Of a stretch of 64,000 nt of DNA, positions 1 through 64,000 are shown in pieces. Where the stretch lies: positions 1,440,001 through 1,504,000 of the forward strand of contig CAXXVZ010000003.1 in assembly GCA_963678065.2 (NCBI GenBank), written 5' to 3'. The position numbers and the translations under genes were made by a program. Below the pieces are notes generated by a model that was not told the origin of the DNA, searched no databases, and saw only the letters and a program-made list of their open reading frames with translations. This DNA comes from Treponemataceae bacterium. Lineage in GTDB: Bacteria > Spirochaetota > Spirochaetia > Treponematales > Rectinemataceae. Positions within the stretch are counted from its first letter, which is position 1. The number at the start of each line of letters is the position of its first letter.

Positions 1-1
1 C

Positions 2-385
2 GTGATCAGGTACGAGGGCCCCAAGGGCGGCCCCGGCATGCGCGAAATGGCGCGGCTCATGAAAATGCTGTATGGGCACAACCTGGCCTTGACGACAGCT
101 GTCGTCACCGACGGTCGGTTTTCCGGCACCAACAACGGCTGTTTTGTCGGGCATATTTCCCCCGAAGCTTCCGAGGGCGGCCCGATAGCCGCGGTGAAAG
201 ACGGCGACACTATCCGCATCGACATCACCGCGGGGACCCTGACGCTGGACGTCTCCGACGAGGAGATCCGGAATCGTCTTTCCACCTTGAAAAAACCGGT
301 CAAGGACATACCGCGCGGCTACCTCAATGTCTATGCGCGCCTCGCTGAATCGGCCGACAAAGGGGCCATAATCCGGAACCGGTAG
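2..385 (+). CDS. IlvD/Edd-family dehydratase, C-terminal part (truncated by window edge)
   Basis: IRYEGPKGGPGMREM, TDGRFSG, VGHISPEA and SADKGA motifs typical of IlvD/Edd C-termini; context suggests a sugar-acid dehydratase. Confidence 0.9.
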   Translation: MIRYEGPKGGPGMREMARLMKMLYGHNLALTTAVVTDGRFSGTNNGCFVGHISPEASEGGPIAAVKDGDTIRIDITAGTLTLDVSDEEIRNRLSTLKKPVKDIPRGYLNVYARLAESADKGAIIRNR

Positions 386-434
386 GGTCGCCGGATCGTG
401 GAATCATACACAACAATGCAGAAGGACATCTGAC

Positions 435-1394
435 ATGAAAGACAAAGTGCTCGTCACCGCCACCAATTATTCGAAGTACTGCGCCCGCGCAAAAGCCCTG
501 CTGGAGAGTCGCGGCTTCGAGATCATCGAGAATGAGTTCGGAAGACCCATGACCTTCGATGAGCTCAAAGTCCGGATTCCGGAAGTCTGCGGCGTGGTCG
601 TCGGCGTCGATACATGGAACGAAGAAGTTTTCAGGCTGGCGCCCAAGCTCAAAGTGATGGGGCGTTTCGGCATCGGCGTCGACAACATCGATCTGGCCGC
701 GGCCAAGAGGCACGGCATCAAGGTCATGAACGCGCGCGGCATCAACGCGGATTCGGTCGCGGAATACGCGGTCGCCCTGATGCTCGCGACGCTGCGGAGC
801 ATTGTCAGGATCGATCGCTCGACGCGGGGCGGACAGTGGGAAAGAAGCATGGGGCACACGATCAGGGGCAAAAAAGTGGGATTCGTCGGATTCGGCGCCA
901 TCTCTCAGTACACCGCGAAACTGCTGTCCGGCTTTGGGGCCGAACTGTATGCCTTCGATATGTACCCGAACAAGGAAGCGGCGGTCCGTCTCAACGTGAC
1001 CATCACCGACTTCGATGCGATAATCCGGGATTGCGACATCATCAGCCTCCACGTTCCCGGCAGCCCGGAAACGACAAGGCTCATCGGCAAAAAGCAATTC
1101 GACGCGATGAAGCGCAATGCCATTCTGATCAACACAGCCAGAGGCCAGGTAGTCGATGAGAAGGCGCTATGTGAGGCTCTGAAAGAGGGGCGGATCGCCG
1201 GTGCGGGGCTCGACGTGTACGAATCCGAGCCGACGAACAAGTCGAACCCTCTTTTCGCGCTGGACAACGTCGTCGTCGGGCCGCACACGGCCGCGGAGAC
1301 CTACGAGACCTACGACGCTGTCAGCGTGGCCACGGCAGAGGCGATACTCGACGTCATGGCGGGGAAGGATCCTCAGAACTGGCTCAATCCCTAA
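435..1394 (+). CDS. D-isomer-specific 2-hydroxyacid dehydrogenase (SerA-like)
   Basis: GxGxDNID, GFGAIS Rossmann motif, INTARG, LDVYESEP, PHTAA; SD-like AAGGA upstream. Confidence 0.9.
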   Translation: MKDKVLVTATNYSKYCARAKALLESRGFEIIENEFGRPMTFDELKVRIPEVCGVVVGVDTWNEEVFRLAPKLKVMGRFGIGVDNIDLAAAKRHGIKVMNARGINADSVAEYAVALMLATLRSIVRIDRSTRGGQWERSMGHTIRGKKVGFVGFGAISQYTAKLLSGFGAELYAFDMYPNKEAAVRLNVTITDFDAIIRDCDIISLHVPGSPETTRLIGKKQFDAMKRNAILINTARGQVVDEKALCEALKEGRIAGAGLDVYESEPTNKSNPLFALDNVVVGPHTAAETYETYDAVSVATAEAILDVMAGKDPQNWLNP

Positions 1395-1395
1395 G

Positions 1396-1419
1396 AGGTA
1401 TGGCCCCGCCTGCGAGTCA
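1396..1419. repeat. Short dispersed repeat, partial copy, in a convergent intergenic gap
   Basis: AGGTATGGCCCCGCCTGCGAGTCA resembles 3537-3561, 20789-20814, 38859-38882 and 45747-45769. Confidence 0.55.
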
Positions 1420-2310
1420 GTACAGAGTCAGGCACTTCTTGAATTCTTCGGAGAAAACCGCGAGCTCATCGGCCGGGATGTCCAGAAGGGGTTTCCGCAT
1501 GTGGCCCATGTCGAGACCCCTTATCTTGAGCCCTTCCTTGAAATACGACATGTTCGAGCCGCATTTTATCGTCTCGGCGCCGAATGTCGCCTTCTTCTGC
1601 CACGCGGCGGCTTCGTCGAATTTTCCTGCCGTGTAGGCTTTGTAGACATTGGAAAAAAGCTCCGGGAAAACGCTCGAACAGCCGGACACGATGCCGTCGC
1701 AGCCGAGCATCAGGGCGGCGAACATCAGCGTGTCGGCTCCCTGCACGACGGAGAAATTGTTGTTGTTGATCCGGGTGTAGTGGACGGTCCTGTTCATGTC
1801 CGCCAGGCTGTATTTGATGCCGATCACGTTCGGAGCCCGTTTCACGATCCTCTCGACAACCTCGGGCTTCAGATCATTGCCGGAGAGCTGGGGGATATTG
1901 TACGTGTATACGGGAAAATCCTCGGGCAGGCTTTTCGCGACCGCCACATAGTACTCCTCCATCTCGCGGTCGTTGACCTTGAAGTAACTCGGAGAGACGA
2001 CGCCGACGCCATCGGCGCCGATCTCGTGCGCGTGGCGGGCGAGCGCGATCGTATCGGCCTGGGACATGGCTCCGACATGTATGTAGGCTGTCCGCCTTTT
2101 TTGGTTCCGGGACACGACAGTTTCCGCCACCAGCTTCCGCTCTTCGACCGACATCAGGTACATCTCTCCGGTCGTGCCGAGAGGATACAGGCAGTTGACT
2201 CCGCCTTCGATCAGAAAATCGACATGCCTTTTGATGGCAGCCGTGTCCACTCTGTCATTTTTGTCAAAAGGTGTGACCATCGCGGTGATTACGCCATGAA
2301 GTTTCTTCAT
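1417..2310 (-). CDS. DapA/NanA-family class I aldolase (possible 2-keto-3-deoxy sugar-acid aldolase)
   Basis: GTTGE motif, YNIP tyrosine, Schiff-base lysine in IKYS. Confidence 0.88.
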   Translation of the reverse strand: MKKLHGVITAMVTPFDKNDRVDTAAIKRHVDFLIEGGVNCLYPLGTTGEMYLMSVEERKLVAETVVSRNQKRRTAYIHVGAMSQADTIALARHAHEIGADGVGVVSPSYFKVNDREMEEYYVAVAKSLPEDFPVYTYNIPQLSGNDLKPEVVERIVKRAPNVIGIKYSLADMNRTVHYTRINNNNFSVVQGADTLMFAALMLGCDGIVSGCSSVFPELFSNVYKAYTAGKFDEAAAWQKKATFGAETIKCGSNMSYFKEGLKIRGLDMGHMRKPLLDIPADELAVFSEEFKKCLTLY

Positions 2311-3362
2311 AATTCCATCCTCTCCTTCGCTTGTTCGGAGGAAATAAGTCTGACGCTCTCGCGGACGATCAGCATGCCTCCGACCAGCACTTTCTCCGGC
2401 ATGGTGTTCGGATCGCCGGTTATTCTTTCGATCAGGTGCTGCATCGCCCTCCTGCCGATCTGATGCTTGGAGACCCTGATGCTTGTGAGCGGAGGCTCCG
2501 TGATGGCGCTCGAAGGCAAGTCATCGAAGCCTATGATCGACACATCCTCCGGGATGCGGTAGTTCATATTTTTCAGGGCTTTCATGCACCCATAAGCGAT
2601 GATGTCGTTGACGCAAAAAAGCGCTGTCGGAGGTTTTTGCCCCGCAGACAGAAGCCTGGTCATGTCGGCGAACGACTGCTCGAAGGTAGAATCCACGGGA
2701 AAAACAAATTCTTCCCGCACGGGAATGGAAAAATAATTCATCGCTTCCCGGAAGTCGGTTTCCCGCACTTTCAGATTTCGCGTTTCGTAAGTGCTCTTCG
2801 CGATACCGATATCGCGATGGCCAAAACGGTAAAAATGCTCGACGATTTTATAAATTTCATCCGTATTGCTCATATTGATGCAGTCGAAGGAAGAAAACGG
2901 ATTGAAAGTGTCTATGAACACGAGGGGCAGAGTCAGCTTGTTGAATTGATCCATGTCATCGAAATCGAGTTCGGTACCGAGAACGACGATGCCGCTTATC
3001 GCGGCGTCCTTCACGGACGCTATGATGTCGACGATGGACACTTTGTTGAAAAAGGCGACTTCGAGCTGATAGCCGTGACTTTTAGCCTGAATTTCCAGCC
3101 CTTCCAGATAATCGGCTATGAAGGCGTTGTGGCTGGAATTGACGATATGGCCGGTCTTGGCGATCTTCAGGACCCGGATCGTCATGTTCTCGGCCCGTTT
3201 CCTTTTATACCCGCTCACACCTTTGTAGCCGAGTTCATTGGCCATCGCGATGATTTTGTCCCGCAGCTCGGTGCTGACACCTTGCTTGTTGTTCAGCGCC
3301 AGAGAAATGGTTGCGGGCGATACATTCATCAATTTGGCTATATCGACAATTCGTGTTGCCAT
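2307..3362 (-). CDS. LacI-family transcriptional regulator
   Basis: N-terminal IVDIAKLMNVSPATISLALN HTH; C-terminal PEDVSIIGFDD and PPLTSI. Confidence 0.92.
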   Translation of the reverse strand: MATRIVDIAKLMNVSPATISLALNNKQGVSTELRDKIIAMANELGYKGVSGYKRKRAENMTIRVLKIAKTGHIVNSSHNAFIADYLEGLEIQAKSHGYQLEVAFFNKVSIVDIIASVKDAAISGIVVLGTELDFDDMDQFNKLTLPLVFIDTFNPFSSFDCINMSNTDEIYKIVEHFYRFGHRDIGIAKSTYETRNLKVRETDFREAMNYFSIPVREEFVFPVDSTFEQSFADMTRLLSAGQKPPTALFCVNDIIAYGCMKALKNMNYRIPEDVSIIGFDDLPSSAITEPPLTSIRVSKHQIGRRAMQHLIERITGDPNTMPEKVLVGGMLIVRESVRLISSEQAKERMEL

Positions 3363-3373
3363 GATTTTTGGAT

Positions 3374-3402
3374 ATCATAGACCTGCTTATTTGATCTGTC
3401 AA
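3374..3402 (-). promoter_or_regulatory. Sigma70-type promoter of the LacI gene
   Basis: TTGACA-17 nt-TATGAT on the minus strand, 11 nt before the ATG. Confidence 0.75.
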
Positions 3403-3509
3403 TCATTACTTAATTTTAGATTTTTTTTAGTATTTTTCAGTTCAACGACAATGAACGGACCCCGGAGCACTGCTCCGAGGTATCGTTCGTTCTGTAAGGA
3501 ATGGGTTGT

Positions 3510-3561
3510 ATGCGGGTCCATACCCGACAGAGCTTCGGGGTATGGACCCGCATGCGAATCA
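3510..3561. repeat. Perfect 16-bp inverted repeat containing a copy of the dispersed repeat
   Basis: ATGCGGGTCCATACCC (3510-3525) pairs with GGGTATGGACCCGCAT (3538-3553), followed by GCGAATCA. Confidence 0.75.
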
Positions 3562-3848
3562 TAAGCGGCACAGCCGAAGGCGCCGAGGATGGCAAAAACA
3601 GTCTTCCGGTGAGTCGACGGCACGAAGCGGGATCACCGCGGACCGGCGCAATCCCATTCTTCAAAAGAGTGCCGCGAAGATCCCAACTAGTCAGAGATTA
3701 TTTTGTTAGTATTAATTAGTGAATTTTCCACACAGATCGTAGAATAGTGAAGAATCGAGCGAGAATAATGCAGAGACAGCGGGACAGGATCGTCATAGAA
3801 TCTGTTTGAACGATGCGGCCGGCACGTTTTCGGAACAAAGGAGAACAC

Positions 3849-5156
3849 ATGGGCACCAATTCTTCGGATTTTCGATATAATACGGGCGCAACCAGAGTAC
3901 CCTGGGCCGCCGTCGGCGAATCATACAATGCGGACGATGTCATGGAAGTCGTGGAATTCCTCGTCCAGGGCGATGGGACTGAGTACCGCGAGGCTCTCGG
4001 CGACGTGGCGAAGGCCGTGCATGCTCTGGGGAAGCTGGGAAATCCTCCCGGAAAACTGTCTCTCGGGAACACAGTCTCTGCGCTCGAGCGGCACGTTGAC
4101 CAGTACCTCGGCGTGCAGGGGAGCACCTTCATCACGAACGCGACGGCGGGCTTTGAGATCGCCTTCCGCTACGCCAACCTGAAAGAGGGCGACGAAGTGA
4201 TCATCCCGGCGATCACCTTCATCGCGACCATGTCGTATCCGCTCTCCGTGGGGGCGAAGGTCGTTCTCGCCGATGTCGATCCGAAGACGCTCAACCTCGA
4301 TCCCGCAGACGTCGAGAGGAAGATCACGAGCCGCACGAAGATGATCGTGCCCGTCCACATCGGCGGGTATCCGGTGGACATGGACCCGATCATGGAAATC
4401 GCCAGGAAACACGACATCCTTGTCCTGGAAGACGCCGCCCATGGCTTCGGGGCCACCTACAAGGGCCGGCCTCTGGGAACCATCGGCCATTTCGGCGCCT
4501 TCAGCTTCCACGAAGTGAAAAACATCACCTCCTTCGGGGAGGGCGGAGTCCTCGTCTCCAGCCTGCCCTTCCGGGACGAACTGAAAAAGGCGAGATTCCT
4601 CGGCCTCAACATGGCCCGCCAGATTCCCGACTGGCTCTACGATGTCGATGCGCTCGAGGGGAAATACGGGCCTTTCGTCGCGAACAATTCCTCCAGCACC
4701 GAGATGCAGGCCCTCGGGCTCATAAGCCAGCTCAGGCGGGTCGACAGAATCATCGCGAAGCGCCGCGACAACGTGCTGTATGTGAACGGACGGCTCGGAA
4801 AATGCGATGCGCTCCGGGTGCAGCCCGTCGGCGCCGAGGGGTGCAACCCGTCCTACCACCTGTATCTTCTCCAGGTGGATCCTCGGGCGGCCGGGGCGGA
4901 TGTCAGGGTCCTCCGTCAGAAACTGGCGGACAAGGGCGTAACTTCGATCCCTCACTTCGCGCCCCTGTACAAATTCGCGGTGATGAAGCAGCTCGGCTAC
5001 GACTGCGAAGGAATCGCCGCCTCCTGCCCCGTCGCTGAGGACGCCTTCCTGCACCGTTTCACGCACCTGCCGATCTACGGCCTCTCCACGGAGCAGCTCG
5101 ACTACATGTGCGATGCGATCCTGGAATCGGTCGACGAAATGCGGGCGGAAAAATGA
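3849..5156 (+). CDS. DegT/DnrJ/EryC1/StrS-family PLP-dependent sugar aminotransferase
   Basis: GDEVIIPAITFIAT, EDAAH, SFHEVKNITSFGEGG (PLP lysine); start set at the ATG after AAGGAG. Confidence 0.9.
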   Translation: MGTNSSDFRYNTGATRVPWAAVGESYNADDVMEVVEFLVQGDGTEYREALGDVAKAVHALGKLGNPPGKLSLGNTVSALERHVDQYLGVQGSTFITNATAGFEIAFRYANLKEGDEVIIPAITFIATMSYPLSVGAKVVLADVDPKTLNLDPADVERKITSRTKMIVPVHIGGYPVDMDPIMEIARKHDILVLEDAAHGFGATYKGRPLGTIGHFGAFSFHEVKNITSFGEGGVLVSSLPFRDELKKARFLGLNMARQIPDWLYDVDALEGKYGPFVANNSSSTEMQALGLISQLRRVDRIIAKRRDNVLYVNGRLGKCDALRVQPVGAEGCNPSYHLYLLQVDPRAAGADVRVLRQKLADKGVTSIPHFAPLYKFAVMKQLGYDCEGIAASCPVAEDAFLHRFTHLPIYGLSTEQLDYMCDAILESVDEMRAEK

Positions 5157-6370
5157 GTTTCTCTGTCGGGGAATCCGGGGCAGTGCGTCTGCGCGGCGCA
5201 CTGAGCGGAAGAGAGCGGGTCCGCGAGGCCATGGCCCACAAAGAGGCTGACAGGGTACCCGTGTTCGATGTCGTGAACAATCCGGGCGTGTACAGGGAGC
5301 TTCTCGGCGCCGAAAATACCTTTTCCGATGGCCCGCCCGCAGTCCGTCTCGCACGGGAACTGGGGCTCGACGCGGTCATGGTGCCTGCGGGCTGCTACAC
5401 CGGCCTCATCAAAAAAGAGAACGAGTGGGTCTCGAAGGATACCTTCAGGGATCGCTTCGGCGCACTGCACAGGGTCATGGAGTCGTCGTGGCCTCTCGGC
5501 GTCGCGGTGGGGGAAGTTCCCCTGGACGCCGCCTTCGCCGATGTTTTTTGGGGGATGGCTGCCGTCAGTCCCGAGGACCTCAGGGCCGTCCGCGAGGCCG
5601 TCGCGGCGGCTCACTCGCCAGGAAAGGACGACGAAGACGAGATCGCCCTCTTCGCAGGTCTGCGGAGCGCCTTCAGCCACCTCTACATAACGGGCGGAAT
5701 CGTCGCCCTGTCCATGCTCATCTACGAGGACCCTGACCTGTTGCACCGCCTCGTCAGGCTCTCCACCGATTTCTGGACCGAAGTCGGACTGCGCGCGATA
5801 GAGGCTGGGGCGGACGCCCTGTATGTCGCCAACGACATGGGCATGAACGGCTCCACGCTGATCTCCCCCGAACATCTGCGGGAATTTTTTCTCCCGGCCT
5901 TCCGCGAACAGTGCGCTGTCTGGAAGCGGGCGGGGGGCAGAGTCATCCTGCACTCCTGCGGCAACATCGAGGCCATCCTTCCCGACCTCGCCTGCATGGA
6001 GATCGAGGGACTCAACAACCTGCAATCCCACGCGGGGATGGACATCGGGCGCGTCAAAAGCCAGTACGGCGGGAAATGGACCTTGTTCGGCAATGTCGAC
6101 GCCACCGAGGTCATGACCTCGCACGATCCTGAACGGATCGAGAAGGCTGTCCTCCAGGTACTGTCGGTGGCCGGCCACGGCGGCGGACTCGTGATCGCCA
6201 CCGACCACTCCTTCCACAAGGGTATCCCCCTCGAGAACGTGCGCCACTTCATCCACTGCGCGAAGCAGCACGGGCGCTATCCCCTGAGACTTCCGGCGGA
6301 GGATCTTTCTTCCGGAGCTTCGGCCGACTCCTCATCCGGGATTCCGCCGGAACAGGACCCGAGGTCATGA
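5153..6370 (+). CDS. UroD/MtaA-CmuA superfamily protein 1
   Basis: RERV..A..H.EADRVP N-terminus, DMG, ILHSCGNI, GNVD; ATGA overlap with upstream gene. Confidence 0.82.
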   Translation: MSFSVGESGAVRLRGALSGRERVREAMAHKEADRVPVFDVVNNPGVYRELLGAENTFSDGPPAVRLARELGLDAVMVPAGCYTGLIKKENEWVSKDTFRDRFGALHRVMESSWPLGVAVGEVPLDAAFADVFWGMAAVSPEDLRAVREAVAAAHSPGKDDEDEIALFAGLRSAFSHLYITGGIVALSMLIYEDPDLLHRLVRLSTDFWTEVGLRAIEAGADALYVANDMGMNGSTLISPEHLREFFLPAFREQCAVWKRAGGRVILHSCGNIEAILPDLACMEIEGLNNLQSHAGMDIGRVKSQYGGKWTLFGNVDATEVMTSHDPERIEKAVLQVLSVAGHGGGLVIATDHSFHKGIPLENVRHFIHCAKQHGRYPLRLPAEDLSSGASADSSSGIPPEQDPRS

Positions 6371-7473
6371 CCCCGAAGAAGGAATTTCTCGAGAAGGTCA
6401 GGGGGAGCCGCGTTGGCCCTCCCCTCGTCGCCCCCTACATGGGGAATTTTTCCATCGCCTGGTCAGGGATGAGCCTCTCCGCGTGCTACAAGGACGCCGC
6501 GAAGCTCGCCTGCGCGCAGCTTCGCGCATGGGAGCGCTTCGGACAGGATGCCATCGTCGTTCAATCCGACAATTACTACATGGCGGAGGCCTTCGGGGCT
6601 CCCGTCTCGCACGACGAGGGCTGCATGCCGGTTCTGCGCGGCGCTGTCGTGGAAAACCCCGACGACATAGGGCGCCTCGTCCCCGTCGACCCGCGCGTGG
6701 GCGGAAGGATGCCCGTCTACATCGAGGCGATCGCGAGGGTGCGCGAATCCGCCGGTCCGGATGCCGTGATACGGGGATGCGGGACGGGGCCCTTCGTGCT
6801 CGCCGCTCACCTCTGCGGCATCGAGCGTCTCCTCATGTGGATGGCGGAGACGGATTCGGGCCTCGCCGATCACCGCGCCCGACTCGACGAACTCTTCAGC
6901 CTCGGTCTCGAGACCCTCGTCGCCTTCGCGACCGCCCAGCTCGAGGCTGGCGCCACGATCGTCCAGCTGGCCGATTCGCTCGCCTCGATCAACGTGATCT
7001 CGCCCGACATGTACCGGCGTTACGCATTTCCTTACGAGAAACGCTTTTTCGAGGCGATGCGCGGACCCTGCGAAAAGCACGGAGCCCTCGCCCTCCTCCA
7101 TATCTGCGGCGACAATACCCGGGTCTTCGAGGACTTCGTCGCGACGGGGGCCGACATCATCTGCGTCGACCACGCCGCCAGCCTCCGGACGGCCAGGACT
7201 ATTGTCGGGGACAGAGCTTGCCTCATCGGGAACATGGACCCCGCGGGGAATCTCCTCTGGGGAAGCCCCGACGAAGTCTACCGCGAGGCGACGGGCCTTT
7301 TCGATGCGGGCTTGCCCGGGAAGTACATTCTCGGTACGGGCTGCGAGGTTTCGGTGAAGACACCGCCTGAAAATCTGGATGCGATGATACGCGCAGCCCG
7401 CGAGTACGATTGGGGACAGTGCTGCGGAGTCGGCTGTGCCGGCTGCGGACCTGAAAGAGAAGGTGCCCGATGA
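6367..7473 (+). CDS. UroD/MtaA-CmuA superfamily protein 2 (methylcobamide methyltransferase-like)
   Basis: AEAFGA, GRMP, GPF, LHICG, GNMDP, GTGCEV...TPPEN (H-x-C...C zinc motif); ATGA overlap. Confidence 0.85.
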   Translation: MTPKKEFLEKVRGSRVGPPLVAPYMGNFSIAWSGMSLSACYKDAAKLACAQLRAWERFGQDAIVVQSDNYYMAEAFGAPVSHDEGCMPVLRGAVVENPDDIGRLVPVDPRVGGRMPVYIEAIARVRESAGPDAVIRGCGTGPFVLAAHLCGIERLLMWMAETDSGLADHRARLDELFSLGLETLVAFATAQLEAGATIVQLADSLASINVISPDMYRRYAFPYEKRFFEAMRGPCEKHGALALLHICGDNTRVFEDFVATGADIICVDHAASLRTARTIVGDRACLIGNMDPAGNLLWGSPDEVYREATGLFDAGLPGKYILGTGCEVSVKTPPENLDAMIRAAREYDWGQCCGVGCAGCGPEREGAR

Positions 7474-8624
7474 CGCACAGGGAAGCCGTCGTCGCAGCTC
7501 TGGCGCACAGAGGCACAGGTTTTGTGCCCTACGACCAGTCGAGTCGCTCCTCGGCTATAGAGCTCGAGGCCTATGTCGCCCTGAAAAAGTGCCTGGGATA
7601 CGATTCGCCCAGCACGTGCTTCCTGCGCTCCCACGCGGAGCTGGAAGAGCCCGTCATGGAAAGGCTCGGGATCGACACACAGTTCCTGCGCTCCGTTCCC
7701 GCCTCGGCGTGGCACAAGGACGGCAAAGATGGCAGGGACGAGGTCTTCGTCGATTCCTGGGAGGTTCCATGGCGCAAACGCGCCGATTCTCCGTACTACG
7801 AGCTCGACTTCTCGCCTCTCGCGGAAATGGATCCCGAGAGGGTCCTCGCGTTGGAGTGGCCCCCCCTCGTGACCGGGGATATGGCCGCCGACCTGAAAAA
7901 GAAGGCCGATGTCTGGGGCCGGCGCGGATACGCGCTCTTCTGTGATCAGATCGGCGCAGGCATCTTCGAGCGGGCCTGGTATCTCCGGGGCTTCGAGCAG
8001 ATGCTGACGGATCTGGTGCTGGAGAAGGACTGGACCCACCGTTACTTCGGGAAGATTCTCGAACGCCAGATCGAGGGTTACGCCGCGGTCTTCGACGCGG
8101 TGGGCGACTCGATACTCGGTGTCCTCATGACCGACGATATCGCGACGCAGGACAGCCTCATGATGTCGAGAGAAACCTACCGGGAGATGCTCCTCCCCTA
8201 CCACAGAGACCTGATCGGGTACATCCGCAGCCGGGGTGGCAAGGTCATCTTCCACAGCTGCGGAGCGGTGTATCCCTTCATTCCCGATCTCATCGAGGCA
8301 GGAGTGGAGATCCTCCATCCGATCCAGAGATCCGCAGCGGGCATGTCGCCGGAGAGAATCAAGCGCGAATACGGCGCGGATCTCGTGCTCTGGGGCGCAG
8401 GCTGCGATACGGCTTCCCTTCAGAAGGCTCGGCCTGACGAGATTCGCGACGACGTTCTTCGCTCCCTCGACGCGCTCTCCAAGGATGGTGGCTTCGTCTA
8501 CACGACCACGCACTGCATCCAGCCAGGTACGCCGCCTGAGAACATTCTGGCCATGGCCGACGCGCTCGCACAGTGGAACGGGAGGACCGCAGGCGCGGAA
8601 TACACGGGGGCGCACCATGCCTGA
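7470..8624 (+). CDS. UroD/MtaA-CmuA superfamily protein 3
   Basis: GIFERAWYLRGFE, DDIATQ, FHSCG, HCIQPGTPPEN; ATGA overlap. Confidence 0.85.
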   Translation: MTHREAVVAALAHRGTGFVPYDQSSRSSAIELEAYVALKKCLGYDSPSTCFLRSHAELEEPVMERLGIDTQFLRSVPASAWHKDGKDGRDEVFVDSWEVPWRKRADSPYYELDFSPLAEMDPERVLALEWPPLVTGDMAADLKKKADVWGRRGYALFCDQIGAGIFERAWYLRGFEQMLTDLVLEKDWTHRYFGKILERQIEGYAAVFDAVGDSILGVLMTDDIATQDSLMMSRETYREMLLPYHRDLIGYIRSRGGKVIFHSCGAVYPFIPDLIEAGVEILHPIQRSAAGMSPERIKREYGADLVLWGAGCDTASLQKARPDEIRDDVLRSLDALSKDGGFVYTTTHCIQPGTPPENILAMADALAQWNGRTAGAEYTGAHHA

Positions 8625-9729
8625 TCTCCGCGTCGGAAGAGTGGAACTGGAGCGCGTGTGCGCCTCTGTCTTCGCCGCGCTCGGAATGCCCGGAAACCAG
8701 GCCGAGGATTCGGCGCGGGTTCTGGTGGCGGCGGACGCGAAGGGCATACAAAGCCACGGCGTCGCGAGGCTCTGGCGCTACGTCAACGGCATCAGGACGG
8801 GCGTGATGCGCCCGACCACCTGTGCCGTCTGCGTGCACAGGACGCCCATGTCCTTCGTGCTCGACGCGCAGGGAGGGATCGGCCTCTCCGTCGGCGTGGA
8901 AGCGATGCGGGAAGTCATAACCCTCGCACGGGATCGCGGCGCGGCATTCGCGTCTGTCCGCGACTCGAACCACTTCGGCATCGCGGGTTACTACGCGGAG
9001 ATGGCCCTGCCGGAGGACATGATCGGCATCGCCATGACGAACACGGCCGCCCTTGGCGTCCCGACCTTCGGCTGCGACGCGATGTTCGGAACCAACCCGA
9101 TCGCGGTCGCCGTCCCGGCCGGGAAGGAGGCTCCCTTCGTTCTGGACATGGCGACGACCGTCGTCACCCGGGGAAAAATCGAGACCTGCGAGCGGGAGGG
9201 CGCGCCTATACCGGCGGGCTGGGCCGTCGATACGGCCGGACAGACCACAAGGGATCCGCGGTCTCTGCTTCTCGACATGCTCTACCAGCGCGGCGGAGGA
9301 ATCCTGCCTCTCGGCGGCGAGGGAGAGAAGTTCGGCGGCCACAAGGGCTACGGATTGGGAGTCCTCGTGGACATCATGACCGCGCTCACTTCGGGTGGCG
9401 TCTTCGGAAAGGCAGTCATGGACAGCGAGGCGACATCGGCGCGCGTCTGCCATTTTTTCGGCGCCATCAGGATCGATCTGTTCCGCGAGCCTGCCATCTT
9501 CAAAGCCGACATGGACAGGATGCTCGGGGACTTGCTCTGCGCAAAACCGGCGGAAGGACAGGACGCTGTCCTCTATGCCGGGCTGAAAGAATACAGGCAG
9601 GAACAGGAAAGCCGGCGCTTGGGCGTCAGGCTATCGGGAAAGGTCTGGGAACGGCTGTCGGGAATCGCGCGCGACATCGGCGTGGTTCTTCCAGACGCCA
9701 TCGCGGAGGAAATTGTATATGGCAGATAA
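8617..9729 (+). CDS. Ldh_2-family (malate/L-sulfolactate/ureidoglycolate dehydrogenase-like) oxidoreductase
   Basis: SHGVARL, NHFGIAGYY, GTNPIA, LDMAT, GGHKGYGL motifs. Confidence 0.9.
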   Translation: MPDLRVGRVELERVCASVFAALGMPGNQAEDSARVLVAADAKGIQSHGVARLWRYVNGIRTGVMRPTTCAVCVHRTPMSFVLDAQGGIGLSVGVEAMREVITLARDRGAAFASVRDSNHFGIAGYYAEMALPEDMIGIAMTNTAALGVPTFGCDAMFGTNPIAVAVPAGKEAPFVLDMATTVVTRGKIETCEREGAPIPAGWAVDTAGQTTRDPRSLLLDMLYQRGGGILPLGGEGEKFGGHKGYGLGVLVDIMTALTSGGVFGKAVMDSEATSARVCHFFGAIRIDLFREPAIFKADMDRMLGDLLCAKPAEGQDAVLYAGLKEYRQEQESRRLGVRLSGKVWERLSGIARDIGVVLPDAIAEEIVYGR

Positions 9730-10657
9730 AGAAAGCGGGCGCAGGCTTCCATTCCTGCGGCGGAAGACCCGCATCCGTCACAAGAGGAAGATGAGCGACA
9801 ACATCGCGGGCTACCTCTTCATCCTCCCCAACCTCACGGGATTCCTCGTGTTCACCATCTTCGCCATCGGATTCTCCTTTTACATGAGCTTCACCGACTG
9901 GAGCATCATCAAGCAGTTCAAGAACATAAAGTTCGTGGGCTTCAGCAACTACGCGAATCTCCTGCACGACACCTGGTTCCATGCATCGCTCGTCAACAAT
10001 CTCTGGTTCCTCCTTGTCATTCCGATCGAGATATTCTTCGCTATGGTCTTCGCCTTCATCCTGAACGACAAGGTGTTCTGCAAAAACGTCTTCCGCACCA
10101 TCCTCTACCTTCCGAACATAACGAGCGTCGTCGCGATATCTGTTATCTGGTTCACCCTCTTCAACCCCCGCTCGGGTCCCGTCAACGAAGTGCTGCGCAG
10201 AATCGGAATAGAGAATCCCCCGCAGTGGCTGTCGAGCACGACATGGGCGAAACCCACGATCGGCCTCCTCTGGATCTGGAAAACCGTCGGCTACTACACC
10301 CTCCTCTACCTGGCCGCCCTCCAGAGCATTCCGAGGCAGCTCTACGAGGCCGCGACGGTCGACGGCGCCTCCCTCGTCCAGCAGTTTTTCAAGATCACGA
10401 TGCCTCTCCTCTCTCCAACCACCTTCATGCTCACCATCCTCTCCTTGATGACCATCTTCCAGGACTGGTCCCTCATACAGATCATGACGGAAGGGGGGCC
10501 GGGAACCTCGACCTACACTATCGGGTATTACATCTACTACGCGGCCTTCAGGAAAATGAAGATGGGATACGCTTCGAGCATCGCCTGGGTGCTCCTCGTC
10601 TTCATCATGGTCTTCACCTTCGTCCGGTTCCGCGTCGAAAAATCCAGGGACTACTGA
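9719..10657 (+). CDS. Carbohydrate ABC transporter permease (CUT1)
   Basis: FVGFSNY, LYEAATVDGA EAA loop, GGPG, MGYASS; multiple hydrophobic segments. Confidence 0.92.
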   Translation: MADKESGRRLPFLRRKTRIRHKRKMSDNIAGYLFILPNLTGFLVFTIFAIGFSFYMSFTDWSIIKQFKNIKFVGFSNYANLLHDTWFHASLVNNLWFLLVIPIEIFFAMVFAFILNDKVFCKNVFRTILYLPNITSVVAISVIWFTLFNPRSGPVNEVLRRIGIENPPQWLSSTTWAKPTIGLLWIWKTVGYYTLLYLAALQSIPRQLYEAATVDGASLVQQFFKITMPLLSPTTFMLTILSLMTIFQDWSLIQIMTEGGPGTSTYTIGYYIYYAAFRKMKMGYASSIAWVLLVFIMVFTFVRFRVEKSRDY

Positions 10658-10667
10658 AGAGGCAGGC

Positions 10668-11594
10668 ATGAAGGAACCCACACTGAAAACGACCGCGGCT
10701 GACAGTCCGGACCCGAAACGAAGCTCGGGCGGAACGAAGAAAACTGCTGGGGCAAAAGACTACCGGGTGCTCAAGCTCGCGCAGAAAACCTTCCTCACAC
10801 TTTTTATGACTCTGGCGGCGGCGACGATGCTCCTCCCCTTCCTCTGGATGATTTCGAGCTCGTTCAAGGATTCCGTCACGATGTTCAAGTTTCCCATCGA
10901 GTGGATACCGAAGGAATTCAACTTCTCCGGCTATCTGCAAGTCTGGAACGGGGACGCCGATTTCCTCCTGTTCTTCCTCAATTCCATCAAGATCACCGTG
11001 ATCGCGGTGATCGGCACGGTGATCTCCTGCTCCATGGGAGGATACGCCTACGCCAAGATCGACTTCGCGGGCCGCGACGCGATCTTCCTCGCAAAGCTCT
11101 CCACGATGATGATTCCCTCGCAGCTCACGATGCTGCCGACCTTCATGGTCTTCAAGTGGCTCGGCCTCATCAACACCCACGTCGCTATCTGGCTTCCATT
11201 CTGCCTCGGGCAGCCCTTCGGCACCTTCCTCATGCGGCAGTATTTCCAGAAGATTCCGGACGAGCTCATCGATTCTGCGCGGATCGACGGCGCCGGGCAT
11301 TTCCGGACATTCCGCTCGATCGTCCTTCCGAATGTCCGCGCGGGACTCTCCGTCCTCATCTTCCTGTACTTCGTCTGGGCATGGAATTTCTACGAAGGGC
11401 CGCTCCTCTACATCCGCTCGGTCAAGCTCTACACCCTGCCCCTGGCTCTGAAATTTTTCTCGGATGAATTCAGCACCAATTATACGACCATCATGGCCGC
11501 GAGCGTCTCGATGACGCTGCCTGTCATAGCGATATTCATCGGCCTGCAGAGGTTCTTTATCGAGGATCTAACTTCAACGGGGTTGAAGGGATAG
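10668..11594 (+). CDS. Carbohydrate ABC transporter permease (CUT1)
   Basis: PFLWMISSSFK, IPDELIDSARIDGA EAA loop, QRFFIE..GLKG end. Confidence 0.92.
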   Translation: MKEPTLKTTAADSPDPKRSSGGTKKTAGAKDYRVLKLAQKTFLTLFMTLAAATMLLPFLWMISSSFKDSVTMFKFPIEWIPKEFNFSGYLQVWNGDADFLLFFLNSIKITVIAVIGTVISCSMGGYAYAKIDFAGRDAIFLAKLSTMMIPSQLTMLPTFMVFKWLGLINTHVAIWLPFCLGQPFGTFLMRQYFQKIPDELIDSARIDGAGHFRTFRSIVLPNVRAGLSVLIFLYFVWAWNFYEGPLLYIRSVKLYTLPLALKFFSDEFSTNYTTIMAASVSMTLPVIAIFIGLQRFFIEDLTSTGLKG

Positions 11595-11620
11595 ATACAG
11601 TCTCACAAGGAGGTTCCCTC

Positions 11621-12994
11621 ATGAAAATGCCGCGTGCATTGCTTCTCTCTGTGCTGATCCTGGCGACAGTCTGTTCTGCGTTCGCGCAGAAGGCCGTCAC
11701 CTCGCCGGCGAAAGAAAAAATTGTCTGGGTCGCCTATGGCTATCTCGCCCAGAACAAGGCGGACAGGATCATCGCGGATTTCACCGCGAAGTATCCCCAG
11801 TACGAAGTCCAGTATGTGGATCTGGGGAACAAGGATTACCTGATGCGCCTCGACACGATGGTCACCTCGGGCGAGCGCGTCGACATGGCCCTCGCCATGG
11901 ACTCGATCGAGTACACGAACCGCGCCAAGGAAGGCATGTTCCTGCCTATCGACAAACTCGTGACCGAGGACGGATTCAATCTCAAGGACGCCTTCGGCGA
12001 CGGGCTCCAGCCCTCGTACATCAACGGCAAGCTCTACGGCCTGCCCTACACCAAGGGCGGATTCTACGTCTTCTACAACAAGGACATGTTCGATGCCGCC
12101 GGGCTCAAGTACCCGACCGACAACTGGACTTGGGACGACTTCGAGAAGACCGCCAAGTCCCTGACCACGGGAGCCGGAGCGAAAAAAATCTACGGCGCCA
12201 ACATCCACATGACCTGGGGCTACGACCTCGACACCCTCCCGGCCCAGATGGCCGGATGGTTCCCCTTCAAAGACGAGAAGCAGACTGTCCCGAACATGGA
12301 CGATCCCAGGCTCGCGAATGCCCTCGCGCTGTGGAACCGCCTGCAGAACGTCGACAAGACAGCCATCAGCCTCTCGACCTTCAAGGCCGAGCAGATCGCC
12401 TCCCGCATGCCCTTCGCCAAGGGACAGGCCGCGATGCTCCTCTCCAACTGGTGGACAGCCAGTTGGTTCATCAGCTCCAAGTTCGGCTCCGCCGAAGGCA
12501 GCTCCCTTCTCAACTTCAAACTCGGCGTCGCGAACATCCCCAGGCCCGACAAAAACGTGCCGAATAATCTGAACGCGACCGACCTCGACTACTACTTCAC
12601 CGTGCCGAACACCGCCAAGAATCCCAAGGGCGGAGCGCTGCTCGCCAGGTTCATCATCACGGACATGTGGTCCAAGCTCGGAACCCTCTCGTCCTACCGC
12701 AAGCAGGATCTCAAACTGTTCAAGGAAAGCTTCGGAACCTATGTCGACACGAACGGCAAGGTCTTCGACATGAACTATCCGGACGAGATCGTCGAAAAAG
12801 TGATGGGCAACTGGACCGTGCCGATCAACATCCAGTACAAGAACCCCAGGATCGTCAATCCGGTCGGGCTCGCCGTCCTCAAAGACATCTTCAACCAGGA
12901 GAGAGAGCTGTATTACCTGGGTGAGCAGGATCTCGCGAAGACTGTCTCCAGAATGCAGTCCCGCGCCCTCGCGGAAATGAAATCAACCAAGTAA
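11621..12994 (+). CDS. Carbohydrate ABC transporter substrate-binding protein
   Basis: Signal peptide ending AFA, GKLYGLP, YNKDMFDAAGL..P...WTWDDF. Confidence 0.9.
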   Translation: MKMPRALLLSVLILATVCSAFAQKAVTSPAKEKIVWVAYGYLAQNKADRIIADFTAKYPQYEVQYVDLGNKDYLMRLDTMVTSGERVDMALAMDSIEYTNRAKEGMFLPIDKLVTEDGFNLKDAFGDGLQPSYINGKLYGLPYTKGGFYVFYNKDMFDAAGLKYPTDNWTWDDFEKTAKSLTTGAGAKKIYGANIHMTWGYDLDTLPAQMAGWFPFKDEKQTVPNMDDPRLANALALWNRLQNVDKTAISLSTFKAEQIASRMPFAKGQAAMLLSNWWTASWFISSKFGSAEGSSLLNFKLGVANIPRPDKNVPNNLNATDLDYYFTVPNTAKNPKGGALLARFIITDMWSKLGTLSSYRKQDLKLFKESFGTYVDTNGKVFDMNYPDEIVEKVMGNWTVPINIQYKNPRIVNPVGLAVLKDIFNQERELYYLGEQDLAKTVSRMQSRALAEMKSTK

Positions 12995-13100
12995 AGCAAA
13001 TTATTGTCTGTTTCCCGCGAAAGGCGGACGGTACGCACGGCGAAACGCCAAGCGATGTGCGCCCGTCTTCGCGGGGAGCGACAGACAGAATGGAGAACCG

Positions 13101-14213
13101 ATGCCCGCGATGAAAGTCCTGGAAAACAGACAGGTATTCAAGAACGATCAGTACAACACCTTCCCCAGCCTCGCCCGTATGCGCGACGGGAGAATCATCC
13201 TGGTCTTCCGCCAGGCGGAGAACAGCCTCGCGCGCTACGGGGCCGTCACCCACGTCGACCCATCCTCCCGGGTCGTTTCGATGATCTCGGACGACGAGGG
13301 ACAGAGCTGGGGCCCCGTGACGGAGGTCTACAACGACGAGATGGGCGAACAGGATCCCTGCATAAGCTGCCTGTCGGACGGGACCCTCATCTGCACCTTC
13401 TTCCGGTGGAAGGTCGTCCCCATCGCCGAAAAGGAATCGCTCGGTCCCTCATACGCGTACTGCGGGCGCGACATCTTCGGCATCTGGTCGGCCGTCCATG
13501 TCGGCACCTCCTGCATGCGCTCCCTCGACGACGGAGCCAGCTGGGAGGGCCCCTGGCAGATTGCGCCGACGGGATTCGAGGCCCCGATGGCGCTGCGCGG
13601 CAACATCGTGGAGCTGCCCGGCGGAAGGCTCCTCGCCCCCCTCTACGGCGGCAGGCGCTTCGGCGAACTCTCCCGCTGCCTCGTCATGGGCTCCGACGAC
13701 AGGGGACAGAGCTGGGCGCCGGTCGGAGAAGTCCCCGGCGACCCGGAGCATCACTACCTCGAACCCTTCCTGTACCGGGCTCCCTCGGGCAGGCTCGACA
13801 TCCTCATGCGGACCCAGACCGACTTCAAAAAATTTCCCTTCGACGAAACCTACCGCAACCTCCACGTCGCGAGTTCGGGCGACGACGGAGTGACCTGGAC
13901 GAAGCCTGAGGCCGCCGGGCTCTTCTGCCCGAATCCGGCCCACGTACTTCCGCTTCCGGGCGGCAGGATTCTTCTGTCCTACGGACAGCGCAGGGCTCCC
14001 AAGGGAATCGAGTACCTCGTCACCGACGCCGAGAATCCCGAGTATCGGGACGAGCTCGCCAGCTACGCGCGGTACGCTGTGGACGGCGATCTCGGCTACA
14101 CGAGCGCCGTCCTCCTCGCCGACGGCGACGTCATGATAGTGTATTACGTCACGGATGAAGATTCCGGGACGAGCATAGGCGCAACCATACTGAGAGAGGA
14201 CAACAATGCGTAA
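13101..14213 (+). CDS. Asp-box (BNR) beta-propeller, sialidase-like, no signal peptide
   Basis: Four Asp-boxes (SDDEGQSW, SLDDGASW, SDDRGQSW, SGDDGVTW) and DLGY near the C-terminus; canonical RIP motif not seen. Confidence 0.8.
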   Translation: MPAMKVLENRQVFKNDQYNTFPSLARMRDGRIILVFRQAENSLARYGAVTHVDPSSRVVSMISDDEGQSWGPVTEVYNDEMGEQDPCISCLSDGTLICTFFRWKVVPIAEKESLGPSYAYCGRDIFGIWSAVHVGTSCMRSLDDGASWEGPWQIAPTGFEAPMALRGNIVELPGGRLLAPLYGGRRFGELSRCLVMGSDDRGQSWAPVGEVPGDPEHHYLEPFLYRAPSGRLDILMRTQTDFKKFPFDETYRNLHVASSGDDGVTWTKPEAAGLFCPNPAHVLPLPGGRILLSYGQRRAPKGIEYLVTDAENPEYRDELASYARYAVDGDLGYTSAVLLADGDVMIVYYVTDEDSGTSIGATILREDNNA

Positions 14214-15120
14214 ATTGGCCGATTTCGCGGGGGTGTATCCCGCCCTGGTCTCACCCGTCGACTCGCGCGGGAAAGTCGACGAAGCGGCCCTGCGCGGTCT
14301 CGTGAGCTGGCTGGGCGGAACTGGCATCGACGGCCTCTACGTCTGCGGAGGAACGGGAGAAGGGCTTCTCCTTCCGGTGCAGACTCGCAAGCGCATTCTC
14401 GAAATCGTGAAAGACGAGGCGAAATCCGTCACGGGGAACAAGGCGCTCCGGATCATCGCGCACATCGGAGCCGTGGAGAGCGCGTACATCGCCGAACTGG
14501 CAGGCCACGCCGCGTCCCTCGGCGTCGACGCGGTTTCCGCGATTCCACCGATCTATTTTTCCTACACGAAGGATGACATCGTCCGCTACTACGAGTGGCT
14601 GTCCGGAATCTGCGAAGTGCCCCTCATCATCTATGCGTCGGCACAGGCGGGAGTCACGTTCACCGCCGATATGCTGAAGACGCTCGCCGAGCAGCCCATG
14701 CTCCGCGGCATCAAATTCACGGGCTACGACTTCTACTCCCTCATGCAGATGCGCGCTGCCGTGAGCGAGGATTTCACCATACTCAACGGTGGCGACGAAG
14801 TGCTGCTCTATGGAATGATGGCGGGAGCGGACGGAGGAATCGGGGCCACCTACAACATCATGCCCAGGCAATTCTGCGAGCTGTACCGGGCCTTCCGGGA
14901 CAGCGATATGGTCCTCGCGCGGCGGATCCAGGAAAAGATCAACGCCGTCGTCAGGGAAATCGTCCGGTATCCAGTGTTCGGCTCCGTCAAGGCGACGCTC
15001 GGCTTCATCGGCCACGAGGCCGGAGACCCGATCTTCCCGAACAGGACTCTGACGGAGACGGAAAAGGGCTCTCTGCGCAGAGGCCTCGCGGCCATCGGCT
15101 ATCCAGGAGATTACCTATGA
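14206..15120 (+). CDS. N-acetylneuraminate lyase-like class I aldolase (DapA/NanA family)
   Basis: LYVCGGTGE, SAIPPIYF, IKFT lysine, G.DE..L.G, GGIGATYN, all NanA-like. Confidence 0.8.
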   Translation: MRKLADFAGVYPALVSPVDSRGKVDEAALRGLVSWLGGTGIDGLYVCGGTGEGLLLPVQTRKRILEIVKDEAKSVTGNKALRIIAHIGAVESAYIAELAGHAASLGVDAVSAIPPIYFSYTKDDIVRYYEWLSGICEVPLIIYASAQAGVTFTADMLKTLAEQPMLRGIKFTGYDFYSLMQMRAAVSEDFTILNGGDEVLLYGMMAGADGGIGATYNIMPRQFCELYRAFRDSDMVLARRIQEKINAVVREIVRYPVFGSVKATLGFIGHEAGDPIFPNRTLTETEKGSLRRGLAAIGYPGDYL

Positions 15121-16865
15121 AAATCGCGGGGGAAGTCGAAGGAAACGGCTCTGTCGTCGTCATGCTGCACGACAGCGCTCCGTCCGCTCTTCTCATACTG
15201 GAAAAAACCTTGTTCTCGTCGTTCCGGCATCTGGGAATTCCGTTCTGCGTGGTCTCGGTCGGGGAAGACCTGACCGACGCCCTCTTCGAGGAGTTGATCC
15301 TGCGGCATCCTGCCCTCGTCTTTCCCCAGTCGGGCACCTGCGGGAGGCTCTCCTCGTCGAGGCTCTCCAACCTCGTCCGGGCGCACGAGGCCGGCCTCGG
15401 CCTTATTCTCTACGAACCCCGGACCGGACTGCTCCCGGGGCTCATCCGGGACCTGTTCTCTCTCGACAAAGAAACTCCCGAGCCGGTCGGAAGCTTCGGC
15501 ACCGTCACGGTGGAGGACAATAGTCACTACATCACCTGGCTCAAAGGCTCAGGCGAAGAGTTGCGCTCCGATTCACCTGCCGAATACTCGATCGTCGACG
15601 GCGGGCGCCCCGAAGGTAAGCTCCTTCGCAGCGAAGGCGGCCACAGTCTCATGCTCCTCTCCTCGCGCCGCTCGGGCCGCGCCGTCCTCTTCCCCTTCTC
15701 CATCGAACTCTACACTATGGAATATCTCGGCCACGCCTGCGGGCTGGACGACGTGTTCTCGCGGAGCCTCGTCTGGTCGGCGCGCAAGCCCTTCTTCACG
15801 TGGAGCATGCCCCCGGTGGCGGGCCTCGTCATCGACGACTGCTCCGGATCCTACGACCACTTCGGCTACCTCGATACGCTGAACGGCCACGGATGGAGCC
15901 CCTACCTCTCGCTCTTCACCGACACGATCGATGAGATCGCCCACGAAGATCTGGGGCTGGATTCGCTGCGGCTCAAGCGCGGCTGGGAGGAGGAAAGCCT
16001 CGAAATCGGCTTCCATGCGCTGCGCTACAACGAATCCTTCTGCTTCGACCACCTCGGACGGCGTCCCTTGAACCGCGAGGAGCTCGACGACAGGTTCGCG
16101 CGCTGGGATCACTACCTCGCGAAGTGGAAGGTCCGGCACAGTCCCTGGCTGCATCCGCACTTCGGCGAGATAAGCTCGGCTTCCATTCCGTACTACCGCG
16201 AGCGGGGGATCGAGTTCGTCACCTACCTTCTCCCCCTCGACGCCGCGTGGTTCGATGTGCCCGCCACGATACCGCACATCTCTCCCCAGCCTCCCTACGG
16301 CCACAACGGATACTACATCAATGAGCTGCCGGGCTTCCCCGACCTTTTGGCCTTCAACTGTGTTCTCGACCGGAAAACGAGGATGAGCTCCGACTATGTC
16401 GTGAAAACCGATTATCTCTGGGGAAATACCTGTTTCTGGAGCGAATCGGAGTTCATCGACATCGGAGCGGCCTCCCGGACGCTCGCGGATCAGATAAAGC
16501 GGGGACTGGATTCCGGATTCTACGGAGAGGGCGCCACGCACGAACAGAGAATAGCCTGCCTCCGGAAAGGAGAAATCCGGGAAATTTTCGAGGAGACAGA
16601 CCGTCTCCTCGCGCGGCACAATCCGGAACGACGCCGCTTGGGCGAGATCATGGCCATCGAAAAGAAGCGGCGGAACAGCCGCCTCGTCGCGGTGGACCTG
16701 AACGCCTCCGGGACCTCCCTGCGCTACTCGTTCTCGGCCGAAGACGCGGTCGGAACGGAGTGTCAGATTCATACGGAAGGTCCGGAGGGCTGGCCGCGCA
16801 CGCACCGCCACGCGGTTGCGGGCAGGCAGGCTTCGCTCGCCCTACCCCGGACGACAGGGAACTGA
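15117..16865 (+). CDS. Hypothetical protein (~582 aa), possible metal-dependent hydrolase domain
   Basis: ATGA overlap with upstream gene, GGAG SD; IDD...FH...PHFGE pattern; no family recognised with confidence. Confidence 0.7.
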   Translation: MKIAGEVEGNGSVVVMLHDSAPSALLILEKTLFSSFRHLGIPFCVVSVGEDLTDALFEELILRHPALVFPQSGTCGRLSSSRLSNLVRAHEAGLGLILYEPRTGLLPGLIRDLFSLDKETPEPVGSFGTVTVEDNSHYITWLKGSGEELRSDSPAEYSIVDGGRPEGKLLRSEGGHSLMLLSSRRSGRAVLFPFSIELYTMEYLGHACGLDDVFSRSLVWSARKPFFTWSMPPVAGLVIDDCSGSYDHFGYLDTLNGHGWSPYLSLFTDTIDEIAHEDLGLDSLRLKRGWEEESLEIGFHALRYNESFCFDHLGRRPLNREELDDRFARWDHYLAKWKVRHSPWLHPHFGEISSASIPYYRERGIEFVTYLLPLDAAWFDVPATIPHISPQPPYGHNGYYINELPGFPDLLAFNCVLDRKTRMSSDYVVKTDYLWGNTCFWSESEFIDIGAASRTLADQIKRGLDSGFYGEGATHEQRIACLRKGEIREIFEETDRLLARHNPERRRLGEIMAIEKKRRNSRLVAVDLNASGTSLRYSFSAEDAVGTECQIHTEGPEGWPRTHRHAVAGRQASLALPRTTGN

Positions 16866-16871
16866 AAATCG

Positions 16872-17984
16872 ATGCCGGCACCATCATCGTCGCAAGTCTG
16901 CGCGCTCAAGGACCTGAAGATTCTCGACGGCATACGGAAGGTCTTCTTCACGACGACGGGACTGGCCATCTCTTTCCATTATCCGGGCGGAGACGATTAC
17001 GATTTCTACCCCATCGTCGAGAAAAACCCCTACTGCGAGGCCATCCAGTGCAGCCGCGAGGGTATGGCCCGCTGCCTCAAGAGCGACCAGGATGCCCTCG
17101 TTTCGGCGCGAACGCAGGGCAAGCCTTTCATCTACACCTGCCACGCCGGGCTCCTCAACGTCGTCATCCCCCTCATTTACAAAGGGCGCGATCTGGGAGC
17201 CCTCTTCATCGGGCAGCTGTTCACGCGCAGACAGGATGAATCCGACTTCGATCCGATTTTCCGCGGACTGGAAGCCCTCGGGCTGAAACGGGATGAGCTC
17301 TTCGAATCGTTCAAAAAAGTGAAGGTTTTCGACCACAGGGAGCTGATGCTGGCCATAGACCTCCTTTCTCTCATGTCCAACTACATCATTTCCGTCGAGG
17401 ACGAGATGTACCTGCAATCCGAGCTGTATGAAAAGGAGAAGGAGATACTGCGCTACGAGAATACGCAGATGCAGCTGAAGAACGACCTGCAGAAACTGAG
17501 CATCCGCATCCTCGAAGACAAGATGCAGATAAACTCGGAACAGAATCCCGCGAGATCCGGAAGCGCTCAGAAACGGGCCATCGTCATCCGCGCACAGGAA
17601 TTCATCGAGGAGAATTACGACAGGGACATTTCGCTCTCCGATGTCGCGCGCGCGGTCTACCTCTCGCCGAATTATTTCAGCATGGTTTTCAAGGAGTTCA
17701 CCTGCGACAGTTTCAGCGATTATCTCAACGAGGTGCGCATCCGGAAGGGTAAGGAGTTGCTGCGCGACACGGAACTCCCGATCAAGCACATCGTCGCGCG
17801 CGTGGGATTCAAGGACTACAACTATTTCAACCGGACTTTCAGGAAGTTGGTGGGCATCCCGCCCGGCCTCTACAGAGATTCAGTATCGGCCGCGGCGCAG
17901 GCCTCGCCTCCGGCGGCCGCGAGGGAGGCCGAGGGCGAGCCGCGACCGGGCGGTGGGGATTCCCCCGAAGGAGAACGATCATGA
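16872..17984 (+). CDS. PocR-sensor plus AraC-family transcriptional regulator
   Basis: N-terminal F...TGL, YCEAIQ...C..SD, YTCHAGL...IPL, GQ (PocR); C-terminal [23 protein letters not shown] (AraC). Confidence 0.88.
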
Positions 17985-18913
17985 GAAAACGGAGTGCCAT
18001 CGCGAAAGAGTGGTGGGATTATACGACACTGGACGACGGGATACTGAACGACGCGGCGCGGTTGAGCGCTGAGGATCTCGGGCAGCTGTCGCGGCCCGGA
18101 TTCACGGTGCGGATCTACGATACCCGCGAGGATTTCTTCCTCGCGGAAGCCCTGGAATATATCGAAGCCTGGCGGGCGGCGACTCCTTCCAGACCTGCGG
18201 GAATATGCGGTCCCATCGGCCCGACCGAGCAATTGCCCCTCGTGGCCCGCCTCGTCAACGAGTTGGGGATCAAGCTCGACAATTGCCATTTCTGGGGCAT
18301 GGATGAGTGGGTCGACGCGGATGGCCGCTCGGTCGGCCCCGATTTTCCCCTCGGCTTCGCGAAGGCCGACATGGATCTCTGCTTCGGCAGGATTCGCCCG
18401 GAATTGGCGATGCCGCGTGAGAACCTCCATTTCCCGAGCACGTCGGGGCTCGCGGCCTACTCCGGGAGCTTCGATACGTTCAGATGCGCGCTCATGCAGG
18501 GAGGTCAGGGCGAGATCAAGCACTGGGCCTTCAACGACCCGGTCCGCCGCGAAGGAGCCTACGCCGACGAGCCCCCGACGCCGGCCGAGTACCGCAGACT
18601 CGGGGCCAGGATGGTGGAGCTTCACCCCGCGACGATCCTCCAGAACGCGAGGACTTCAGGCGGCGGCGTAGTCTCCGCCATTCCCGGAAGGGCACTCTCC
18701 GTCGGCCCGCGCGAGACCTGGAAGGCCGAGACTGTTTCGATCTGGCATCCCGGCTGGCACGACAATCCCTTCGGTCAGCGCCTCACCGCCTTCATGATTT
18801 CCAAGCGCATCCCCGATTCGTCGGTGCCCATGTCGCTCCTGGCCGACCACCCCGATGTCCGCTTCAATTATCTGCGAAGCGGAATCGGCAGCTGCGCCGT
18901 CGAGATGCACTGA
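17981..18913 (+). CDS. Divergent NagB/glucosamine-6-phosphate isomerase-like protein
   Basis: [21 protein letters not shown] (compare NagB GIGxxGHxxFNEP), VPMSLL..HP. Confidence 0.75.
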
Positions 18914-18926
18914 GGATGGGCAGGAA

Positions 18927-19709
18927 ATGAGCTGCACGGTATTCGCGATAGGCTGCCATCCGGACGACATCGAATTCATGATGTCCGGCACACTCTTCCT
19001 CCTGAAAGAGGTGGGATGCGAGCTGCACACCATGAACCTCGCGAACGGGTGCTGCGGCTCGACCAGATACTCCGCGGAGGAAACCGCGACGACCCGTTCC
19101 CGGGAAGCCGCCGCCGCTGCCGCGTATCTCGAATCGACGCACCATCCGAGTCTCGCCGGCGATCTCGAGGTCTTCTACGAGGATGCACTGATCCGCCGCG
19201 TCGCCGCTGTCGTACGGGAGGTCGCCCCCGACATTCTCCTCCTGCCCTCCCTCGAGGACTACATGGAAGACCACATGAACACGGCGCGCGTAGCGGTCAC
19301 CGCGGCCTTCTGCAGAGGCATGCCCAATTACCGGACCGATCCGGAGCGGAGCATCGTCGAAAAGGATGTCGCGGTGTACCACGCTCTCCCGCACGGGCTT
19401 CGCGACGGAATGGGCAGAATTGTGCGCGCCTCGTCGTACGTGAACATCGATCCGGTGATCGGACTGAAAAAAAGGATGCTCTCCTTCCACGAGAGTCAAA
19501 AGGACTGGCTGGACGAAAGCCAGGGGATGGATTCCTACCTGGAAAGCATGGTTCTGATGGCGCGCGAGGTCGGAATCATGAGCGGAAAATTCACGTACGC
19601 CGAGGGATGGCGCCCACACAACCACCTCGGTCTCTGCTCCGCCGGCTACGATCCCCTGGGAGCTGTGCTTTCTGGATCGATCTACTCCGCGGGAGGACGA
19701 CATGGATAA
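18927..19709 (+). CDS. PIG-L/LmbE-family N-deacetylase
   Basis: HPDDIE, R..EA..AA, DH, H.SQ and AEG motifs. Confidence 0.9.
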   Translation: MSCTVFAIGCHPDDIEFMMSGTLFLLKEVGCELHTMNLANGCCGSTRYSAEETATTRSREAAAAAAYLESTHHPSLAGDLEVFYEDALIRRVAAVVREVAPDILLLPSLEDYMEDHMNTARVAVTAAFCRGMPNYRTDPERSIVEKDVAVYHALPHGLRDGMGRIVRASSYVNIDPVIGLKKRMLSFHESQKDWLDESQGMDSYLESMVLMAREVGIMSGKFTYAEGWRPHNHLGLCSAGYDPLGAVLSGSIYSAGGRHG

Positions 19710-20781
19710 GGTACGGTATGGACTCGTGGGATTCGGAGGCATCGCTGAGCACCGCATCGCGCGGGAAGGTTTCGGCCTGGACGGGGAAAGATTTTCAGGC
19801 AACGCGAACGCGATTCTGGTCGCGGCCACGGATACCGCCGGATCGAGAAGAGAGGCCGCGGCCGCGCTGGGAATAGAGTGGTGCCCCTCTGTCGGGGAGC
19901 TAGTCGCGCGCGCCGACATCGACGCGATCATCGTAGCGACGAACAATGCATCGCACTACGGGCTCGCGGAAATGGCTCTCTGCGCAGGCAAACATGTCTT
20001 CGTCGAGAAACCGCTCGCCACGCGGGCCGACGATGCGCTCGGGCTGAGACGCCTCGCTTCCGACCGGCGACTCAGTCTCGGAGTCGATCACATGATGACG
20101 CAGAATGCCTTCAACATTGAAGCACGGAGGTTGGTTGAGGAGAAGGCGATCGGCGATGTCGCCGACATCTGCCTGCACATGGAGTTCCTTTTCGGCTCGA
20201 CCGAGGCGGAGGCAGCGTCGTGGCGATGCTCGCGGCCGGATGAGTTGGGAGGGCCGATCGGCGATGTGGGATCGCACTGCCTGTACATGGCGGAGTTCCT
20301 GACCGGCAGCCGGATTTCTTCGATCGGCTGTGTCTATCTTCCGCCGACTCTCGGCATCGTGGTCGAAAATGGCGCGTTCATCCAGTTCTCGATGAAAAAC
20401 GGCCTCGGAGGATCGGCCCGCGTCGCCTTCAACCAGGCGCGGGGCGGTCTTTCCGGAACGATACGGAACCTTGGATACGAGATATACGGAACGGGCGGCG
20501 CTCTGCGGTCCCACGGAACGCTGTTCCAGCTATCCGGTCACCCCGATGAGCCGGTGAAGATCGGGCTCGAGCTGGATCGTGACGGTGTCGTCGACTCCGT
20601 CTCTCTCTCCGAACCGCGGAACATCTACCAGGCGCAGATATCGTCGCACGCGGACTCGATCATCGCGGGAAGGCCGCAGGACGGATGGGAGGGAATCAGA
20701 AACCTCGCCCTCCTCGAACTCTGCCACGACTCGGCGAGACAGGGAGGCGCGATGCTGGAGGTTCCCGAGCGATTCGCCTGA
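19702..20781 (+). CDS. Gfo/Idh/MocA-family oxidoreductase
   Basis: GLVGFGGIA, GKHVFVEKPLA, GGPIGDVGSH. Confidence 0.9.
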   Translation: MDKVRYGLVGFGGIAEHRIAREGFGLDGERFSGNANAILVAATDTAGSRREAAAALGIEWCPSVGELVARADIDAIIVATNNASHYGLAEMALCAGKHVFVEKPLATRADDALGLRRLASDRRLSLGVDHMMTQNAFNIEARRLVEEKAIGDVADICLHMEFLFGSTEAEAASWRCSRPDELGGPIGDVGSHCLYMAEFLTGSRISSIGCVYLPPTLGIVVENGAFIQFSMKNGLGGSARVAFNQARGGLSGTIRNLGYEIYGTGGALRSHGTLFQLSGHPDEPVKIGLELDRDGVVDSVSLSEPRNIYQAQISSHADSIIAGRPQDGWEGIRNLALLELCHDSARQGGAMLEVPERFA

Positions 20782-20783
20782 CT

Positions 20784-20814
20784 GCTGCGGGATATGAAAC
20801 CCGCCTGCGGATCA
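20784..20814. repeat. Short dispersed repeat filling a convergent intergenic gap
   Basis: GCTGCGGGATATGAAACCCGCCTGCGGATCA; terminal TCA is the lysA stop codon. Confidence 0.55.
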
Positions 20815-22050
20815 GAGCTCCAGCGTCGCGAAAAGGTCGTCCAGCGTCTCAGCCCTGCGGATCATCTTCACCGAGCCGTCGGGGCGGAGAAGGAGTTCGG
20901 CGCTGAGGAGCTTGCCGTTGTAGTTGAAGCCCATGGCGTGTCCGTGGGCGCCCGTGTCGTGGATGACGACGAGGTCGCCGGGGAAAACTTCCGGGATCAG
21001 CCTGTCGACGGCGAACTTGTCGTTGTTCTCGCACAGGGAGCCCGTGACGTCGCAGAGCATGGCGGGTCCCGATTTCCCTGGCACAGAGATGTGGTGGTAG
21101 GCGCCATACAGCGCGGGTCTCATGAGGTTCGCCATGCAGGAGTCCAGACCCACGTAGGTCTTGTACGTTCTCTTGACGTGGAGGACGCGCGAGACGAGGT
21201 AGCCGTAGGGCCCCGTGACCATTCTCCCTGATTCCATGAGGATCCTGATGTCGGGATGTCCTGTCGCGACGAGCCTGCCGTAGGCCGCCCGGATGCCCGC
21301 CGACACGCGCGCCATGTCGACGCGGTCCTGCTCCGGCCGGTAGGGAATGCCTATCCCGCCCCCCAGGTTGATGAAGTCGAAATCGATGCCGAGCTTTGTC
21401 CGCAACTGCGCGGCGAGGTCGAAGAGTATCGCCGTCGTCTCGATGAAGTAATCGGGATCGAGTTCGTTGGATGCCACCATCGTGTGGAGCCCGAAGCGCT
21501 TTACGCCCCGGGCCTTCAGGACCGCGAAGCCCTCGAAGAGTTGATCCCGCGTGAAGCCGTACTTGGCCTGTTCGGGTTTCCCTATGATGTCGTTGCCCTT
21601 CTTGAGGGAGCCAGGGTTGTAGCGGCAGCACACGAGTCCGGGAAGGCGGCCTGCGGCCCGCTCGAGGCAGTCTATATGGCTTATGTCGTCCAGGTTGACG
21701 ATGGCGCCGAGTCCGGCGGCCTTCGCGAATTCGTCGTCAGGAGTGTCGTTGGCGGTGAACATGATTTCCCCGCCGCGGAATCCGGCCCGCTCGGCCAGGA
21801 CAAGCTCCGCCAGCGAAGAACAATCGGCACCCATGCCCTCCTCCCTGAGTATTCCGAGGATCGCGGGATTGGGCAGGGCCTTCACGGCGAAATGGTTGCA
21901 AAACCCCCGGGGAACCCATGAGAAGGCCCCGCCCAGCGCCGCCGCGTTCGCGCGGATGGCGGCCTCGTCGTAAATGTGGAATGGAGTCGGATGGAGCGCG
22001 ACGATTTCCGAGAGACGTTCCGGCGTGAAGGGAAGGGTTTTCGCGTTCAT
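20812..22050 (-). CDS. lysA: Diaminopimelate decarboxylase
   Basis: TPFHIYDE, FAVKA (PLP lysine), NLGGGIG, ESGR, RPALYGAYH, GSLCENND, GAHGHAMGFNYNG. Confidence 0.92.
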   Translation of the reverse strand: MNAKTLPFTPERLSEIVALHPTPFHIYDEAAIRANAAALGGAFSWVPRGFCNHFAVKALPNPAILGILREEGMGADCSSLAELVLAERAGFRGGEIMFTANDTPDDEFAKAAGLGAIVNLDDISHIDCLERAAGRLPGLVCCRYNPGSLKKGNDIIGKPEQAKYGFTRDQLFEGFAVLKARGVKRFGLHTMVASNELDPDYFIETTAILFDLAAQLRTKLGIDFDFINLGGGIGIPYRPEQDRVDMARVSAGIRAAYGRLVATGHPDIRILMESGRMVTGPYGYLVSRVLHVKRTYKTYVGLDSCMANLMRPALYGAYHHISVPGKSGPAMLCDVTGSLCENNDKFAVDRLIPEVFPGDLVVIHDTGAHGHAMGFNYNGKLLSAELLLRPDGSVKMIRRAETLDDLFATLEL

Positions 22051-22056
22051 CCCGGA

Positions 22057-22086
22057 ACGATAGAGCGCCGGAGCTGATTCTGTCAA
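22057..22086 (-). promoter_or_regulatory. Promoter of lysA, leaderless architecture
   Basis: TTGACA-18 nt-TATCGT, 6 nt before ATG, no SD. Confidence 0.65.
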
Positions 22087-22201
22087 TTCATTGCGCGGTC
22101 GCTCTGTGCCCGACGGATGCGCGAACAAAGGGGCGCTTTCCTTTTTCCGCGTTCCGGTGTAAAATTCCGACCTTGCGAATACCGGCAACAAGGAGAACAG
22201 A

Positions 22202-23398
22202 ATGGATTCCAATGGCATCCGCGACCTCATCGCAGCGCTGAAGACCAAGAAAATCGATATGTTCCACAAGGACTTCCTCCTGACCTGGGAGAAGACCAGG
22301 GACGAGATCGACGCGACCTTCCTCGTCGCGGACATCCTCCGAGAGATGCGGCAGAACAACATCAGCCCCCGCATCTGGGATTCCGGCATCGCAGTCTCCA
22401 ACTTCCGCGACAATTCGACGCGCACGCGATTCTCTTTCGCTTCGGCCTGCGACCTCCTCGGCCTCTATGTCCAGGACCTCGACGAGGGCAAGAGCCAGAT
22501 CGCCCACGGCGAGACGGTGCGCGAAACCGCGAACATGATCAGCTTCCTCACCGAAGCCATCGGCATCCGCGACGACATGTACTTGGGCGAGGGCGACACG
22601 TACCAGCGCGAGGTCGGCACATCCCTCGATGCAGGCGTCGCCTCCGGCGTCCTTTCCGACCGTCCCACTGTCGTCAACCTCCAGTCCGACATCGACCATC
22701 CGACCCAGGCGATGGCCGACTTCCTCCACCTCGCCCACTACTACGGCGGCCTCGAGGCGCTCAAGGGCAAGAAGATCGCCATGAGCTGGGCCTACAGCCC
22801 CTCCTACGGCAAGCCGCTCTCCGTTCCCCAGGGCATAATCGGCCTCGCGAGCCGCTTCGGCATGGAGATCACCCTCGCCCACCCCGCGGGCTACGACCTC
22901 ATCCCGGAGGTCGTCGAGCTCTCCAAAAAACAGGCCGCCGCCTCCGGTGGATCATTCAGGCACGTCAACTCCATGGACGAGGCATTCGTGGGCGCCGACA
23001 TCGTCTATCCGAAGAGCTGGGCCCCCTACGACGTCATGCAGAAGCGCGTGCCCCTGCTGCACTCAGGCGATCAGGCCGGCCTCAAGGATCTCGAGAAGGC
23101 CTGCCTCGCCAACAACGCGAAGTTCAAGGACTGGGAGTGCACGGAAGAGAAAATGAAACTCACGGCGGGCGGCAAGGCGCTCTACATGCACTGCCTCCCC
23201 GCCGACATCACCGACGTGTCCTGCGCGGCGGGCGAGGTCGCGGCCAGCGTCTTCGACCGCTACCGCGACGACACCTACCGCGAGGCTTCCTACAAGCCCT
23301 ACATCATCGCTGCCATGATAGCGCTCGGCAAACTGGAGAATCCCGCCGCCACGCTGAACCGCCTCCTCGAGCGCGGCGCGACGCGCTTTGTACGGTGA
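22202..23398 (+). CDS. ygeW: Knotted carbamoyltransferase YgeW
   Basis: DFLLTWEKT, FRDNSTRTRFSFASA, HGETVRETANMISF, DHPTQ, WAYSPSYGKPLSVPQG, HCLPADI. Confidence 0.92.
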   Translation: MDSNGIRDLIAALKTKKIDMFHKDFLLTWEKTRDEIDATFLVADILREMRQNNISPRIWDSGIAVSNFRDNSTRTRFSFASACDLLGLYVQDLDEGKSQIAHGETVRETANMISFLTEAIGIRDDMYLGEGDTYQREVGTSLDAGVASGVLSDRPTVVNLQSDIDHPTQAMADFLHLAHYYGGLEALKGKKIAMSWAYSPSYGKPLSVPQGIIGLASRFGMEITLAHPAGYDLIPEVVELSKKQAAASGGSFRHVNSMDEAFVGADIVYPKSWAPYDVMQKRVPLLHSGDQAGLKDLEKACLANNAKFKDWECTEEKMKLTAGGKALYMHCLPADITDVSCAAGEVAASVFDRYRDDTYREASYKPYIIAAMIALGKLENPAATLNRLLERGATRFVR

Positions 23399-23529
23399 GC
23401 GTCGCGACGACGCGTTTCGTGCGGTAATCAGGCCGGCATGACGTGAGCGCTTGTCAAAGTTCATCATGCCGACCTGAAGATCCATAGGGAGGTTGCCTGA
23501 GCCGATCGGCCTCGGCTATGCTGCCTCCC

Positions 23530-24510
23530 ATGGAACACTTCATTCTTCCGAATACCGACCTTGATTCCTCGCGCCTGGCCTTCGGATGCATGGGCTTCGG
23601 CATCGACTGGAAGCGGACTCCCCATACAAGGACCGATGTAGACGCCGCCGAACGCTCGCTTCTGTGCGCGCTCGATGCGGGTTTCAACTTCTTCGACCAC
23701 GCGGACATCTACAAGGGTTCCAAGTCCGAATCCATTTTCGGCGAGGTGCTGGAACGCCATCCCGGAATCCGGGACGGAATCATCGTCCAGACCAAATGCG
23801 GCATCTTCCTTCGCGGCGATCCAGATCCGGAGAGCCCTGGCCGCTTCGACTTTTCCAGAGAACACATCCTCGAAGCCGCTCGCGGCAGTCTCGCCCGTCT
23901 CAAGTGCGGCCGCATCGACATCCTCCTCCTGCACAGGCCGGATCCCCTCATGGAGCCCGAAGAAGTCGCAAAAGCCTTCGCCATACTGAAAAACGAAGGA
24001 AGTGTCCGCTATTTCGGAGTCAGCAATTTCTCGGGAGCCCAGATGGCCTTCCTGCAGGATTATCTGCCCGATGCGCTCGTCGCGAACCAGCTTGAAATGA
24101 GTCTGAACCATTACGATTTTGCGGAGACGGACATTTCGGTGAACCAGAGGCCGAACCCGGTTCCGCAGGGTATGACCGACACTGTCCAGTATTGCAGGAA
24201 ACACGGCGTAACCCTCCAGGCATGGAGTCCTCTGGCTCACGGCAAGATCACGGCCAGAGACCTTCGGGACCAGCAGCCGAGCGAGCGGGAGACTGCCCTC
24301 CTCGTCCGCGCCCTCGCCGCCGAACGCGGCGTTCCGCCCGAAGCAGTGGCCATCGCCTGGCTCCTGCGGCACCCGGCCAGGATTCAGCCAGTCACCGGCA
24401 CCACGGATGAAGACCGCATCAGAGCCTGTGCCCGCGCGATGGAAGTGAGCCTTTCCCGCGAGGAATGGTACAACCTGTTTATCGCGGCCAGGGGAAAACC
24501 GATGCCCTGA
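23530..24510 (+). CDS. Aldo/keto reductase (YdhF-like)
   Basis: FDHADIY, QTKCG, LLHRPDPL, GVSNF, QAWSPL, AWLLRHP; start chosen 7 nt after TTGCCT-18-TATGCT. Confidence 0.9.
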   Translation: MEHFILPNTDLDSSRLAFGCMGFGIDWKRTPHTRTDVDAAERSLLCALDAGFNFFDHADIYKGSKSESIFGEVLERHPGIRDGIIVQTKCGIFLRGDPDPESPGRFDFSREHILEAARGSLARLKCGRIDILLLHRPDPLMEPEEVAKAFAILKNEGSVRYFGVSNFSGAQMAFLQDYLPDALVANQLEMSLNHYDFAETDISVNQRPNPVPQGMTDTVQYCRKHGVTLQAWSPLAHGKITARDLRDQQPSERETALLVRALAAERGVPPEAVAIAWLLRHPARIQPVTGTTDEDRIRACARAMEVSLSREEWYNLFIAARGKPMP

Positions 24511-24611
24511 CAGAAGATGGTGGCCGCGCGATAGTCCCATGGATCTCCCTCACGCGGGGCATCCATGTAGTCCGCACGCGGCGGTCCCCGCGTCACACAG
24601 CTCAGGCAGAC

Positions 24612-25050
24612 TTACCGGTAATCCGAAACAAAGGAAACGTCAGAGAGTTCGATCCCCGTCGGGTTGTTCCCGTCGCGCAGGATTTCGATGGTGCCTGTTC
24701 CAGCCGGCACGTCCACCTTGATCTCGCGGCCGCCCGAGGGGCCCCACCCTCCGTCTTCGACGATCTCGAAAATCCGCTCGACCGCACCCATTCTCACGCG
24801 GAATCTATTGCTCGTCTGCTGTGCCCCTGCGGCTGGTCATTCCAGGCCTTGAATCCGAGGAAGCCGCCCTCCGTCGTCGGCAGGTGGACGATGCCGCCCG
24901 TCCATCCGTGGTACTTCCGACCCGTATTCTTCCCGGTGAATATCCTGCCGACCTCGATGACGGGAGTTCCGATATCGCGGGTTCGCGTCACCGAGAAACC
25001 GCCGGGAAGGGGACGGTAGCCGTCGGAAAAGCGAAGCTCGGATATCTCGG
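24612..25050 (-). pseudogene. Probable gene remnant split over two frames (or two very small ORFs)
   Basis: Protein-like beta-rich text in one frame (...PVIEVGRIFTGK...GFLGFKAWND) continues in another (...RFRVRMGAVERIFEIV...IELSDVSF); no clear start or SD. Confidence 0.4.
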
Positions 25051-25061
25051 GAGGGCGGCGT

Positions 25062-26066
25062 TCAGGCGAAGTGGCAAGCGGCCCGGTGATCCGAGCCGAG
25101 ATCCCGGAGCTCGGGGATGCCGCCCGTCCTGCAGCGCTCTGACGCCTTCGGACATCGCGGCTCGAAGGGGCAGCCGGGGGGAGTCCACATCGGGCTCGGG
25201 GGCTCGCCGCGCAGGTCACAGGCAAGCGCGCGCTTCACGGCTGGATCCCAGCTGGGCGCGGACGCGAGGAGGGCTTCCGTGTAGGGGTGTCGCGGGTTCC
25301 CGAAGAGCTCCGCGGCAAAGCCTTCCTCGACCGTCCGGCCGAGATACATGACCGCGATCCTGTCGCTGACGTAGCGGACCAGCTCGAGGTTGTGGGAAAT
25401 GAAAAGGTAGGCGAGCCCCTCTGAACGCTGAATTTCGGTGAGAAGGTTGACGACCTGACTCTGGACCGAGACGTCCAGGGCGCTCGTCGGTTCGTCGCAG
25501 ACGATGAGGCGCGGTTTCAGCACGAGTGCCCGCGCGATCGCTATCCTCTGCCTCTGTCCGCCGGAAAACTCGTGAGGATAGCGGCCGAGGGCGTCCGCGT
25601 GCAGGCCGACCCGCGCAAGATAGTTCTCGAGCAGCCCGCGCGTCGCGCCCCTGGCCTTCGGAGAAGCAAAGGCGAGCCCGTGAGCCTCGAGCGGCTCGCG
25701 GAGGACCTCCTCGACGGTCATTCGCGGGTCGAGGGAGCCATAGGGGTCCTGGAATATCATCTGCACGTCGCGCCTGAAGGCGAGCTCTTCCCTGCGGTCG
25801 AGTCGCCTGAGCACGTTTCCGGAGCTTCCGCCTCGCGGAGTGTACTCGAGACTGCCCTCCCCGTCGTGGATCCTCGCGACGATGCGGCCCAGAGTCGTCT
25901 TGCCGCATCCGGACTCGCCCACGATGCCCAGGGTCTCGCCTTCATGGATGCGAAAATCGAAATGGTCGAGCGCCTTGAGCCAGCCGACTGTCTTCATGAA
26001 GACGCCGCGCCTGACAGGATAGTGTTTTCTCAGTCCGGCGCCCTCGAGTATGACGGCTCCCCTCAT
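25062..26066 (-). CDS. Oligopeptide/dipeptide-type ABC ATPase (OppF-like)
   Basis: GESGCGKTT, FSGGQRQR, CDEPTSALD, HPYT, C-terminal Cys motif. Confidence 0.92.
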   Translation of the reverse strand: MRGAVILEGAGLRKHYPVRRGVFMKTVGWLKALDHFDFRIHEGETLGIVGESGCGKTTLGRIVARIHDGEGSLEYTPRGGSSGNVLRRLDRREELAFRRDVQMIFQDPYGSLDPRMTVEEVLREPLEAHGLAFASPKARGATRGLLENYLARVGLHADALGRYPHEFSGGQRQRIAIARALVLKPRLIVCDEPTSALDVSVQSQVVNLLTEIQRSEGLAYLFISHNLELVRYVSDRIAVMYLGRTVEEGFAAELFGNPRHPYTEALLASAPSWDPAVKRALACDLRGEPPSPMWTPPGCPFEPRCPKASERCRTGGIPELRDLGSDHRAACHFA

Positions 26067-27127
26067 GCCACTCCTCCCTGGTACAGCCAGCAGGCGACCT
26101 CCCTCAGGCGGGGACCTGCGCCTTCCGCAGCTTGTCCTTCTGATGTCGGGATCGGCCCGTCTGCGGCCGATCCGATACATCCGCCCGAGCTATCCAGGGC
26201 GGCGAGCGGAGGCTCATCGCGGCGGCACCGTTCGCCCGCACGCAGGCAGCGCGGAGAAAAGCGGCAGCCCTGAGGAAGATCGAGAAGTTTTGGCACCGTT
26301 CCCGGTATGGAGGGAAGCGAATCTTTGCTCGACTCGCGCCTGATCCGCGAGGCCAGAAGTCCCGCGCCGTAAGGATGGAGAGGCCCCGGATTCCCGAAGA
26401 ACTCCCCGACAGTCGCTTTTTCGACGATGCGCCCCGCATACATCAGATGAACCCGGTCGGCCATCTCGGCGACGATCCCGAGATCGTGGGTGATGAAGAG
26501 AACGCCAGTCCCCCTCCTGAGACAGAGGTCCCGGATAAGCCTGAGCACCTGCGCCTGGATGGTGACATCGAGGGCCGTGGTCGGCTCGTCCGCTACAAGC
26601 AGCGTCGGTTCGTTCATGAGGGCGATCGCGATGAGGACGCGCTGGAGCATGCCGCCCGAGAGCCTGTGCGGATAATCGCGCAGACGGATCTCCGGATCAG
26701 GAATACCGACGGAGCGGAGAGACTCCACCGCCATCCGCTCCGCCTCGGCCCGTACAGCCTTCGCCGCGTGGGCGAGCCGGGCATCGACCATCTGCCCGCC
26801 TATCGTCGCGAGGGGATCGAAGGCCGACATCGGCTCCTGGAAGATCATGGCCATGGCTCCGCCGCGAAGCGAGGCCCGACGTTCCGGCCTGGCCTGTGAC
26901 AGATCCTCGCCGCGGAACAGGATACTGCCGGACTGGCTCACCCTGGAACCGGAATAGAGCCCCATGATACTGCGCGCGGTCACGCTTTTCCCGCAGCCGG
27001 ATTCGCCCACGAGCGCGAGCGTCTCCCCGGCCGCGAGCGAGAGCGAGATGCCGTCTACAGCCCGGACCTTGCCCTCAGGAGTCCTGAAAGAGGTCGCGAG
27101 ATCCCGGACATCGAGAAGAGTCTCCAC
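26063..27127 (-). CDS. Oligopeptide/dipeptide-type ABC ATPase (OppD-like)
   Basis: GESGCGKS, LSGGMLQR, ADEPTTALDVTIQAQ. Confidence 0.92.
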   Translation of the reverse strand: METLLDVRDLATSFRTPEGKVRAVDGISLSLAAGETLALVGESGCGKSVTARSIMGLYSGSRVSQSGSILFRGEDLSQARPERRASLRGGAMAMIFQEPMSAFDPLATIGGQMVDARLAHAAKAVRAEAERMAVESLRSVGIPDPEIRLRDYPHRLSGGMLQRVLIAIALMNEPTLLVADEPTTALDVTIQAQVLRLIRDLCLRRGTGVLFITHDLGIVAEMADRVHLMYAGRIVEKATVGEFFGNPGPLHPYGAGLLASRIRRESSKDSLPSIPGTVPKLLDLPQGCRFSPRCLRAGERCRRDEPPLAALDSSGGCIGSAADGPIPTSEGQAAEGAGPRLREVACWLYQGGVA

Positions 27128-27128
27128 C

Positions 27129-28277
27129 TCAGGCCTCCAGCTTGTCGACCGTTCCGTATGGGTCGAGCGCGTCGCGGGCCGCGTCGCCCACGAAATTGAA
27201 AGAGAGGACGGCCGCCATGATGAAGAGCCCGGGCACGAGGAGCCAGGGATGACTCTGGATCGCGTCGATCGACTGGGCCTGCTTCAGGAGGAGCCCCCAG
27301 CTCGTCATGGGTTCCTTGATTCCGAGCCCGAGGAAGCTGATCGTGCTCTCGCCCAGTATCATGCCGGGAACGGAGAGCGTGGCGACCACGACGAGATAGC
27401 CGGCCGTGTTCGGGATGATGTGCCTGAGGACAATCTTGAACGGCCTCCTTCCGGCGGCCTTCGCCGCGAGGACATATTCTTTCTCGCGCAGGGAGAGGGC
27501 CATGCCCCGGACGACGCGGGCGACGCCCATCCAGCCTATGAAAGACAGGACAATGACGATGCCGAAATACAGGGCAGTGCTCGGCCAGGTCGGCGGAATG
27601 ATGACTGCGAGGGCGAGCCAGAGCGGGATGCGGGGAAAGGAGCGCAGGATCTCTATCGATCGCTGGATGAGGACGTCGACCCAGCCTCCATAGAACCCCG
27701 AGAGTGCCCCGACGACGGCGCCGATGGCGACGGAGAGCACTGTCCCCACGACGCCGGCAGTCAGAGATACCCGGCTCCCGTACAGTATCCGCGAGAAGAG
27801 ATCCCGCCCGAACTGATCGCCTCCGAAGATGTACAGCACCGCGGGCGAATCCGCGCCGAGCCCGAAGAGGTGGATGTCCGCCCTGAACAGCCCGAAGACG
27901 GAGTATTCGTCGCCCCGGACGAAGAGCCCGATGCGGTGTGGCGTCGAGCGGTCCTCGCCGTACTCGAGGCGGAAGGTCACCGGATTGCGCGTCTTGCCGA
28001 GTCCGTACACGAAGGGGCCGATAAACCGGCCTTCGTGGATGAAGTGGATCCTGGAAGGAGCCGCGTAAAGGTAGCCTTCATTCGAGCTCGAGAACGCATA
28101 GGGAGCGACGAAATCAGCCAGCAGAGCGCCTGCGTAGAGCAGGCCGAGGACGACGAGGCCGACCCGGCCAAGTTTGTGCCGGGAAAAGGCCACAAGGGCG
28201 CGGTTCGTCTTTCTCCCGCCTCCGTGGCCGGGGGCCTTCTTCCCGCCGCCTGCGTGAACGGTATCCGGAGTGTCCAT
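27129..28277 (-). CDS. Opp/Dpp-type ABC permease (OppC-like)
   Basis: [50 protein letters not shown]. Confidence 0.92.
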
Positions 28278-28291
28278 GGTTTCCTTAATCT

Positions 28292-29260
28292 TCAGCTCAT
28301 CCTGATCCGCGGATCGAGGAGGGCGAGAGCGAGATCGGCGAAAAGATTGCCGATCTGGGTGATGAAGGCTATCAGCATGAGGAAGGCCATCACGAGATAC
28401 TGATCCCCATTGAGGAGGGCCTCGTAGAAGAAGGGGCCCATGGTCGGCAGGCCCAGCACGATCGAGGCCGTTATGGTTCCCGAAAAAACTTCGGGCAGCT
28501 GCATGCCCGCGATGCTGACCATCGGATTGATGGCGTTCTTCAGGACCCGCGAACGGACTTTCCGCTCGGACAGGCCCCGCGCCCGCAGGGACTCGACGAA
28601 GGGCGCCCCCACGGCGTCGAGATAGTTGCCCCGCATGACGCGCATGAGCGATGCCACTCCCGCGGCGCCGACGACGAGGACGGGGACCCAGATGTGGCCC
28701 AGAAGGTCCAAGAATTTGGCTATCGACCAGGGCGCCCCGACGAAGCGGTTGGAGAAGAGCCCGCCGACACTCGTGGCGCCAGCGGACACGAGGGCGAACA
28801 TGATGAGGAGGGCGAGAAAAAAGTCGGGCACCGAGATGCCGAGGAAGGCCATTCCCGTGAGGGCATAGTCTCCGGGACTGCGGGGCCTCGTCGCCGAGTA
28901 GACCCCCAGGGGCACAGCGAGAAGCCACTGGAAGACGACGGCGAGGAGGGCTATGCCGATGGTCCAGCCCATGCGCTCGCCGATGAGGTCGACGACGGGC
29001 CTCTTGTAGGCGAAGGACCAGCCGAAGTCCCCCCGTCCGACGATGCCGCCCATCCACATGAGGTAGCGCTCGGCGGGGCTCTTGTCGAGCGAGAGCTGAG
29101 CGCGGATCACGCGTATCTGCTCCGCGGAGATGTCGGGATTGTTGAGGAACTGGGAGGCGTAGTCGCCCGGCTGAAGCTCGACAACCGTGAAACAGACGAC
29201 TGAGATGACCAGCATCATGGGTATCATGATGAGGATGCGGCGGATGGAGAATGAGAACAT
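28292..29260 (-). CDS. Opp/Dpp-type ABC permease (OppB-like)
   Basis: [30 protein letters not shown]. Confidence 0.92.
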
Positions 29261-29371
29261 CGGGGCTGACCTCGTAGGGGACAAGCTGAACGCGCCGCGA
29301 ACCGGACAGGGAAGGGGCAGCCGCCTCGGGCCACCCTTCCCTGCCACGGTCGGGCGTCTTTCGTCACTCGA

Positions 29372-31156
29372 TCACTTGTTGAAAACGGTGTAGGGCGTGT
29401 AGACGAGGACTCCAGCCTGGTTCTGGTAGAAGTTGCCTATCTTCTTGCTGGCGCCGTAGAGGTTCATGCCCTTGCAGACGAAGATCACGGGGGTCTGGTC
29501 GGCCATTATCTCCTGGTAGCGGTCGTACAGAGCCTTGCGCTTGGCCTGGTCGAGCTCGCGCATGCCGTCCTCGAAGATGTCGTAGAGTTCTTTCTCGCAG
29601 GGCTCGAGCACCTTCATGTCGACTTTGTCGTCGGGGCCGATCGTCGAGAGTTTCCAGTAATACAAGTGGGTTCCCGGCTGGTAAATCCCCTTGCGGAGAT
29701 GCGGATCGGGCTGGTTGCCGAAGGCGCGGAATCCGACCTCGAAGTCGCTCGCGTTGAGCCTCTGCCCCTGGAGGTTGGAGTCGATGATCTGTGGCTCGGC
29801 CTTGACGCCGATCTTCTTGAGCTCGGCCGTCCAGAGCATCGCCGTGCCCTGGTGCTCCGTGGTCCCTCCGACGAGGGCGACGAACTCGAGGGGCTTGCCG
29901 GAGGGCAGCTCCCGCCAGCCGTCGCCGTTCGTGTCCTTGAGGCCGAGCTTGTCGAGGATGGCCTTGGCCTTGGCGATGTCGTAGGGCCTGCGGATCTTCT
30001 CGATCTTGGGATTGTAGAAAGCCTTGTTCGAGGGGAGGACGGGGGTACCGCCAAGGACGGCGAGCCCGTTGTAGACCTGATCGATCACCTTGTTCCTGTC
30101 GAGGGCGTACTCCATGGCGTTGCGGAAATCCTTGTTGCGGAAGAGGGTCTTCAGCTCGGGATTCTTGGCGTCCTGGTTGAAGGCGATGTGGAGCGGAGAG
30201 GGCGTCGGCTGGTTCGGCTCCGTGCGGAAGATCACGAAGGGTCCGCCCGCGAGCTCCTTCTCCTTGAGGCTCGGGAACTGGGCCGTGGTGACCGAATCCG
30301 TGTAGTCGATCTCGCCGGTCTGGAACTTGAGCATGGCGGCCTCGGCGTCCTTCACGATGAGGTACTCGAGACTATCGACGTAGGGCAGGAGGTTCCCGGC
30401 CTTGTCGACGCGCCAGGAGTAGGGGTTGCGCTTGAGCACGACTTTCTGGTCCACGGTGTACTTGTCGAGGATGAAGGGGCCGGTGCCGGGGAGCTTGGCG
30501 GGGTCCATGTCGGTCGTGAGGATCTTGTTCACCGAACCGGGGTCGGCCTTGTTGATGAGGCCCTCGACGGCGTGCTTCGGGTAGATGCGCACGTTCGTGA
30601 GCGAGCGGAACAGAGTTCCGACCGGCGCGGGCAGGACGACTTTGACGGTCTTCGCGTCGACCTTGACGAAGTCGAAGGGTTTCCCGTCCACGGAATACTC
30701 CATGGCGTTGTTTCCGTTGGCGTTCTTGTTCATCACGAAGCTGTCGAACGTGAATACGACATCGTCGGCGGTGAAGGGCTTCCCGTCCGACCAGGTCACG
30801 TCGCGGAGCTTGAAAATGACTTCGTTGCCCTTGACTTCCCAGCTCTTCGCGAGGGCGGGCTCGATCTCCATGGTGACGGGATTGTTCTCGACGAGACAGT
30901 CGAGGAAGTTGTAGATGACGGTGTAGGAGGCGTTGTCGATTACACCGTAGAAGAGCCAGGACTGCGGAGAACCGGCGAGCCTGAGGGTCAGCGGACCGCC
31001 GCGGTTCGGAGCCTTGTCGGCCGTGAAATAGTCGGCGATTACCTTGGGTTCGGTCGTATTGACCTTGAGCTTGGCTGAGGCCGCGGGCCTGGTCTGTCCG
31101 AACGCGATGCCCGTCATTGTCAGGATGACGAGCGCAAGAATCAGTAACCTCTTCAT
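29372..31156 (-). CDS. Family-5 ABC substrate-binding protein (OppA/DppA-like, possibly for oligosaccharides)
   Basis: Signal peptide, PALAKSW, WSDGKPFTADDVVFT, GTGPF, RNPY; SD AAGGAGG. Confidence 0.9.
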   Translation of the reverse strand: MKRLLILALVILTMTGIAFGQTRPAASAKLKVNTTEPKVIADYFTADKAPNRGGPLTLRLAGSPQSWLFYGVIDNASYTVIYNFLDCLVENNPVTMEIEPALAKSWEVKGNEVIFKLRDVTWSDGKPFTADDVVFTFDSFVMNKNANGNNAMEYSVDGKPFDFVKVDAKTVKVVLPAPVGTLFRSLTNVRIYPKHAVEGLINKADPGSVNKILTTDMDPAKLPGTGPFILDKYTVDQKVVLKRNPYSWRVDKAGNLLPYVDSLEYLIVKDAEAAMLKFQTGEIDYTDSVTTAQFPSLKEKELAGGPFVIFRTEPNQPTPSPLHIAFNQDAKNPELKTLFRNKDFRNAMEYALDRNKVIDQVYNGLAVLGGTPVLPSNKAFYNPKIEKIRRPYDIAKAKAILDKLGLKDTNGDGWRELPSGKPLEFVALVGGTTEHQGTAMLWTAELKKIGVKAEPQIIDSNLQGQRLNASDFEVGFRAFGNQPDPHLRKGIYQPGTHLYYWKLSTIGPDDKVDMKVLEPCEKELYDIFEDGMRELDQAKRKALYDRYQEIMADQTPVIFVCKGMNLYGASKKIGNFYQNQAGVLVYTPYTVFNK

Positions 31157-31193
31157 GCGAAAACCTCCTTATTATGTGAAGACCGATGAGGTT

Positions 31194-31222
31194 ATTATCA
31201 TCCCGCTTTTTCAAATTGGCAA
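31194..31222 (-). promoter_or_regulatory. Sigma70-type promoter of the Opp-type operon
   Basis: TTGCCA-17 nt-GATAAT on the minus strand. Confidence 0.55.
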
Positions 31223-31275
31223 TTCAAATCTTCGGCTCTTTTGGGGTTTTTGTGAAAAAACATTTCATGAGGCGA

Positions 31276-32310
31276 CTATTTCTTCCTGGCGCCTGTCCTG
31301 ATCTTCATGCGTATTCCGTCCGTCAGCTTGGGCAGGAGGATGGCCACCACGAGCAGCACGCCCGTGATGATGTTCATGACCTTGCCGGGAATATTGAGCA
31401 CGGCCATGCCGAACTTCAGGAAGCCGAGAAGGAAGATCGAGATGATCACGCCTCCGATGTTCCCCTTTCCGCCGGTGATGGCCACGCCGCCGAGGACGAC
31501 GGCCGTGATGACGTCGAGTTCCCATCCGGAGGCGATGTTCGGCCTCGTCGACCCGATGCGCGAGGTGAGAAGGATCGCCGCGAGCCCCGAGAGAAGTCCG
31601 GTGGCGGTGAAGACGATGAGCCTGACTCTCTCCACGGGAACGCCGGAGAACTTAGCGGCGGTCTTGTTGTTGCCTATGGCGTAGGCGTAGCGCCCGAAGC
31701 TCGTCCGGTTGAGCACGATCGCCGCTACAAGGGCGACGAGGGCGAAAACCAGGAGCTCGAAGGGGACTATGCTCTTTCCGAGGTATCCCTGACCGAAGTA
31801 CGCGAAGCTCTCCGGGTACTTCGTGTAGGCCTGGTCGCCCAGCACCGCGTTCGCGATGCCGCGGAAGAGCGAGGTCGAGCCGAGGGTCACGGCGATGGAG
31901 GGTATATCCAGCTTCGTGATGAGGAGTCCGTTGAAAAGACCAGCCGCGAGCCCGACGCCGAGTCCTATGAGAACGATGGCCGTCGTGTCCGCTCCCCCGG
32001 CGCTCGCCATGCCCATGAAGAGGCTCGACAGCGATATGATCGACGCGACCGAGATGTCGATATCCCCGAGGAGGATGACGAACATCATCGGCATGGCGAT
32101 GATGGCCTTCTCGATGAAATTGAAGGTCGTGTCGAAGAGGTTCACGACATCGAGGAAATAGGGCGACAGGGCCGTGTTGACCGCGCAGACAGCTATGAAG
32201 ATGAAGAACAGCATCGTCTCCCAGCGGAGGAGAAAATCGGCGAGCTTCTGCGCAGGGCTGAGCGTGGTGAGCCTGGCCTCGTCGACCAGGGTGCTTTCGG
32301 GCCGGCTCAT
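31276..32310 (-). CDS. Monosaccharide ABC permease (RhaQ-like)
   Basis: IDISVAS, IAVTLG, G.ELDVITAVVLGGV.I.GG.G; ATGA overlap. Confidence 0.85.
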   Translation of the reverse strand: MSRPESTLVDEARLTTLSPAQKLADFLLRWETMLFFIFIAVCAVNTALSPYFLDVVNLFDTTFNFIEKAIIAMPMMFVILLGDIDISVASIISLSSLFMGMASAGGADTTAIVLIGLGVGLAAGLFNGLLITKLDIPSIAVTLGSTSLFRGIANAVLGDQAYTKYPESFAYFGQGYLGKSIVPFELLVFALVALVAAIVLNRTSFGRYAYAIGNNKTAAKFSGVPVERVRLIVFTATGLLSGLAAILLTSRIGSTRPNIASGWELDVITAVVLGGVAITGGKGNIGGVIISIFLLGFLKFGMAVLNIPGKVMNIITGVLLVVAILLPKLTDGIRMKIRTGARKK

Positions 32311-33281
32311 GCGATTCTCCTTGCGGCGAGCTTGCGCTGTTTGCTCCGGGAAAGAAGGACGTTGACGATGACCGCCGTCAGGATGATGAAGCCCTGGATG
32401 GCCATCTGATAGAAGGGCGACATTCTGAGGACAGGGAGGGCGTTGTTGACGACCCCGAGGAAAAGGGAGCCGAGGACAACGCCGAGCACGGTCCCCGAGC
32501 CGCCCGAGATGTTCACGCCGCCGAGGACGCTCGCCGCGACCGTCTGCATCTCGAAACCGACTGCAGTCTCGCTCTGCGCGATGCCGTAGCGCGACACGTA
32601 GAGCAGCCCCGCGAGACCCGAGAGGATGCCGGCCGCGACGAAGACGAGGATGTCGACCTTGCGCTCGCTCACCCCGGCGAATCTCGCCGCCGTCTTGTTC
32701 CCGCCTATCGCGTAGATTTCGCGCCCGGAGCGGGTCAGCTTCATGAAGACCCAGGCCACGACAACGACAAGGAGGGTGATCCACAGCATGCCCGGAGCTC
32801 CCAGAACCGGAGTATCGGGGATACGCCTGAAGCTCTCCGTCATCTCGTTGGCGGTGACCCACTGCCCCTTCGAGACGAGGAAGACGATGCCGCGGTAGGC
32901 GCTCATGGTTCCCAGGCTGGCGATCATAGGAGGAAGGCCTCCGAATCCGACGAGGAGGCCCGAGATGAGGCCGAGGACGGCTCCCAGGCCGAGGCTCATC
33001 GGGAGGTAAAGCCAGGCGGGTATGCCGGGAATGAACTGGTTCATCATGGCGGTGACCATGCCCACGAGGGCCATGGTGGACGCGACCGAGAGGTCGATGC
33101 CACCGATGAGGATGACCGCGAACTGTCCGAGGGCGACGATGATGAGAATGCAGGAGTCGACGAGGATTCCCGAAAGGCTCTTGGGCGCTATGAATCCGGG
33201 CGCGCGCAGGGAGACCGCGAGCGTCATGAGGACGATGAGAATGGCGAGGGGGACTTCCTTGCTCTTGAAGAACTTTTTCAT
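32307..33281 (-). CDS. Monosaccharide ABC permease (RhaP-like)
   Basis: IDLSVAS, GREIYAIGGN, GFEMQTVAASVLGGV. Confidence 0.85.
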   Translation of the reverse strand: MKKFFKSKEVPLAILIVLMTLAVSLRAPGFIAPKSLSGILVDSCILIIVALGQFAVILIGGIDLSVASTMALVGMVTAMMNQFIPGIPAWLYLPMSLGLGAVLGLISGLLVGFGGLPPMIASLGTMSAYRGIVFLVSKGQWVTANEMTESFRRIPDTPVLGAPGMLWITLLVVVVAWVFMKLTRSGREIYAIGGNKTAARFAGVSERKVDILVFVAAGILSGLAGLLYVSRYGIAQSETAVGFEMQTVAASVLGGVNISGGSGTVLGVVLGSLFLGVVNNALPVLRMSPFYQMAIQGFIILTAVIVNVLLSRSKQRKLAARRIA

Positions 33282-34861
33282 GCGCGTCCTCCGGGCTTTT
33301 TCGTGCGGGCCTTGGCAGGAACCGCGCCGGCTGCATCGGCGGCGCGAGTCACATCGCTACGGGGAGCGCTTTCAGCGCTTCCCGTAGCGGCCATGATCAC
33401 CTTCTCTTCGGTCGCGTCGGCGCGGTCGAAGGCGGCGGCTATCCTGCCCTCGTGCATTACGATGATGCGGTCGGACATGCCGAGTATCTCGGGCAGTTCC
33501 GACGAAATCATGATGATGGACATGCCCCCTTCGGCGAGCTCCGACACGAACTCGTGCACCGCGGCCTTCGTCCCGACGTCGATACCCTTGGTAGGCTCGT
33601 CCAGAATGAGGATCGAGGGTTTTGTCGCGAGCCACTTGGCGAGGACGACCTTCTGCTGGTTGCCGCCCGAGAGAGTCGCAGCCTCCACTTTCCAGCCGGC
33701 CGAGCGGATCTCCATCTTCTTGCCGTACTCTTCGGTGAGGGCCGCTTCGGCCCCGTCATTGCGGAATCCGGCCCGCCCGAGGCTGCCCACCTGAGGCAGG
33801 GTGATGTTGTGCGAGATGCTCATCGGAAGGACGAGGCCCTGTCCCTGTCTGTCCTCGGGCACGCATGCCAGCCCCAGTCTGAGGGCCTCGCGCGGATTCG
33901 CTATCCGGACAGTCCGTCCCTTCAGCCTGATCCTGCCCGAATCCAGCGGGTCGACGCCGATGAGGGCCCTGATAACCTCGCTGCGCCCGGCCCCCACGAG
34001 GCCGAACATGCCCAGGATCTCGCCCTTGTGGAGTGTGAAGGACACGTCGCGGAAGCTCGAGCCCTGGCAGAAGCCCTCGACCTCGAGAACGGGCTCGCCG
34101 ATCGTGGCCACATGTTTGGGGAACATCTGCGTGAGAGGCCGGCCCGCCATCATCTGCACGAGCGCGTCCAGCGTGACGTCTTTCACGAGACCGGAGCCGA
34201 TGTACTTCCCGTCGCGGAGCACGGTGTAGGAATCGCAGATCGCGAAGATCTCGTCGAATTTGTGCGAGATGAAGAGGATGGCCTTCCCTTCGGCCTTGAG
34301 CTGACGGATGATCCTGAAAAGGTCTTCCGTCTCGCGCATGGACAGGGCGCTCGTCGGCTCGTCCATGATGACGAGGCGGGCATCCATGGAAAGAGAGCGC
34401 GCGATCTGGACGAGGTGGCGCTGGGCGACGGAGAGTTCGATCACGAGAGCCTCCGGGTCCACCGGAAGCTCGAGGCGCGCGAGAAGCTCCACGGTCTTCG
34501 CCCTCATGCCGGCCCAGTCGAGGAGTCCGCTTTTCTTCCGCAGAAGATGGCCGGAAAAAATGTTTTCAGTGATCGAAAGTTCGGGGAACATGATGGCTTC
34601 CTGGTGGATCGCCGCTATGCCCTCGTTCTGGGAATCGACGGGGGAGCGGAAATCCCGCTCCACTCCCTCGAAGACGATGCGGCCCGCCGTCGGTCGGTAC
34701 ACACCGGTCAGGACCTTCACGAGCGTCGATTTGCCCGCCCCGTTCTCGCCGATGAGGGCGTGGACTTCGCCCGGGCGCATCGAAAAATCGACCCCGTCGA
34801 GGGCCTTGATGCCGGGGAAATATCTGCACAGTCCCCGCATCTCGAGTATGTTCGTTTCCAC
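33278..34861 (-). CDS. Monosaccharide ABC ATPase with two NBDs (RhaT/RbsA-like)
   Basis: GENGAGKSTL, MDEPTSAL, LSGGNQQKV, DEPTKGIDVG; GTG start inferred. Confidence 0.9.
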   Translation of the reverse strand: METNILEMRGLCRYFPGIKALDGVDFSMRPGEVHALIGENGAGKSTLVKVLTGVYRPTAGRIVFEGVERDFRSPVDSQNEGIAAIHQEAIMFPELSITENIFSGHLLRKKSGLLDWAGMRAKTVELLARLELPVDPEALVIELSVAQRHLVQIARSLSMDARLVIMDEPTSALSMRETEDLFRIIRQLKAEGKAILFISHKFDEIFAICDSYTVLRDGKYIGSGLVKDVTLDALVQMMAGRPLTQMFPKHVATIGEPVLEVEGFCQGSSFRDVSFTLHKGEILGMFGLVGAGRSEVIRALIGVDPLDSGRIRLKGRTVRIANPREALRLGLACVPEDRQGQGLVLPMSISHNITLPQVGSLGRAGFRNDGAEAALTEEYGKKMEIRSAGWKVEAATLSGGNQQKVVLAKWLATKPSILILDEPTKGIDVGTKAAVHEFVSELAEGGMSIIMISSELPEILGMSDRIIVMHEGRIAAAFDRADATEEKVIMAATGSAESAPRSDVTRAADAAGAVPAKARTKKPGGRA

Positions 34862-34927
34862 GTGAGGAAGCTCCCTGGCGCAGGGCGCCGCGCCGTGCGG
34901 AAAACCGCGCCGTTTCAAATGAAGATC

Positions 34928-34966
34928 AAAAAAAATGCGGGCCGGCAGCCACGGCAGCCGGCCCGC
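34928..34966 (-). terminator. Intrinsic terminator or stabilising hairpin after the binding-protein gene
   Basis: 10-bp GC stem GCGGGCCGGC/GCCGGCCCGC followed on the minus strand by A and T8. Confidence 0.7.
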
Positions 34967-34979
34967 TCTCACTTCCGGA

Positions 34980-35981
34980 TCAGAACATCTTCGCGAACTT
35001 GGCGACGTTTTCCTTGGTGAACACGAAGGGGACGCCCATGACGGTGTTGCCGTCCTTGCCGATGGTGATGGTGCCCATGCGTCCGGCCTTGACGACATCG
35101 CCCTCGTTGCCCTTCACGTCGCCCTTGATGAGGGCGTAGGTGATGTAGGTGGAGGCGTAGCCGAGGTCGATCGGGTTCCAGAGGGCGAACTTGCGGCAGA
35201 TATCCTTCTCGACGTAGTACTTCATCTCGGAGGGAAGACCGAGGCCGGTGAGCTCGACTTTGCCCTTGAGACCCTTGTCCTCGATGGCTTTTCCGGCTGC
35301 GGCGACGCCGACAGTGGTCGGGGAGATGATGCCGCGGAGGTTGGGATAGGACTCGAAGAGGCCGAGGGCTTCGCGGTAAGACTTGTCGGAGAGATCGTCG
35401 CCGTAGACGGTCGCCACGAGCTTCATGGCGGAGTATTCGGGTTTCTTGAGCTCTTCCTTCATCCAGCCGATCCATGCGTTCTGGTTCGTGGCCTGGCTGG
35501 TGGCGGAGAGGATGGCGATCTCGCCCTTCTTGCCGATGAGTTCAGAGATGAGCTGGACCTGCTGACGCCCGATGAGCTCTTCCTTGGAGGGAACGAGGTC
35601 GACGAGGCGGCCGCCCACGTTGATGCCGGAGTCGAAGGAGATGACCTTGATTCCCGCCTTCATGGCTTTCTTGGTGATGGGAATGAGGGCGTCGCGGTCG
35701 TTGGCGGAGATGGCGATGCCGTTCACATGCTGGGCGATGAGGCTGTCGATGATCTCGATCTGGCCTTCAGCCGTGGGGGTGGAGGGACCCTGGTAGATGA
35801 TGTCGACGCCGGAGAGATCCTTGGCCGCCTCCATGCCGCCGTCGCGGACTGCCTCGAAGAATCCGTTGCCGAGATTCTTGACGACGATGGCGATCTTGAT
35901 CCTCTGCTGGGCGAAAGCCGATCCGGTCGCGAATACGGCGAGCACGAGGACGAGTGCGAGAATGCGCGATGCTTTCTTCAT
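34980..35981 (-). CDS. rhaS: Rhamnose-type ABC substrate-binding protein
   Basis: VKNLGNGFFEA, GP..PTAEGQIE.I.SLIAQ, VYGDDLSDKSYREA, LWNPIDLGY match rhizobial-type RhaS (not the E. coli AraC regulator of the same name). Confidence 0.75.
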   Translation of the reverse strand: MKKASRILALVLVLAVFATGSAFAQQRIKIAIVVKNLGNGFFEAVRDGGMEAAKDLSGVDIIYQGPSTPTAEGQIEIIDSLIAQHVNGIAISANDRDALIPITKKAMKAGIKVISFDSGINVGGRLVDLVPSKEELIGRQQVQLISELIGKKGEIAILSATSQATNQNAWIGWMKEELKKPEYSAMKLVATVYGDDLSDKSYREALGLFESYPNLRGIISPTTVGVAAAGKAIEDKGLKGKVELTGLGLPSEMKYYVEKDICRKFALWNPIDLGYASTYITYALIKGDVKGNEGDVVKAGRMGTITIGKDGNTVMGVPFVFTKENVAKFAKMF

Positions 35982-36091
35982 TGAAAAAGCCTCCTTCCTA
36001 AAGATGTGTGCGAAGAAAGTATCGGGCCAATTTCCGGAACGCGGAATGCCGCGGATCTACGCCCGGAGTGGGACGAATCTACGATTTCTCT

Positions 36092-36781
36092 TCAGCCCCG
36101 CGAATCCGAGGGGTACTCCCCCGTCACCTCGCGGTACTTGCGCGAAAAGTGTCGCACGTCCGAATACCCGACGGCCCTCGCAGCCTCGGCCACGGAGAGC
36201 CCCTTTTCGCGGAGGAGCCGCCTCGCGTGCTCCATCCTGATTTTCCCGAGGTAAGCGCTGAAGGTCATCCCGAGTCTCAGGTGGAAGAGCGACGAGAGGT
36301 AGTTCGGCGTGAGCCCCGAGATGTCCGCGAGGTCGGATATGCTGACGTCGGCGTTGAAGTTTCGGTCTACATGCTCGAGGAGAGGACCGAGGATGGGATC
36401 GTTGCGCGGCGATTCGGGCGAAAGGCCGAGTCCGGTCAGGCAGCGGGCAAGGTCCTGGGGGCTCACGGGCTTCACGAGGTACTCGGTGACGCCGAGCCTT
36501 ATGGCGCTGCGCGCGTACTCGAACTCGGCGAAGCTCGACACGATGACCCACACGGTGTCCGGCGAAATAACCTTGCACCGCGCTATGGCCTCGAGTCCGT
36601 CCATGCCCGGCATGCGGATGTCGACGAATCCGAGCCGGGGTTTCGACGCCGCGGCAAGGTCGACGAGTTCGCGGCCGTCGCGGGCCTCGGACATCTCGGC
36701 CTCGGAAAATCCGGCCTCCGCGAGCATGCTCTTCAGCATGAAGCGGGCGGGCCTCTCGTCGTCCGCGATGATCATTCTCAT
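36092..36781 (-). CDS. Response regulator, REC plus AraC HTH (YesN-like)
   Basis: IADDE, DIRMPGMDGL, YLVKP; TPNYLS..F, VGYSDVRHFSR. Confidence 0.9.
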   Translation of the reverse strand: MRMIIADDERPARFMLKSMLAEAGFSEAEMSEARDGRELVDLAAASKPRLGFVDIRMPGMDGLEAIARCKVISPDTVWVIVSSFAEFEYARSAIRLGVTEYLVKPVSPQDLARCLTGLGLSPESPRNDPILGPLLEHVDRNFNADVSISDLADISGLTPNYLSSLFHLRLGMTFSAYLGKIRMEHARRLLREKGLSVAEAARAVGYSDVRHFSRKYREVTGEYPSDSRG

Positions 36782-38778
36782 GATTCGCCCTCTCTGCCTT
36801 CGAGCGGGCCTTGTCCGGTCTGGGAAGCCGGGATGCGGATGGTGGCACAGAAACCCTTCCCGGGCCCCCCGTCCAGTTCGAGCGCGGCCCCCGAGTACAG
36901 GATATCGAGCCTCTCCCGTATGTTGGCCAGCCCCACCCTCGACTTCGAAGAGAGTTCGTCGGGATCGCATCCCCTCCCGTCGTCCCTGACCCGGATGACG
37001 AGGAAACTCCCCTCTATCCGGGCTTCGACATCGAGGCGCCCCGGGCCTGGTCTGGGTTCGAGCCCATGAATGTAGGCGTTCTCCACGAGGGGCTGGACGA
37101 TGAGCTTGGGAATGCGGATGTCGGCCGCCTCGGGATCGAAGCGGAAGTCGGCCGCGAACCTGTCGTCGAAGCGGAGCCTCTGGAGCTCGCAGTACCGGGA
37201 CAGGAAGTCGAACTCCTCCCTGACTCTGGTCCATCTCATGTGCTCGAGCGTGTATCGCAGCATATCTTTGAGCGCGAAGAGAGAATCCTCCAGCCTCTTC
37301 TTCTCGCCCATCCGGTTGAGGGCCGCGAGGCCGGTGAGGACATTGTACAGGAAGTGCGGGCGGATCTGCGCCTGCAAGGCCTCGAACTCCGCGTCCCGCC
37401 GCGTGGAGAGGGCGGCGTAGGCCATCACGTTGTCGATCACCTGTGCGGCGTAGTCCGCGCTGGCAGTCAGGCGCGCGACTGCCAGATCGGTGAAGATCTC
37501 GCTCTTCCGTGCGAAGAGGCAGAATCCCGCGAGCCGCTTTCTGACCGCGAGGGGTACAATCACGAGGGAGCGCAGGGCAGGATCGAGGCTGAAGGCCTCA
37601 GGGTCGAAGCCCTCGGCCCGCAGGTCCTTGACCACGGTGGAGGAATCTCCGCCGCAAAGAAGCCCTCCGAAGCTCCCGCTCTCCCGCTCATCGCCGACAG
37701 ACCAGTCCGGGAAGGGAAGGAATCCGGCGCAGGCGCCCAGCACGAAGCTCCGTGGCCGCTCGGACGCGGATTCCCCCTGCTGAACAGAGTCCGGCTGCGC
37801 GAGGAAGATCGAGGCGCTCTCGGTCCCTCCCTCCCGGAGAAGGGCCTCGGTCACGAGTCCGAGGATGTGATCGAGGTCGGGATCGTCCGGGATGGCCTCG
37901 TTGACGTCCTTGAGCAGTGTCGGAATCGACTCGACATTCCGTTTCACGTCGCAGGCGAGAGCGCCGAATGCACTGGCGAGCGCGGAGAGTTCGTCCTTTC
38001 CGTGCACGGGAATGCTGAGGGAGAAATCCCCCGCCGCGACCCGTCCGATCGCCGCGTCGAGAAGCCTGATGTTCTCGAGGATTCCCCTCGTGAGGAAAAA
38101 AACGGCGATCACCGTGGAGGATCCAAGAAGGAGGACGAGGAGGGAAAAAAGGAGGATCATCGTGTCCTGCATGACCCTGGCCTGCTTCTGGAGTCCCGTG
38201 ACGAAGCGGTTCAGGTATCCCTCGAAGACATTGGTCAGGAAGAAGGAAGCCTCGCGCAGCTCGCCGAAAATGCGGTAAACCGACTCGTCCTTGCTCGCCT
38301 GGACTAAGGTGTAGAGGTCCCCGTTTCCCGGATAGTCGCTCCGGAGCCGTTCCACGAGGAGGGAGAGGTCTCCGAGTTTGGCGAAAGCCTTCGCGCTCAG
38401 AGGAACGGCGATCTCGTAGGCGACCTTGAGTTCCTCGTCCCGAAGCATGCCCCGCACGGCCGGGTCGCGCATGAACGCATCGTATTCGGCCCGGAAAGTC
38501 CTCACCTCGTCGATCCACTCCTTGTCGGTCACAAGCGAGCGGGGAGAGAGCACCGATTCGCGGAGATACTGGTAGCTGCGCGGCGTGAAGAGGTCGAAGA
38601 CGACATCCTTGAGGAGGCTGTGCACGCGCCGGGAGCGGGCGATGAGGCGGACGCCCTGGTCCACTGACTCGTTGACCTGCCCTACCCGCGCGAAAGTCCA
38701 GAGGGAGAGCCCGGACAAAGCGACAAAGCTGGCCAGCTCAATGAGAAGGACAGCGAAAAACTTGGTTCGGATCCGCAT
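36778..38778 (-). CDS. Sensor histidine kinase (YesM/LytS-type, with HAMP and GAF-like domains)
   Basis: Two TM segments, HAMP (GDFS...DEL..LA), LQAQIRPHFLYN, QPLVENAYIHGL, DDGRG, VGLANIRERL. Confidence 0.9.
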   Translation of the reverse strand: MRIRTKFFAVLLIELASFVALSGLSLWTFARVGQVNESVDQGVRLIARSRRVHSLLKDVVFDLFTPRSYQYLRESVLSPRSLVTDKEWIDEVRTFRAEYDAFMRDPAVRGMLRDEELKVAYEIAVPLSAKAFAKLGDLSLLVERLRSDYPGNGDLYTLVQASKDESVYRIFGELREASFFLTNVFEGYLNRFVTGLQKQARVMQDTMILLFSLLVLLLGSSTVIAVFFLTRGILENIRLLDAAIGRVAAGDFSLSIPVHGKDELSALASAFGALACDVKRNVESIPTLLKDVNEAIPDDPDLDHILGLVTEALLREGGTESASIFLAQPDSVQQGESASERPRSFVLGACAGFLPFPDWSVGDERESGSFGGLLCGGDSSTVVKDLRAEGFDPEAFSLDPALRSLVIVPLAVRKRLAGFCLFARKSEIFTDLAVARLTASADYAAQVIDNVMAYAALSTRRDAEFEALQAQIRPHFLYNVLTGLAALNRMGEKKRLEDSLFALKDMLRYTLEHMRWTRVREEFDFLSRYCELQRLRFDDRFAADFRFDPEAADIRIPKLIVQPLVENAYIHGLEPRPGPGRLDVEARIEGSFLVIRVRDDGRGCDPDELSSKSRVGLANIRERLDILYSGAALELDGGPGKGFCATIRIPASQTGQGPLEGREGES

Positions 38779-38830
38779 CGGATGGTCAGTATAGCATGAT
38801 CCCGCTGCAGGGGTATCCTGCGACTGCCTG

Positions 38831-38882
38831 GATCAACTACCTTGCAGTGCAGGTGCGCGGTATGAGACCCGCTTCCGGGTCA
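38831..38882. repeat. Degenerate full-length copy of the dispersed repeat, overlapping the end of the ATPase gene
   Basis: GATCAACTACCTTGCAGTGCAGGTGCGCGGTATGAGACCCGCTTCCGGGTCA has the same layout as 45722-45769. Confidence 0.5.
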
Positions 38883-39688
38883 CGGCTGTCAATCCTGCGG
38901 GCACTCTTCCCCGCCGATTCCGCAAAGGCCCCGGGGACTGTCTGGACGCCGAAGTCCACACCGAAGGCGCGGGCAAGTTTTTCGGCGGTCAGAATTTCGC
39001 GAGGATCGCCCCTCTCCACACTTTTTCCCTTCTCTCCGTTTCGACCACTTCCCATCAGCGCGACTTCGTCCGCGAGGTATCCCGCGAGAGCCACATCGTG
39101 CGTAGTAAACAGGATGGCTTTTCCTGTCGCCGCGAGGCGTATGAGAGTGTCGGCCACCTGACGCGCGTTGGCGGGATCGAGCATGGAAGTCGGCTCATCG
39201 AGGAGAAGAATGGCCGCTTCCTGGGCGAGGCATCGGGCGAAGCGCAGGAGCTGGAACTCGCCGCCGGACAGTTCTCCGGCTGGCCTGCCGGCATATTCCG
39301 AAAGTCCGAGCCCGTCGAGGGCCCGGCGGGCGGCGAAGTAATCCGCCTCGCCCGGCATGGAGAGCGGATGGACATGAGGAGCCCGCCCCAAAAGAACAAA
39401 ATCGAGACAGCTGTAATTGAAGGCGAGCTTTTCGAACTGTGGCAGGACGGCTATTTTTCTCGCGAGCGCAGGTCTCCCGATTGTTTCGAGAGGTATGCCA
39501 TCCAGCAGCACTTTCCCCGACGCGGGGCGCAGACGCCCGGAGGCGAGCCCAAGCAAGGTCGTCTTCCCCGCTCCGTTGGGTCCGAGAATGGCGGAAATCT
39601 GCCCCGAGGAGATACCGATGCTCACAGCAGACAGAATTTCTGGCCGCCCCGGGCGCGAAAAAGATACGGAATCGAGCTCGAGGGTCAT
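38837..39688 (-). CDS. Fec/Btu-type ABC ATPase
   Basis: GPNGAGKTT, LSGGEFQ, LLDEPTS.LD, HD. Confidence 0.88.
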   Translation of the reverse strand: MTLELDSVSFSRPGRPEILSAVSIGISSGQISAILGPNGAGKTTLLGLASGRLRPASGKVLLDGIPLETIGRPALARKIAVLPQFEKLAFNYSCLDFVLLGRAPHVHPLSMPGEADYFAARRALDGLGLSEYAGRPAGELSGGEFQLLRFARCLAQEAAILLLDEPTSMLDPANARQVADTLIRLAATGKAILFTTHDVALAGYLADEVALMGSGRNGEKGKSVERGDPREILTAEKLARAFGVDFGVQTVPGAFAESAGKSARRIDSRDPEAGLIPRTCTAR

Positions 39689-40821
39689 CGCGAAAGCTCC
39701 GTCCGGCGCAAAAGAAGGAGCCCCGCGAATCCGCAGGCTCCGGCCAGCGAGGTGAGGATGCCGAGCGGGACCTCGCCCGGAAAGAGGCTGCGGGAGAGTC
39801 CGTCGCAGGCGAGGACGAAGATGCCGCCGAGCAGCATGGAGAAGGGGATAGACGAGCGCCCGTCCGGCCCTTTCAGAATGCGCGCCGCGTGTGGAACGAC
39901 GAGCCCGACCCAGGACACGATGCCGCACAGCGCGGTCATGACAGCCACTCCCGCTGTCGCGGCGACGATGATGAGGCCCCGCTCGAGTTCAGTCCGGGAG
40001 CCGAGAGCCCGTGCCGCGTCCTCGTCAAGGGAGAGGAGGTTCGCCCTCCAGCGCATCGCGAGCATGGCGGCGATCGCGAGGCCCGCCACGGGAAGTCCCG
40101 CGAGAAAACGCGGCCAGTTCATGGTGGTGAGGCTTCCCATGGTCCAGAAGGTTATGTCAGGCAGCTGGGAGAGGGGATCGGCGAGGTATTTCATCGCGGC
40201 GAGCAGCGACGAGAAGAAGGCCGAAACCGCGAGCCCGGCGAGAACGAGCCGGAGAACCTGCCCTCCGAAACGGAAACGGCGGGCGAACCACAAGGTGGCC
40301 GCGAGCGCCGCCATCGCGAAGGCAAAAGCCGATCCGGCGACTGCCGCGGGCAGCGTTGCCCCGGCCACGAGAGCGAGCGCCGCGCCGAAGGCCGCCCCCT
40401 GCGAGACGCCGAGAAAGCCAGCCTCGACCAAAGGATTTCCGAACACGGTCTGGAAAGTCGCTCCCGCTCCCCCGAGGACAGCTCCGAGAAGGAGGGCGCC
40501 GAGTCCGCGAGGCAGACGGATCGAAAGGAGAATGCGGCTCGAAGTCGCGTCCGACAGCAGCGAGGGAAGCCAGACGAAGCCCGGTCGGGGGTAGCGGCCG
40601 GCCATGAGGTAGGCGACAAAGACCAGACATGCGAAGAGGAGGCAGACCGCCGGACTCGCGGCCCTGCCCCACCAGGATGTTTCCGGAACGGCCACTCCAT
40701 GCCCCGATGTCTCGGTCCTCGCCACCCCCGGCCTCGCCGTTTCCGGCCTCGCCGTTTCCGGCCTCGCCGTTTCCGGCCTCGCCGTTTCCGGCCTCGCCGT
40801 TTCCGGCGGCTCAGTCGGCAT
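39685..40821 (-). CDS. FecCD/BtuC-family permease with N-terminal PETAR repeats
   Basis: IRLPR, NPLV...LGVSQGA, WTMGSL, WVGLVVPH, GEVPLG; start uncertain. Confidence 0.88.
   Translation of the reverse strand: MPTEPPETARPETARPETARPETARPETARPGVARTETSGHGVAVPETSWWGRAASPAVCLLFACLVFVAYLMAGRYPRPGFVWLPSLLSDATSSRILLSIRLPRGLGALLLGAVLGGAGATFQTVFGNPLVEAGFLGVSQGAAFGAALALVAGATLPAAVAGSAFAFAMAALAATLWFARRFRFGGQVLRLVLAGLAVSAFFSSLLAAMKYLADPLSQLPDITFWTMGSLTTMNWPRFLAGLPVAGLAIAAMLAMRWRANLLSLDEDAARALGSRTELERGLIIVAATAGVAVMTALCGIVSWVGLVVPHAARILKGPDGRSSIPFSMLLGGIFVLACDGLSRSLFPGEVPLGILTSLAGACGFAGLLLLRRTELSR
40728..40807. repeat. In-frame 15-bp tandem repeat
   Basis: (CCGGCCTCGCCGTTT) x5 plus partial CCGGC; encodes PETAR x5 on the minus strand. 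Confidence 0.95.
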
Positions 40822-41842
40822 AGTCCCCGGCGAGCCTCGGGGCGATCAGCGTGGAGAAGCGGGCGGCGTCGATGCCATAGCAGAACGAGAAGAAAGTCTC
40901 AGCCTGCGCGCGCATGGAGAGGTCGGTGAATAGTTCCGGATGCAGGCGCTTCGCGACCCACTGCAGGCCGAGGATCCAGCGCGTGTCAGGCTGATCCCAG
41001 GAATAGAAATCCTGGGGAAATCCGGCCACCCTCCCCGCTTTCACGGCCGCGAGCCCCGCGAACCTCGCGTCGGACGAGAGGACCCTTGCGGCCTTTTTCG
41101 AGTCCTCCCGGTAGGCGATGACGAGGATGAGGTCGGGATTCCAGGCCAGGATCTGCTCAGGTCCGACCTTCGCCCATCCCGCTCCCGGGTTGGCGTCCTT
41201 CCAGACGGGAATCCCTCCGGCCCTTTCGACGAGGATGGTCTGCATCCAGGACGCCGGCGGCACCTCGAAACTGCCTCCTGACTGGCTCTGTGCCTGAAGG
41301 ACGAGGACGCGGGGTCGCGAAGCCGCGGGGATTGTCGCGACACGCCTGGTCACGGACGCGAGGCTCTCCTTGTAAAAGGCCACGAGGGCTTCAGCCCTCG
41401 ACCTGTCCCCGAAAACCTCCCCGAGGGAGCGGATTTCGGAGAAGTAATCCTCCGGCGTCTCCAGATCCATGTAGAGCTGCTTTATGCCAAGGCTTTCGAG
41501 CCCAGACGCGAGGGCCTTCTTCATCGAGCTTTTCAGGATAACGAGGTCGGGCTTGAGCGCGGCGTAGGTCTCGACGCCCGCCGCCCTATCCAGCGAGGGT
41601 TTGGCGGAAAATCCTGAATCGAGGGCGCCGAGAAAAACGCCCATTCCCTGATCGGCGGCGGCCACGGCGACAACCCTGTCGCGCGCCTGGGGAAAGAGAT
41701 AAGCCGCGTCGGCCACCATGAGGACCGCTTTACCTCCCAGCACTATGCGCGACGGGAGGGCGGAAACAGCTCCGGCGGACAGCAGCGCGAGGGCGAGAGC
41801 AAGAATGGAAGACAGGCGAAACACAGAGAATGACCGTTCCAT
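40811..41842 (-). CDS. Fec/Btu-type (cluster A) ABC substrate-binding protein
   Basis: Signal peptide, E..AALKPDLVI, EQILAWNPDLI, AVKAGRV, W.AK.LHPELF. Confidence 0.85.
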   Translation of the reverse strand: MERSFSVFRLSSILALALALLSAGAVSALPSRIVLGGKAVLMVADAAYLFPQARDRVVAVAAADQGMGVFLGALDSGFSAKPSLDRAAGVETYAALKPDLVILKSSMKKALASGLESLGIKQLYMDLETPEDYFSEIRSLGEVFGDRSRAEALVAFYKESLASVTRRVATIPAASRPRVLVLQAQSQSGGSFEVPPASWMQTILVERAGGIPVWKDANPGAGWAKVGPEQILAWNPDLILVIAYREDSKKAARVLSSDARFAGLAAVKAGRVAGFPQDFYSWDQPDTRWILGLQWVAKRLHPELFTDLSMRAQAETFFSFCYGIDAARFSTLIAPRLAGDYAD

Positions 41843-41875
41843 GGATGAAAGGATAATCGATACCGGGAGACGGGG

Positions 41876-42571
41876 TCAATGAAAGCCGTCGGCCGTATGC
41901 GGGGCGGGAGCCGCCACCAGATGATGGAGCGCGGCAGCGTATTCCTCAGGCTTGTCGATGTCGAGTATGACACCTTCGCAGTCCGTCTCCACCAGAGCGT
42001 GAGCGCCTGCCTCCACGAAGTCCCTCATCCTCGCTCCCGGACCGAGGCCGAGCATCGCCGGAATCCTGGACGAGGGCAGGAGGACGGGATGACCCGCCCT
42101 TCCCTTCCACGCGGCAAAAAGCGCGATGCCGGCTTCCTCCGCGCGCCGTCGTCCCTCATCGTCCGCAAGCAGCCTGTACACGCGGGACTCCACGAGCGGC
42201 ATGTCGGCGTGGATTATGAAAAAACTGTCTGTCTTCACGAAAGGCAGCGCCGACTGGATCGAGCCCGTCATCCCCTCTTCCCAGTCCGGGTTGTGGACAA
42301 ACTCGATCCCCGGTTCCGATCCGGCCAGCTGCGGCCCGACCGGATCAGGACCAGCCAGCCCCATTCCGTCTGGCTGCGAGGATAGATCGGCGCGAAGTCT
42401 TTCCCGGACTCGATCGCCGCGACAGCCGGTCACGAGGATGATCCGGCATCCCGCCGATCTTGCCGCCGCGATGACCGCCCCGGCCATCGTGGAGCCGCCC
42501 CAGGCGAGAAGCGGCTTGCATTCCCCCATCCGCGACGAGGCTCCCGCCGCGAGGACGATGCAGTCGGGCAT
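41876..42571 (-). CDS. Nucleotidyltransferase, MocA (Moco cytidylyltransferase)-like
   Basis: LAAGASSRMG..K.LL, NPDWEEGM..SI, DMP, GHPVL, DID.PEEY. Confidence 0.82.
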   Translation of the reverse strand: MPDCIVLAAGASSRMGECKPLLAWGGSTMAGAVIAAARSAGCRIILVTGCRGDRVRERLRADLSSQPDGMGLAGPDPVGPQLAGSEPGIEFVHNPDWEEGMTGSIQSALPFVKTDSFFIIHADMPLVESRVYRLLADDEGRRRAEEAGIALFAAWKGRAGHPVLLPSSRIPAMLGLGPGARMRDFVEAGAHALVETDCEGVILDIDKPEEYAAALHHLVAAPAPHTADGFH

Positions 42572-42590
42572 GCCGGGCGCGCCCACGGCG

Positions 42591-44048
42591 TCAATTCCCT
42601 GCCACAGCGACGAGCCCCGCACGTTCCGCCTCGACGAAGGCGCGCAGCCTCGCGATCTCCTCGGTCGTCCTCACGGCCGCCGGGCCGCCGGTCTGGCTGC
42701 GGCGGGCCACGCAGGCGTCGAGGTCGAGGTAGGACTCGAGCTCAGCCTGCGTGATGCCCGCCTGCGCGAGCGCGGGATGGGCCTCCTGGATCTGTTTCGT
42801 GGACAGATCGGCAGGCCCGCACTTCAGCTCGAGGCAGAGCATGACGACGCTCTTCGCGGCCGCGTAGGCCGTCCGGAAAGGAATGCCCTTCAGAACCATG
42901 TACTCGGCGACATCGGTGGCCTCGAGAAATCCTTCCCTCGCGGATGTTCTCATCCGCTGCGCATCGACGAGGAGCGAGCGCACCAGGACAGAGAACGCAA
43001 AGAGACTGCCCGCCGTCGTGTCGCAGAGATCGAAGAGCGCGGCCTTGTCCTCCTGGAGGTCCCGGTCGTAGGCGTAGGCGAGCCCCTTCTGCATGGTAAG
43101 AAGGTTCATGAGCGAGCCGTAGACCCTCCCCGTCTTGCCGCGGATAAGCTCCGCCGGGTCCGGATTGCGCTTCTGGGGCATGATGCTCGAACCCGTTGAC
43201 GCCGCCGGAGTGATCGAGACGAAGCGGTACTCGGTGCTCGCCCAGAGGATGATCTCCTCGCAGGCGCGGGAGAGCCGCGTCATCAGCATGGCAGCGGCGG
43301 AAGCCAGCTCGACGCAGGCATCCCTGTCCGCGACTGAGTCCATGGTGTTGCGCGTCGGCCTCGCGAAGCCGAGAGCGACCGCCGTGAACTCCCTGTCCAC
43401 GGGCAGGCCGGAGCCGGCCAAAGCCCCCGCGCCCAGGGGACACTCGTTCGCCCTCGCCTCGGCGTCGCGCAGCCTCCCGTAGTCCCTCTCGAAGCCGGCG
43501 CACCAGGCCAACAGATGGTGAGCCAGCGTCACGCCCTGGGCCCGCTGGAGATGGGTGTAGCCGGGCATGAGAGTCGCGGTATTTTCTGCGGCGAGGTCGA
43601 GCACCGCGCCCATCGTCGAGAGCAGCCGGCCGCGCAGCTCGCGGAATGAGCGGCGCAGGTAGAGCCTCAAGGCCGTCGCGACCTGGTCGTTGCGCGATCT
43701 CCCCGCGTGCACGGCGCGCCCCACGTCCCCCAGACGCCTCGTCAGCTCTGCCTCGATGAAGGAGTGCACATCCTCGCTCGCAGGATCGACGGCGAGGGCG
43801 CCGGAGCGCGCCTCTTCCATCATCCGCCCGAGTTCGGCCGCGAGAGCCTGTGCGTCGGCGGCCGGGATGATGCCCGTCATGCCGAGCATGCGCGCGTGGG
43901 CGATCGAGCCTTCGATATCATCGTACAGGAGGCGGCTGTCCACGGAGAGTGAGGACAGGAAAACTTCAAGATCCGGATCGAGGCCGGGTGTCTGCGCTGC
44001 GGCCTCCTCTCGTTTCGCCTGGCCGGACAGTTCCCACAATTTCGCCAT
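42591..44048 (-). CDS. argH: Argininosuccinate lyase
   Basis: EDVH, HAGRSRNDQVAT, MPGYTHLQRAQ, STGSSIMPQKRNPD. Confidence 0.96.
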   Translation of the reverse strand: MAKLWELSGQAKREEAAAQTPGLDPDLEVFLSSLSVDSRLLYDDIEGSIAHARMLGMTGIIPAADAQALAAELGRMMEEARSGALAVDPASEDVHSFIEAELTRRLGDVGRAVHAGRSRNDQVATALRLYLRRSFRELRGRLLSTMGAVLDLAAENTATLMPGYTHLQRAQGVTLAHHLLAWCAGFERDYGRLRDAEARANECPLGAGALAGSGLPVDREFTAVALGFARPTRNTMDSVADRDACVELASAAAMLMTRLSRACEEIILWASTEYRFVSITPAASTGSSIMPQKRNPDPAELIRGKTGRVYGSLMNLLTMQKGLAYAYDRDLQEDKAALFDLCDTTAGSLFAFSVLVRSLLVDAQRMRTSAREGFLEATDVAEYMVLKGIPFRTAYAAAKSVVMLCLELKCGPADLSTKQIQEAHPALAQAGITQAELESYLDLDACVARRSQTGGPAAVRTTEEIARLRAFVEAERAGLVAVAGN

Positions 44049-44067
44049 TGTTCTTTCTGTTCCTTAT

Positions 44068-44098
44068 AAAAAGAATGGCCGCGGGACGAACCCGCGGC
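44068..44098 (-). terminator. Possible weak terminator or stabilising hairpin between argG and argH
   Basis: 8-bp stem GCCGCGGG/CCCGCGGC followed by CATTCTTTTT on the minus strand. Confidence 0.45.
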
Positions 44099-44227
44099 TC
44101 AAGGTCGATCGCGATCACCGCAGATCCCTCCAGAGAGGCCGCGCCATTCGCAGCCTTCCGGAAGAACCCGCATCAAGGGTAGCGCATCGCCGGCTTTTGT
44201 CAACCGCCGCCGGCACGGTACCCCGGT

Positions 44228-45505
44228 CTAGTCGCCGGAAGGCGCCGTGTAGCCCGAAGAACCCGGAACGAGGACATCCGGCGTTATAGCGCTGCCCGCG
44301 GCCTTGATCCGGGCCTCGAGCCTCGCCCTGACCTTGGTCGGCAGGCCGAAGAGGTTGATGAAGCCCGTCGAGTCGTGGTGGGAGAAGAGCGGTCCTGTCG
44401 TGAAGCTCGCGAGCGAGGCATCGTAGAGGGAATAGGGCGACTTCATGCCAGCGGCGATCATCGATCCCTTGTAGAGCTTGAGGGTGACGCTTCCGGATAC
44501 GCGCTTCTGGGTCACATCGACAAAGGCGCAGAGGGCTTCCTTGAGCGGGCAGAACCACTCGCCCTCGTAGAGGATCTCGGCGAAGCGCTGCCCCACCGCC
44601 TGCTTGAAGGAGAGAGTCTTCTTGTCCAGGCAGAGCTGTTCGAGTTTCTCGTGGGCTTCCATGAGGATGGTCCCGCCAGGGGTCTCGTAGACGCCGCGCG
44701 ACTTCATGCCGACGACGCGGTTTTCCACCATGTCGAGGATGCCGATGCCGTTGCGCCCTCCGATCTCGTTGAGCTTCTTGATGAGGTTGAGGCCGCCCAT
44801 CGCGAGCCCGTTGAGGGAGACCGGCACACCTTCTTCGAAACCGATAGTGACGTATTCAGGCTTGTCGGGCGCCTTCTCCGGCGTCACGCACATTTTGAGC
44901 ATACCCTCGTATTTGGGCTCGTTGGCCGGGTCCTCGAGGTCGAGGCCCTCGTGGCTGATGTGCCAGAGATTGTCGTCGCGGCTGTAGCTGTCGGACTTCT
45001 TCATGGGAACCGGGATTCCGCGTTTCTCGAGGTACTCGATCTCCTCTTCGCGGCTCTGAATGTCCCAGATGCGCCAGGGAGCGATGACGGACATCTCCGG
45101 GGCGAAGGCCTTGAGCCCAAGTTCAAAGCGAACCTGATCGTTGCCCTTGCCGGTGCAGCCGTGGGCGACGGCGTCGGCGCCTTCGGCGATGGCCGCCTGC
45201 GCGAGTCCCTTTGCGATGAGTGGGCGCGCGGCCGAGGTTCCGAGGAGATAGCGTCTCTCGTAGGGGGTGCCCGTCTTTATGAGGGGCCAGAGGTAGTCCG
45301 TCACGAACTCGTCCTTGAGGTCCTGGACGATGAGTTTGGTGGCTCCTGAAGCTATTGCGCGCTTCTCGAGGCCGACCCAGTCGCACTCCTGGCCTACATC
45401 TCCGCAGACGGCGATCACCTCGCAGTCATAATTCTCCTTGAGCCAGGGTACGATCACGGTGGTGTCGAGTCCGCCGGAATAAGCCAGTACGATCTTCTTT
45501 TTCAT
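44228..45505 (-). CDS. argG: Argininosuccinate synthase
   Basis: LAYSGGLDT, HGCTGKGNDQVRFE, ENRVVGMKSRGVYETPGGT; SD AAGGAG. Confidence 0.97.
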   Translation of the reverse strand: MKKKIVLAYSGGLDTTVIVPWLKENYDCEVIAVCGDVGQECDWVGLEKRAIASGATKLIVQDLKDEFVTDYLWPLIKTGTPYERRYLLGTSAARPLIAKGLAQAAIAEGADAVAHGCTGKGNDQVRFELGLKAFAPEMSVIAPWRIWDIQSREEEIEYLEKRGIPVPMKKSDSYSRDDNLWHISHEGLDLEDPANEPKYEGMLKMCVTPEKAPDKPEYVTIGFEEGVPVSLNGLAMGGLNLIKKLNEIGGRNGIGILDMVENRVVGMKSRGVYETPGGTILMEAHEKLEQLCLDKKTLSFKQAVGQRFAEILYEGEWFCPLKEALCAFVDVTQKRVSGSVTLKLYKGSMIAAGMKSPYSLYDASLASFTTGPLFSHHDSTGFINLFGLPTKVRARLEARIKAAGSAITPDVLVPGSSGYTAPSGD

Positions 45506-45584
45506 CGGATGCTCCTTGTGGCGCGCGTTTCATGTACGAAACACAGCGGCAATACAGATAAATTGTGTGGGGGGAGAGAAGGCG

Positions 45585-45662
45585 TCAGCGACGACGGAGG
45601 CGGGCAAAATGGAAAAGAAAAGGGGCAAAGGACAATGAATTGTCCGCGTTCATGGTTGACAT
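45585..45662 (-). CDS. Putative Arg-rich leader peptide of argGH (MSTMNADNSLSFAPFLFHFARLRRR)
   Basis: 25-codon ORF read by hand; ATG lies 6 nt after a -10 box; ends CGC CTC CGT CGT CGC TGA, 79 nt before the argG start. Confidence 0.6.
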   Translation of the reverse strand: MSTMNADNSLSFAPFLFHFARLRRR

Positions 45663-45668
45663 GGAAGA

Positions 45669-45697
45669 ATCTTAGCATGTTCTTGCATATTTATCAA
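45669..45697 (-). promoter_or_regulatory. Promoter of the leader/argGH transcript, with a possible ARG box over the -35
   Basis: TTGATA-17 nt-TAAGAT with extended TG; TGCATATTTATCAA (45684-45697) resembles a single ArgR box. Confidence 0.6.
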
Positions 45698-45721
45698 GGC
45701 ATTACGGCATTTTTTTGTATA

Positions 45722-45769
45722 AATCAACAACTCTGCAGCATGTCGCGGGTATGAACCCACTGCCGAATC
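45722..45769. repeat. Degenerate full-length copy of the dispersed repeat
   Basis: AATCAACAACTCTGCAGCATGTCGCGGGTATGAACCCACTGCCGAATC. Confidence 0.5.
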
Positions 45770-45842
45770 GGTCGCTTTTTGTATGGAATAAGGGGAATGG
45801 CCTCATGTTGACCGCGTTTCTCAACCGTAGTACAACCGGAGC

Positions 45843-46130
45843 ATGGCGAAAAAAGAAGAGATCGTCACGTTCAAGGCTGACGAGCGGCTCCTGGCCGCGC
45901 TCGAAGGGGTGGCCAACCGCTCGGCCTTCATCCGCGATGCCATCCTCGCCGCCCTCGAGAGCCGCTGTCCCCTCTGCCGCGGCACAGGAATTCTCAACGA
46001 GGAACAGCGCGGCCACTGGGAGGAATTTTCGCGTCACCACAGGATCGTCGAGTGCGGCGATTGCCACGCCTTGCATCTGATATGCGACGCCGAGGAGCGT
46101 CCTTTACCCCACAGCGAGCCTGAGATATAG
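45843..46130 (+). CDS. Small ribbon-helix-helix (CopG-like) protein with Cys/His-rich C-terminus
   Basis: IVTFKAD...NRSAFIRDAI RHH pattern; CPLC, HH, CGDCH...C; promoter TTGACC-17-TACAAC 6 nt upstream. Confidence 0.75.
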   Translation: MAKKEEIVTFKADERLLAALEGVANRSAFIRDAILAALESRCPLCRGTGILNEEQRGHWEEFSRHHRIVECGDCHALHLICDAEERPLPHSEPEI

Positions 46131-46137
46131 TAAAACA

Positions 46138-47022
46138 ATGATTTTCATCGATCGCACCGACGGGCGCAAGCTCCGCAACCTGTCGTCCTTCACTGCGCTC
46201 ATGCCCTACCTCATGAGGGGACGCAATGAGTCAGCCGTCTATTTTTCCAAAGATATCGATGTAGAGAATGCCCTGCGCTACGTCCACAGGAAGAACGCCG
46301 AGTTCGACTCGGCCTCCGACGAGGAAGACGGCCGCTACTCCCTGTTCGGCGTCGTGCTCGCCACGGCGGCCAGGACTCTCGCCCTGAAGCCCCGGCTCAA
46401 CTGGTTCATCCACCGCCGGGGACTGTACGAGCGGAACCACATCTGCCTTTCATTCATCGTGAAGAAGCGCCTCACCGAGGAGGCCGGGGAATCGAACGCA
46501 AAAATCTACTTCAAGCCTGAGGACACTGTTTCCGAATCCATGGAGCGAATCAACGCGGCCATTGAGGAGGCGCGGGGAGATAAACCGAACGACGGAGACC
46601 GGGAGGCTGATCTCTGCCACGCCATCCCCTTCGGGAAGGCCATCATCACCTCCGGGTTCCGCCTCCTCGACCGCTTCAACCTCGCCCCGGGCTGGATGAT
46701 CCGCAACGATCCTCTCTTCACCTCGATCTTCTTCGCCAACCTGGGAAGCATAGGACTCGACACACCCTTCCACCACCTCTACGAGTGGGGCTCGGCCAGC
46801 CTCTTCGTCGTGATGGGCAAGATGTTCCAGAAGGAAGTTATCCGCCATGACGGCTCGACGAGCCGCAGGCACTTCATCAATTTCAAGGTATCGGTGGACG
46901 AGCGCATAGCCGACGGGCTCTACTTCGCCCACGCCGCATCGCTCTTCCACAGACTCATCGGTCACCCTGAGATGCTCGAGGAGAGGCCCGATCTGTCGGC
47001 TGCCAGCATCAGGAATCACTGA
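46138..47022 (+). CDS. Stand-alone 2-oxoacid dehydrogenase acyltransferase (E2 catalytic domain)-like protein
   Basis: RP.LN.F, NLGSIG, VDERIADG (E2 has DHRxxDG); no lipoyl domain. Confidence 0.75.
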   Translation: MIFIDRTDGRKLRNLSSFTALMPYLMRGRNESAVYFSKDIDVENALRYVHRKNAEFDSASDEEDGRYSLFGVVLATAARTLALKPRLNWFIHRRGLYERNHICLSFIVKKRLTEEAGESNAKIYFKPEDTVSESMERINAAIEEARGDKPNDGDREADLCHAIPFGKAIITSGFRLLDRFNLAPGWMIRNDPLFTSIFFANLGSIGLDTPFHHLYEWGSASLFVVMGKMFQKEVIRHDGSTSRRHFINFKVSVDERIADGLYFAHAASLFHRLIGHPEMLEERPDLSAASIRNH

Positions 47023-47035
47023 AGAGGAGGTCCGC

Positions 47036-47569
47036 ATGAATCCGATTTTTGCCGAAGTCCCCAGGTTCTGGCGAATCATCACCCTGAAACCCTTCAGGAA
47101 GACACCCGGAGTCTCCTTCGACCTTGTGCCGATGGAACTCCTGCCCCGCATCGACGGCATCGACAGAGTCGTGCACGACCACGGCGCCATCTCTCCCGGC
47201 CCGGTCGGTGACGTACCGCGGCCTTGGTATCTGCATCCGCAGCAGGAAGACAACCTCATCGTCATGGCAGGGAAACGCATCGTCGACATCTACAGCGCCG
47301 AATACGGCCGGATGGAGAACTTTGTCGTCGAGCCTGACCGCGTCTGGCACAACGGAGAAATACTGTGCGACCGGCCCGCCATGCTTGTCTGGCCGGTCAA
47401 CGTCTACCACAGGATAGTTTCCGGGGAAACAGGCTCGTCATCCCTCAATTTCGCGGTTCGCCATCCCGGCTTCGACATCCACACAAACTTCTCGATCTAT
47501 GACCTCGACACAAAAACAGGCATTTCGCGCGTCATCCGCGAAGGAAGGCTTGACCAGAATCCGGGTTGA
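47036..47569 (+). CDS. Hypothetical protein, probable cupin-like fold
   Basis: SD GAGGAGG; WYLHPQQEDNL..G and WP..YHR pattern. Confidence 0.7.
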   Translation: MNPIFAEVPRFWRIITLKPFRKTPGVSFDLVPMELLPRIDGIDRVVHDHGAISPGPVGDVPRPWYLHPQQEDNLIVMAGKRIVDIYSAEYGRMENFVVEPDRVWHNGEILCDRPAMLVWPVNVYHRIVSGETGSSSLNFAVRHPGFDIHTNFSIYDLDTKTGISRVIREGRLDQNPG

Positions 47570-47587
47570 GGCTATATCCGCTTAAGC

Positions 47588-48046
47588 ATGTCGATACCTG
47601 AGAAAGTCCGGGCCGTGCTCGCCTCCTTCGGAAAGGAAGCTCTCGAGTTCGAACCCGGCAGCACACCCACCGTCGCGTCGGCCGCGGCCCGGCTCGGAGT
47701 AGAACCCGGCCAGATCGCGAAATCCCTGCTCTTCAAAGGCAAACAGGGCGACTACCATATGGTCGTCTGCGCGGGCGACAAACGTATCTCATCCTCCAGA
47801 CTGAAGGCCCTCATGGGATCAAAACCGGGCATGACGGATCCGGCCGAGACACAGTCCGTCACCGGCTTCCTGCCGGGAGGGGTCTGCCCCTTCGGCCTTT
47901 CAGGCGTCAGCATATGGATCGACAGAAGCCTGGAAGCCTGGCCCGAGGTATTCCCTGCGGCGGGAACGGACGGAAGCGCGGTGAGGCTGGAATACGCCTC
48001 GCTCCTGGAAATAACGAAGGGAAGCGCCTGCTCGGTGGCAGATTGA
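47588..48046 (+). CDS. YbaK/EbsC-family aminoacyl-tRNA editing protein
   Basis: AA..LGV...QIAKSLLF, TGF.PGGVCPFG, AAG. Confidence 0.9.
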   Translation: MSIPEKVRAVLASFGKEALEFEPGSTPTVASAAARLGVEPGQIAKSLLFKGKQGDYHMVVCAGDKRISSSRLKALMGSKPGMTDPAETQSVTGFLPGGVCPFGLSGVSIWIDRSLEAWPEVFPAAGTDGSAVRLEYASLLEITKGSACSVAD

Positions 48047-48125
48047 GGTCGAATGGGCCGAAAAAGGCCCGACAGACTGTTACAACGCGAGAGGTCCCGC
48101 TGCCTCCGGCGGTTTCTCCAGCCTG

Positions 48126-48368
48126 TCAGACCGCTTCTTTTTTGGCTGCGCTATCGGAAGGAGCGGACTTCGGACAATTCGCACAGGACTTTTTGCTGTC
48201 GTTCACGTAGAAGCCGGAACCCTTGAAAATGATCCCGGTTCCTCCGCCGATGACCCGTTTCACCTTCTGGCCACATTCGGGACAAACAGTGACGGGTGCA
48301 TCCGCCATGCTCTGGAAGACTTCAAAGTTGTGTTTACAGGCCGTGCATCTGTACTCATAGGTGGGCAT
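48126..48368 (-). CDS. FmdB-family zinc-ribbon protein
   Basis: MPTYEYRC..C...FE..Q...CPECG...IIFKGSGFY. Confidence 0.9.
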   Translation of the reverse strand: MPTYEYRCTACKHNFEVFQSMADAPVTVCPECGQKVKRVIGGGTGIIFKGSGFYVNDSKKSCANCPKSAPSDSAAKKEAV

Positions 48369-48494
48369 GATTGGAAAACCTCGGAAATCTGGGAATAGAT
48401 AAAGGATACTGAAAACGCGCACAATCGTAAAGACCGCGCAGGGGAAGCCAGGCGCGTGTCGCCGCGAAAAACCGAAAAATCCTCTTTCGCCCCA

Positions 48495-48522
48495 TTGACA
48501 AACGAAAGCAATATGCTAACAT
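48495..48522 (+). promoter_or_regulatory. Sigma70-type promoter, copy 1
   Basis: TTGACA-16 nt-TAACAT, positionally conserved in copy 2. Confidence 0.65.
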
Positions 48523-48529
48523 TAAACAC

Positions 48530-48748
48530 GTAAAGAAAGTTGGGTGTTTGAGAGATTTCATAAAGTTCTGCGGAATCAAAAAGTTGTCCGTTTCAGTCCG
48601 AATGTCTATCAACTGTTGTAGGATTTAATCATTGTCTGTTTCGTTTCATACTTTTTGCCCAGGCTTGTGATTTCTTTCAAATGCTCCAACTCTCGAAAAT
48701 CAGCCAGCACTCCTGAGTTGAGTGTCAGAAAAAAAGTAGGAGCACAGT
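48530..48748 (+). ncRNA. Putative structured 5' leader RNA, copy 1
   Basis: 48538-48584 pairs with 48650-48691 as an irregular helix with G·U pairs; small hairpin 48707-48725; both conserved in copy 2. Confidence 0.55.
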
Positions 48749-49243
48749 ATGAAAAAGTCAGAGCTCATCGCCGTCGTCTTCACCCTCGTCGCCGCCATCT
48801 CTTCCTTCGCAATCGTCGCCAATCCGACCGTCGCTTCGGTCAGCATCAGCGGCTCCGTCCTGCCGGTCCTGAGCGTCGCGGTCAGCAACTCCACCGTCAC
48901 CGTCGCATCGCTCTCGGATACAGGCGGGTCCATCGACCTCGGAAAAGCCACCTTCATCAGCAACTACAAGTCCTGGAAGGTCACCTTCTCCTCGGCCAAC
49001 GGTGGCAAGCTCAAGCACTCCGATTCCGCTGTTTCCGACGTCATTTACTACAACTTCACCGCGGGCAGCATGGTCTCGAATGTCTCTCTCTCGGGAGCGC
49101 AGACGGTCAACATGACTACGAAGACCGCCAAGGGAGGAGATGAGTACGCGATGGGCGTCGTTTATTCCGCCAACAACTCCGCCAACTACCTGACCTCCGG
49201 CGTCTACTCCGACACCATCACGATCACGGTCGCCTCGAACTGA
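48749..49243 (+). CDS. Secreted pilin/fimbrial-subunit-like protein, copy 1
   Basis: Signal peptide ending SFA, Ser/Thr-rich beta pattern, C-terminal GVYSDTITITV motif as in Csu/SCPU- and CS1-type subunits; SD AGGAG. Confidence 0.65.
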   Translation: MKKSELIAVVFTLVAAISSFAIVANPTVASVSISGSVLPVLSVAVSNSTVTVASLSDTGGSIDLGKATFISNYKSWKVTFSSANGGKLKHSDSAVSDVIYYNFTAGSMVSNVSLSGAQTVNMTTKTAKGGDEYAMGVVYSANNSANYLTSGVYSDTITITVASN

Positions 49244-49297
49244 TCCAGCGGACGGCCCGCCGGGCCGGACACCGGGGGCCGTTCCCGAAAAGGCGAA

Positions 49298-49885
49298 CTA
49301 TTCGCCCTTGACCGGAGGGAAACCCCTGCGGAATTTGCGGCGCATGACTATGGCATCGGAACAAGATCCCTCGGAACTAGGGAAGAAAGCCTTCATCGTG
49401 CCGGTCTCCGCGAAGCCTTCACTCAGGTACATGGATCGGGCCCGCACCCATCGGGTGTTGACGACGAGGAGTTCTTCGCGGATTTTCGGGACGGATTCCA
49501 TGATTTGCTCGCGGGCAGAGCGGAAAAGCGACTTCCCCGCACCGGTACCGCGGAGGGAAGGATGGATAGTGAGCGAGGCTGTGTAGAGGACGCTTCCTGA
49601 AGGATCGAAGCGCTCGCGGGCAGCATGTCCGAGACAGAAAGCCCGGGAGTAATCCGCTTTCGCGGGGATAGCCTGCCAAAGCTCGGAGCAATAATAGCCG
49701 AGAACTTCGCCGCGGCCTGAGGCTCTGAGCACGAGGAAGCCTTGCGGGAACACTTCGAGCCGTTCGCGGAACACCGACTCCGCTTCGACGATCGCGCTGT
49801 CGAATCCTGCACGTTCCAGTTCCATGATCGCGGGAAAATCGGCCGGAAGCGCATGATCCAGGAAAAGCCCCTCATGAAAATCCAT
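49298..49885 (-). CDS. GNAT-family acetyltransferase
   Basis: LTIHPSLRGTGAGKSL acetyl-CoA motif, A..MY...GF; start 7 nt after TTGAAA-17-CATGCT. Confidence 0.82.
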   Translation of the reverse strand: MDFHEGLFLDHALPADFPAIMELERAGFDSAIVEAESVFRERLEVFPQGFLVLRASGRGEVLGYYCSELWQAIPAKADYSRAFCLGHAARERFDPSGSVLYTASLTIHPSLRGTGAGKSLFRSAREQIMESVPKIREELLVVNTRWVRARSMYLSEGFAETGTMKAFFPSSEGSCSDAIVMRRKFRRGFPPVKGE

Positions 49886-49989
49886 AGAGGGGAGCATGCC
49901 GGTTTCGCCCATGATTTTCAAGCCGAAGCGCCGCAGAGCGGCGCGCATGCCGAATTCCGAAAGATTTTCATTTTTTTTGAATTCCGGTA

Positions 49990-50017
49990 TTGACAAAACT
50001 TGGCCATATACTAATAT
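49990..50017 (+). promoter_or_regulatory. Sigma70-type promoter, copy 2
   Basis: TTGACA-16 nt-TAATAT. Confidence 0.65.
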
Positions 50018-50024
50018 TAGTTTT

Positions 50025-50244
50025 GTAAAGAAAGTTAGAGGTTTGAGAGATTTTAGAAAGTTTTGCGGGAATCAAAAAGTTTTGTGTCATTCCGATTGTT
50101 TATCAACTGTTTCAAGATTTAATGATTGTAGGGCTTGTTGTATACTTTTTGACCCCGGCTTTTGATTTCTTTCAGATTCTCCAACTCTCAAAAATTTAAC
50201 CGGCACTCCGGAGTTGAGTGTCAAAAAAAAAGTAGGAGCGCAGT
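50025..50244 (+). ncRNA. Putative structured 5' leader RNA, copy 2
   Basis: 50033-50080 pairs with 50144-50186; small hairpin 50202-50222; A9 run before the SD. Confidence 0.55.
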
Positions 50245-50727
50245 ATGAAAAAGTCAGTCGTCATCGCCGTCGTGTTCGCCCTCGTCGCCGCCATCTCTTC
50301 CTTCGCCGCCACAACCGGATCTGTCGCAGTCAATGGGACCGTCCTGCCGGTCCTGAGCGTCGCTGTCAGCAATGCTTCGGTCACGGTAGCATCGCTCTCG
50401 GATACAGGCGGAACCGTCGACCTCGGAAAGGCCACCTTCATCAGCAACTACAAATCCTGGAAGGTCTCCTTCTCCTCGGCCAACGGTGGCAAGCTCAAGC
50501 ACTCCGATTCCGCTGTTTCCGATGTCATCAACTACACTTTTACCGCGGGCAGCCTGGCTTCGAATGCCTCTCTTTCGGGAGCCAAGGAAGTCAACCTGAC
50601 CACGAAGACCGCCAAAGCTGGCGATGACTACGCGATGAGCATCACGTATGGCGCCAACAACTCCACCAGCTATCTGACCTCCGGCGTCTACTCCGACACC
50701 ATCACGATCACTGTCGCCTCGAACTGA
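50245..50727 (+). CDS. Secreted pilin/fimbrial-subunit-like protein, copy 2
   Basis: Close paralog of 48749-49243 with the same C-terminal YLTSGVYSDTITITVASN. Confidence 0.65.
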   Translation: MKKSVVIAVVFALVAAISSFAATTGSVAVNGTVLPVLSVAVSNASVTVASLSDTGGTVDLGKATFISNYKSWKVSFSSANGGKLKHSDSAVSDVINYTFTAGSLASNASLSGAKEVNLTTKTAKAGDDYAMSITYGANNSTSYLTSGVYSDTITITVASN

Positions 50728-50763
50728 TGAGCTGATTCTCTGACGGCGTCATGGCCGAACACG

Positions 50764-50795
50764 AAGGGTCGTCCCGAAAGGGACGGCCCTTTTTT
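50764..50795 (+). terminator. Intrinsic terminator
   Basis: GGGTCGTCCC-GAAA-GGGACGGCCC followed by T6. Confidence 0.85.
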
Positions 50796-50797
50796 CA

Positions 50798-50850
50798 TTG
50801 ACGAAAGACAAGACAGGATAGATAATGAACAAATGAAAATATTGTTCATT
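50798..50850 (+). promoter_or_regulatory. Promoter and candidate TetR operator
   Basis: TTGACG-17 nt-GATAAT; perfect inverted repeat AATGAACAA-N9-TTGTTCATT (50824-50850) overlapping the -10 and +1. Confidence 0.7.
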
Positions 50851-50861
50851 GGTTCTGTTGC

Positions 50862-51455
50862 ATGAATCACGAGCGCAGGGCGGAGAGCCTGTATCCCGCC
50901 GCGTTGCGAATCTTCGCAGAATACGGATTCCGGAAAGCGACGCTGGAAGACATCGCGGCGGAACTCGGACTCGTCAAGAGCGCACTCTATGCCTACGCGA
51001 AGGACAAGCGGGATCTGTACCGGGCGACGGTCGCCTGGGGATTCGGGCGCTGGCAGGAGAAGGTGGCCCGCGCGGTCGCCGCGGAGTCAGGCCCCGTGGA
51101 AAAACTCTACGCGCTCACGCGGGGGGCTTACCGCTATCTCGATGAGGACCCGGCGCTGCGGCGGGTTCTCGAGCGGGACCCCGAGCTGCTCCCACTCTTC
51201 GACGCGGACGATCCCTTCGCCGCCATCAATCGCGAATCAGTGCGGATGATCCGCGAAATTCTCGACAGCGGCTGCGCGGCCGGAGTCTTCTTTCTCGCGG
51301 ATACGGCGATGGCGGCGCGCAGCATGTTCTCGATCTATGTCATGTTCATCCAGAAGACGTATGTGGCGCGCGAGGGGGAAGATATCGACGCCATGTTCGA
51401 GACGACGATAGAGCTGTTCATCCGGGGACTTGCAGCCCGACCCTCCGCTTCCTGA
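50862..51455 (+). CDS. TetR/AcrR-family regulator
   Basis: F.EYGF..ATLEDIA..LG..K.ALY.Y..DK..L HTH. Confidence 0.9.
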   Translation: MNHERRAESLYPAALRIFAEYGFRKATLEDIAAELGLVKSALYAYAKDKRDLYRATVAWGFGRWQEKVARAVAAESGPVEKLYALTRGAYRYLDEDPALRRVLERDPELLPLFDADDPFAAINRESVRMIREILDSGCAAGVFFLADTAMAARSMFSIYVMFIQKTYVAREGEDIDAMFETTIELFIRGLAARPSAS

Positions 51456-51536
51456 ACGGAAATGGAGGACCGCCCTCTTCTCCCCCACGCATACAGAAAC
51501 CGGATGCCGTCAGGGTATCCGATGCAGGAGGTCAGC

Positions 51537-51938
51537 ATGGAGAACGAAATGGTCTATCTGAGCCCGGAATGGCGCGACGAGGCGCTCGCGCGGCTCCAGG
51601 CGAACTTGAATCCGGAGAAGATGAACGGCATCACTACCTCGATGTCCAACATTTACATGAACTGCCCGGGCGGTTCGGAAAATTTCCTCTTCATCGAATG
51701 CACGGGTGGCAAGGTCTCGAGGGTCGAGACGGGTCCCGGACAGGCGCCGGAGGCCGAGTTCCGCATCATCGGCGACTACGAGACCTTCGCGAAAATCTCG
51801 CGGGCCGAACTCGGCTCGCAGAAGGCCCTCTTCACCGGCAAGTTGAAGCTCAAGGGCAATATGGCGAAGGCGCTGAAGCTGGCCTCTCTCGCGGACAGGA
51901 TCAACAAGGTCCTCTCGCAGATTCCGGCCCGGTACTGA
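51537..51938 (+). CDS. SCP2 sterol/lipid-binding domain protein
   Basis: YLSPEW, A.F.GKLKLKGNM.KA; SD GGAGG. Confidence 0.85.
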   Translation: MENEMVYLSPEWRDEALARLQANLNPEKMNGITTSMSNIYMNCPGGSENFLFIECTGGKVSRVETGPGQAPEAEFRIIGDYETFAKISRAELGSQKALFTGKLKLKGNMAKALKLASLADRINKVLSQIPARY

Positions 51939-51952
51939 AGGAGGAACCAGCG

Positions 51953-53176
51953 ATGGCACGAATACTCGATCCGAAAGACCCCTACTACATCGACAATCCA
52001 GGCCGCGTGGCGGCCATCCAGGCAGAGATGGCCAGGCGCGGAATCGACGTCTATCTCGCCTCGCGCATACGCACGATGAGCTTCGTCCTGGACGCATTCT
52101 GTCCCTGGCGAAGCTATCTCGTCATCCCCGCGGAAGGCATGCCCACCCTCTTCACCTTCGTCATAGACGCGCAGCGCATCGGCGACGAGACCTGGCTCGA
52201 CGAGGACCACGTCCGGGGCTACGGCCCCATGGGTGGCATGGACCAGATTTCGGCCGTCACGGACTTCATAGAGGAAGAGATCGGACTCGCGCGCGGTTTG
52301 ATCGCTTACGAGGACGGAGTATCGACCTACACGGCCGAAGGAAACCTGACACACTGGGAATTCACGGGGTTCGCCTCCGCCCTGCCGGGTTTCTCCTGGG
52401 TGAACGGGCACGAGATCGTCGACTCGCTCTCGATCATCAAGGATCAGGGCACGATCGCCCGCTTCCGCGAAGCCTCGAGGATCGTCGATGTCGGACAGGC
52501 CGCCGCCAGGGCGGCGCTCGAGAACGGAGGCTACAGGACCATCACCGAATCGGTGATCGCCGGCATCGCGGCCCTCGCGATGCGCCGGGTCGGCAGCGTT
52601 TCGGAGTGGAACTTCGCGGGACTCAACGAAATATCCTCCGGCTACCGGACTGGACTCGGGGCCTGCACGCCGCCGACGAACCGCCTCATCCGCTCAGGCG
52701 AGCCGCTCATGCTGGATTTCCACTCGATGTTCAGGCTGGCTCTCGGGGACCACTCGCACAACTACCTCATCGCCCCGGCGACGGCCAGACAGCGCTGGCA
52801 CGCGGACAACTTCGTCGAGCTCGTGGCGGCGGTGCTCGCGAACTACCGCGCGGGCGCAAGCCCTTCCTCGCTCGCGGCCGTCATGATGGACAGGGCCGAG
52901 GAGCTTGGCTGCGCCGACTTCATCCTGCCAGGCTGCGAGCACGGGATCGGGCTCTTCGGCGACGAGTGGAGGATAGGCGGCACGAACGACGGCCCCCTGC
53001 CCTTCTGGACCGACCCCGACCATGTCTACCGCGAGAACGAGATGGTCATCTGCGCGATGCAGTACGCCTGCCCGGGCGAGGCGATCGGGTTCCGCTACGA
53101 GAACCCCGTCCTCATCCTGAAAGACGGCTGCGAGTACATGTCGAAGTATCCTCTCGCCATAGAGGAGATCGGCTGA
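51953..53176 (+). CDS. M24-fold (Xaa-Pro peptidase/creatinase-like) hydrolase with atypical active site
   Basis: IKD...I..FREA, ITE..IA, HGIGL, GFRYEN.V.I...G.E. Confidence 0.8.
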   Translation: MARILDPKDPYYIDNPGRVAAIQAEMARRGIDVYLASRIRTMSFVLDAFCPWRSYLVIPAEGMPTLFTFVIDAQRIGDETWLDEDHVRGYGPMGGMDQISAVTDFIEEEIGLARGLIAYEDGVSTYTAEGNLTHWEFTGFASALPGFSWVNGHEIVDSLSIIKDQGTIARFREASRIVDVGQAAARAALENGGYRTITESVIAGIAALAMRRVGSVSEWNFAGLNEISSGYRTGLGACTPPTNRLIRSGEPLMLDFHSMFRLALGDHSHNYLIAPATARQRWHADNFVELVAAVLANYRAGASPSSLAAVMMDRAEELGCADFILPGCEHGIGLFGDEWRIGGTNDGPLPFWTDPDHVYRENEMVICAMQYACPGEAIGFRYENPVLILKDGCEYMSKYPLAIEEIG

Positions 53177-53193
53177 AGTTCCGCGCCGTGGCC

Positions 53194-53229
53194 GCAGGAC
53201 GCGGGCTCGGGAAAGGGTTCGCGTCTTGC
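53194..53229. terminator. Hairpin between convergent genes
   Basis: GCAGGACGCGGGCTC/GGGTTCGCGTCTTGC 15-bp stem with G·U pairs; no U-tract. Confidence 0.4.
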
Positions 53230-53258
53230 AGCGGATTTCGGCCGCACCGTGGCCGATC

Positions 53259-54491
53259 TCAGGCTATGACGCCCAGCTTCTTCCCCACCTTCGTGAAGGC
53301 CGCGACAGCGGCGTCGATCTGGGTGGAGTCGTGGGCGGCGGAGATCTGGACGCGGATGCGCGCCTTGCCGCGGGGCACGACGGGGAAGCTGAAGCCGATC
53401 ACGTAGATGCCCTCGCCGAGGAGCTCGTCCGCCATGCGGTGGGCGAGCTTTTCGTCGTAGAGCATGACGGGGCAGATGGGGTGGACGCCGGGTCGCAAGT
53501 CGAAGCCGGCAGCGGTCATGGCAGAGCGGAAGCGCGCAGTGTTCGCCTCGAGGCGGTCGCGGAGTTCGGTCGACTCGGTGAGGATCGAAAGGCACTTGAT
53601 GGTGCCGGCGACGATGGAGGGCGCAAGGGTGTTGGAGAAGAGATAGGGTCTGGCCTTCTGGCGGAGGTACTCGACGATCTCGGCCCGGGCCGCCACGCAG
53701 CCGCCCGACGCGCCGCCCAGAGCCTTGCCGAAGGTGGTCGTGATGATGTCGACGCGGCCGGCGACGCCGCAGTGCTCCGGGGTACCGCGCCCCGTCCTTC
53801 CCATGAAGCCGGTCGCGTGGGAATCGTCGACCATGACGAGGGCGCCGTATTTTTCCGCGAGATCGCAGATCTCGGAGAGCTTGGCGATGTCGCCATCCAT
53901 GGAGAAGACGCCGTCCGTGGCTATCATGCACAGGCGACAGCCAGCGGCCTCCTTCAGGCAGCGCTCGAGGCCCTTGGCGGGCTTGCCCGTGTCGGGGTCG
54001 ATCTCGTCGACGTCACGCATGTCGGCGTGCTTGTAGATCCAGCGCTGCGCCTTGCACAGGCGGATGCCGTCGATAATGGACGCGTGGTTGAGGCTGTCGG
54101 TGATGATGGCGCAGTCTTCGTCCAGCAGGGGCTCGAAGACAGCTCCGTTCGCGTCGAAGCAGGACGAAAACAGAATGCTGTCCTCGGTGCCGAGGAAGTC
54201 GGCCATCTGTTTTTCGAGGAGCTTGTGCTGGCTCTGTGTGCCGCAGATGAAACGCACGCTGGCGAGGCCGTAGCCGAAATCGTTGAGGCCGAGAGCGGCG
54301 GCGGCGCGGATGCGGCCGTCGTTGGCGAGCCCAAGGTAATTGTTGGCGCAGAAATTGAGGACTGGCTTCCCGTCAGCGACGCGGATGAGGGCACTCTGGG
54401 GCGTCGCGAGGACGCGCTCATGTTTGTAGAGCCCCTCGTTTTCGATTTTTTCAAGTTTGGCGGCAAGTTCCGCCTGAAGCGAGCCGTACAT
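53259..54491 (-). CDS. kbl: Glycine C-acetyltransferase (2-amino-3-ketobutyrate CoA ligase)
   Basis: [63 protein letters not shown]. Confidence 0.95.
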
Positions 54492-54511
54492 GATTTTCTC
54501 CTTGACTTCTG

Positions 54512-55084
54512 TCAGTTTTGCCGGAGCTGTTTTCGCGGTCGGAGGAACCCGAAGAAGCTGCCCGTGAGTCCCCCGAGAATGTGGGCGAACTGGGAGATGT
54601 TGTCTTTTTGGGCTATCGCGTTCCAGACTTCCCTGCCGAGGAAGAGCACCATCACGAGAATGAAGGTTATGGGCACCTCGCCTTTCTGGAAGTTGGTGAA
54701 GGATGCGAGGAGGATCATCATGAAGACGATGCCGGATGCTCCCATGAGGATTGTCGTGGGGAATACGAGGACGTTGATGAGCCCCGTCACGAGGGCGGTG
54801 ACGACCATCATGACGATGAGGGTGAGAGAGCCGTAGGTCATCTCGAGGATGGGGCCGAGGAGGAGGATGAAGGTGAAGTTGGATATGAAGTGCTCGACGC
54901 TCGCGTGTCCGAGGACGTGGCTGAAGAGCTTGATGTAGTCGGAGACCGCGTTGACGCGGAAAGGTGCGGGGGTGGAAAACCAGGACTGGTTGATGCTTGG
55001 CAGGATGGTCAGGTTGAGGGCGAGAACGATCGCGGCGAGCAGGGTGAATGTCAGGGTCGCGGGCGCGTTGTAGCGAAGTTTCAT
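54512..55084 (-). CDS. Rhomboid-family intramembrane protease
   Basis: H....H...N, GASG serine motif, AHILGG histidine; highly hydrophobic. Confidence 0.88.
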
Positions 55085-55107
55085 GTCTATCCTCCGGAAA
55101 CTCAGGA

Positions 55108-55896
55108 TCAGGGAGTGAAATCGAGGTCGATCGAAACGGGGCAGTGGTCGGAGCCGAGGACCTCAGGATGGATGGCGGCCCCAAGCATGCCGGGGATGAA
55201 TCCTTCGTCGATGCAGTGGTAGTCGAGGCGCCATCCGACGTTGCGCTCCCGCGCCCCGGGAACCCGGTACGTCCACCATGTGTAGTTTTTGCCTTCTTTG
55301 TTGAAGTGGCGGAAGCTGTCCGCGTAGCCACAGGCGGTGAATTTGTCCATCCAGGCGCGCTCTTCGGGCAGGTAGCCGGGGTTCCCCTCGTTGGCTTTGG
55401 GGTTGGCGAGGTCGATCGGGGTGTGGGCGATGTTGTAGTCGCCGCCGACGACGACATGCCTGCCTGCCTTCACCCTCTCGTCGCACCAGGCGAGGACAGA
55501 GTCACAGAAGCGGATCTTGTAGTCGATCCGCGCGCCGGCCTCCTGACTGTTCGGAAAGTAGGCTGAGGCGAGGATGAAATCCCCGAAGTCGGCGGCGAGG
55601 AAGCGGCCCTCGTCGTCGAACTCGGGAATGCCGAGGAGGGAGAGCGAGCGGGGCTCACGTCTGGAATAGATGGCGACGCCGGAGTATCCGCGCTTCTTCG
55701 CGTCGGACCAGTAGGAATTGTACGGCTTGCCCGAGGAATCCGGAGGAGCGCAGAACTCCTTCCCGAGTTGCTCTTTCTGAGCCTTGGTCTCCTGGAGGCA
55801 GAGCATGTCCGGGCTGGCCGAGGCGAGCCACTGAAAGAGGCCTTTCTGGGAGCAGGAGCGTATCCCGTTCACGTTCCATGAAACCACTCTGGTCAT
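55108..55896 (-). CDS. xth: Exodeoxyribonuclease III (AP endonuclease)
   Basis: [37 protein letters not shown]. Confidence 0.95.
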
Positions 55897-55917
55897 GTGC
55901 ACTCCTTGGGGGACAGG

Positions 55918-57114
55918 CTACAGCGTATCGCGCCCGCGGGAAAAAAACGCGTCGTAGGCGAGATCGCAGGCCGCTTTGCAGGCGACGAGGGGATCGTAGG
56001 CGGCCCCGAGTATGCGGGCAGTCTTCGGGCCGAAACGTTCGTCGTCGCGGGTGAAATCGGAAGAGGCGGCCGCCGCGAGCCTGTCGGAGAGGGCCGCCGA
56101 ACGTGTCACGAAGATGATTATTTCAGGAGCGAGGAGGCGTCGGATGTCGCGGACAGCCTGGGCCGCCACCGCGAACAGGGGTTCGAGAGCCCGCTCGACA
56201 TGCTCGTCGCCCGAGCGTAGGAGGCGTTCGAGTGTGGCGAGGTCGGGGCAATCCGCGACCGAGGCGAGCGCCTTGAAGACGCTGTCTTCCGAGAGGTAGT
56301 TCTCCAGGCAGCCGCGATTGCCGCAGGAACACAGAGGCCCCAGGGTGTCCATGGACAGGTGGCCGACCTCGAAGGCCGTCCTTCCGCGGTCCGAAACGGG
56401 CTGGCCGTTCTGGAGGTAGGCGCCGCCGACGCCGGCGCGCACGAGGAAGGCGAAGACAGACTCGCCTCCTCTGGCGGCCCCGTAGCGCTGTTCGGCTATC
56501 GCGACAACCGTGGCGTTGTTGTTGACGTTCACGGGGACTCCGAAGGCTTTTTCGAGCCTCTCCCCGAGAGGGAAGTTGGTCATGCCGGGAATGCGCGAGT
56601 AGTAGTGGACGACTCCCGTGTCGACGCTGACGGAGCCCGGGGCTCCCACTCCGATGCCGATAACCCGGGACATATCGAGCTTCGCCTCGGCGAGAGCCTG
56701 GGCAATGAGTCCCCGGACGGTGTCCAGGGCGGATTCGGCGTCGGGAGGATCCTCGAAGGGGACCACGCGGGAAAAGACGACTTTCGCGGAGAAATCCTGG
56801 ATGATGACGGCGGCCGAGCTGATCCAGAAATCGACGCCGACAGTGTAGGCGGCATCCGGCACGACGCGGTAGTCGAGAGGCCTTCGCCCCTTCCGGTCCG
56901 AGGTCTCGCGCTTGTGCCCTGTGTCGGCGGCGATCAGGCCCGAGCGCTCAAGTTCCGCGAAGATGCGGAAAACGGTGGGGGGTTTCAGGCCGGTCAGAAG
57001 GGCAGCGCGGCTCTGGGACAGAGGCCCGTTCCTGAAAATCAGTCTGAGGACAAGCTGCTCGTTTCGTTCTCGTATCGATGCGGCGCGCATGGCGCCGGGC
57101 TCTTCGCCTGTCAC
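55918..57114 (-). CDS. ROK-family transcriptional regulator
   Basis: N-terminal wHTH, GIGVGAPG, EVGH, CSCGNRGCLE; AGGAG before a GTG start. Confidence 0.9.
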   Translation of the reverse strand: MTGEEPGAMRAASIRERNEQLVLRLIFRNGPLSQSRAALLTGLKPPTVFRIFAELERSGLIAADTGHKRETSDRKGRRPLDYRVVPDAAYTVGVDFWISSAAVIIQDFSAKVVFSRVVPFEDPPDAESALDTVRGLIAQALAEAKLDMSRVIGIGVGAPGSVSVDTGVVHYYSRIPGMTNFPLGERLEKAFGVPVNVNNNATVVAIAEQRYGAARGGESVFAFLVRAGVGGAYLQNGQPVSDRGRTAFEVGHLSMDTLGPLCSCGNRGCLENYLSEDSVFKALASVADCPDLATLERLLRSGDEHVERALEPLFAVAAQAVRDIRRLLAPEIIIFVTRSAALSDRLAAAASSDFTRDDERFGPKTARILGAAYDPLVACKAACDLAYDAFFSRGRDTL

Positions 57115-57265
57115 GATGTCTCCTGTACCGAATGTTGGCTCATAAAGACTATATCCTACATGGCAGGCCTAGACAACCTGAATGTCGTTTCGTCAGGTTT
57201 CTCCGGCCTCCGGGAATCCGGGTGCCAGGGAAACCTGGCGATGTGCGCCTTTCCCGGAGGAGAGC

Positions 57266-58057
57266 TCAGCCTCCAAGTTCTTCACAAGTCTTGAGATAGA
57301 GCGCGTAGAGGGCCGCCTTGCCGGAAGAGATCCCGAGTCCGGGCTTCCGGCCGAGGGGCCTGTCGAGCCCGAGAGCCGAGCGGGCCCGGCCTTTGATGAG
57401 TCCAGGGTTTTCCGGACCGAAGAAGGTGCTGCGGCAGAGATGCCGGGCGAACGCATCCCTGAGGGATGTCAGATCCTCCCGATCGGTGGGATCAGGATGG
57501 GGCGCCGGCGATTCCAGCCAATGGAGGATGTCGGGCGGCGTCGGCGCGTCGAGTTCGGCGAGCCTGTCCTCGAACCAGGCGACGGCCCCGGAGTTCCGGT
57601 ACGAGGCAGTCTCCAGTTCCTTGAGGACACCGGTCACCGTCGCGGAGGCGACGGAGGACCCAAGCGCTCTCGAGGAGAGCATCTTCCAGGCGACGACTGT
57701 CCCGATGGCGCCGATGGAGAACTCGTCGAGGACGGGCACGGGATCGCGCACGACTATGGAGAAAAACAGATAGAGCACAAGGAAAACGCCGGAGCAGAGC
57801 GCAACGCGCGGAATGAAGCCGCGGTCCAGAAGCCACTCCCGGAGTCCGTTCCGCATGGCTGTCTCGAGGGCGGGACGGATGGCGGCGGACTCGGAAGGAC
57901 CGGGGATCTCGCGGAACAGCACCTCGACGCCGGACTGTTCCTGTGTTTCGGCGGAGCGTCTCTGCCGGGACGTGAAAAAATCCGACTGCGCGCCGAATGG
58001 ATGCAGCACAAGAGAGTCTCCGCCCAGTCTGCGGACGACGAAGATGCGCGTCTTCAC
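57266..58057 (-). CDS. Hypothetical membrane protein
   Basis: Hydrophobic hairpin with RDPVPVLDE; GTGA overlap with upstream ORF. Confidence 0.6.
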   Translation of the reverse strand: MKTRIFVVRRLGGDSLVLHPFGAQSDFFTSRQRRSAETQEQSGVEVLFREIPGPSESAAIRPALETAMRNGLREWLLDRGFIPRVALCSGVFLVLYLFFSIVVRDPVPVLDEFSIGAIGTVVAWKMLSSRALGSSVASATVTGVLKELETASYRNSGAVAWFEDRLAELDAPTPPDILHWLESPAPHPDPTDREDLTSLRDAFARHLCRSTFFGPENPGLIKGRARSALGLDRPLGRKPGLGISSGKAALYALYLKTCEELGG

Positions 58058-58491
58058 GGCAAAGACTCCGGTGCCTCGGGATCGAGTATGGAATCGATGA
58101 GCCGCTTGAGCTTGGGATCGAGCCCCGCGTTGCCGGAAGCGGAAAAATCGTCGATCTGAAAAATGCCGTCGCGAAATACGATAGGGCCGAATTCCTCGGG
58201 ACCGAGGAGATCGTCGTCGTTCTCGAATGCATACCGCGGTGCGGCTTCCTGCCTGTGCGTGGCCGGAGGCGGGAAGATGGGCGAAAGATGCGGCCCGGCC
58301 CCAGGCGGAGTCGCCAGGGAAGAGCCAGAACCCGACCTCGGCGTGGCGCGGGAGCTGGAATGTGCGAGGCTTATGCCTTCGAGTACAGGCAGGATCGTCG
58401 TCCTGTCCGGAAAACGGGAGTCTGGTCTGTCGAAAAGAGAATTCACGATTTCCTCATCCCTCTCAACTCCATGATATCGCCCGACGGCCAT
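58054..58491 (-). CDS. Hypothetical protein (start uncertain)
   Basis: Protein-like C-terminus (IVFRDGIFQI...LDPKLKRLIDSIL); stop overlaps the next start. Confidence 0.45.
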   Translation of the reverse strand: MAVGRYHGVERDEEIVNSLFDRPDSRFPDRTTILPVLEGISLAHSSSRATPRSGSGSSLATPPGAGPHLSPIFPPPATHRQEAAPRYAFENDDDLLGPEEFGPIVFRDGIFQIDDFSASGNAGLDPKLKRLIDSILDPEAPESLP

Positions 58492-58593
58492 GCCGCACCA
58501 GTGCTCCCGCCGGGGTGGTCCGCAGAGCTCTCCCTTGAGGTCGGCGGGGCAGCGGACTATACTTCGAAACGCTCCGGGCCACAAGGAGGTTCC

Positions 58594-61533
58594 ATGGTTT
58601 TCCGGCGGTCTCAGATCCTGCGGCCCCTCCTCTGCTCCATACTGTTCCTCGTCATTTCCGGGCTTTCGGGAGGATCGGGAGCGCAGGCCCTGTCGTTCGG
58701 CCGGAAAGTATTCCAAATCCGCACCGCTCACTTCGTCATCCATTATCCCCGGGAACTGGAGAGTCTGGCCCTGCGCCTCGCTTCCTTCGCCGACCGGGAG
58801 AAGGAAGGACTCGAGTCCCTCTATGGAAGAGATGCGGGATACCCCATCCCCGTCCTTTTGAGCGACGAATTTCCCGACCTCAACGGCTATTCGACCTCCC
58901 GCCCTTCGGACCGCATCGTGATCCATGTCGCGGCTTCCGGGCTCACAGGCCAGCTCGCGGGGCTCGACGACACGCTTCGCTCCGTCTTCGTCCACGAACT
59001 GACCCACAGCCTCAATTTCCGCTCGCGGAGCCCCTTCTGGAGCTTCCTCGCGGGGATAGCCGGCGATGCGGTGAATCCCGCCATGTGGATCATGCCCTCC
59101 TCTTTCGTGGAAGGCTCGGCTGTCTTCAGCGAGAGCCGCGGCGGGAGTGGGCGCAACAACGACCCCGCCGCGCAGGAGATGATTCTGCAGGCCGTGGTCG
59201 AGAGGCGCTTCCCCTCCTTCAACCAGCTTTCGGGCGCGATGGATTCCTGGAATTCGGGCAGTATCCCGTACATCTTCGGCGGCGGCTTCGTCGAATACCT
59301 CGCTGCGACCTACGGGAAGGAGAAACCCGGCCAGCTCTGGGAAGACGCAGGAAGGGGCAATTTTCTTTCGGGATTTGGCGGGACTCTGGCCGGAGAAGGG
59401 ACATTCCGCGCGGTTTTCGGAAAAAACCTCGGGGAAGCGTGGAAGGACTACGAGGAGAGCCTCGCGAGGCCGAACCCGGAGCCACTCGCGGCGCAGAAGA
59501 TCCGCGGCAGCCCCTCCCGCATAGTCGCCCTGTGCGCCTCCGGGGATTCGCTCTTCATCGCCGACGCCGAGGCGGGGGCGGTGACGGAGATGGACACTGC
59601 GACCGGGTCGGAGCGGCGTCTCTTTGCGGTCGATGGCGCTGTCGAGAGGATCGAGGCCTCAGCGGATAGGACGAAGCTCCTCGTCTCCTGGCGGAAGGAG
59701 AACGGGAAGGGCCTGACTGTCCCGACCGTCCTGACCTTCGGGCGCGACACCGGGGCGAAGTCGGGTTCCGCGCTGACAGGAATCCGTTCCGCCACATGGG
59801 ACGGGGACGGCGTTGTGGCGGTCAGGGACTCGGGATTCCGTTCATGCCTGCTTCTCCCCGATGGCTCGACGATCGGGGACGGATCGGAGGTCGGCTCCCT
59901 CTCTCCTGACTTCGACGTTCCCGTCGTGGGAAAGGCAGGAAAGCTGTACGCTCTTGTGCGTGTGGGAGGAAGGACAGGGATCGGCAAAATCGACACGCAC
60001 ACAGGGCAGGTCCTCCTTCTCGATGCCGGACTCGGGCAGCCGCGATCGCTTTCCGCCGGGCCCGGAGGAGCGATCCTGGTCTCCTTCACCCTGCCGGGGA
60101 GCCTTTCCCGGCTCGCCATCCTGAAAGACGGTGAAACAGGGCCGGAACTGGAGATGCAGTCCCGCGACATCTCGGGAGGCGTCCACATCCCGGTCATGAC
60201 CGATTCGGGCGAACTGTACTATGCGGGCTGCTTCGTTTCGGGTGAATACCTGTGTCGGCTGCCCGCGGAGATACTCGGCTCGATGAGAAAGATCGAGTGC
60301 GCGTGGGTCGAGGCAGGCGTGAAGCCCACCGTGAACGACCGGGTAGGCGAGAAAAACACGCGCGCGGACGAAGAAAAAGCCGCCGGAAGCGGAAAAACCG
60401 CCAGTGACAGCGCGGAAGGCGCCGCGATCGCCGCAGCCGCAGCAAGGCCGGAGAGTGCTCCGGCCTTGCCCCTCCTTTTCCGCACCTTCCGCCTGCCCAT
60501 CCTCGACGCGACGGGCGCAGGTATCTTCATCCAGGGTGCGGACCTGACCGAGAGACTCGCCTGGAGCCTCGCCACACGCTACTCGTGGAAATACTCGGGG
60601 CTTTCGGCCGCCTTGAGTGTATCGGCGAAATCAGGACCACTTTCCCTGTCCTTCGGAGTCTCGGACACGTTCTCCGAGGGGGGAAGCGTTCCGGGAAGCG
60701 GCCTGCACATCGGCGGCGCAGGTCTTTCAGCCGCTTTCAGCAGAAGTTTCGCGCCTGAGCGCAGGCGCTTCGGCGCGGGCGCGTGGATGAACCTCGCGGC
60801 GCTTGCGGATGGCGTCATGCCAGGCCGGGCATACGGCTCGCCCTGGAGCTTCGGATCGGCGAGCGCGGGCCTGAAAGCGGGCTACTCGGACTGGCTTGTC
60901 TCGCGGTATGCCCCCTTCGGGACGAAAGGATTCTCGATCGCCGCCGGACCCGATATCGAGCTGGCTCTCGAATCGGCGGCCGGAGCGGCCCTCTGTTTTT
61001 CGGCACAGGCGCGCGCCGCCCTGCCCGCGGGGTTCGAGTTCACGCTCTGCGGCGCGTTTTCGCCCGATGGGAGGGTCGCCTTCGGACCCGTTTCGCGGAG
61101 GCTATCCTTCGGGTCCGGCTCGCGGGCTTCGGCCGTCGCCATTCCCTATCCAGCGTTCGAAGAGTACGGCGCGGTTTCCGCATCGAGCCCCTGGTACGCC
61201 TTCGCGGAAATATCCGGCAGGGCATTTTCGGCGGAAATACAGCGGGGAATTCCCTTCCCCGGCTTCGGGACGCCCCTCTATCTGCGGCGGGTGACGGGGC
61301 GGGCGGGATTCCGTCTCGCGGCCTTCGAGGAGAAAAGCGCCGCCGGAGATCCCGCCTCTCCCGTGGTCTTTCCGGCCAGTGCATTTTTCAGGATCGAAGC
61401 GCAGCTCGCGCTGACACAGTCCTCGTCGTTCGTGAGTTCGGTGCGGCCCGGAGCGGAAGTCTCCTGGGCGACCGACAGGCGACTCGCCCCCTCGGCCTTC
61501 AGGCTCGGCATCTACCTCTCGGTGATCCAATGA
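58594..61533 (+). CDS. Large exported protein: HExxH metallopeptidase-like domain, propeller-like middle, beta-strand-rich C-terminus
   Basis: SD AAGGAGG, signal peptide (AQA), T.HF.I.Y, HELTH, downstream EG.A; alternating hydrophobic strands at the C-terminus. Confidence 0.7.
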   Translation: MVFRRSQILRPLLCSILFLVISGLSGGSGAQALSFGRKVFQIRTAHFVIHYPRELESLALRLASFADREKEGLESLYGRDAGYPIPVLLSDEFPDLNGYSTSRPSDRIVIHVAASGLTGQLAGLDDTLRSVFVHELTHSLNFRSRSPFWSFLAGIAGDAVNPAMWIMPSSFVEGSAVFSESRGGSGRNNDPAAQEMILQAVVERRFPSFNQLSGAMDSWNSGSIPYIFGGGFVEYLAATYGKEKPGQLWEDAGRGNFLSGFGGTLAGEGTFRAVFGKNLGEAWKDYEESLARPNPEPLAAQKIRGSPSRIVALCASGDSLFIADAEAGAVTEMDTATGSERRLFAVDGAVERIEASADRTKLLVSWRKENGKGLTVPTVLTFGRDTGAKSGSALTGIRSATWDGDGVVAVRDSGFRSCLLLPDGSTIGDGSEVGSLSPDFDVPVVGKAGKLYALVRVGGRTGIGKIDTHTGQVLLLDAGLGQPRSLSAGPGGAILVSFTLPGSLSRLAILKDGETGPELEMQSRDISGGVHIPVMTDSGELYYAGCFVSGEYLCRLPAEILGSMRKIECAWVEAGVKPTVNDRVGEKNTRADEEKAAGSGKTASDSAEGAAIAAAAARPESAPALPLLFRTFRLPILDATGAGIFIQGADLTERLAWSLATRYSWKYSGLSAALSVSAKSGPLSLSFGVSDTFSEGGSVPGSGLHIGGAGLSAAFSRSFAPERRRFGAGAWMNLAALADGVMPGRAYGSPWSFGSASAGLKAGYSDWLVSRYAPFGTKGFSIAAGPDIELALESAAGAALCFSAQARAALPAGFEFTLCGAFSPDGRVAFGPVSRRLSFGSGSRASAVAIPYPAFEEYGAVSASSPWYAFAEISGRAFSAEIQRGIPFPGFGTPLYLRRVTGRAGFRLAAFEEKSAAGDPASPVVFPASAFFRIEAQLALTQSSSFVSSVRPGAEVSWATDRRLAPSAFRLGIYLSVIQ

Positions 61534-63989
61534 GCGCAGGAAGGGGACCCTCTGTGGACAGCTCACAGCGATTCAGTCCGGAGGCCATCGACAGGCTCAT
61601 GTCCGAAATCGAAGACGCCGGGGGCAACGAGGTCTTCGCGGCCGGACGCCTCGACGCCGAAGGAAAGGTCGCCGAAATCCTCGTCGCCGCGCGGGGAACG
61701 AAATCCGCCGTCCCCGCCCTCGCCGGCTTCCTCGAGCGGGGCGACGTCATCATCCACAACCACCCTTCCGGCTCCCTCCAGCCGAGCGACGCCGACATCC
61801 TCATCGCTGCTGAGGCGGGTTCCTCGGGAGTGGGCTCATACATCGTCGACAACGCCGTCGCCCGAGTCACCGTCGTCGCCGAGCCCGTGCGCAGGAAGGC
61901 CTACATCCTCCTCGATGAGGACGAGATCGGCGGAGTCCTCGAAGAGGGCGGCAAACTCTCGGCCATGATCCCCTCCTATGAGCCGAGGAAATCGCAGATC
62001 AAACTCACGCGCGACATCACGAGGGTCATGAGCGAGGGCGGCATCCTCGCCGCCGAAGCGGGGACGGGAGTGGGAAAATCCTACGCCTACCTCATTCCCG
62101 CCTTCGCCTGGGCGATCCGCAACGAGGAGCGCGTCGTCATCGCGACGGCGACGATCAACCTGCAGAAACAGCTCATCGACAAGGACATCCCCGTCGTGCA
62201 GTCGCTCTTCCGCAAAAAGACGAAGGCTGTCCTCGTGAAGGGCCGCGGAAACTATCTCTGCCGCACCCGCCTGCAGGAGGCCCTCGACGAGGAGGGCATC
62301 TTCGCGGGCGAAGATCACCCTTTGCGAAAAATCCAGGCCTGGGCCGAGGCCGGCGGCTCGGGCGACCGCTCGGATCTCTCCTTCTGGCCCGAGGAATCCC
62401 TCTGGAACCGCGTCTGCTCGGAATCCGACAGCTGCTCGGGCCTGCGATGCCCCCGGAGAGAAGAGTGCTTCGTACTCAGGGCACGGCGGGAGGCCTCGGA
62501 CGCCCAGATCATCGTCGCGAACCACCACATCCTCTTCTCGGACCTCGCGACCCGCATGAACGGAGCGGGATACGAACAGACGGCCGTGCTGCCACCCTTC
62601 CGCGCCCTCGTGTTCGACGAGGCTCACGCCATCGAGGCGAGCGCGACGAGCCTGTTCTCCGAAGAGTTCTCCCGCTTTTCCGTCAACAAGAAACTCTCGC
62701 GCATCCTGCGACGAGTCCGATCCCGGACCTTCGGCATTATGCCCCGCCTTATCGCCCTGCCCTCCTTTCCCGGCCACATGCTGGACGGCCTGCCCGAAGC
62801 GATCCGCTCCTGCAGGGCCGCCATGGAGCATCTCGACCTCCAGGCCCTGGGGCTCTTTGCCCGCGAGAGGACCTGGCGTCTCGCGGAACGGAATCCGGTC
62901 ACGGAAAATCTCCTCCTCGAACCGATGCGGCAACTGGAAACCAGCCTCGGAGCCTGCGCGAAGCTCCTCGGCGAAGCCCTCGAAGCCTGCCCCGAGGAGC
63001 TCGCCCAGGAGCAGGCAGTCCACGAGGCCCGTCTTTCCCAGAGAAGCCTCGGCCAGCTCGCCGCCCTCTGCGCGAGATTCCGCAACTTCGCGGACCAGGG
63101 CGAGACGGTCTTCTGGCTGGAGAAGGGCACGACCGCGAGGGGAGAAGCCTTCGCGGAATACACGGCGACGCCCCTCGACATCACCGGAACGATGAACGAA
63201 GCCGTGTTTTCAAAATTCCGGAGCATCGTCTGCACCTCGGCCACCCTCTCTGTCGGCGGCTCCTTCGACTTCTGGAAGGGAAGGATAGGCCTCGCCCGCT
63301 CCGACACCGAAGTGGAGACCTCGGTCTATCCCTCGCCCTTCCCCTTCAGGACGAACGCCCTCCTCGCCGTGGACAGTTCGGCGCCGACCCCCGACAAGCC
63401 CGCCTTCAAGTCCCACGTCGAGGGAGCGATACTGAGGTTGCTGGAGGCCTCAGGCGGCAGAGCGCTCGTCCTCTTCACCTCCCACGAGGCGCTGAAAAGT
63501 GCCTACGAGAAGGCAAAGCCCTTCCTGGCGGGGCTCGGGATCGCCTGCATGCGCCAGGGCGAGGACGAGAAGGGCCGCCTCCTCGAGGCCTTCCGCAGGG
63601 ACATCACGAGCGTGCTCTTCGCGACCGATTCCTTCTGGGAAGGGGTCGACGCGCCGGGCGAGACCCTCTCTCTCGTCATCATCTGCAAGCTTCCCTTCCG
63701 GGTGCCCACTGACCCCGTCCAGATGGCCCGCAGCGAGGCGGCCGAAAAGCGCGGCGGCAACGCCTTCATGGAAATCAGCCTGCCCGAAGCCGTCATCCGT
63801 CTGAAGCAGGGCTTCGGACGCCTCATCCGCCACTCGGAGGACAGGGGGGCCGTCGTCATCCTGGACTCGCGGATCGTCACCAAACGCTACGGCGAACTCT
63901 TCGTGTCGAGCCTGCCTCCCTGCCGGCTGGTCACCGAGAGTCTCGACGAGGTGACGAAGAAGGTGAGGCAGTTCCTCTTCGACTGGTAG
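61530..63989 (+). CDS. DinG/YoaA-family helicase with N-terminal JAB/MPN (RadC-like) domain
   Basis: E...HNHPSG...PS.AD JAB motif; EAGTGVGKS, KGRGNYLC, Fe-S cysteines, DEAH, SATL, FWEGVD, QGFGRLIR. Confidence 0.92.
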   Translation: MSAGRGPSVDSSQRFSPEAIDRLMSEIEDAGGNEVFAAGRLDAEGKVAEILVAARGTKSAVPALAGFLERGDVIIHNHPSGSLQPSDADILIAAEAGSSGVGSYIVDNAVARVTVVAEPVRRKAYILLDEDEIGGVLEEGGKLSAMIPSYEPRKSQIKLTRDITRVMSEGGILAAEAGTGVGKSYAYLIPAFAWAIRNEERVVIATATINLQKQLIDKDIPVVQSLFRKKTKAVLVKGRGNYLCRTRLQEALDEEGIFAGEDHPLRKIQAWAEAGGSGDRSDLSFWPEESLWNRVCSESDSCSGLRCPRREECFVLRARREASDAQIIVANHHILFSDLATRMNGAGYEQTAVLPPFRALVFDEAHAIEASATSLFSEEFSRFSVNKKLSRILRRVRSRTFGIMPRLIALPSFPGHMLDGLPEAIRSCRAAMEHLDLQALGLFARERTWRLAERNPVTENLLLEPMRQLETSLGACAKLLGEALEACPEELAQEQAVHEARLSQRSLGQLAALCARFRNFADQGETVFWLEKGTTARGEAFAEYTATPLDITGTMNEAVFSKFRSIVCTSATLSVGGSFDFWKGRIGLARSDTEVETSVYPSPFPFRTNALLAVDSSAPTPDKPAFKSHVEGAILRLLEASGGRALVLFTSHEALKSAYEKAKPFLAGLGIACMRQGEDEKGRLLEAFRRDITSVLFATDSFWEGVDAPGETLSLVIICKLPFRVPTDPVQMARSEAAEKRGGNAFMEISLPEAVIRLKQGFGRLIRHSEDRGAVVILDSRIVTKRYGELFVSSLPPCRLVTESLDEVTKKVRQFLFDW

Positions 63990-64000
63990 AGCTTTAGTTT

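Follow-up and report, generated by a model that had tools for sequence, protein, structure and literature searches.

Introduction

In the leader-peptide attenuators trpL, hisL, leuL, thrL and pheL, a short upstream open reading frame (uORF) is rich in codons for the end product of the operon, and stalling of the ribosome on uncharged tRNA activates the operon, as summarized in the part of 10.1101/834739 that is cited here. For tnaC-tnaAB and speFL-speF, the cited part of PMC12360218 describes a ribosome that is held at the end of the uORF and thereby masks an adjacent Rut site. In these two leaders, stalling on free Trp or ornithine is mediated by a conserved peptide, and the genes controlled serve catabolism or polyamine metabolism.

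Arginine is sensed by consecutive Arg codons in the uORF orf34 of Salmonella speF, with involvement of Rho and of structure at the ribosome binding site. There the target is ornithine decarboxylase and the arginine response runs via RNase G and alternative structures; it is by this description only, in the cited part of PMC6386406, that the system is set apart from the leaders reported below. The uORF rbfL of Staphylococcus aureus senses arginine limitation via rare Arg codons, which are AGA/AGG; stalling blocks the downstream ribosome binding site, thus acting with opposite sign, and the target is a biofilm regulator (cited part of PMC13009471). The mycobacterial Cys 'ribulon' consists of leaderless short ORFs (sORFs) with end-product codons at their 3' ends and no intrinsic terminator, several operons responding to one codon signal. 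In its polycysteine sORFs a very stable duplex hides the Shine-Dalgarno sequence (SD), which results in translational control (cited part of 10.1101/834739).

The spirochaete leaders analysed here share with the classical attenuators the short upstream ORF and the clustered end-product codons, frame and sensor codons being conserved. However, they possess no terminator/antiterminator pair, their sensor codons abut the stop codon, and the amino acid is arginine. With tnaC and speFL they have in common the presence of Rho and, though weak in some genera, a C-rich, G-poor stretch of RNA that folds weakly and lies at the uORF stop or behind it, whereas no peptide is conserved beyond the terminal Arg motif, lack of Arg-tRNA is the proposed signal, and the targets are biosynthetic. 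A duplex of the mycobacterial kind is not conserved. By analogy, the spirochaete leaders may be described as trpL/hisL-like in signal and tnaC/speFL-like in geometry, without the terminator that defines the one group and the arrest peptide that defines the other.

Results

Organization of the argG leader region

On the minus strand of the window, i.e. the whole stretch of 64,000 nucleotides that was analysed, an unannotated leader ORF is followed by a C-rich tract, a hairpin, the SD, argG (79 nt on) and argH. The individual features, numbered by window position, are:

45706..45719, minus strand: weak upstream ARG-box-like site with 3 mismatches (the consensus was shaped by the relatives compared)
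45692..45697, minus strand: -35 hexamer TTGATA
45684..45697, minus strand: ARG-box-like site that overlaps the -35 hexamer and has 2 mismatches; likely an ArgR operator (predicted)
45669..45674, minus strand: -10 hexamer TAAGAT with extended TG, ending 6 nt before the leader ATG; predicted leaderless start
45585..45662, minus strand: leader ORF of 25 codons, MSTMNADNSLSFAPFLFHFARLRRR-TGA (from ORF reading and comparison with relatives)
45585..45602, minus strand: sensor core CGC CTC CGT CGT CGC TGA; third codon CGT in 46/46 argG leaders
45565..45632, minus strand: C-rich, G-poor, weakly folded span with 32 C and 8 G; candidate Rho loading site
45602..45621, minus strand: U/C-rich leader codons with predicted pairing to the argG SD and first codons; the pairing is this genome's and not conserved
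45584-45565, minus strand: C-rich tract after the leader stop
45525..45544, minus strand: hairpin between C-rich tract and SD; possible pause element with no U-run behind it
45512..45518, minus strand: Shine-Dalgarno sequence CAAGGAG of argG
44228..45505, minus strand: argG, argininosuccinate synthase, 425 aa, passing the NCBIfam cut-off
42591..44048, minus strand: argH, argininosuccinate lyase, 485 aa, passing the NCBIfam cut-off

All features named in the original prediction, comprising the promoter, the 6-nt gap, the 25-codon ORF with four terminal Arg codons, the C-rich tract and the hairpin, were found on this strand. The sigma-70-like promoter candidate TTGATA-17-TG.TAAGAT at 45697-45669 is one of two in 900 nt, where 0.5 would be expected. 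The leader ATG (45662) starts 6 nt past the -10 element, a spacing from which the transcription start of the leader was placed, and the four Arg codons lie within the last five. The 68-nt span over these codons has a C-G value that is reached by 6 of 2659 upstream regions of the genome, itself included. Folding of the whole leader is not unusual (z -1.4), and Rfam covariance models, searched over positions 45400-45900, gave no match up to E 10.

Three further observations concern the surroundings. A possible internal argH promoter (TTGACA, 16 nt, TACCCT) is situated between argG and argH at about 44200-44175 on the minus strand. On the plus strand, a divergent ORF of 95 aa (45843-46130) displays a ribbon-helix-helix-like start, with a weak match to the aCcr1 family, and CxxC motifs. 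Two proteins of about 160 aa that look secreted are encoded on the same strand at 48749-49243 and 50245-50727; they resemble each other and apparently arose by local duplication.

Conservation of the argG leader

For comparison, 61 upstream regions of argG were collected, 59 from the same family, probably Rectinemataceae, and 2 from a neighbouring family. Two duplicates, three fragment loci, two genomes with 5'-truncated argG and a leader with its argG on a different contig were left out. A leader was counted if a (CGN or GCC)-YTY-CGT core was followed by an in-frame stop at most 5 codons on. The expectation that relatives would carry a conserved sORF with terminal Arg codons was borne out by this upstream comparison: core and stop are present in 46/61 regions, covering 15 of the 20 genera of the family and both regions of the neighbouring family. 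Since the genomes compared are kin, these counts overstate independence.

An in-frame start was assigned by rule in 41 of the 46 leaders, 16 of which have a leaderless ATG 6-7 nt past a -10 element, 24 are SD-led and 1 has both; four further starts were recognised by eye. In L107, the leaderless ATG and the leader are in different frames; ten loci have out-of-frame candidate starts as well. The leaders are 10-37 codons long and end in TGA (29), TAA (15) or TAG (2). Conservation does not extend to the peptide residues upstream of the terminal Arg motif; it covers reading frame and stop, the rare codon CGU, and a C-rich, G-poor RNA flanking the stop.

The core is missing from 15/61 regions. In ten of these (9 by rule and 1 by eye: L009, L011, L024, L045, L046, L092, L093, L095, L098 and L100), argG is apparently leaderless, its own ATG being located 6-7 nt past the -10 element, at the place of the leader ATG of the relatives. 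This arrangement supports leaderless initiation at that promoter and suggests that the leader was lost there by deletion. Of the remaining core-less regions, three have a short UTR and two (L110, L111) contain a short ORF without an Arg run.

No argG leader was found at 10 loci of the other families of the order or at 40 loci elsewhere in the phylum, where argG often lies inside an operon, so that absence is not implied. A collection-wide pattern search yielded 56 matches, 7 in spirochaetes and 49 elsewhere. The spirochaete matches comprise four before argG, one before argC, one before a truncated argG-like start plus argH, and one that was unconfirmed by script; by blastp, none of the 49 non-spirochaete matches lies ahead of argG or argC. 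A loose core pattern run across the family was discarded for its many chance matches, two of which, on inspection, lay antisense within another gene. At L226:802-1005, a leader is followed by an argG-like start ending after about 200 nt and then by argH, which could represent an internal deletion or an assembly error.

CGU codons next to the leader stop

The CGT at the third core position, although required by the search rule, was first seen without it. The last CGT is at most 2 codons from the stop in 44/45 argG and 46/46 argC leaders, the latter by demand of the argC search rule. Among the 168 Arg codons in the last six positions of the argG leaders there are 80 CGT, 68 CGC, 17 CGA, 3 AGR and no CGG, and among the 112 of the argC leaders 76 CGT and again no CGG. 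Genome-wide, CGT and CGG account for 0.09 and 0.22 of Arg codons, respectively, and the argG gene itself contains no CGT among 17 Arg codons.

The tRNA-Arg set of this one genome comprises the anticodons GCG, TCG, CCG, TCT and CCT. As ACG is missing, we infer that CGU is read by wobble and is thus sensitive to low charging of tRNA-Arg. Treponema and Borrelia are named in a discussion of Arg decoding strategies in the cited part of PMC3711424. Why CGC CTC is near-invariant in the argG core lies outside what the best model explains.

A second leader before argC

Outside the window, at C5:186549-186406 on the minus strand of the same genome, an SD-led ORF of 47 codons precedes the argC operon. 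It ends in ...LRLFPRR (CGT CGT TGA) and is followed by a C-rich tract. In 51 of the 56 argC upstream regions of the family, leaders were counted as SD-led ORFs with CGT among the last three codons, a rule with a background of 18/2659 genes of the genome. Such leaders, all counted as SD-led, occur in 46/51 regions and 17/18 genera, including the five genera without an argG leader. In the other families of the order a leader is present at 3/9 argC loci (one by eye), with one more being doubtful; outside the order none was found at 12 loci, of which 8 lie behind a long upstream gene. The C-termini (LFPRR, YPVRR, FCRRR, YRK) differ from those of the argG leaders. Directly after the stop, a conserved GGCG-N5-CGCC, possibly a 4-bp hairpin, can be observed in many genera (L133-L146, L158-L162, L170).

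Of the 69 candidate sORF rows of the genome, the argG and argC leaders have the two highest C-G values. No Arg leader was found before its two argF-like genes or argR, and argS is located inside an operon. Upstream of hisG, at C3:222455-222387 (minus strand), lies a leaderless, His-rich leader, MNYEVVAVAILNHRHHGHFQGP (NHRHHGH), with a clear intrinsic terminator behind it, which is likely a classical his attenuator in a spirochaete. In addition, a C-rich, SD-led short ORF at about 1185430-1185300 of C5 (minus strand) ends at the SD of a metK-like gene, and a leaderless 31-codon ORF ending in FQFLKHRIIF, at about 461666-461570 of C3 (minus strand), precedes an aminotransferase-like gene and is a possible Phe-codon leader.

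ARG-box-like sites

The genome encodes argR. ARG-box-like sites with at most 2 mismatches to a consensus that was itself shaped by these sequences are present in 38/60 argG and 44/46 argC promoters as compared to 37/2659 in the background. The argR gene in combination with such sites at most promoters suggests dual control, in which the leader appears to add to ArgR rather than to replace it.

Composition of the leader RNA

In both leaders the RNA on either side of the stop has a C content of 0.43-0.45 and a G content of 0.15-0.21, and C exceeds G after the stop in 17/17 genera for argG and argC leaders alike. The mean C-G across the stop amounts to 12.4 (argG) and 11.5 (argC) versus -2.0 at ordinary gene ends. 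A C-G of 10 is reached by 63/2662 ordinary gene ends and by only 31/45 argG and 26/46 argC leaders, with genera g18 and g21 among the weakest. At silent sites of the argG leaders G is reduced to 0.06-0.09 versus 0.23-0.29, an avoidance that is absent from the argC leaders (0.27, one leader per genus). The RNA span around the leader stop folds weakly, and the spacer behind it is more folded.

Rho prefers C-rich, G-poor RNA. By this preference, the weakly folded span has the composition of a Rho loading site, with the predicted stall midway along it. A rho gene is present in 64/69 genomes, this genome included; Rho is near-universal, and its presence simply permits the model. Some gaps between leader stop and gene start are as short as 35-42 nt, which is tight for Rho.

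The original prediction had stated that an intrinsic terminator is absent, and no terminator-like site was found in the argG leader region of the window. Hairpins with a U-run occur in 2/46 argG and 1/46 argC leaders, and with this frequency (3/92) a terminator/antiterminator output was rejected.

Discussion

A ribosome that senses arginine by stalling at the leaders, whatever the output, is very probable. This part of the original prediction is strongly supported by the conservation, the kept frame and the second leader before argC. It is scarcely credible that the ORF has no role of its own, being either a word conserved as RNA or DNA or a product of drift, and that ArgR alone exerts control: the core is conserved at the nucleotide level, ArgR and ARG-box-like sites exist and a quarter of the argG regions (15/61) do without a leader, but the frame is kept across many lengths while start types and stops vary, and argC is preceded by a second leader of other sequence and the same codon logic. 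A nascent peptide that responds, inside the ribosome tunnel, to free arginine or ornithine instead of tRNA charging, in the manner of TnaC, SpeFL or AAP, is also most improbable. R-L-R is near-invariant in the argG leaders, but upstream residues are not conserved, lengths vary over 10-47 codons and the argC leaders have different ends; the constraint concerns CGU as a codon, not the residue alone. TnaC and SpeFL likewise hold the ribosome at the stop (cited part of PMC12360218), where the stall would sit here, yet metabolite-induced stalling over a Rho site would switch biosynthesis on at high arginine.

The same sensor could act on translation instead, the pyrimidine-rich leader pairing with the purine-rich SD and start region until a stalled ribosome frees the SD, with any effect of Rho being secondary polarity. 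This output is tentative and rather unlikely. In the window, codons 14-20 are predicted to pair with the SD and the first argG codons, and the energy for opening the SD falls from 12.7 to 5.8 kcal/mol with a ribosome on the Arg codons, which fits translational control; a looser SD pairing by other leader codons may occur here. Across the argG leaders, however, stalling gains a median of 0.7 kcal/mol, and the gain exceeds 1.4 in 17/46. Pairing of the SD with the stall footprint is predicted (P>0.5) in 13/46 argG and 10/46 argC leaders, but exceeds that of shuffled leaders in 10/17 and 8/17 genera only; no shared helix was seen in the leaders, nor a conserved duplex between sensor codons and downstream SD. 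The particular anti-SD pairing of CUCC with GGAG put forward in the original prediction found no support: it has a P of 0.05 for the leader in the window and exceeds 0.5 in 3/46 argG leaders, and the word is missing from most argC leaders. As a general mechanism it was rejected. The core variants CTT and TTC would retain G-U pairing to GGAG. While mycobacterial polycysteine leaders set a precedent for translational output (cited part of 10.1101/834739), the C-rich tract behind the stop would be superfluous to it. An output via mRNA stability, where a ribosome stalled on the single-stranded leader protects it against a nuclease or alters its folding, is unlikely. The weakly folded span around the stop would suit it, and Arg-codon pausing governs decay by RNase G in Salmonella speF (cited part of PMC6386406), but no alternative structure is conserved and the bias is for C and against G, as Rho prefers, unlike an AU-rich nuclease site.

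Masking of a Rho site is the best fit to the comparative data when set against CUCC-GGAG pairing. With slightly better than even confidence, the conserved short ORFs before argGH and argC, with CGU-containing Arg codons at their ends, are read as attenuators, in which the stalled ribosome would mask the predicted Rho loading site and Rho would be the main output. The promoter would be gated by ArgR, and the leader would be translated from the first bases of the transcript in this genome and from an SD in about half of the relatives. When arginine is plentiful, the ribosome would complete the leader and depart, allowing Rho to load on the bare C-rich RNA and to terminate transcription in the spacer or in early argG. 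When arginine is scarce, the ribosome would wait at a rare CGU, read through wobble by tRNA-Arg(GCG) and zero to two codons from the stop, and cover the middle of the C-rich span. By masking the Rho loading site it would let transcription enter the operon. In this genome and some others, release of the SD may contribute as well.

To our knowledge, the general teaching is that repressors control arginine biosynthesis in bacteria and that attenuation plays no part. A search of the literature, mostly without subscription papers, gave no account of Arg leaders upstream of argG or argC, and the cited part of PMC8632094 mentions no argG leader. The leaders would show sensing of Arg-tRNA by the ribosome at two arginine operons, in a phylum for which the literature searched gave no such leader. 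Because they have no terminator hairpin, they would escape searches built on terminator/antiterminator pairs; they offer a simple signature that could be scanned for elsewhere, a rare end-product codon beside a stop within C-rich RNA. The chances are evenly balanced that Treponematales possess an arginine 'ribulon', in which two independent leader ORFs, at argGH and at the argC operon, gate Rho by a wobble-read CGU beside the stop and are layered on ArgR. If true, this would be a biosynthetic attenuator that joins the uncharged-tRNA signal of trpL and hisL to the Rho-masking geometry of tnaC, with neither terminator nor arrest peptide.
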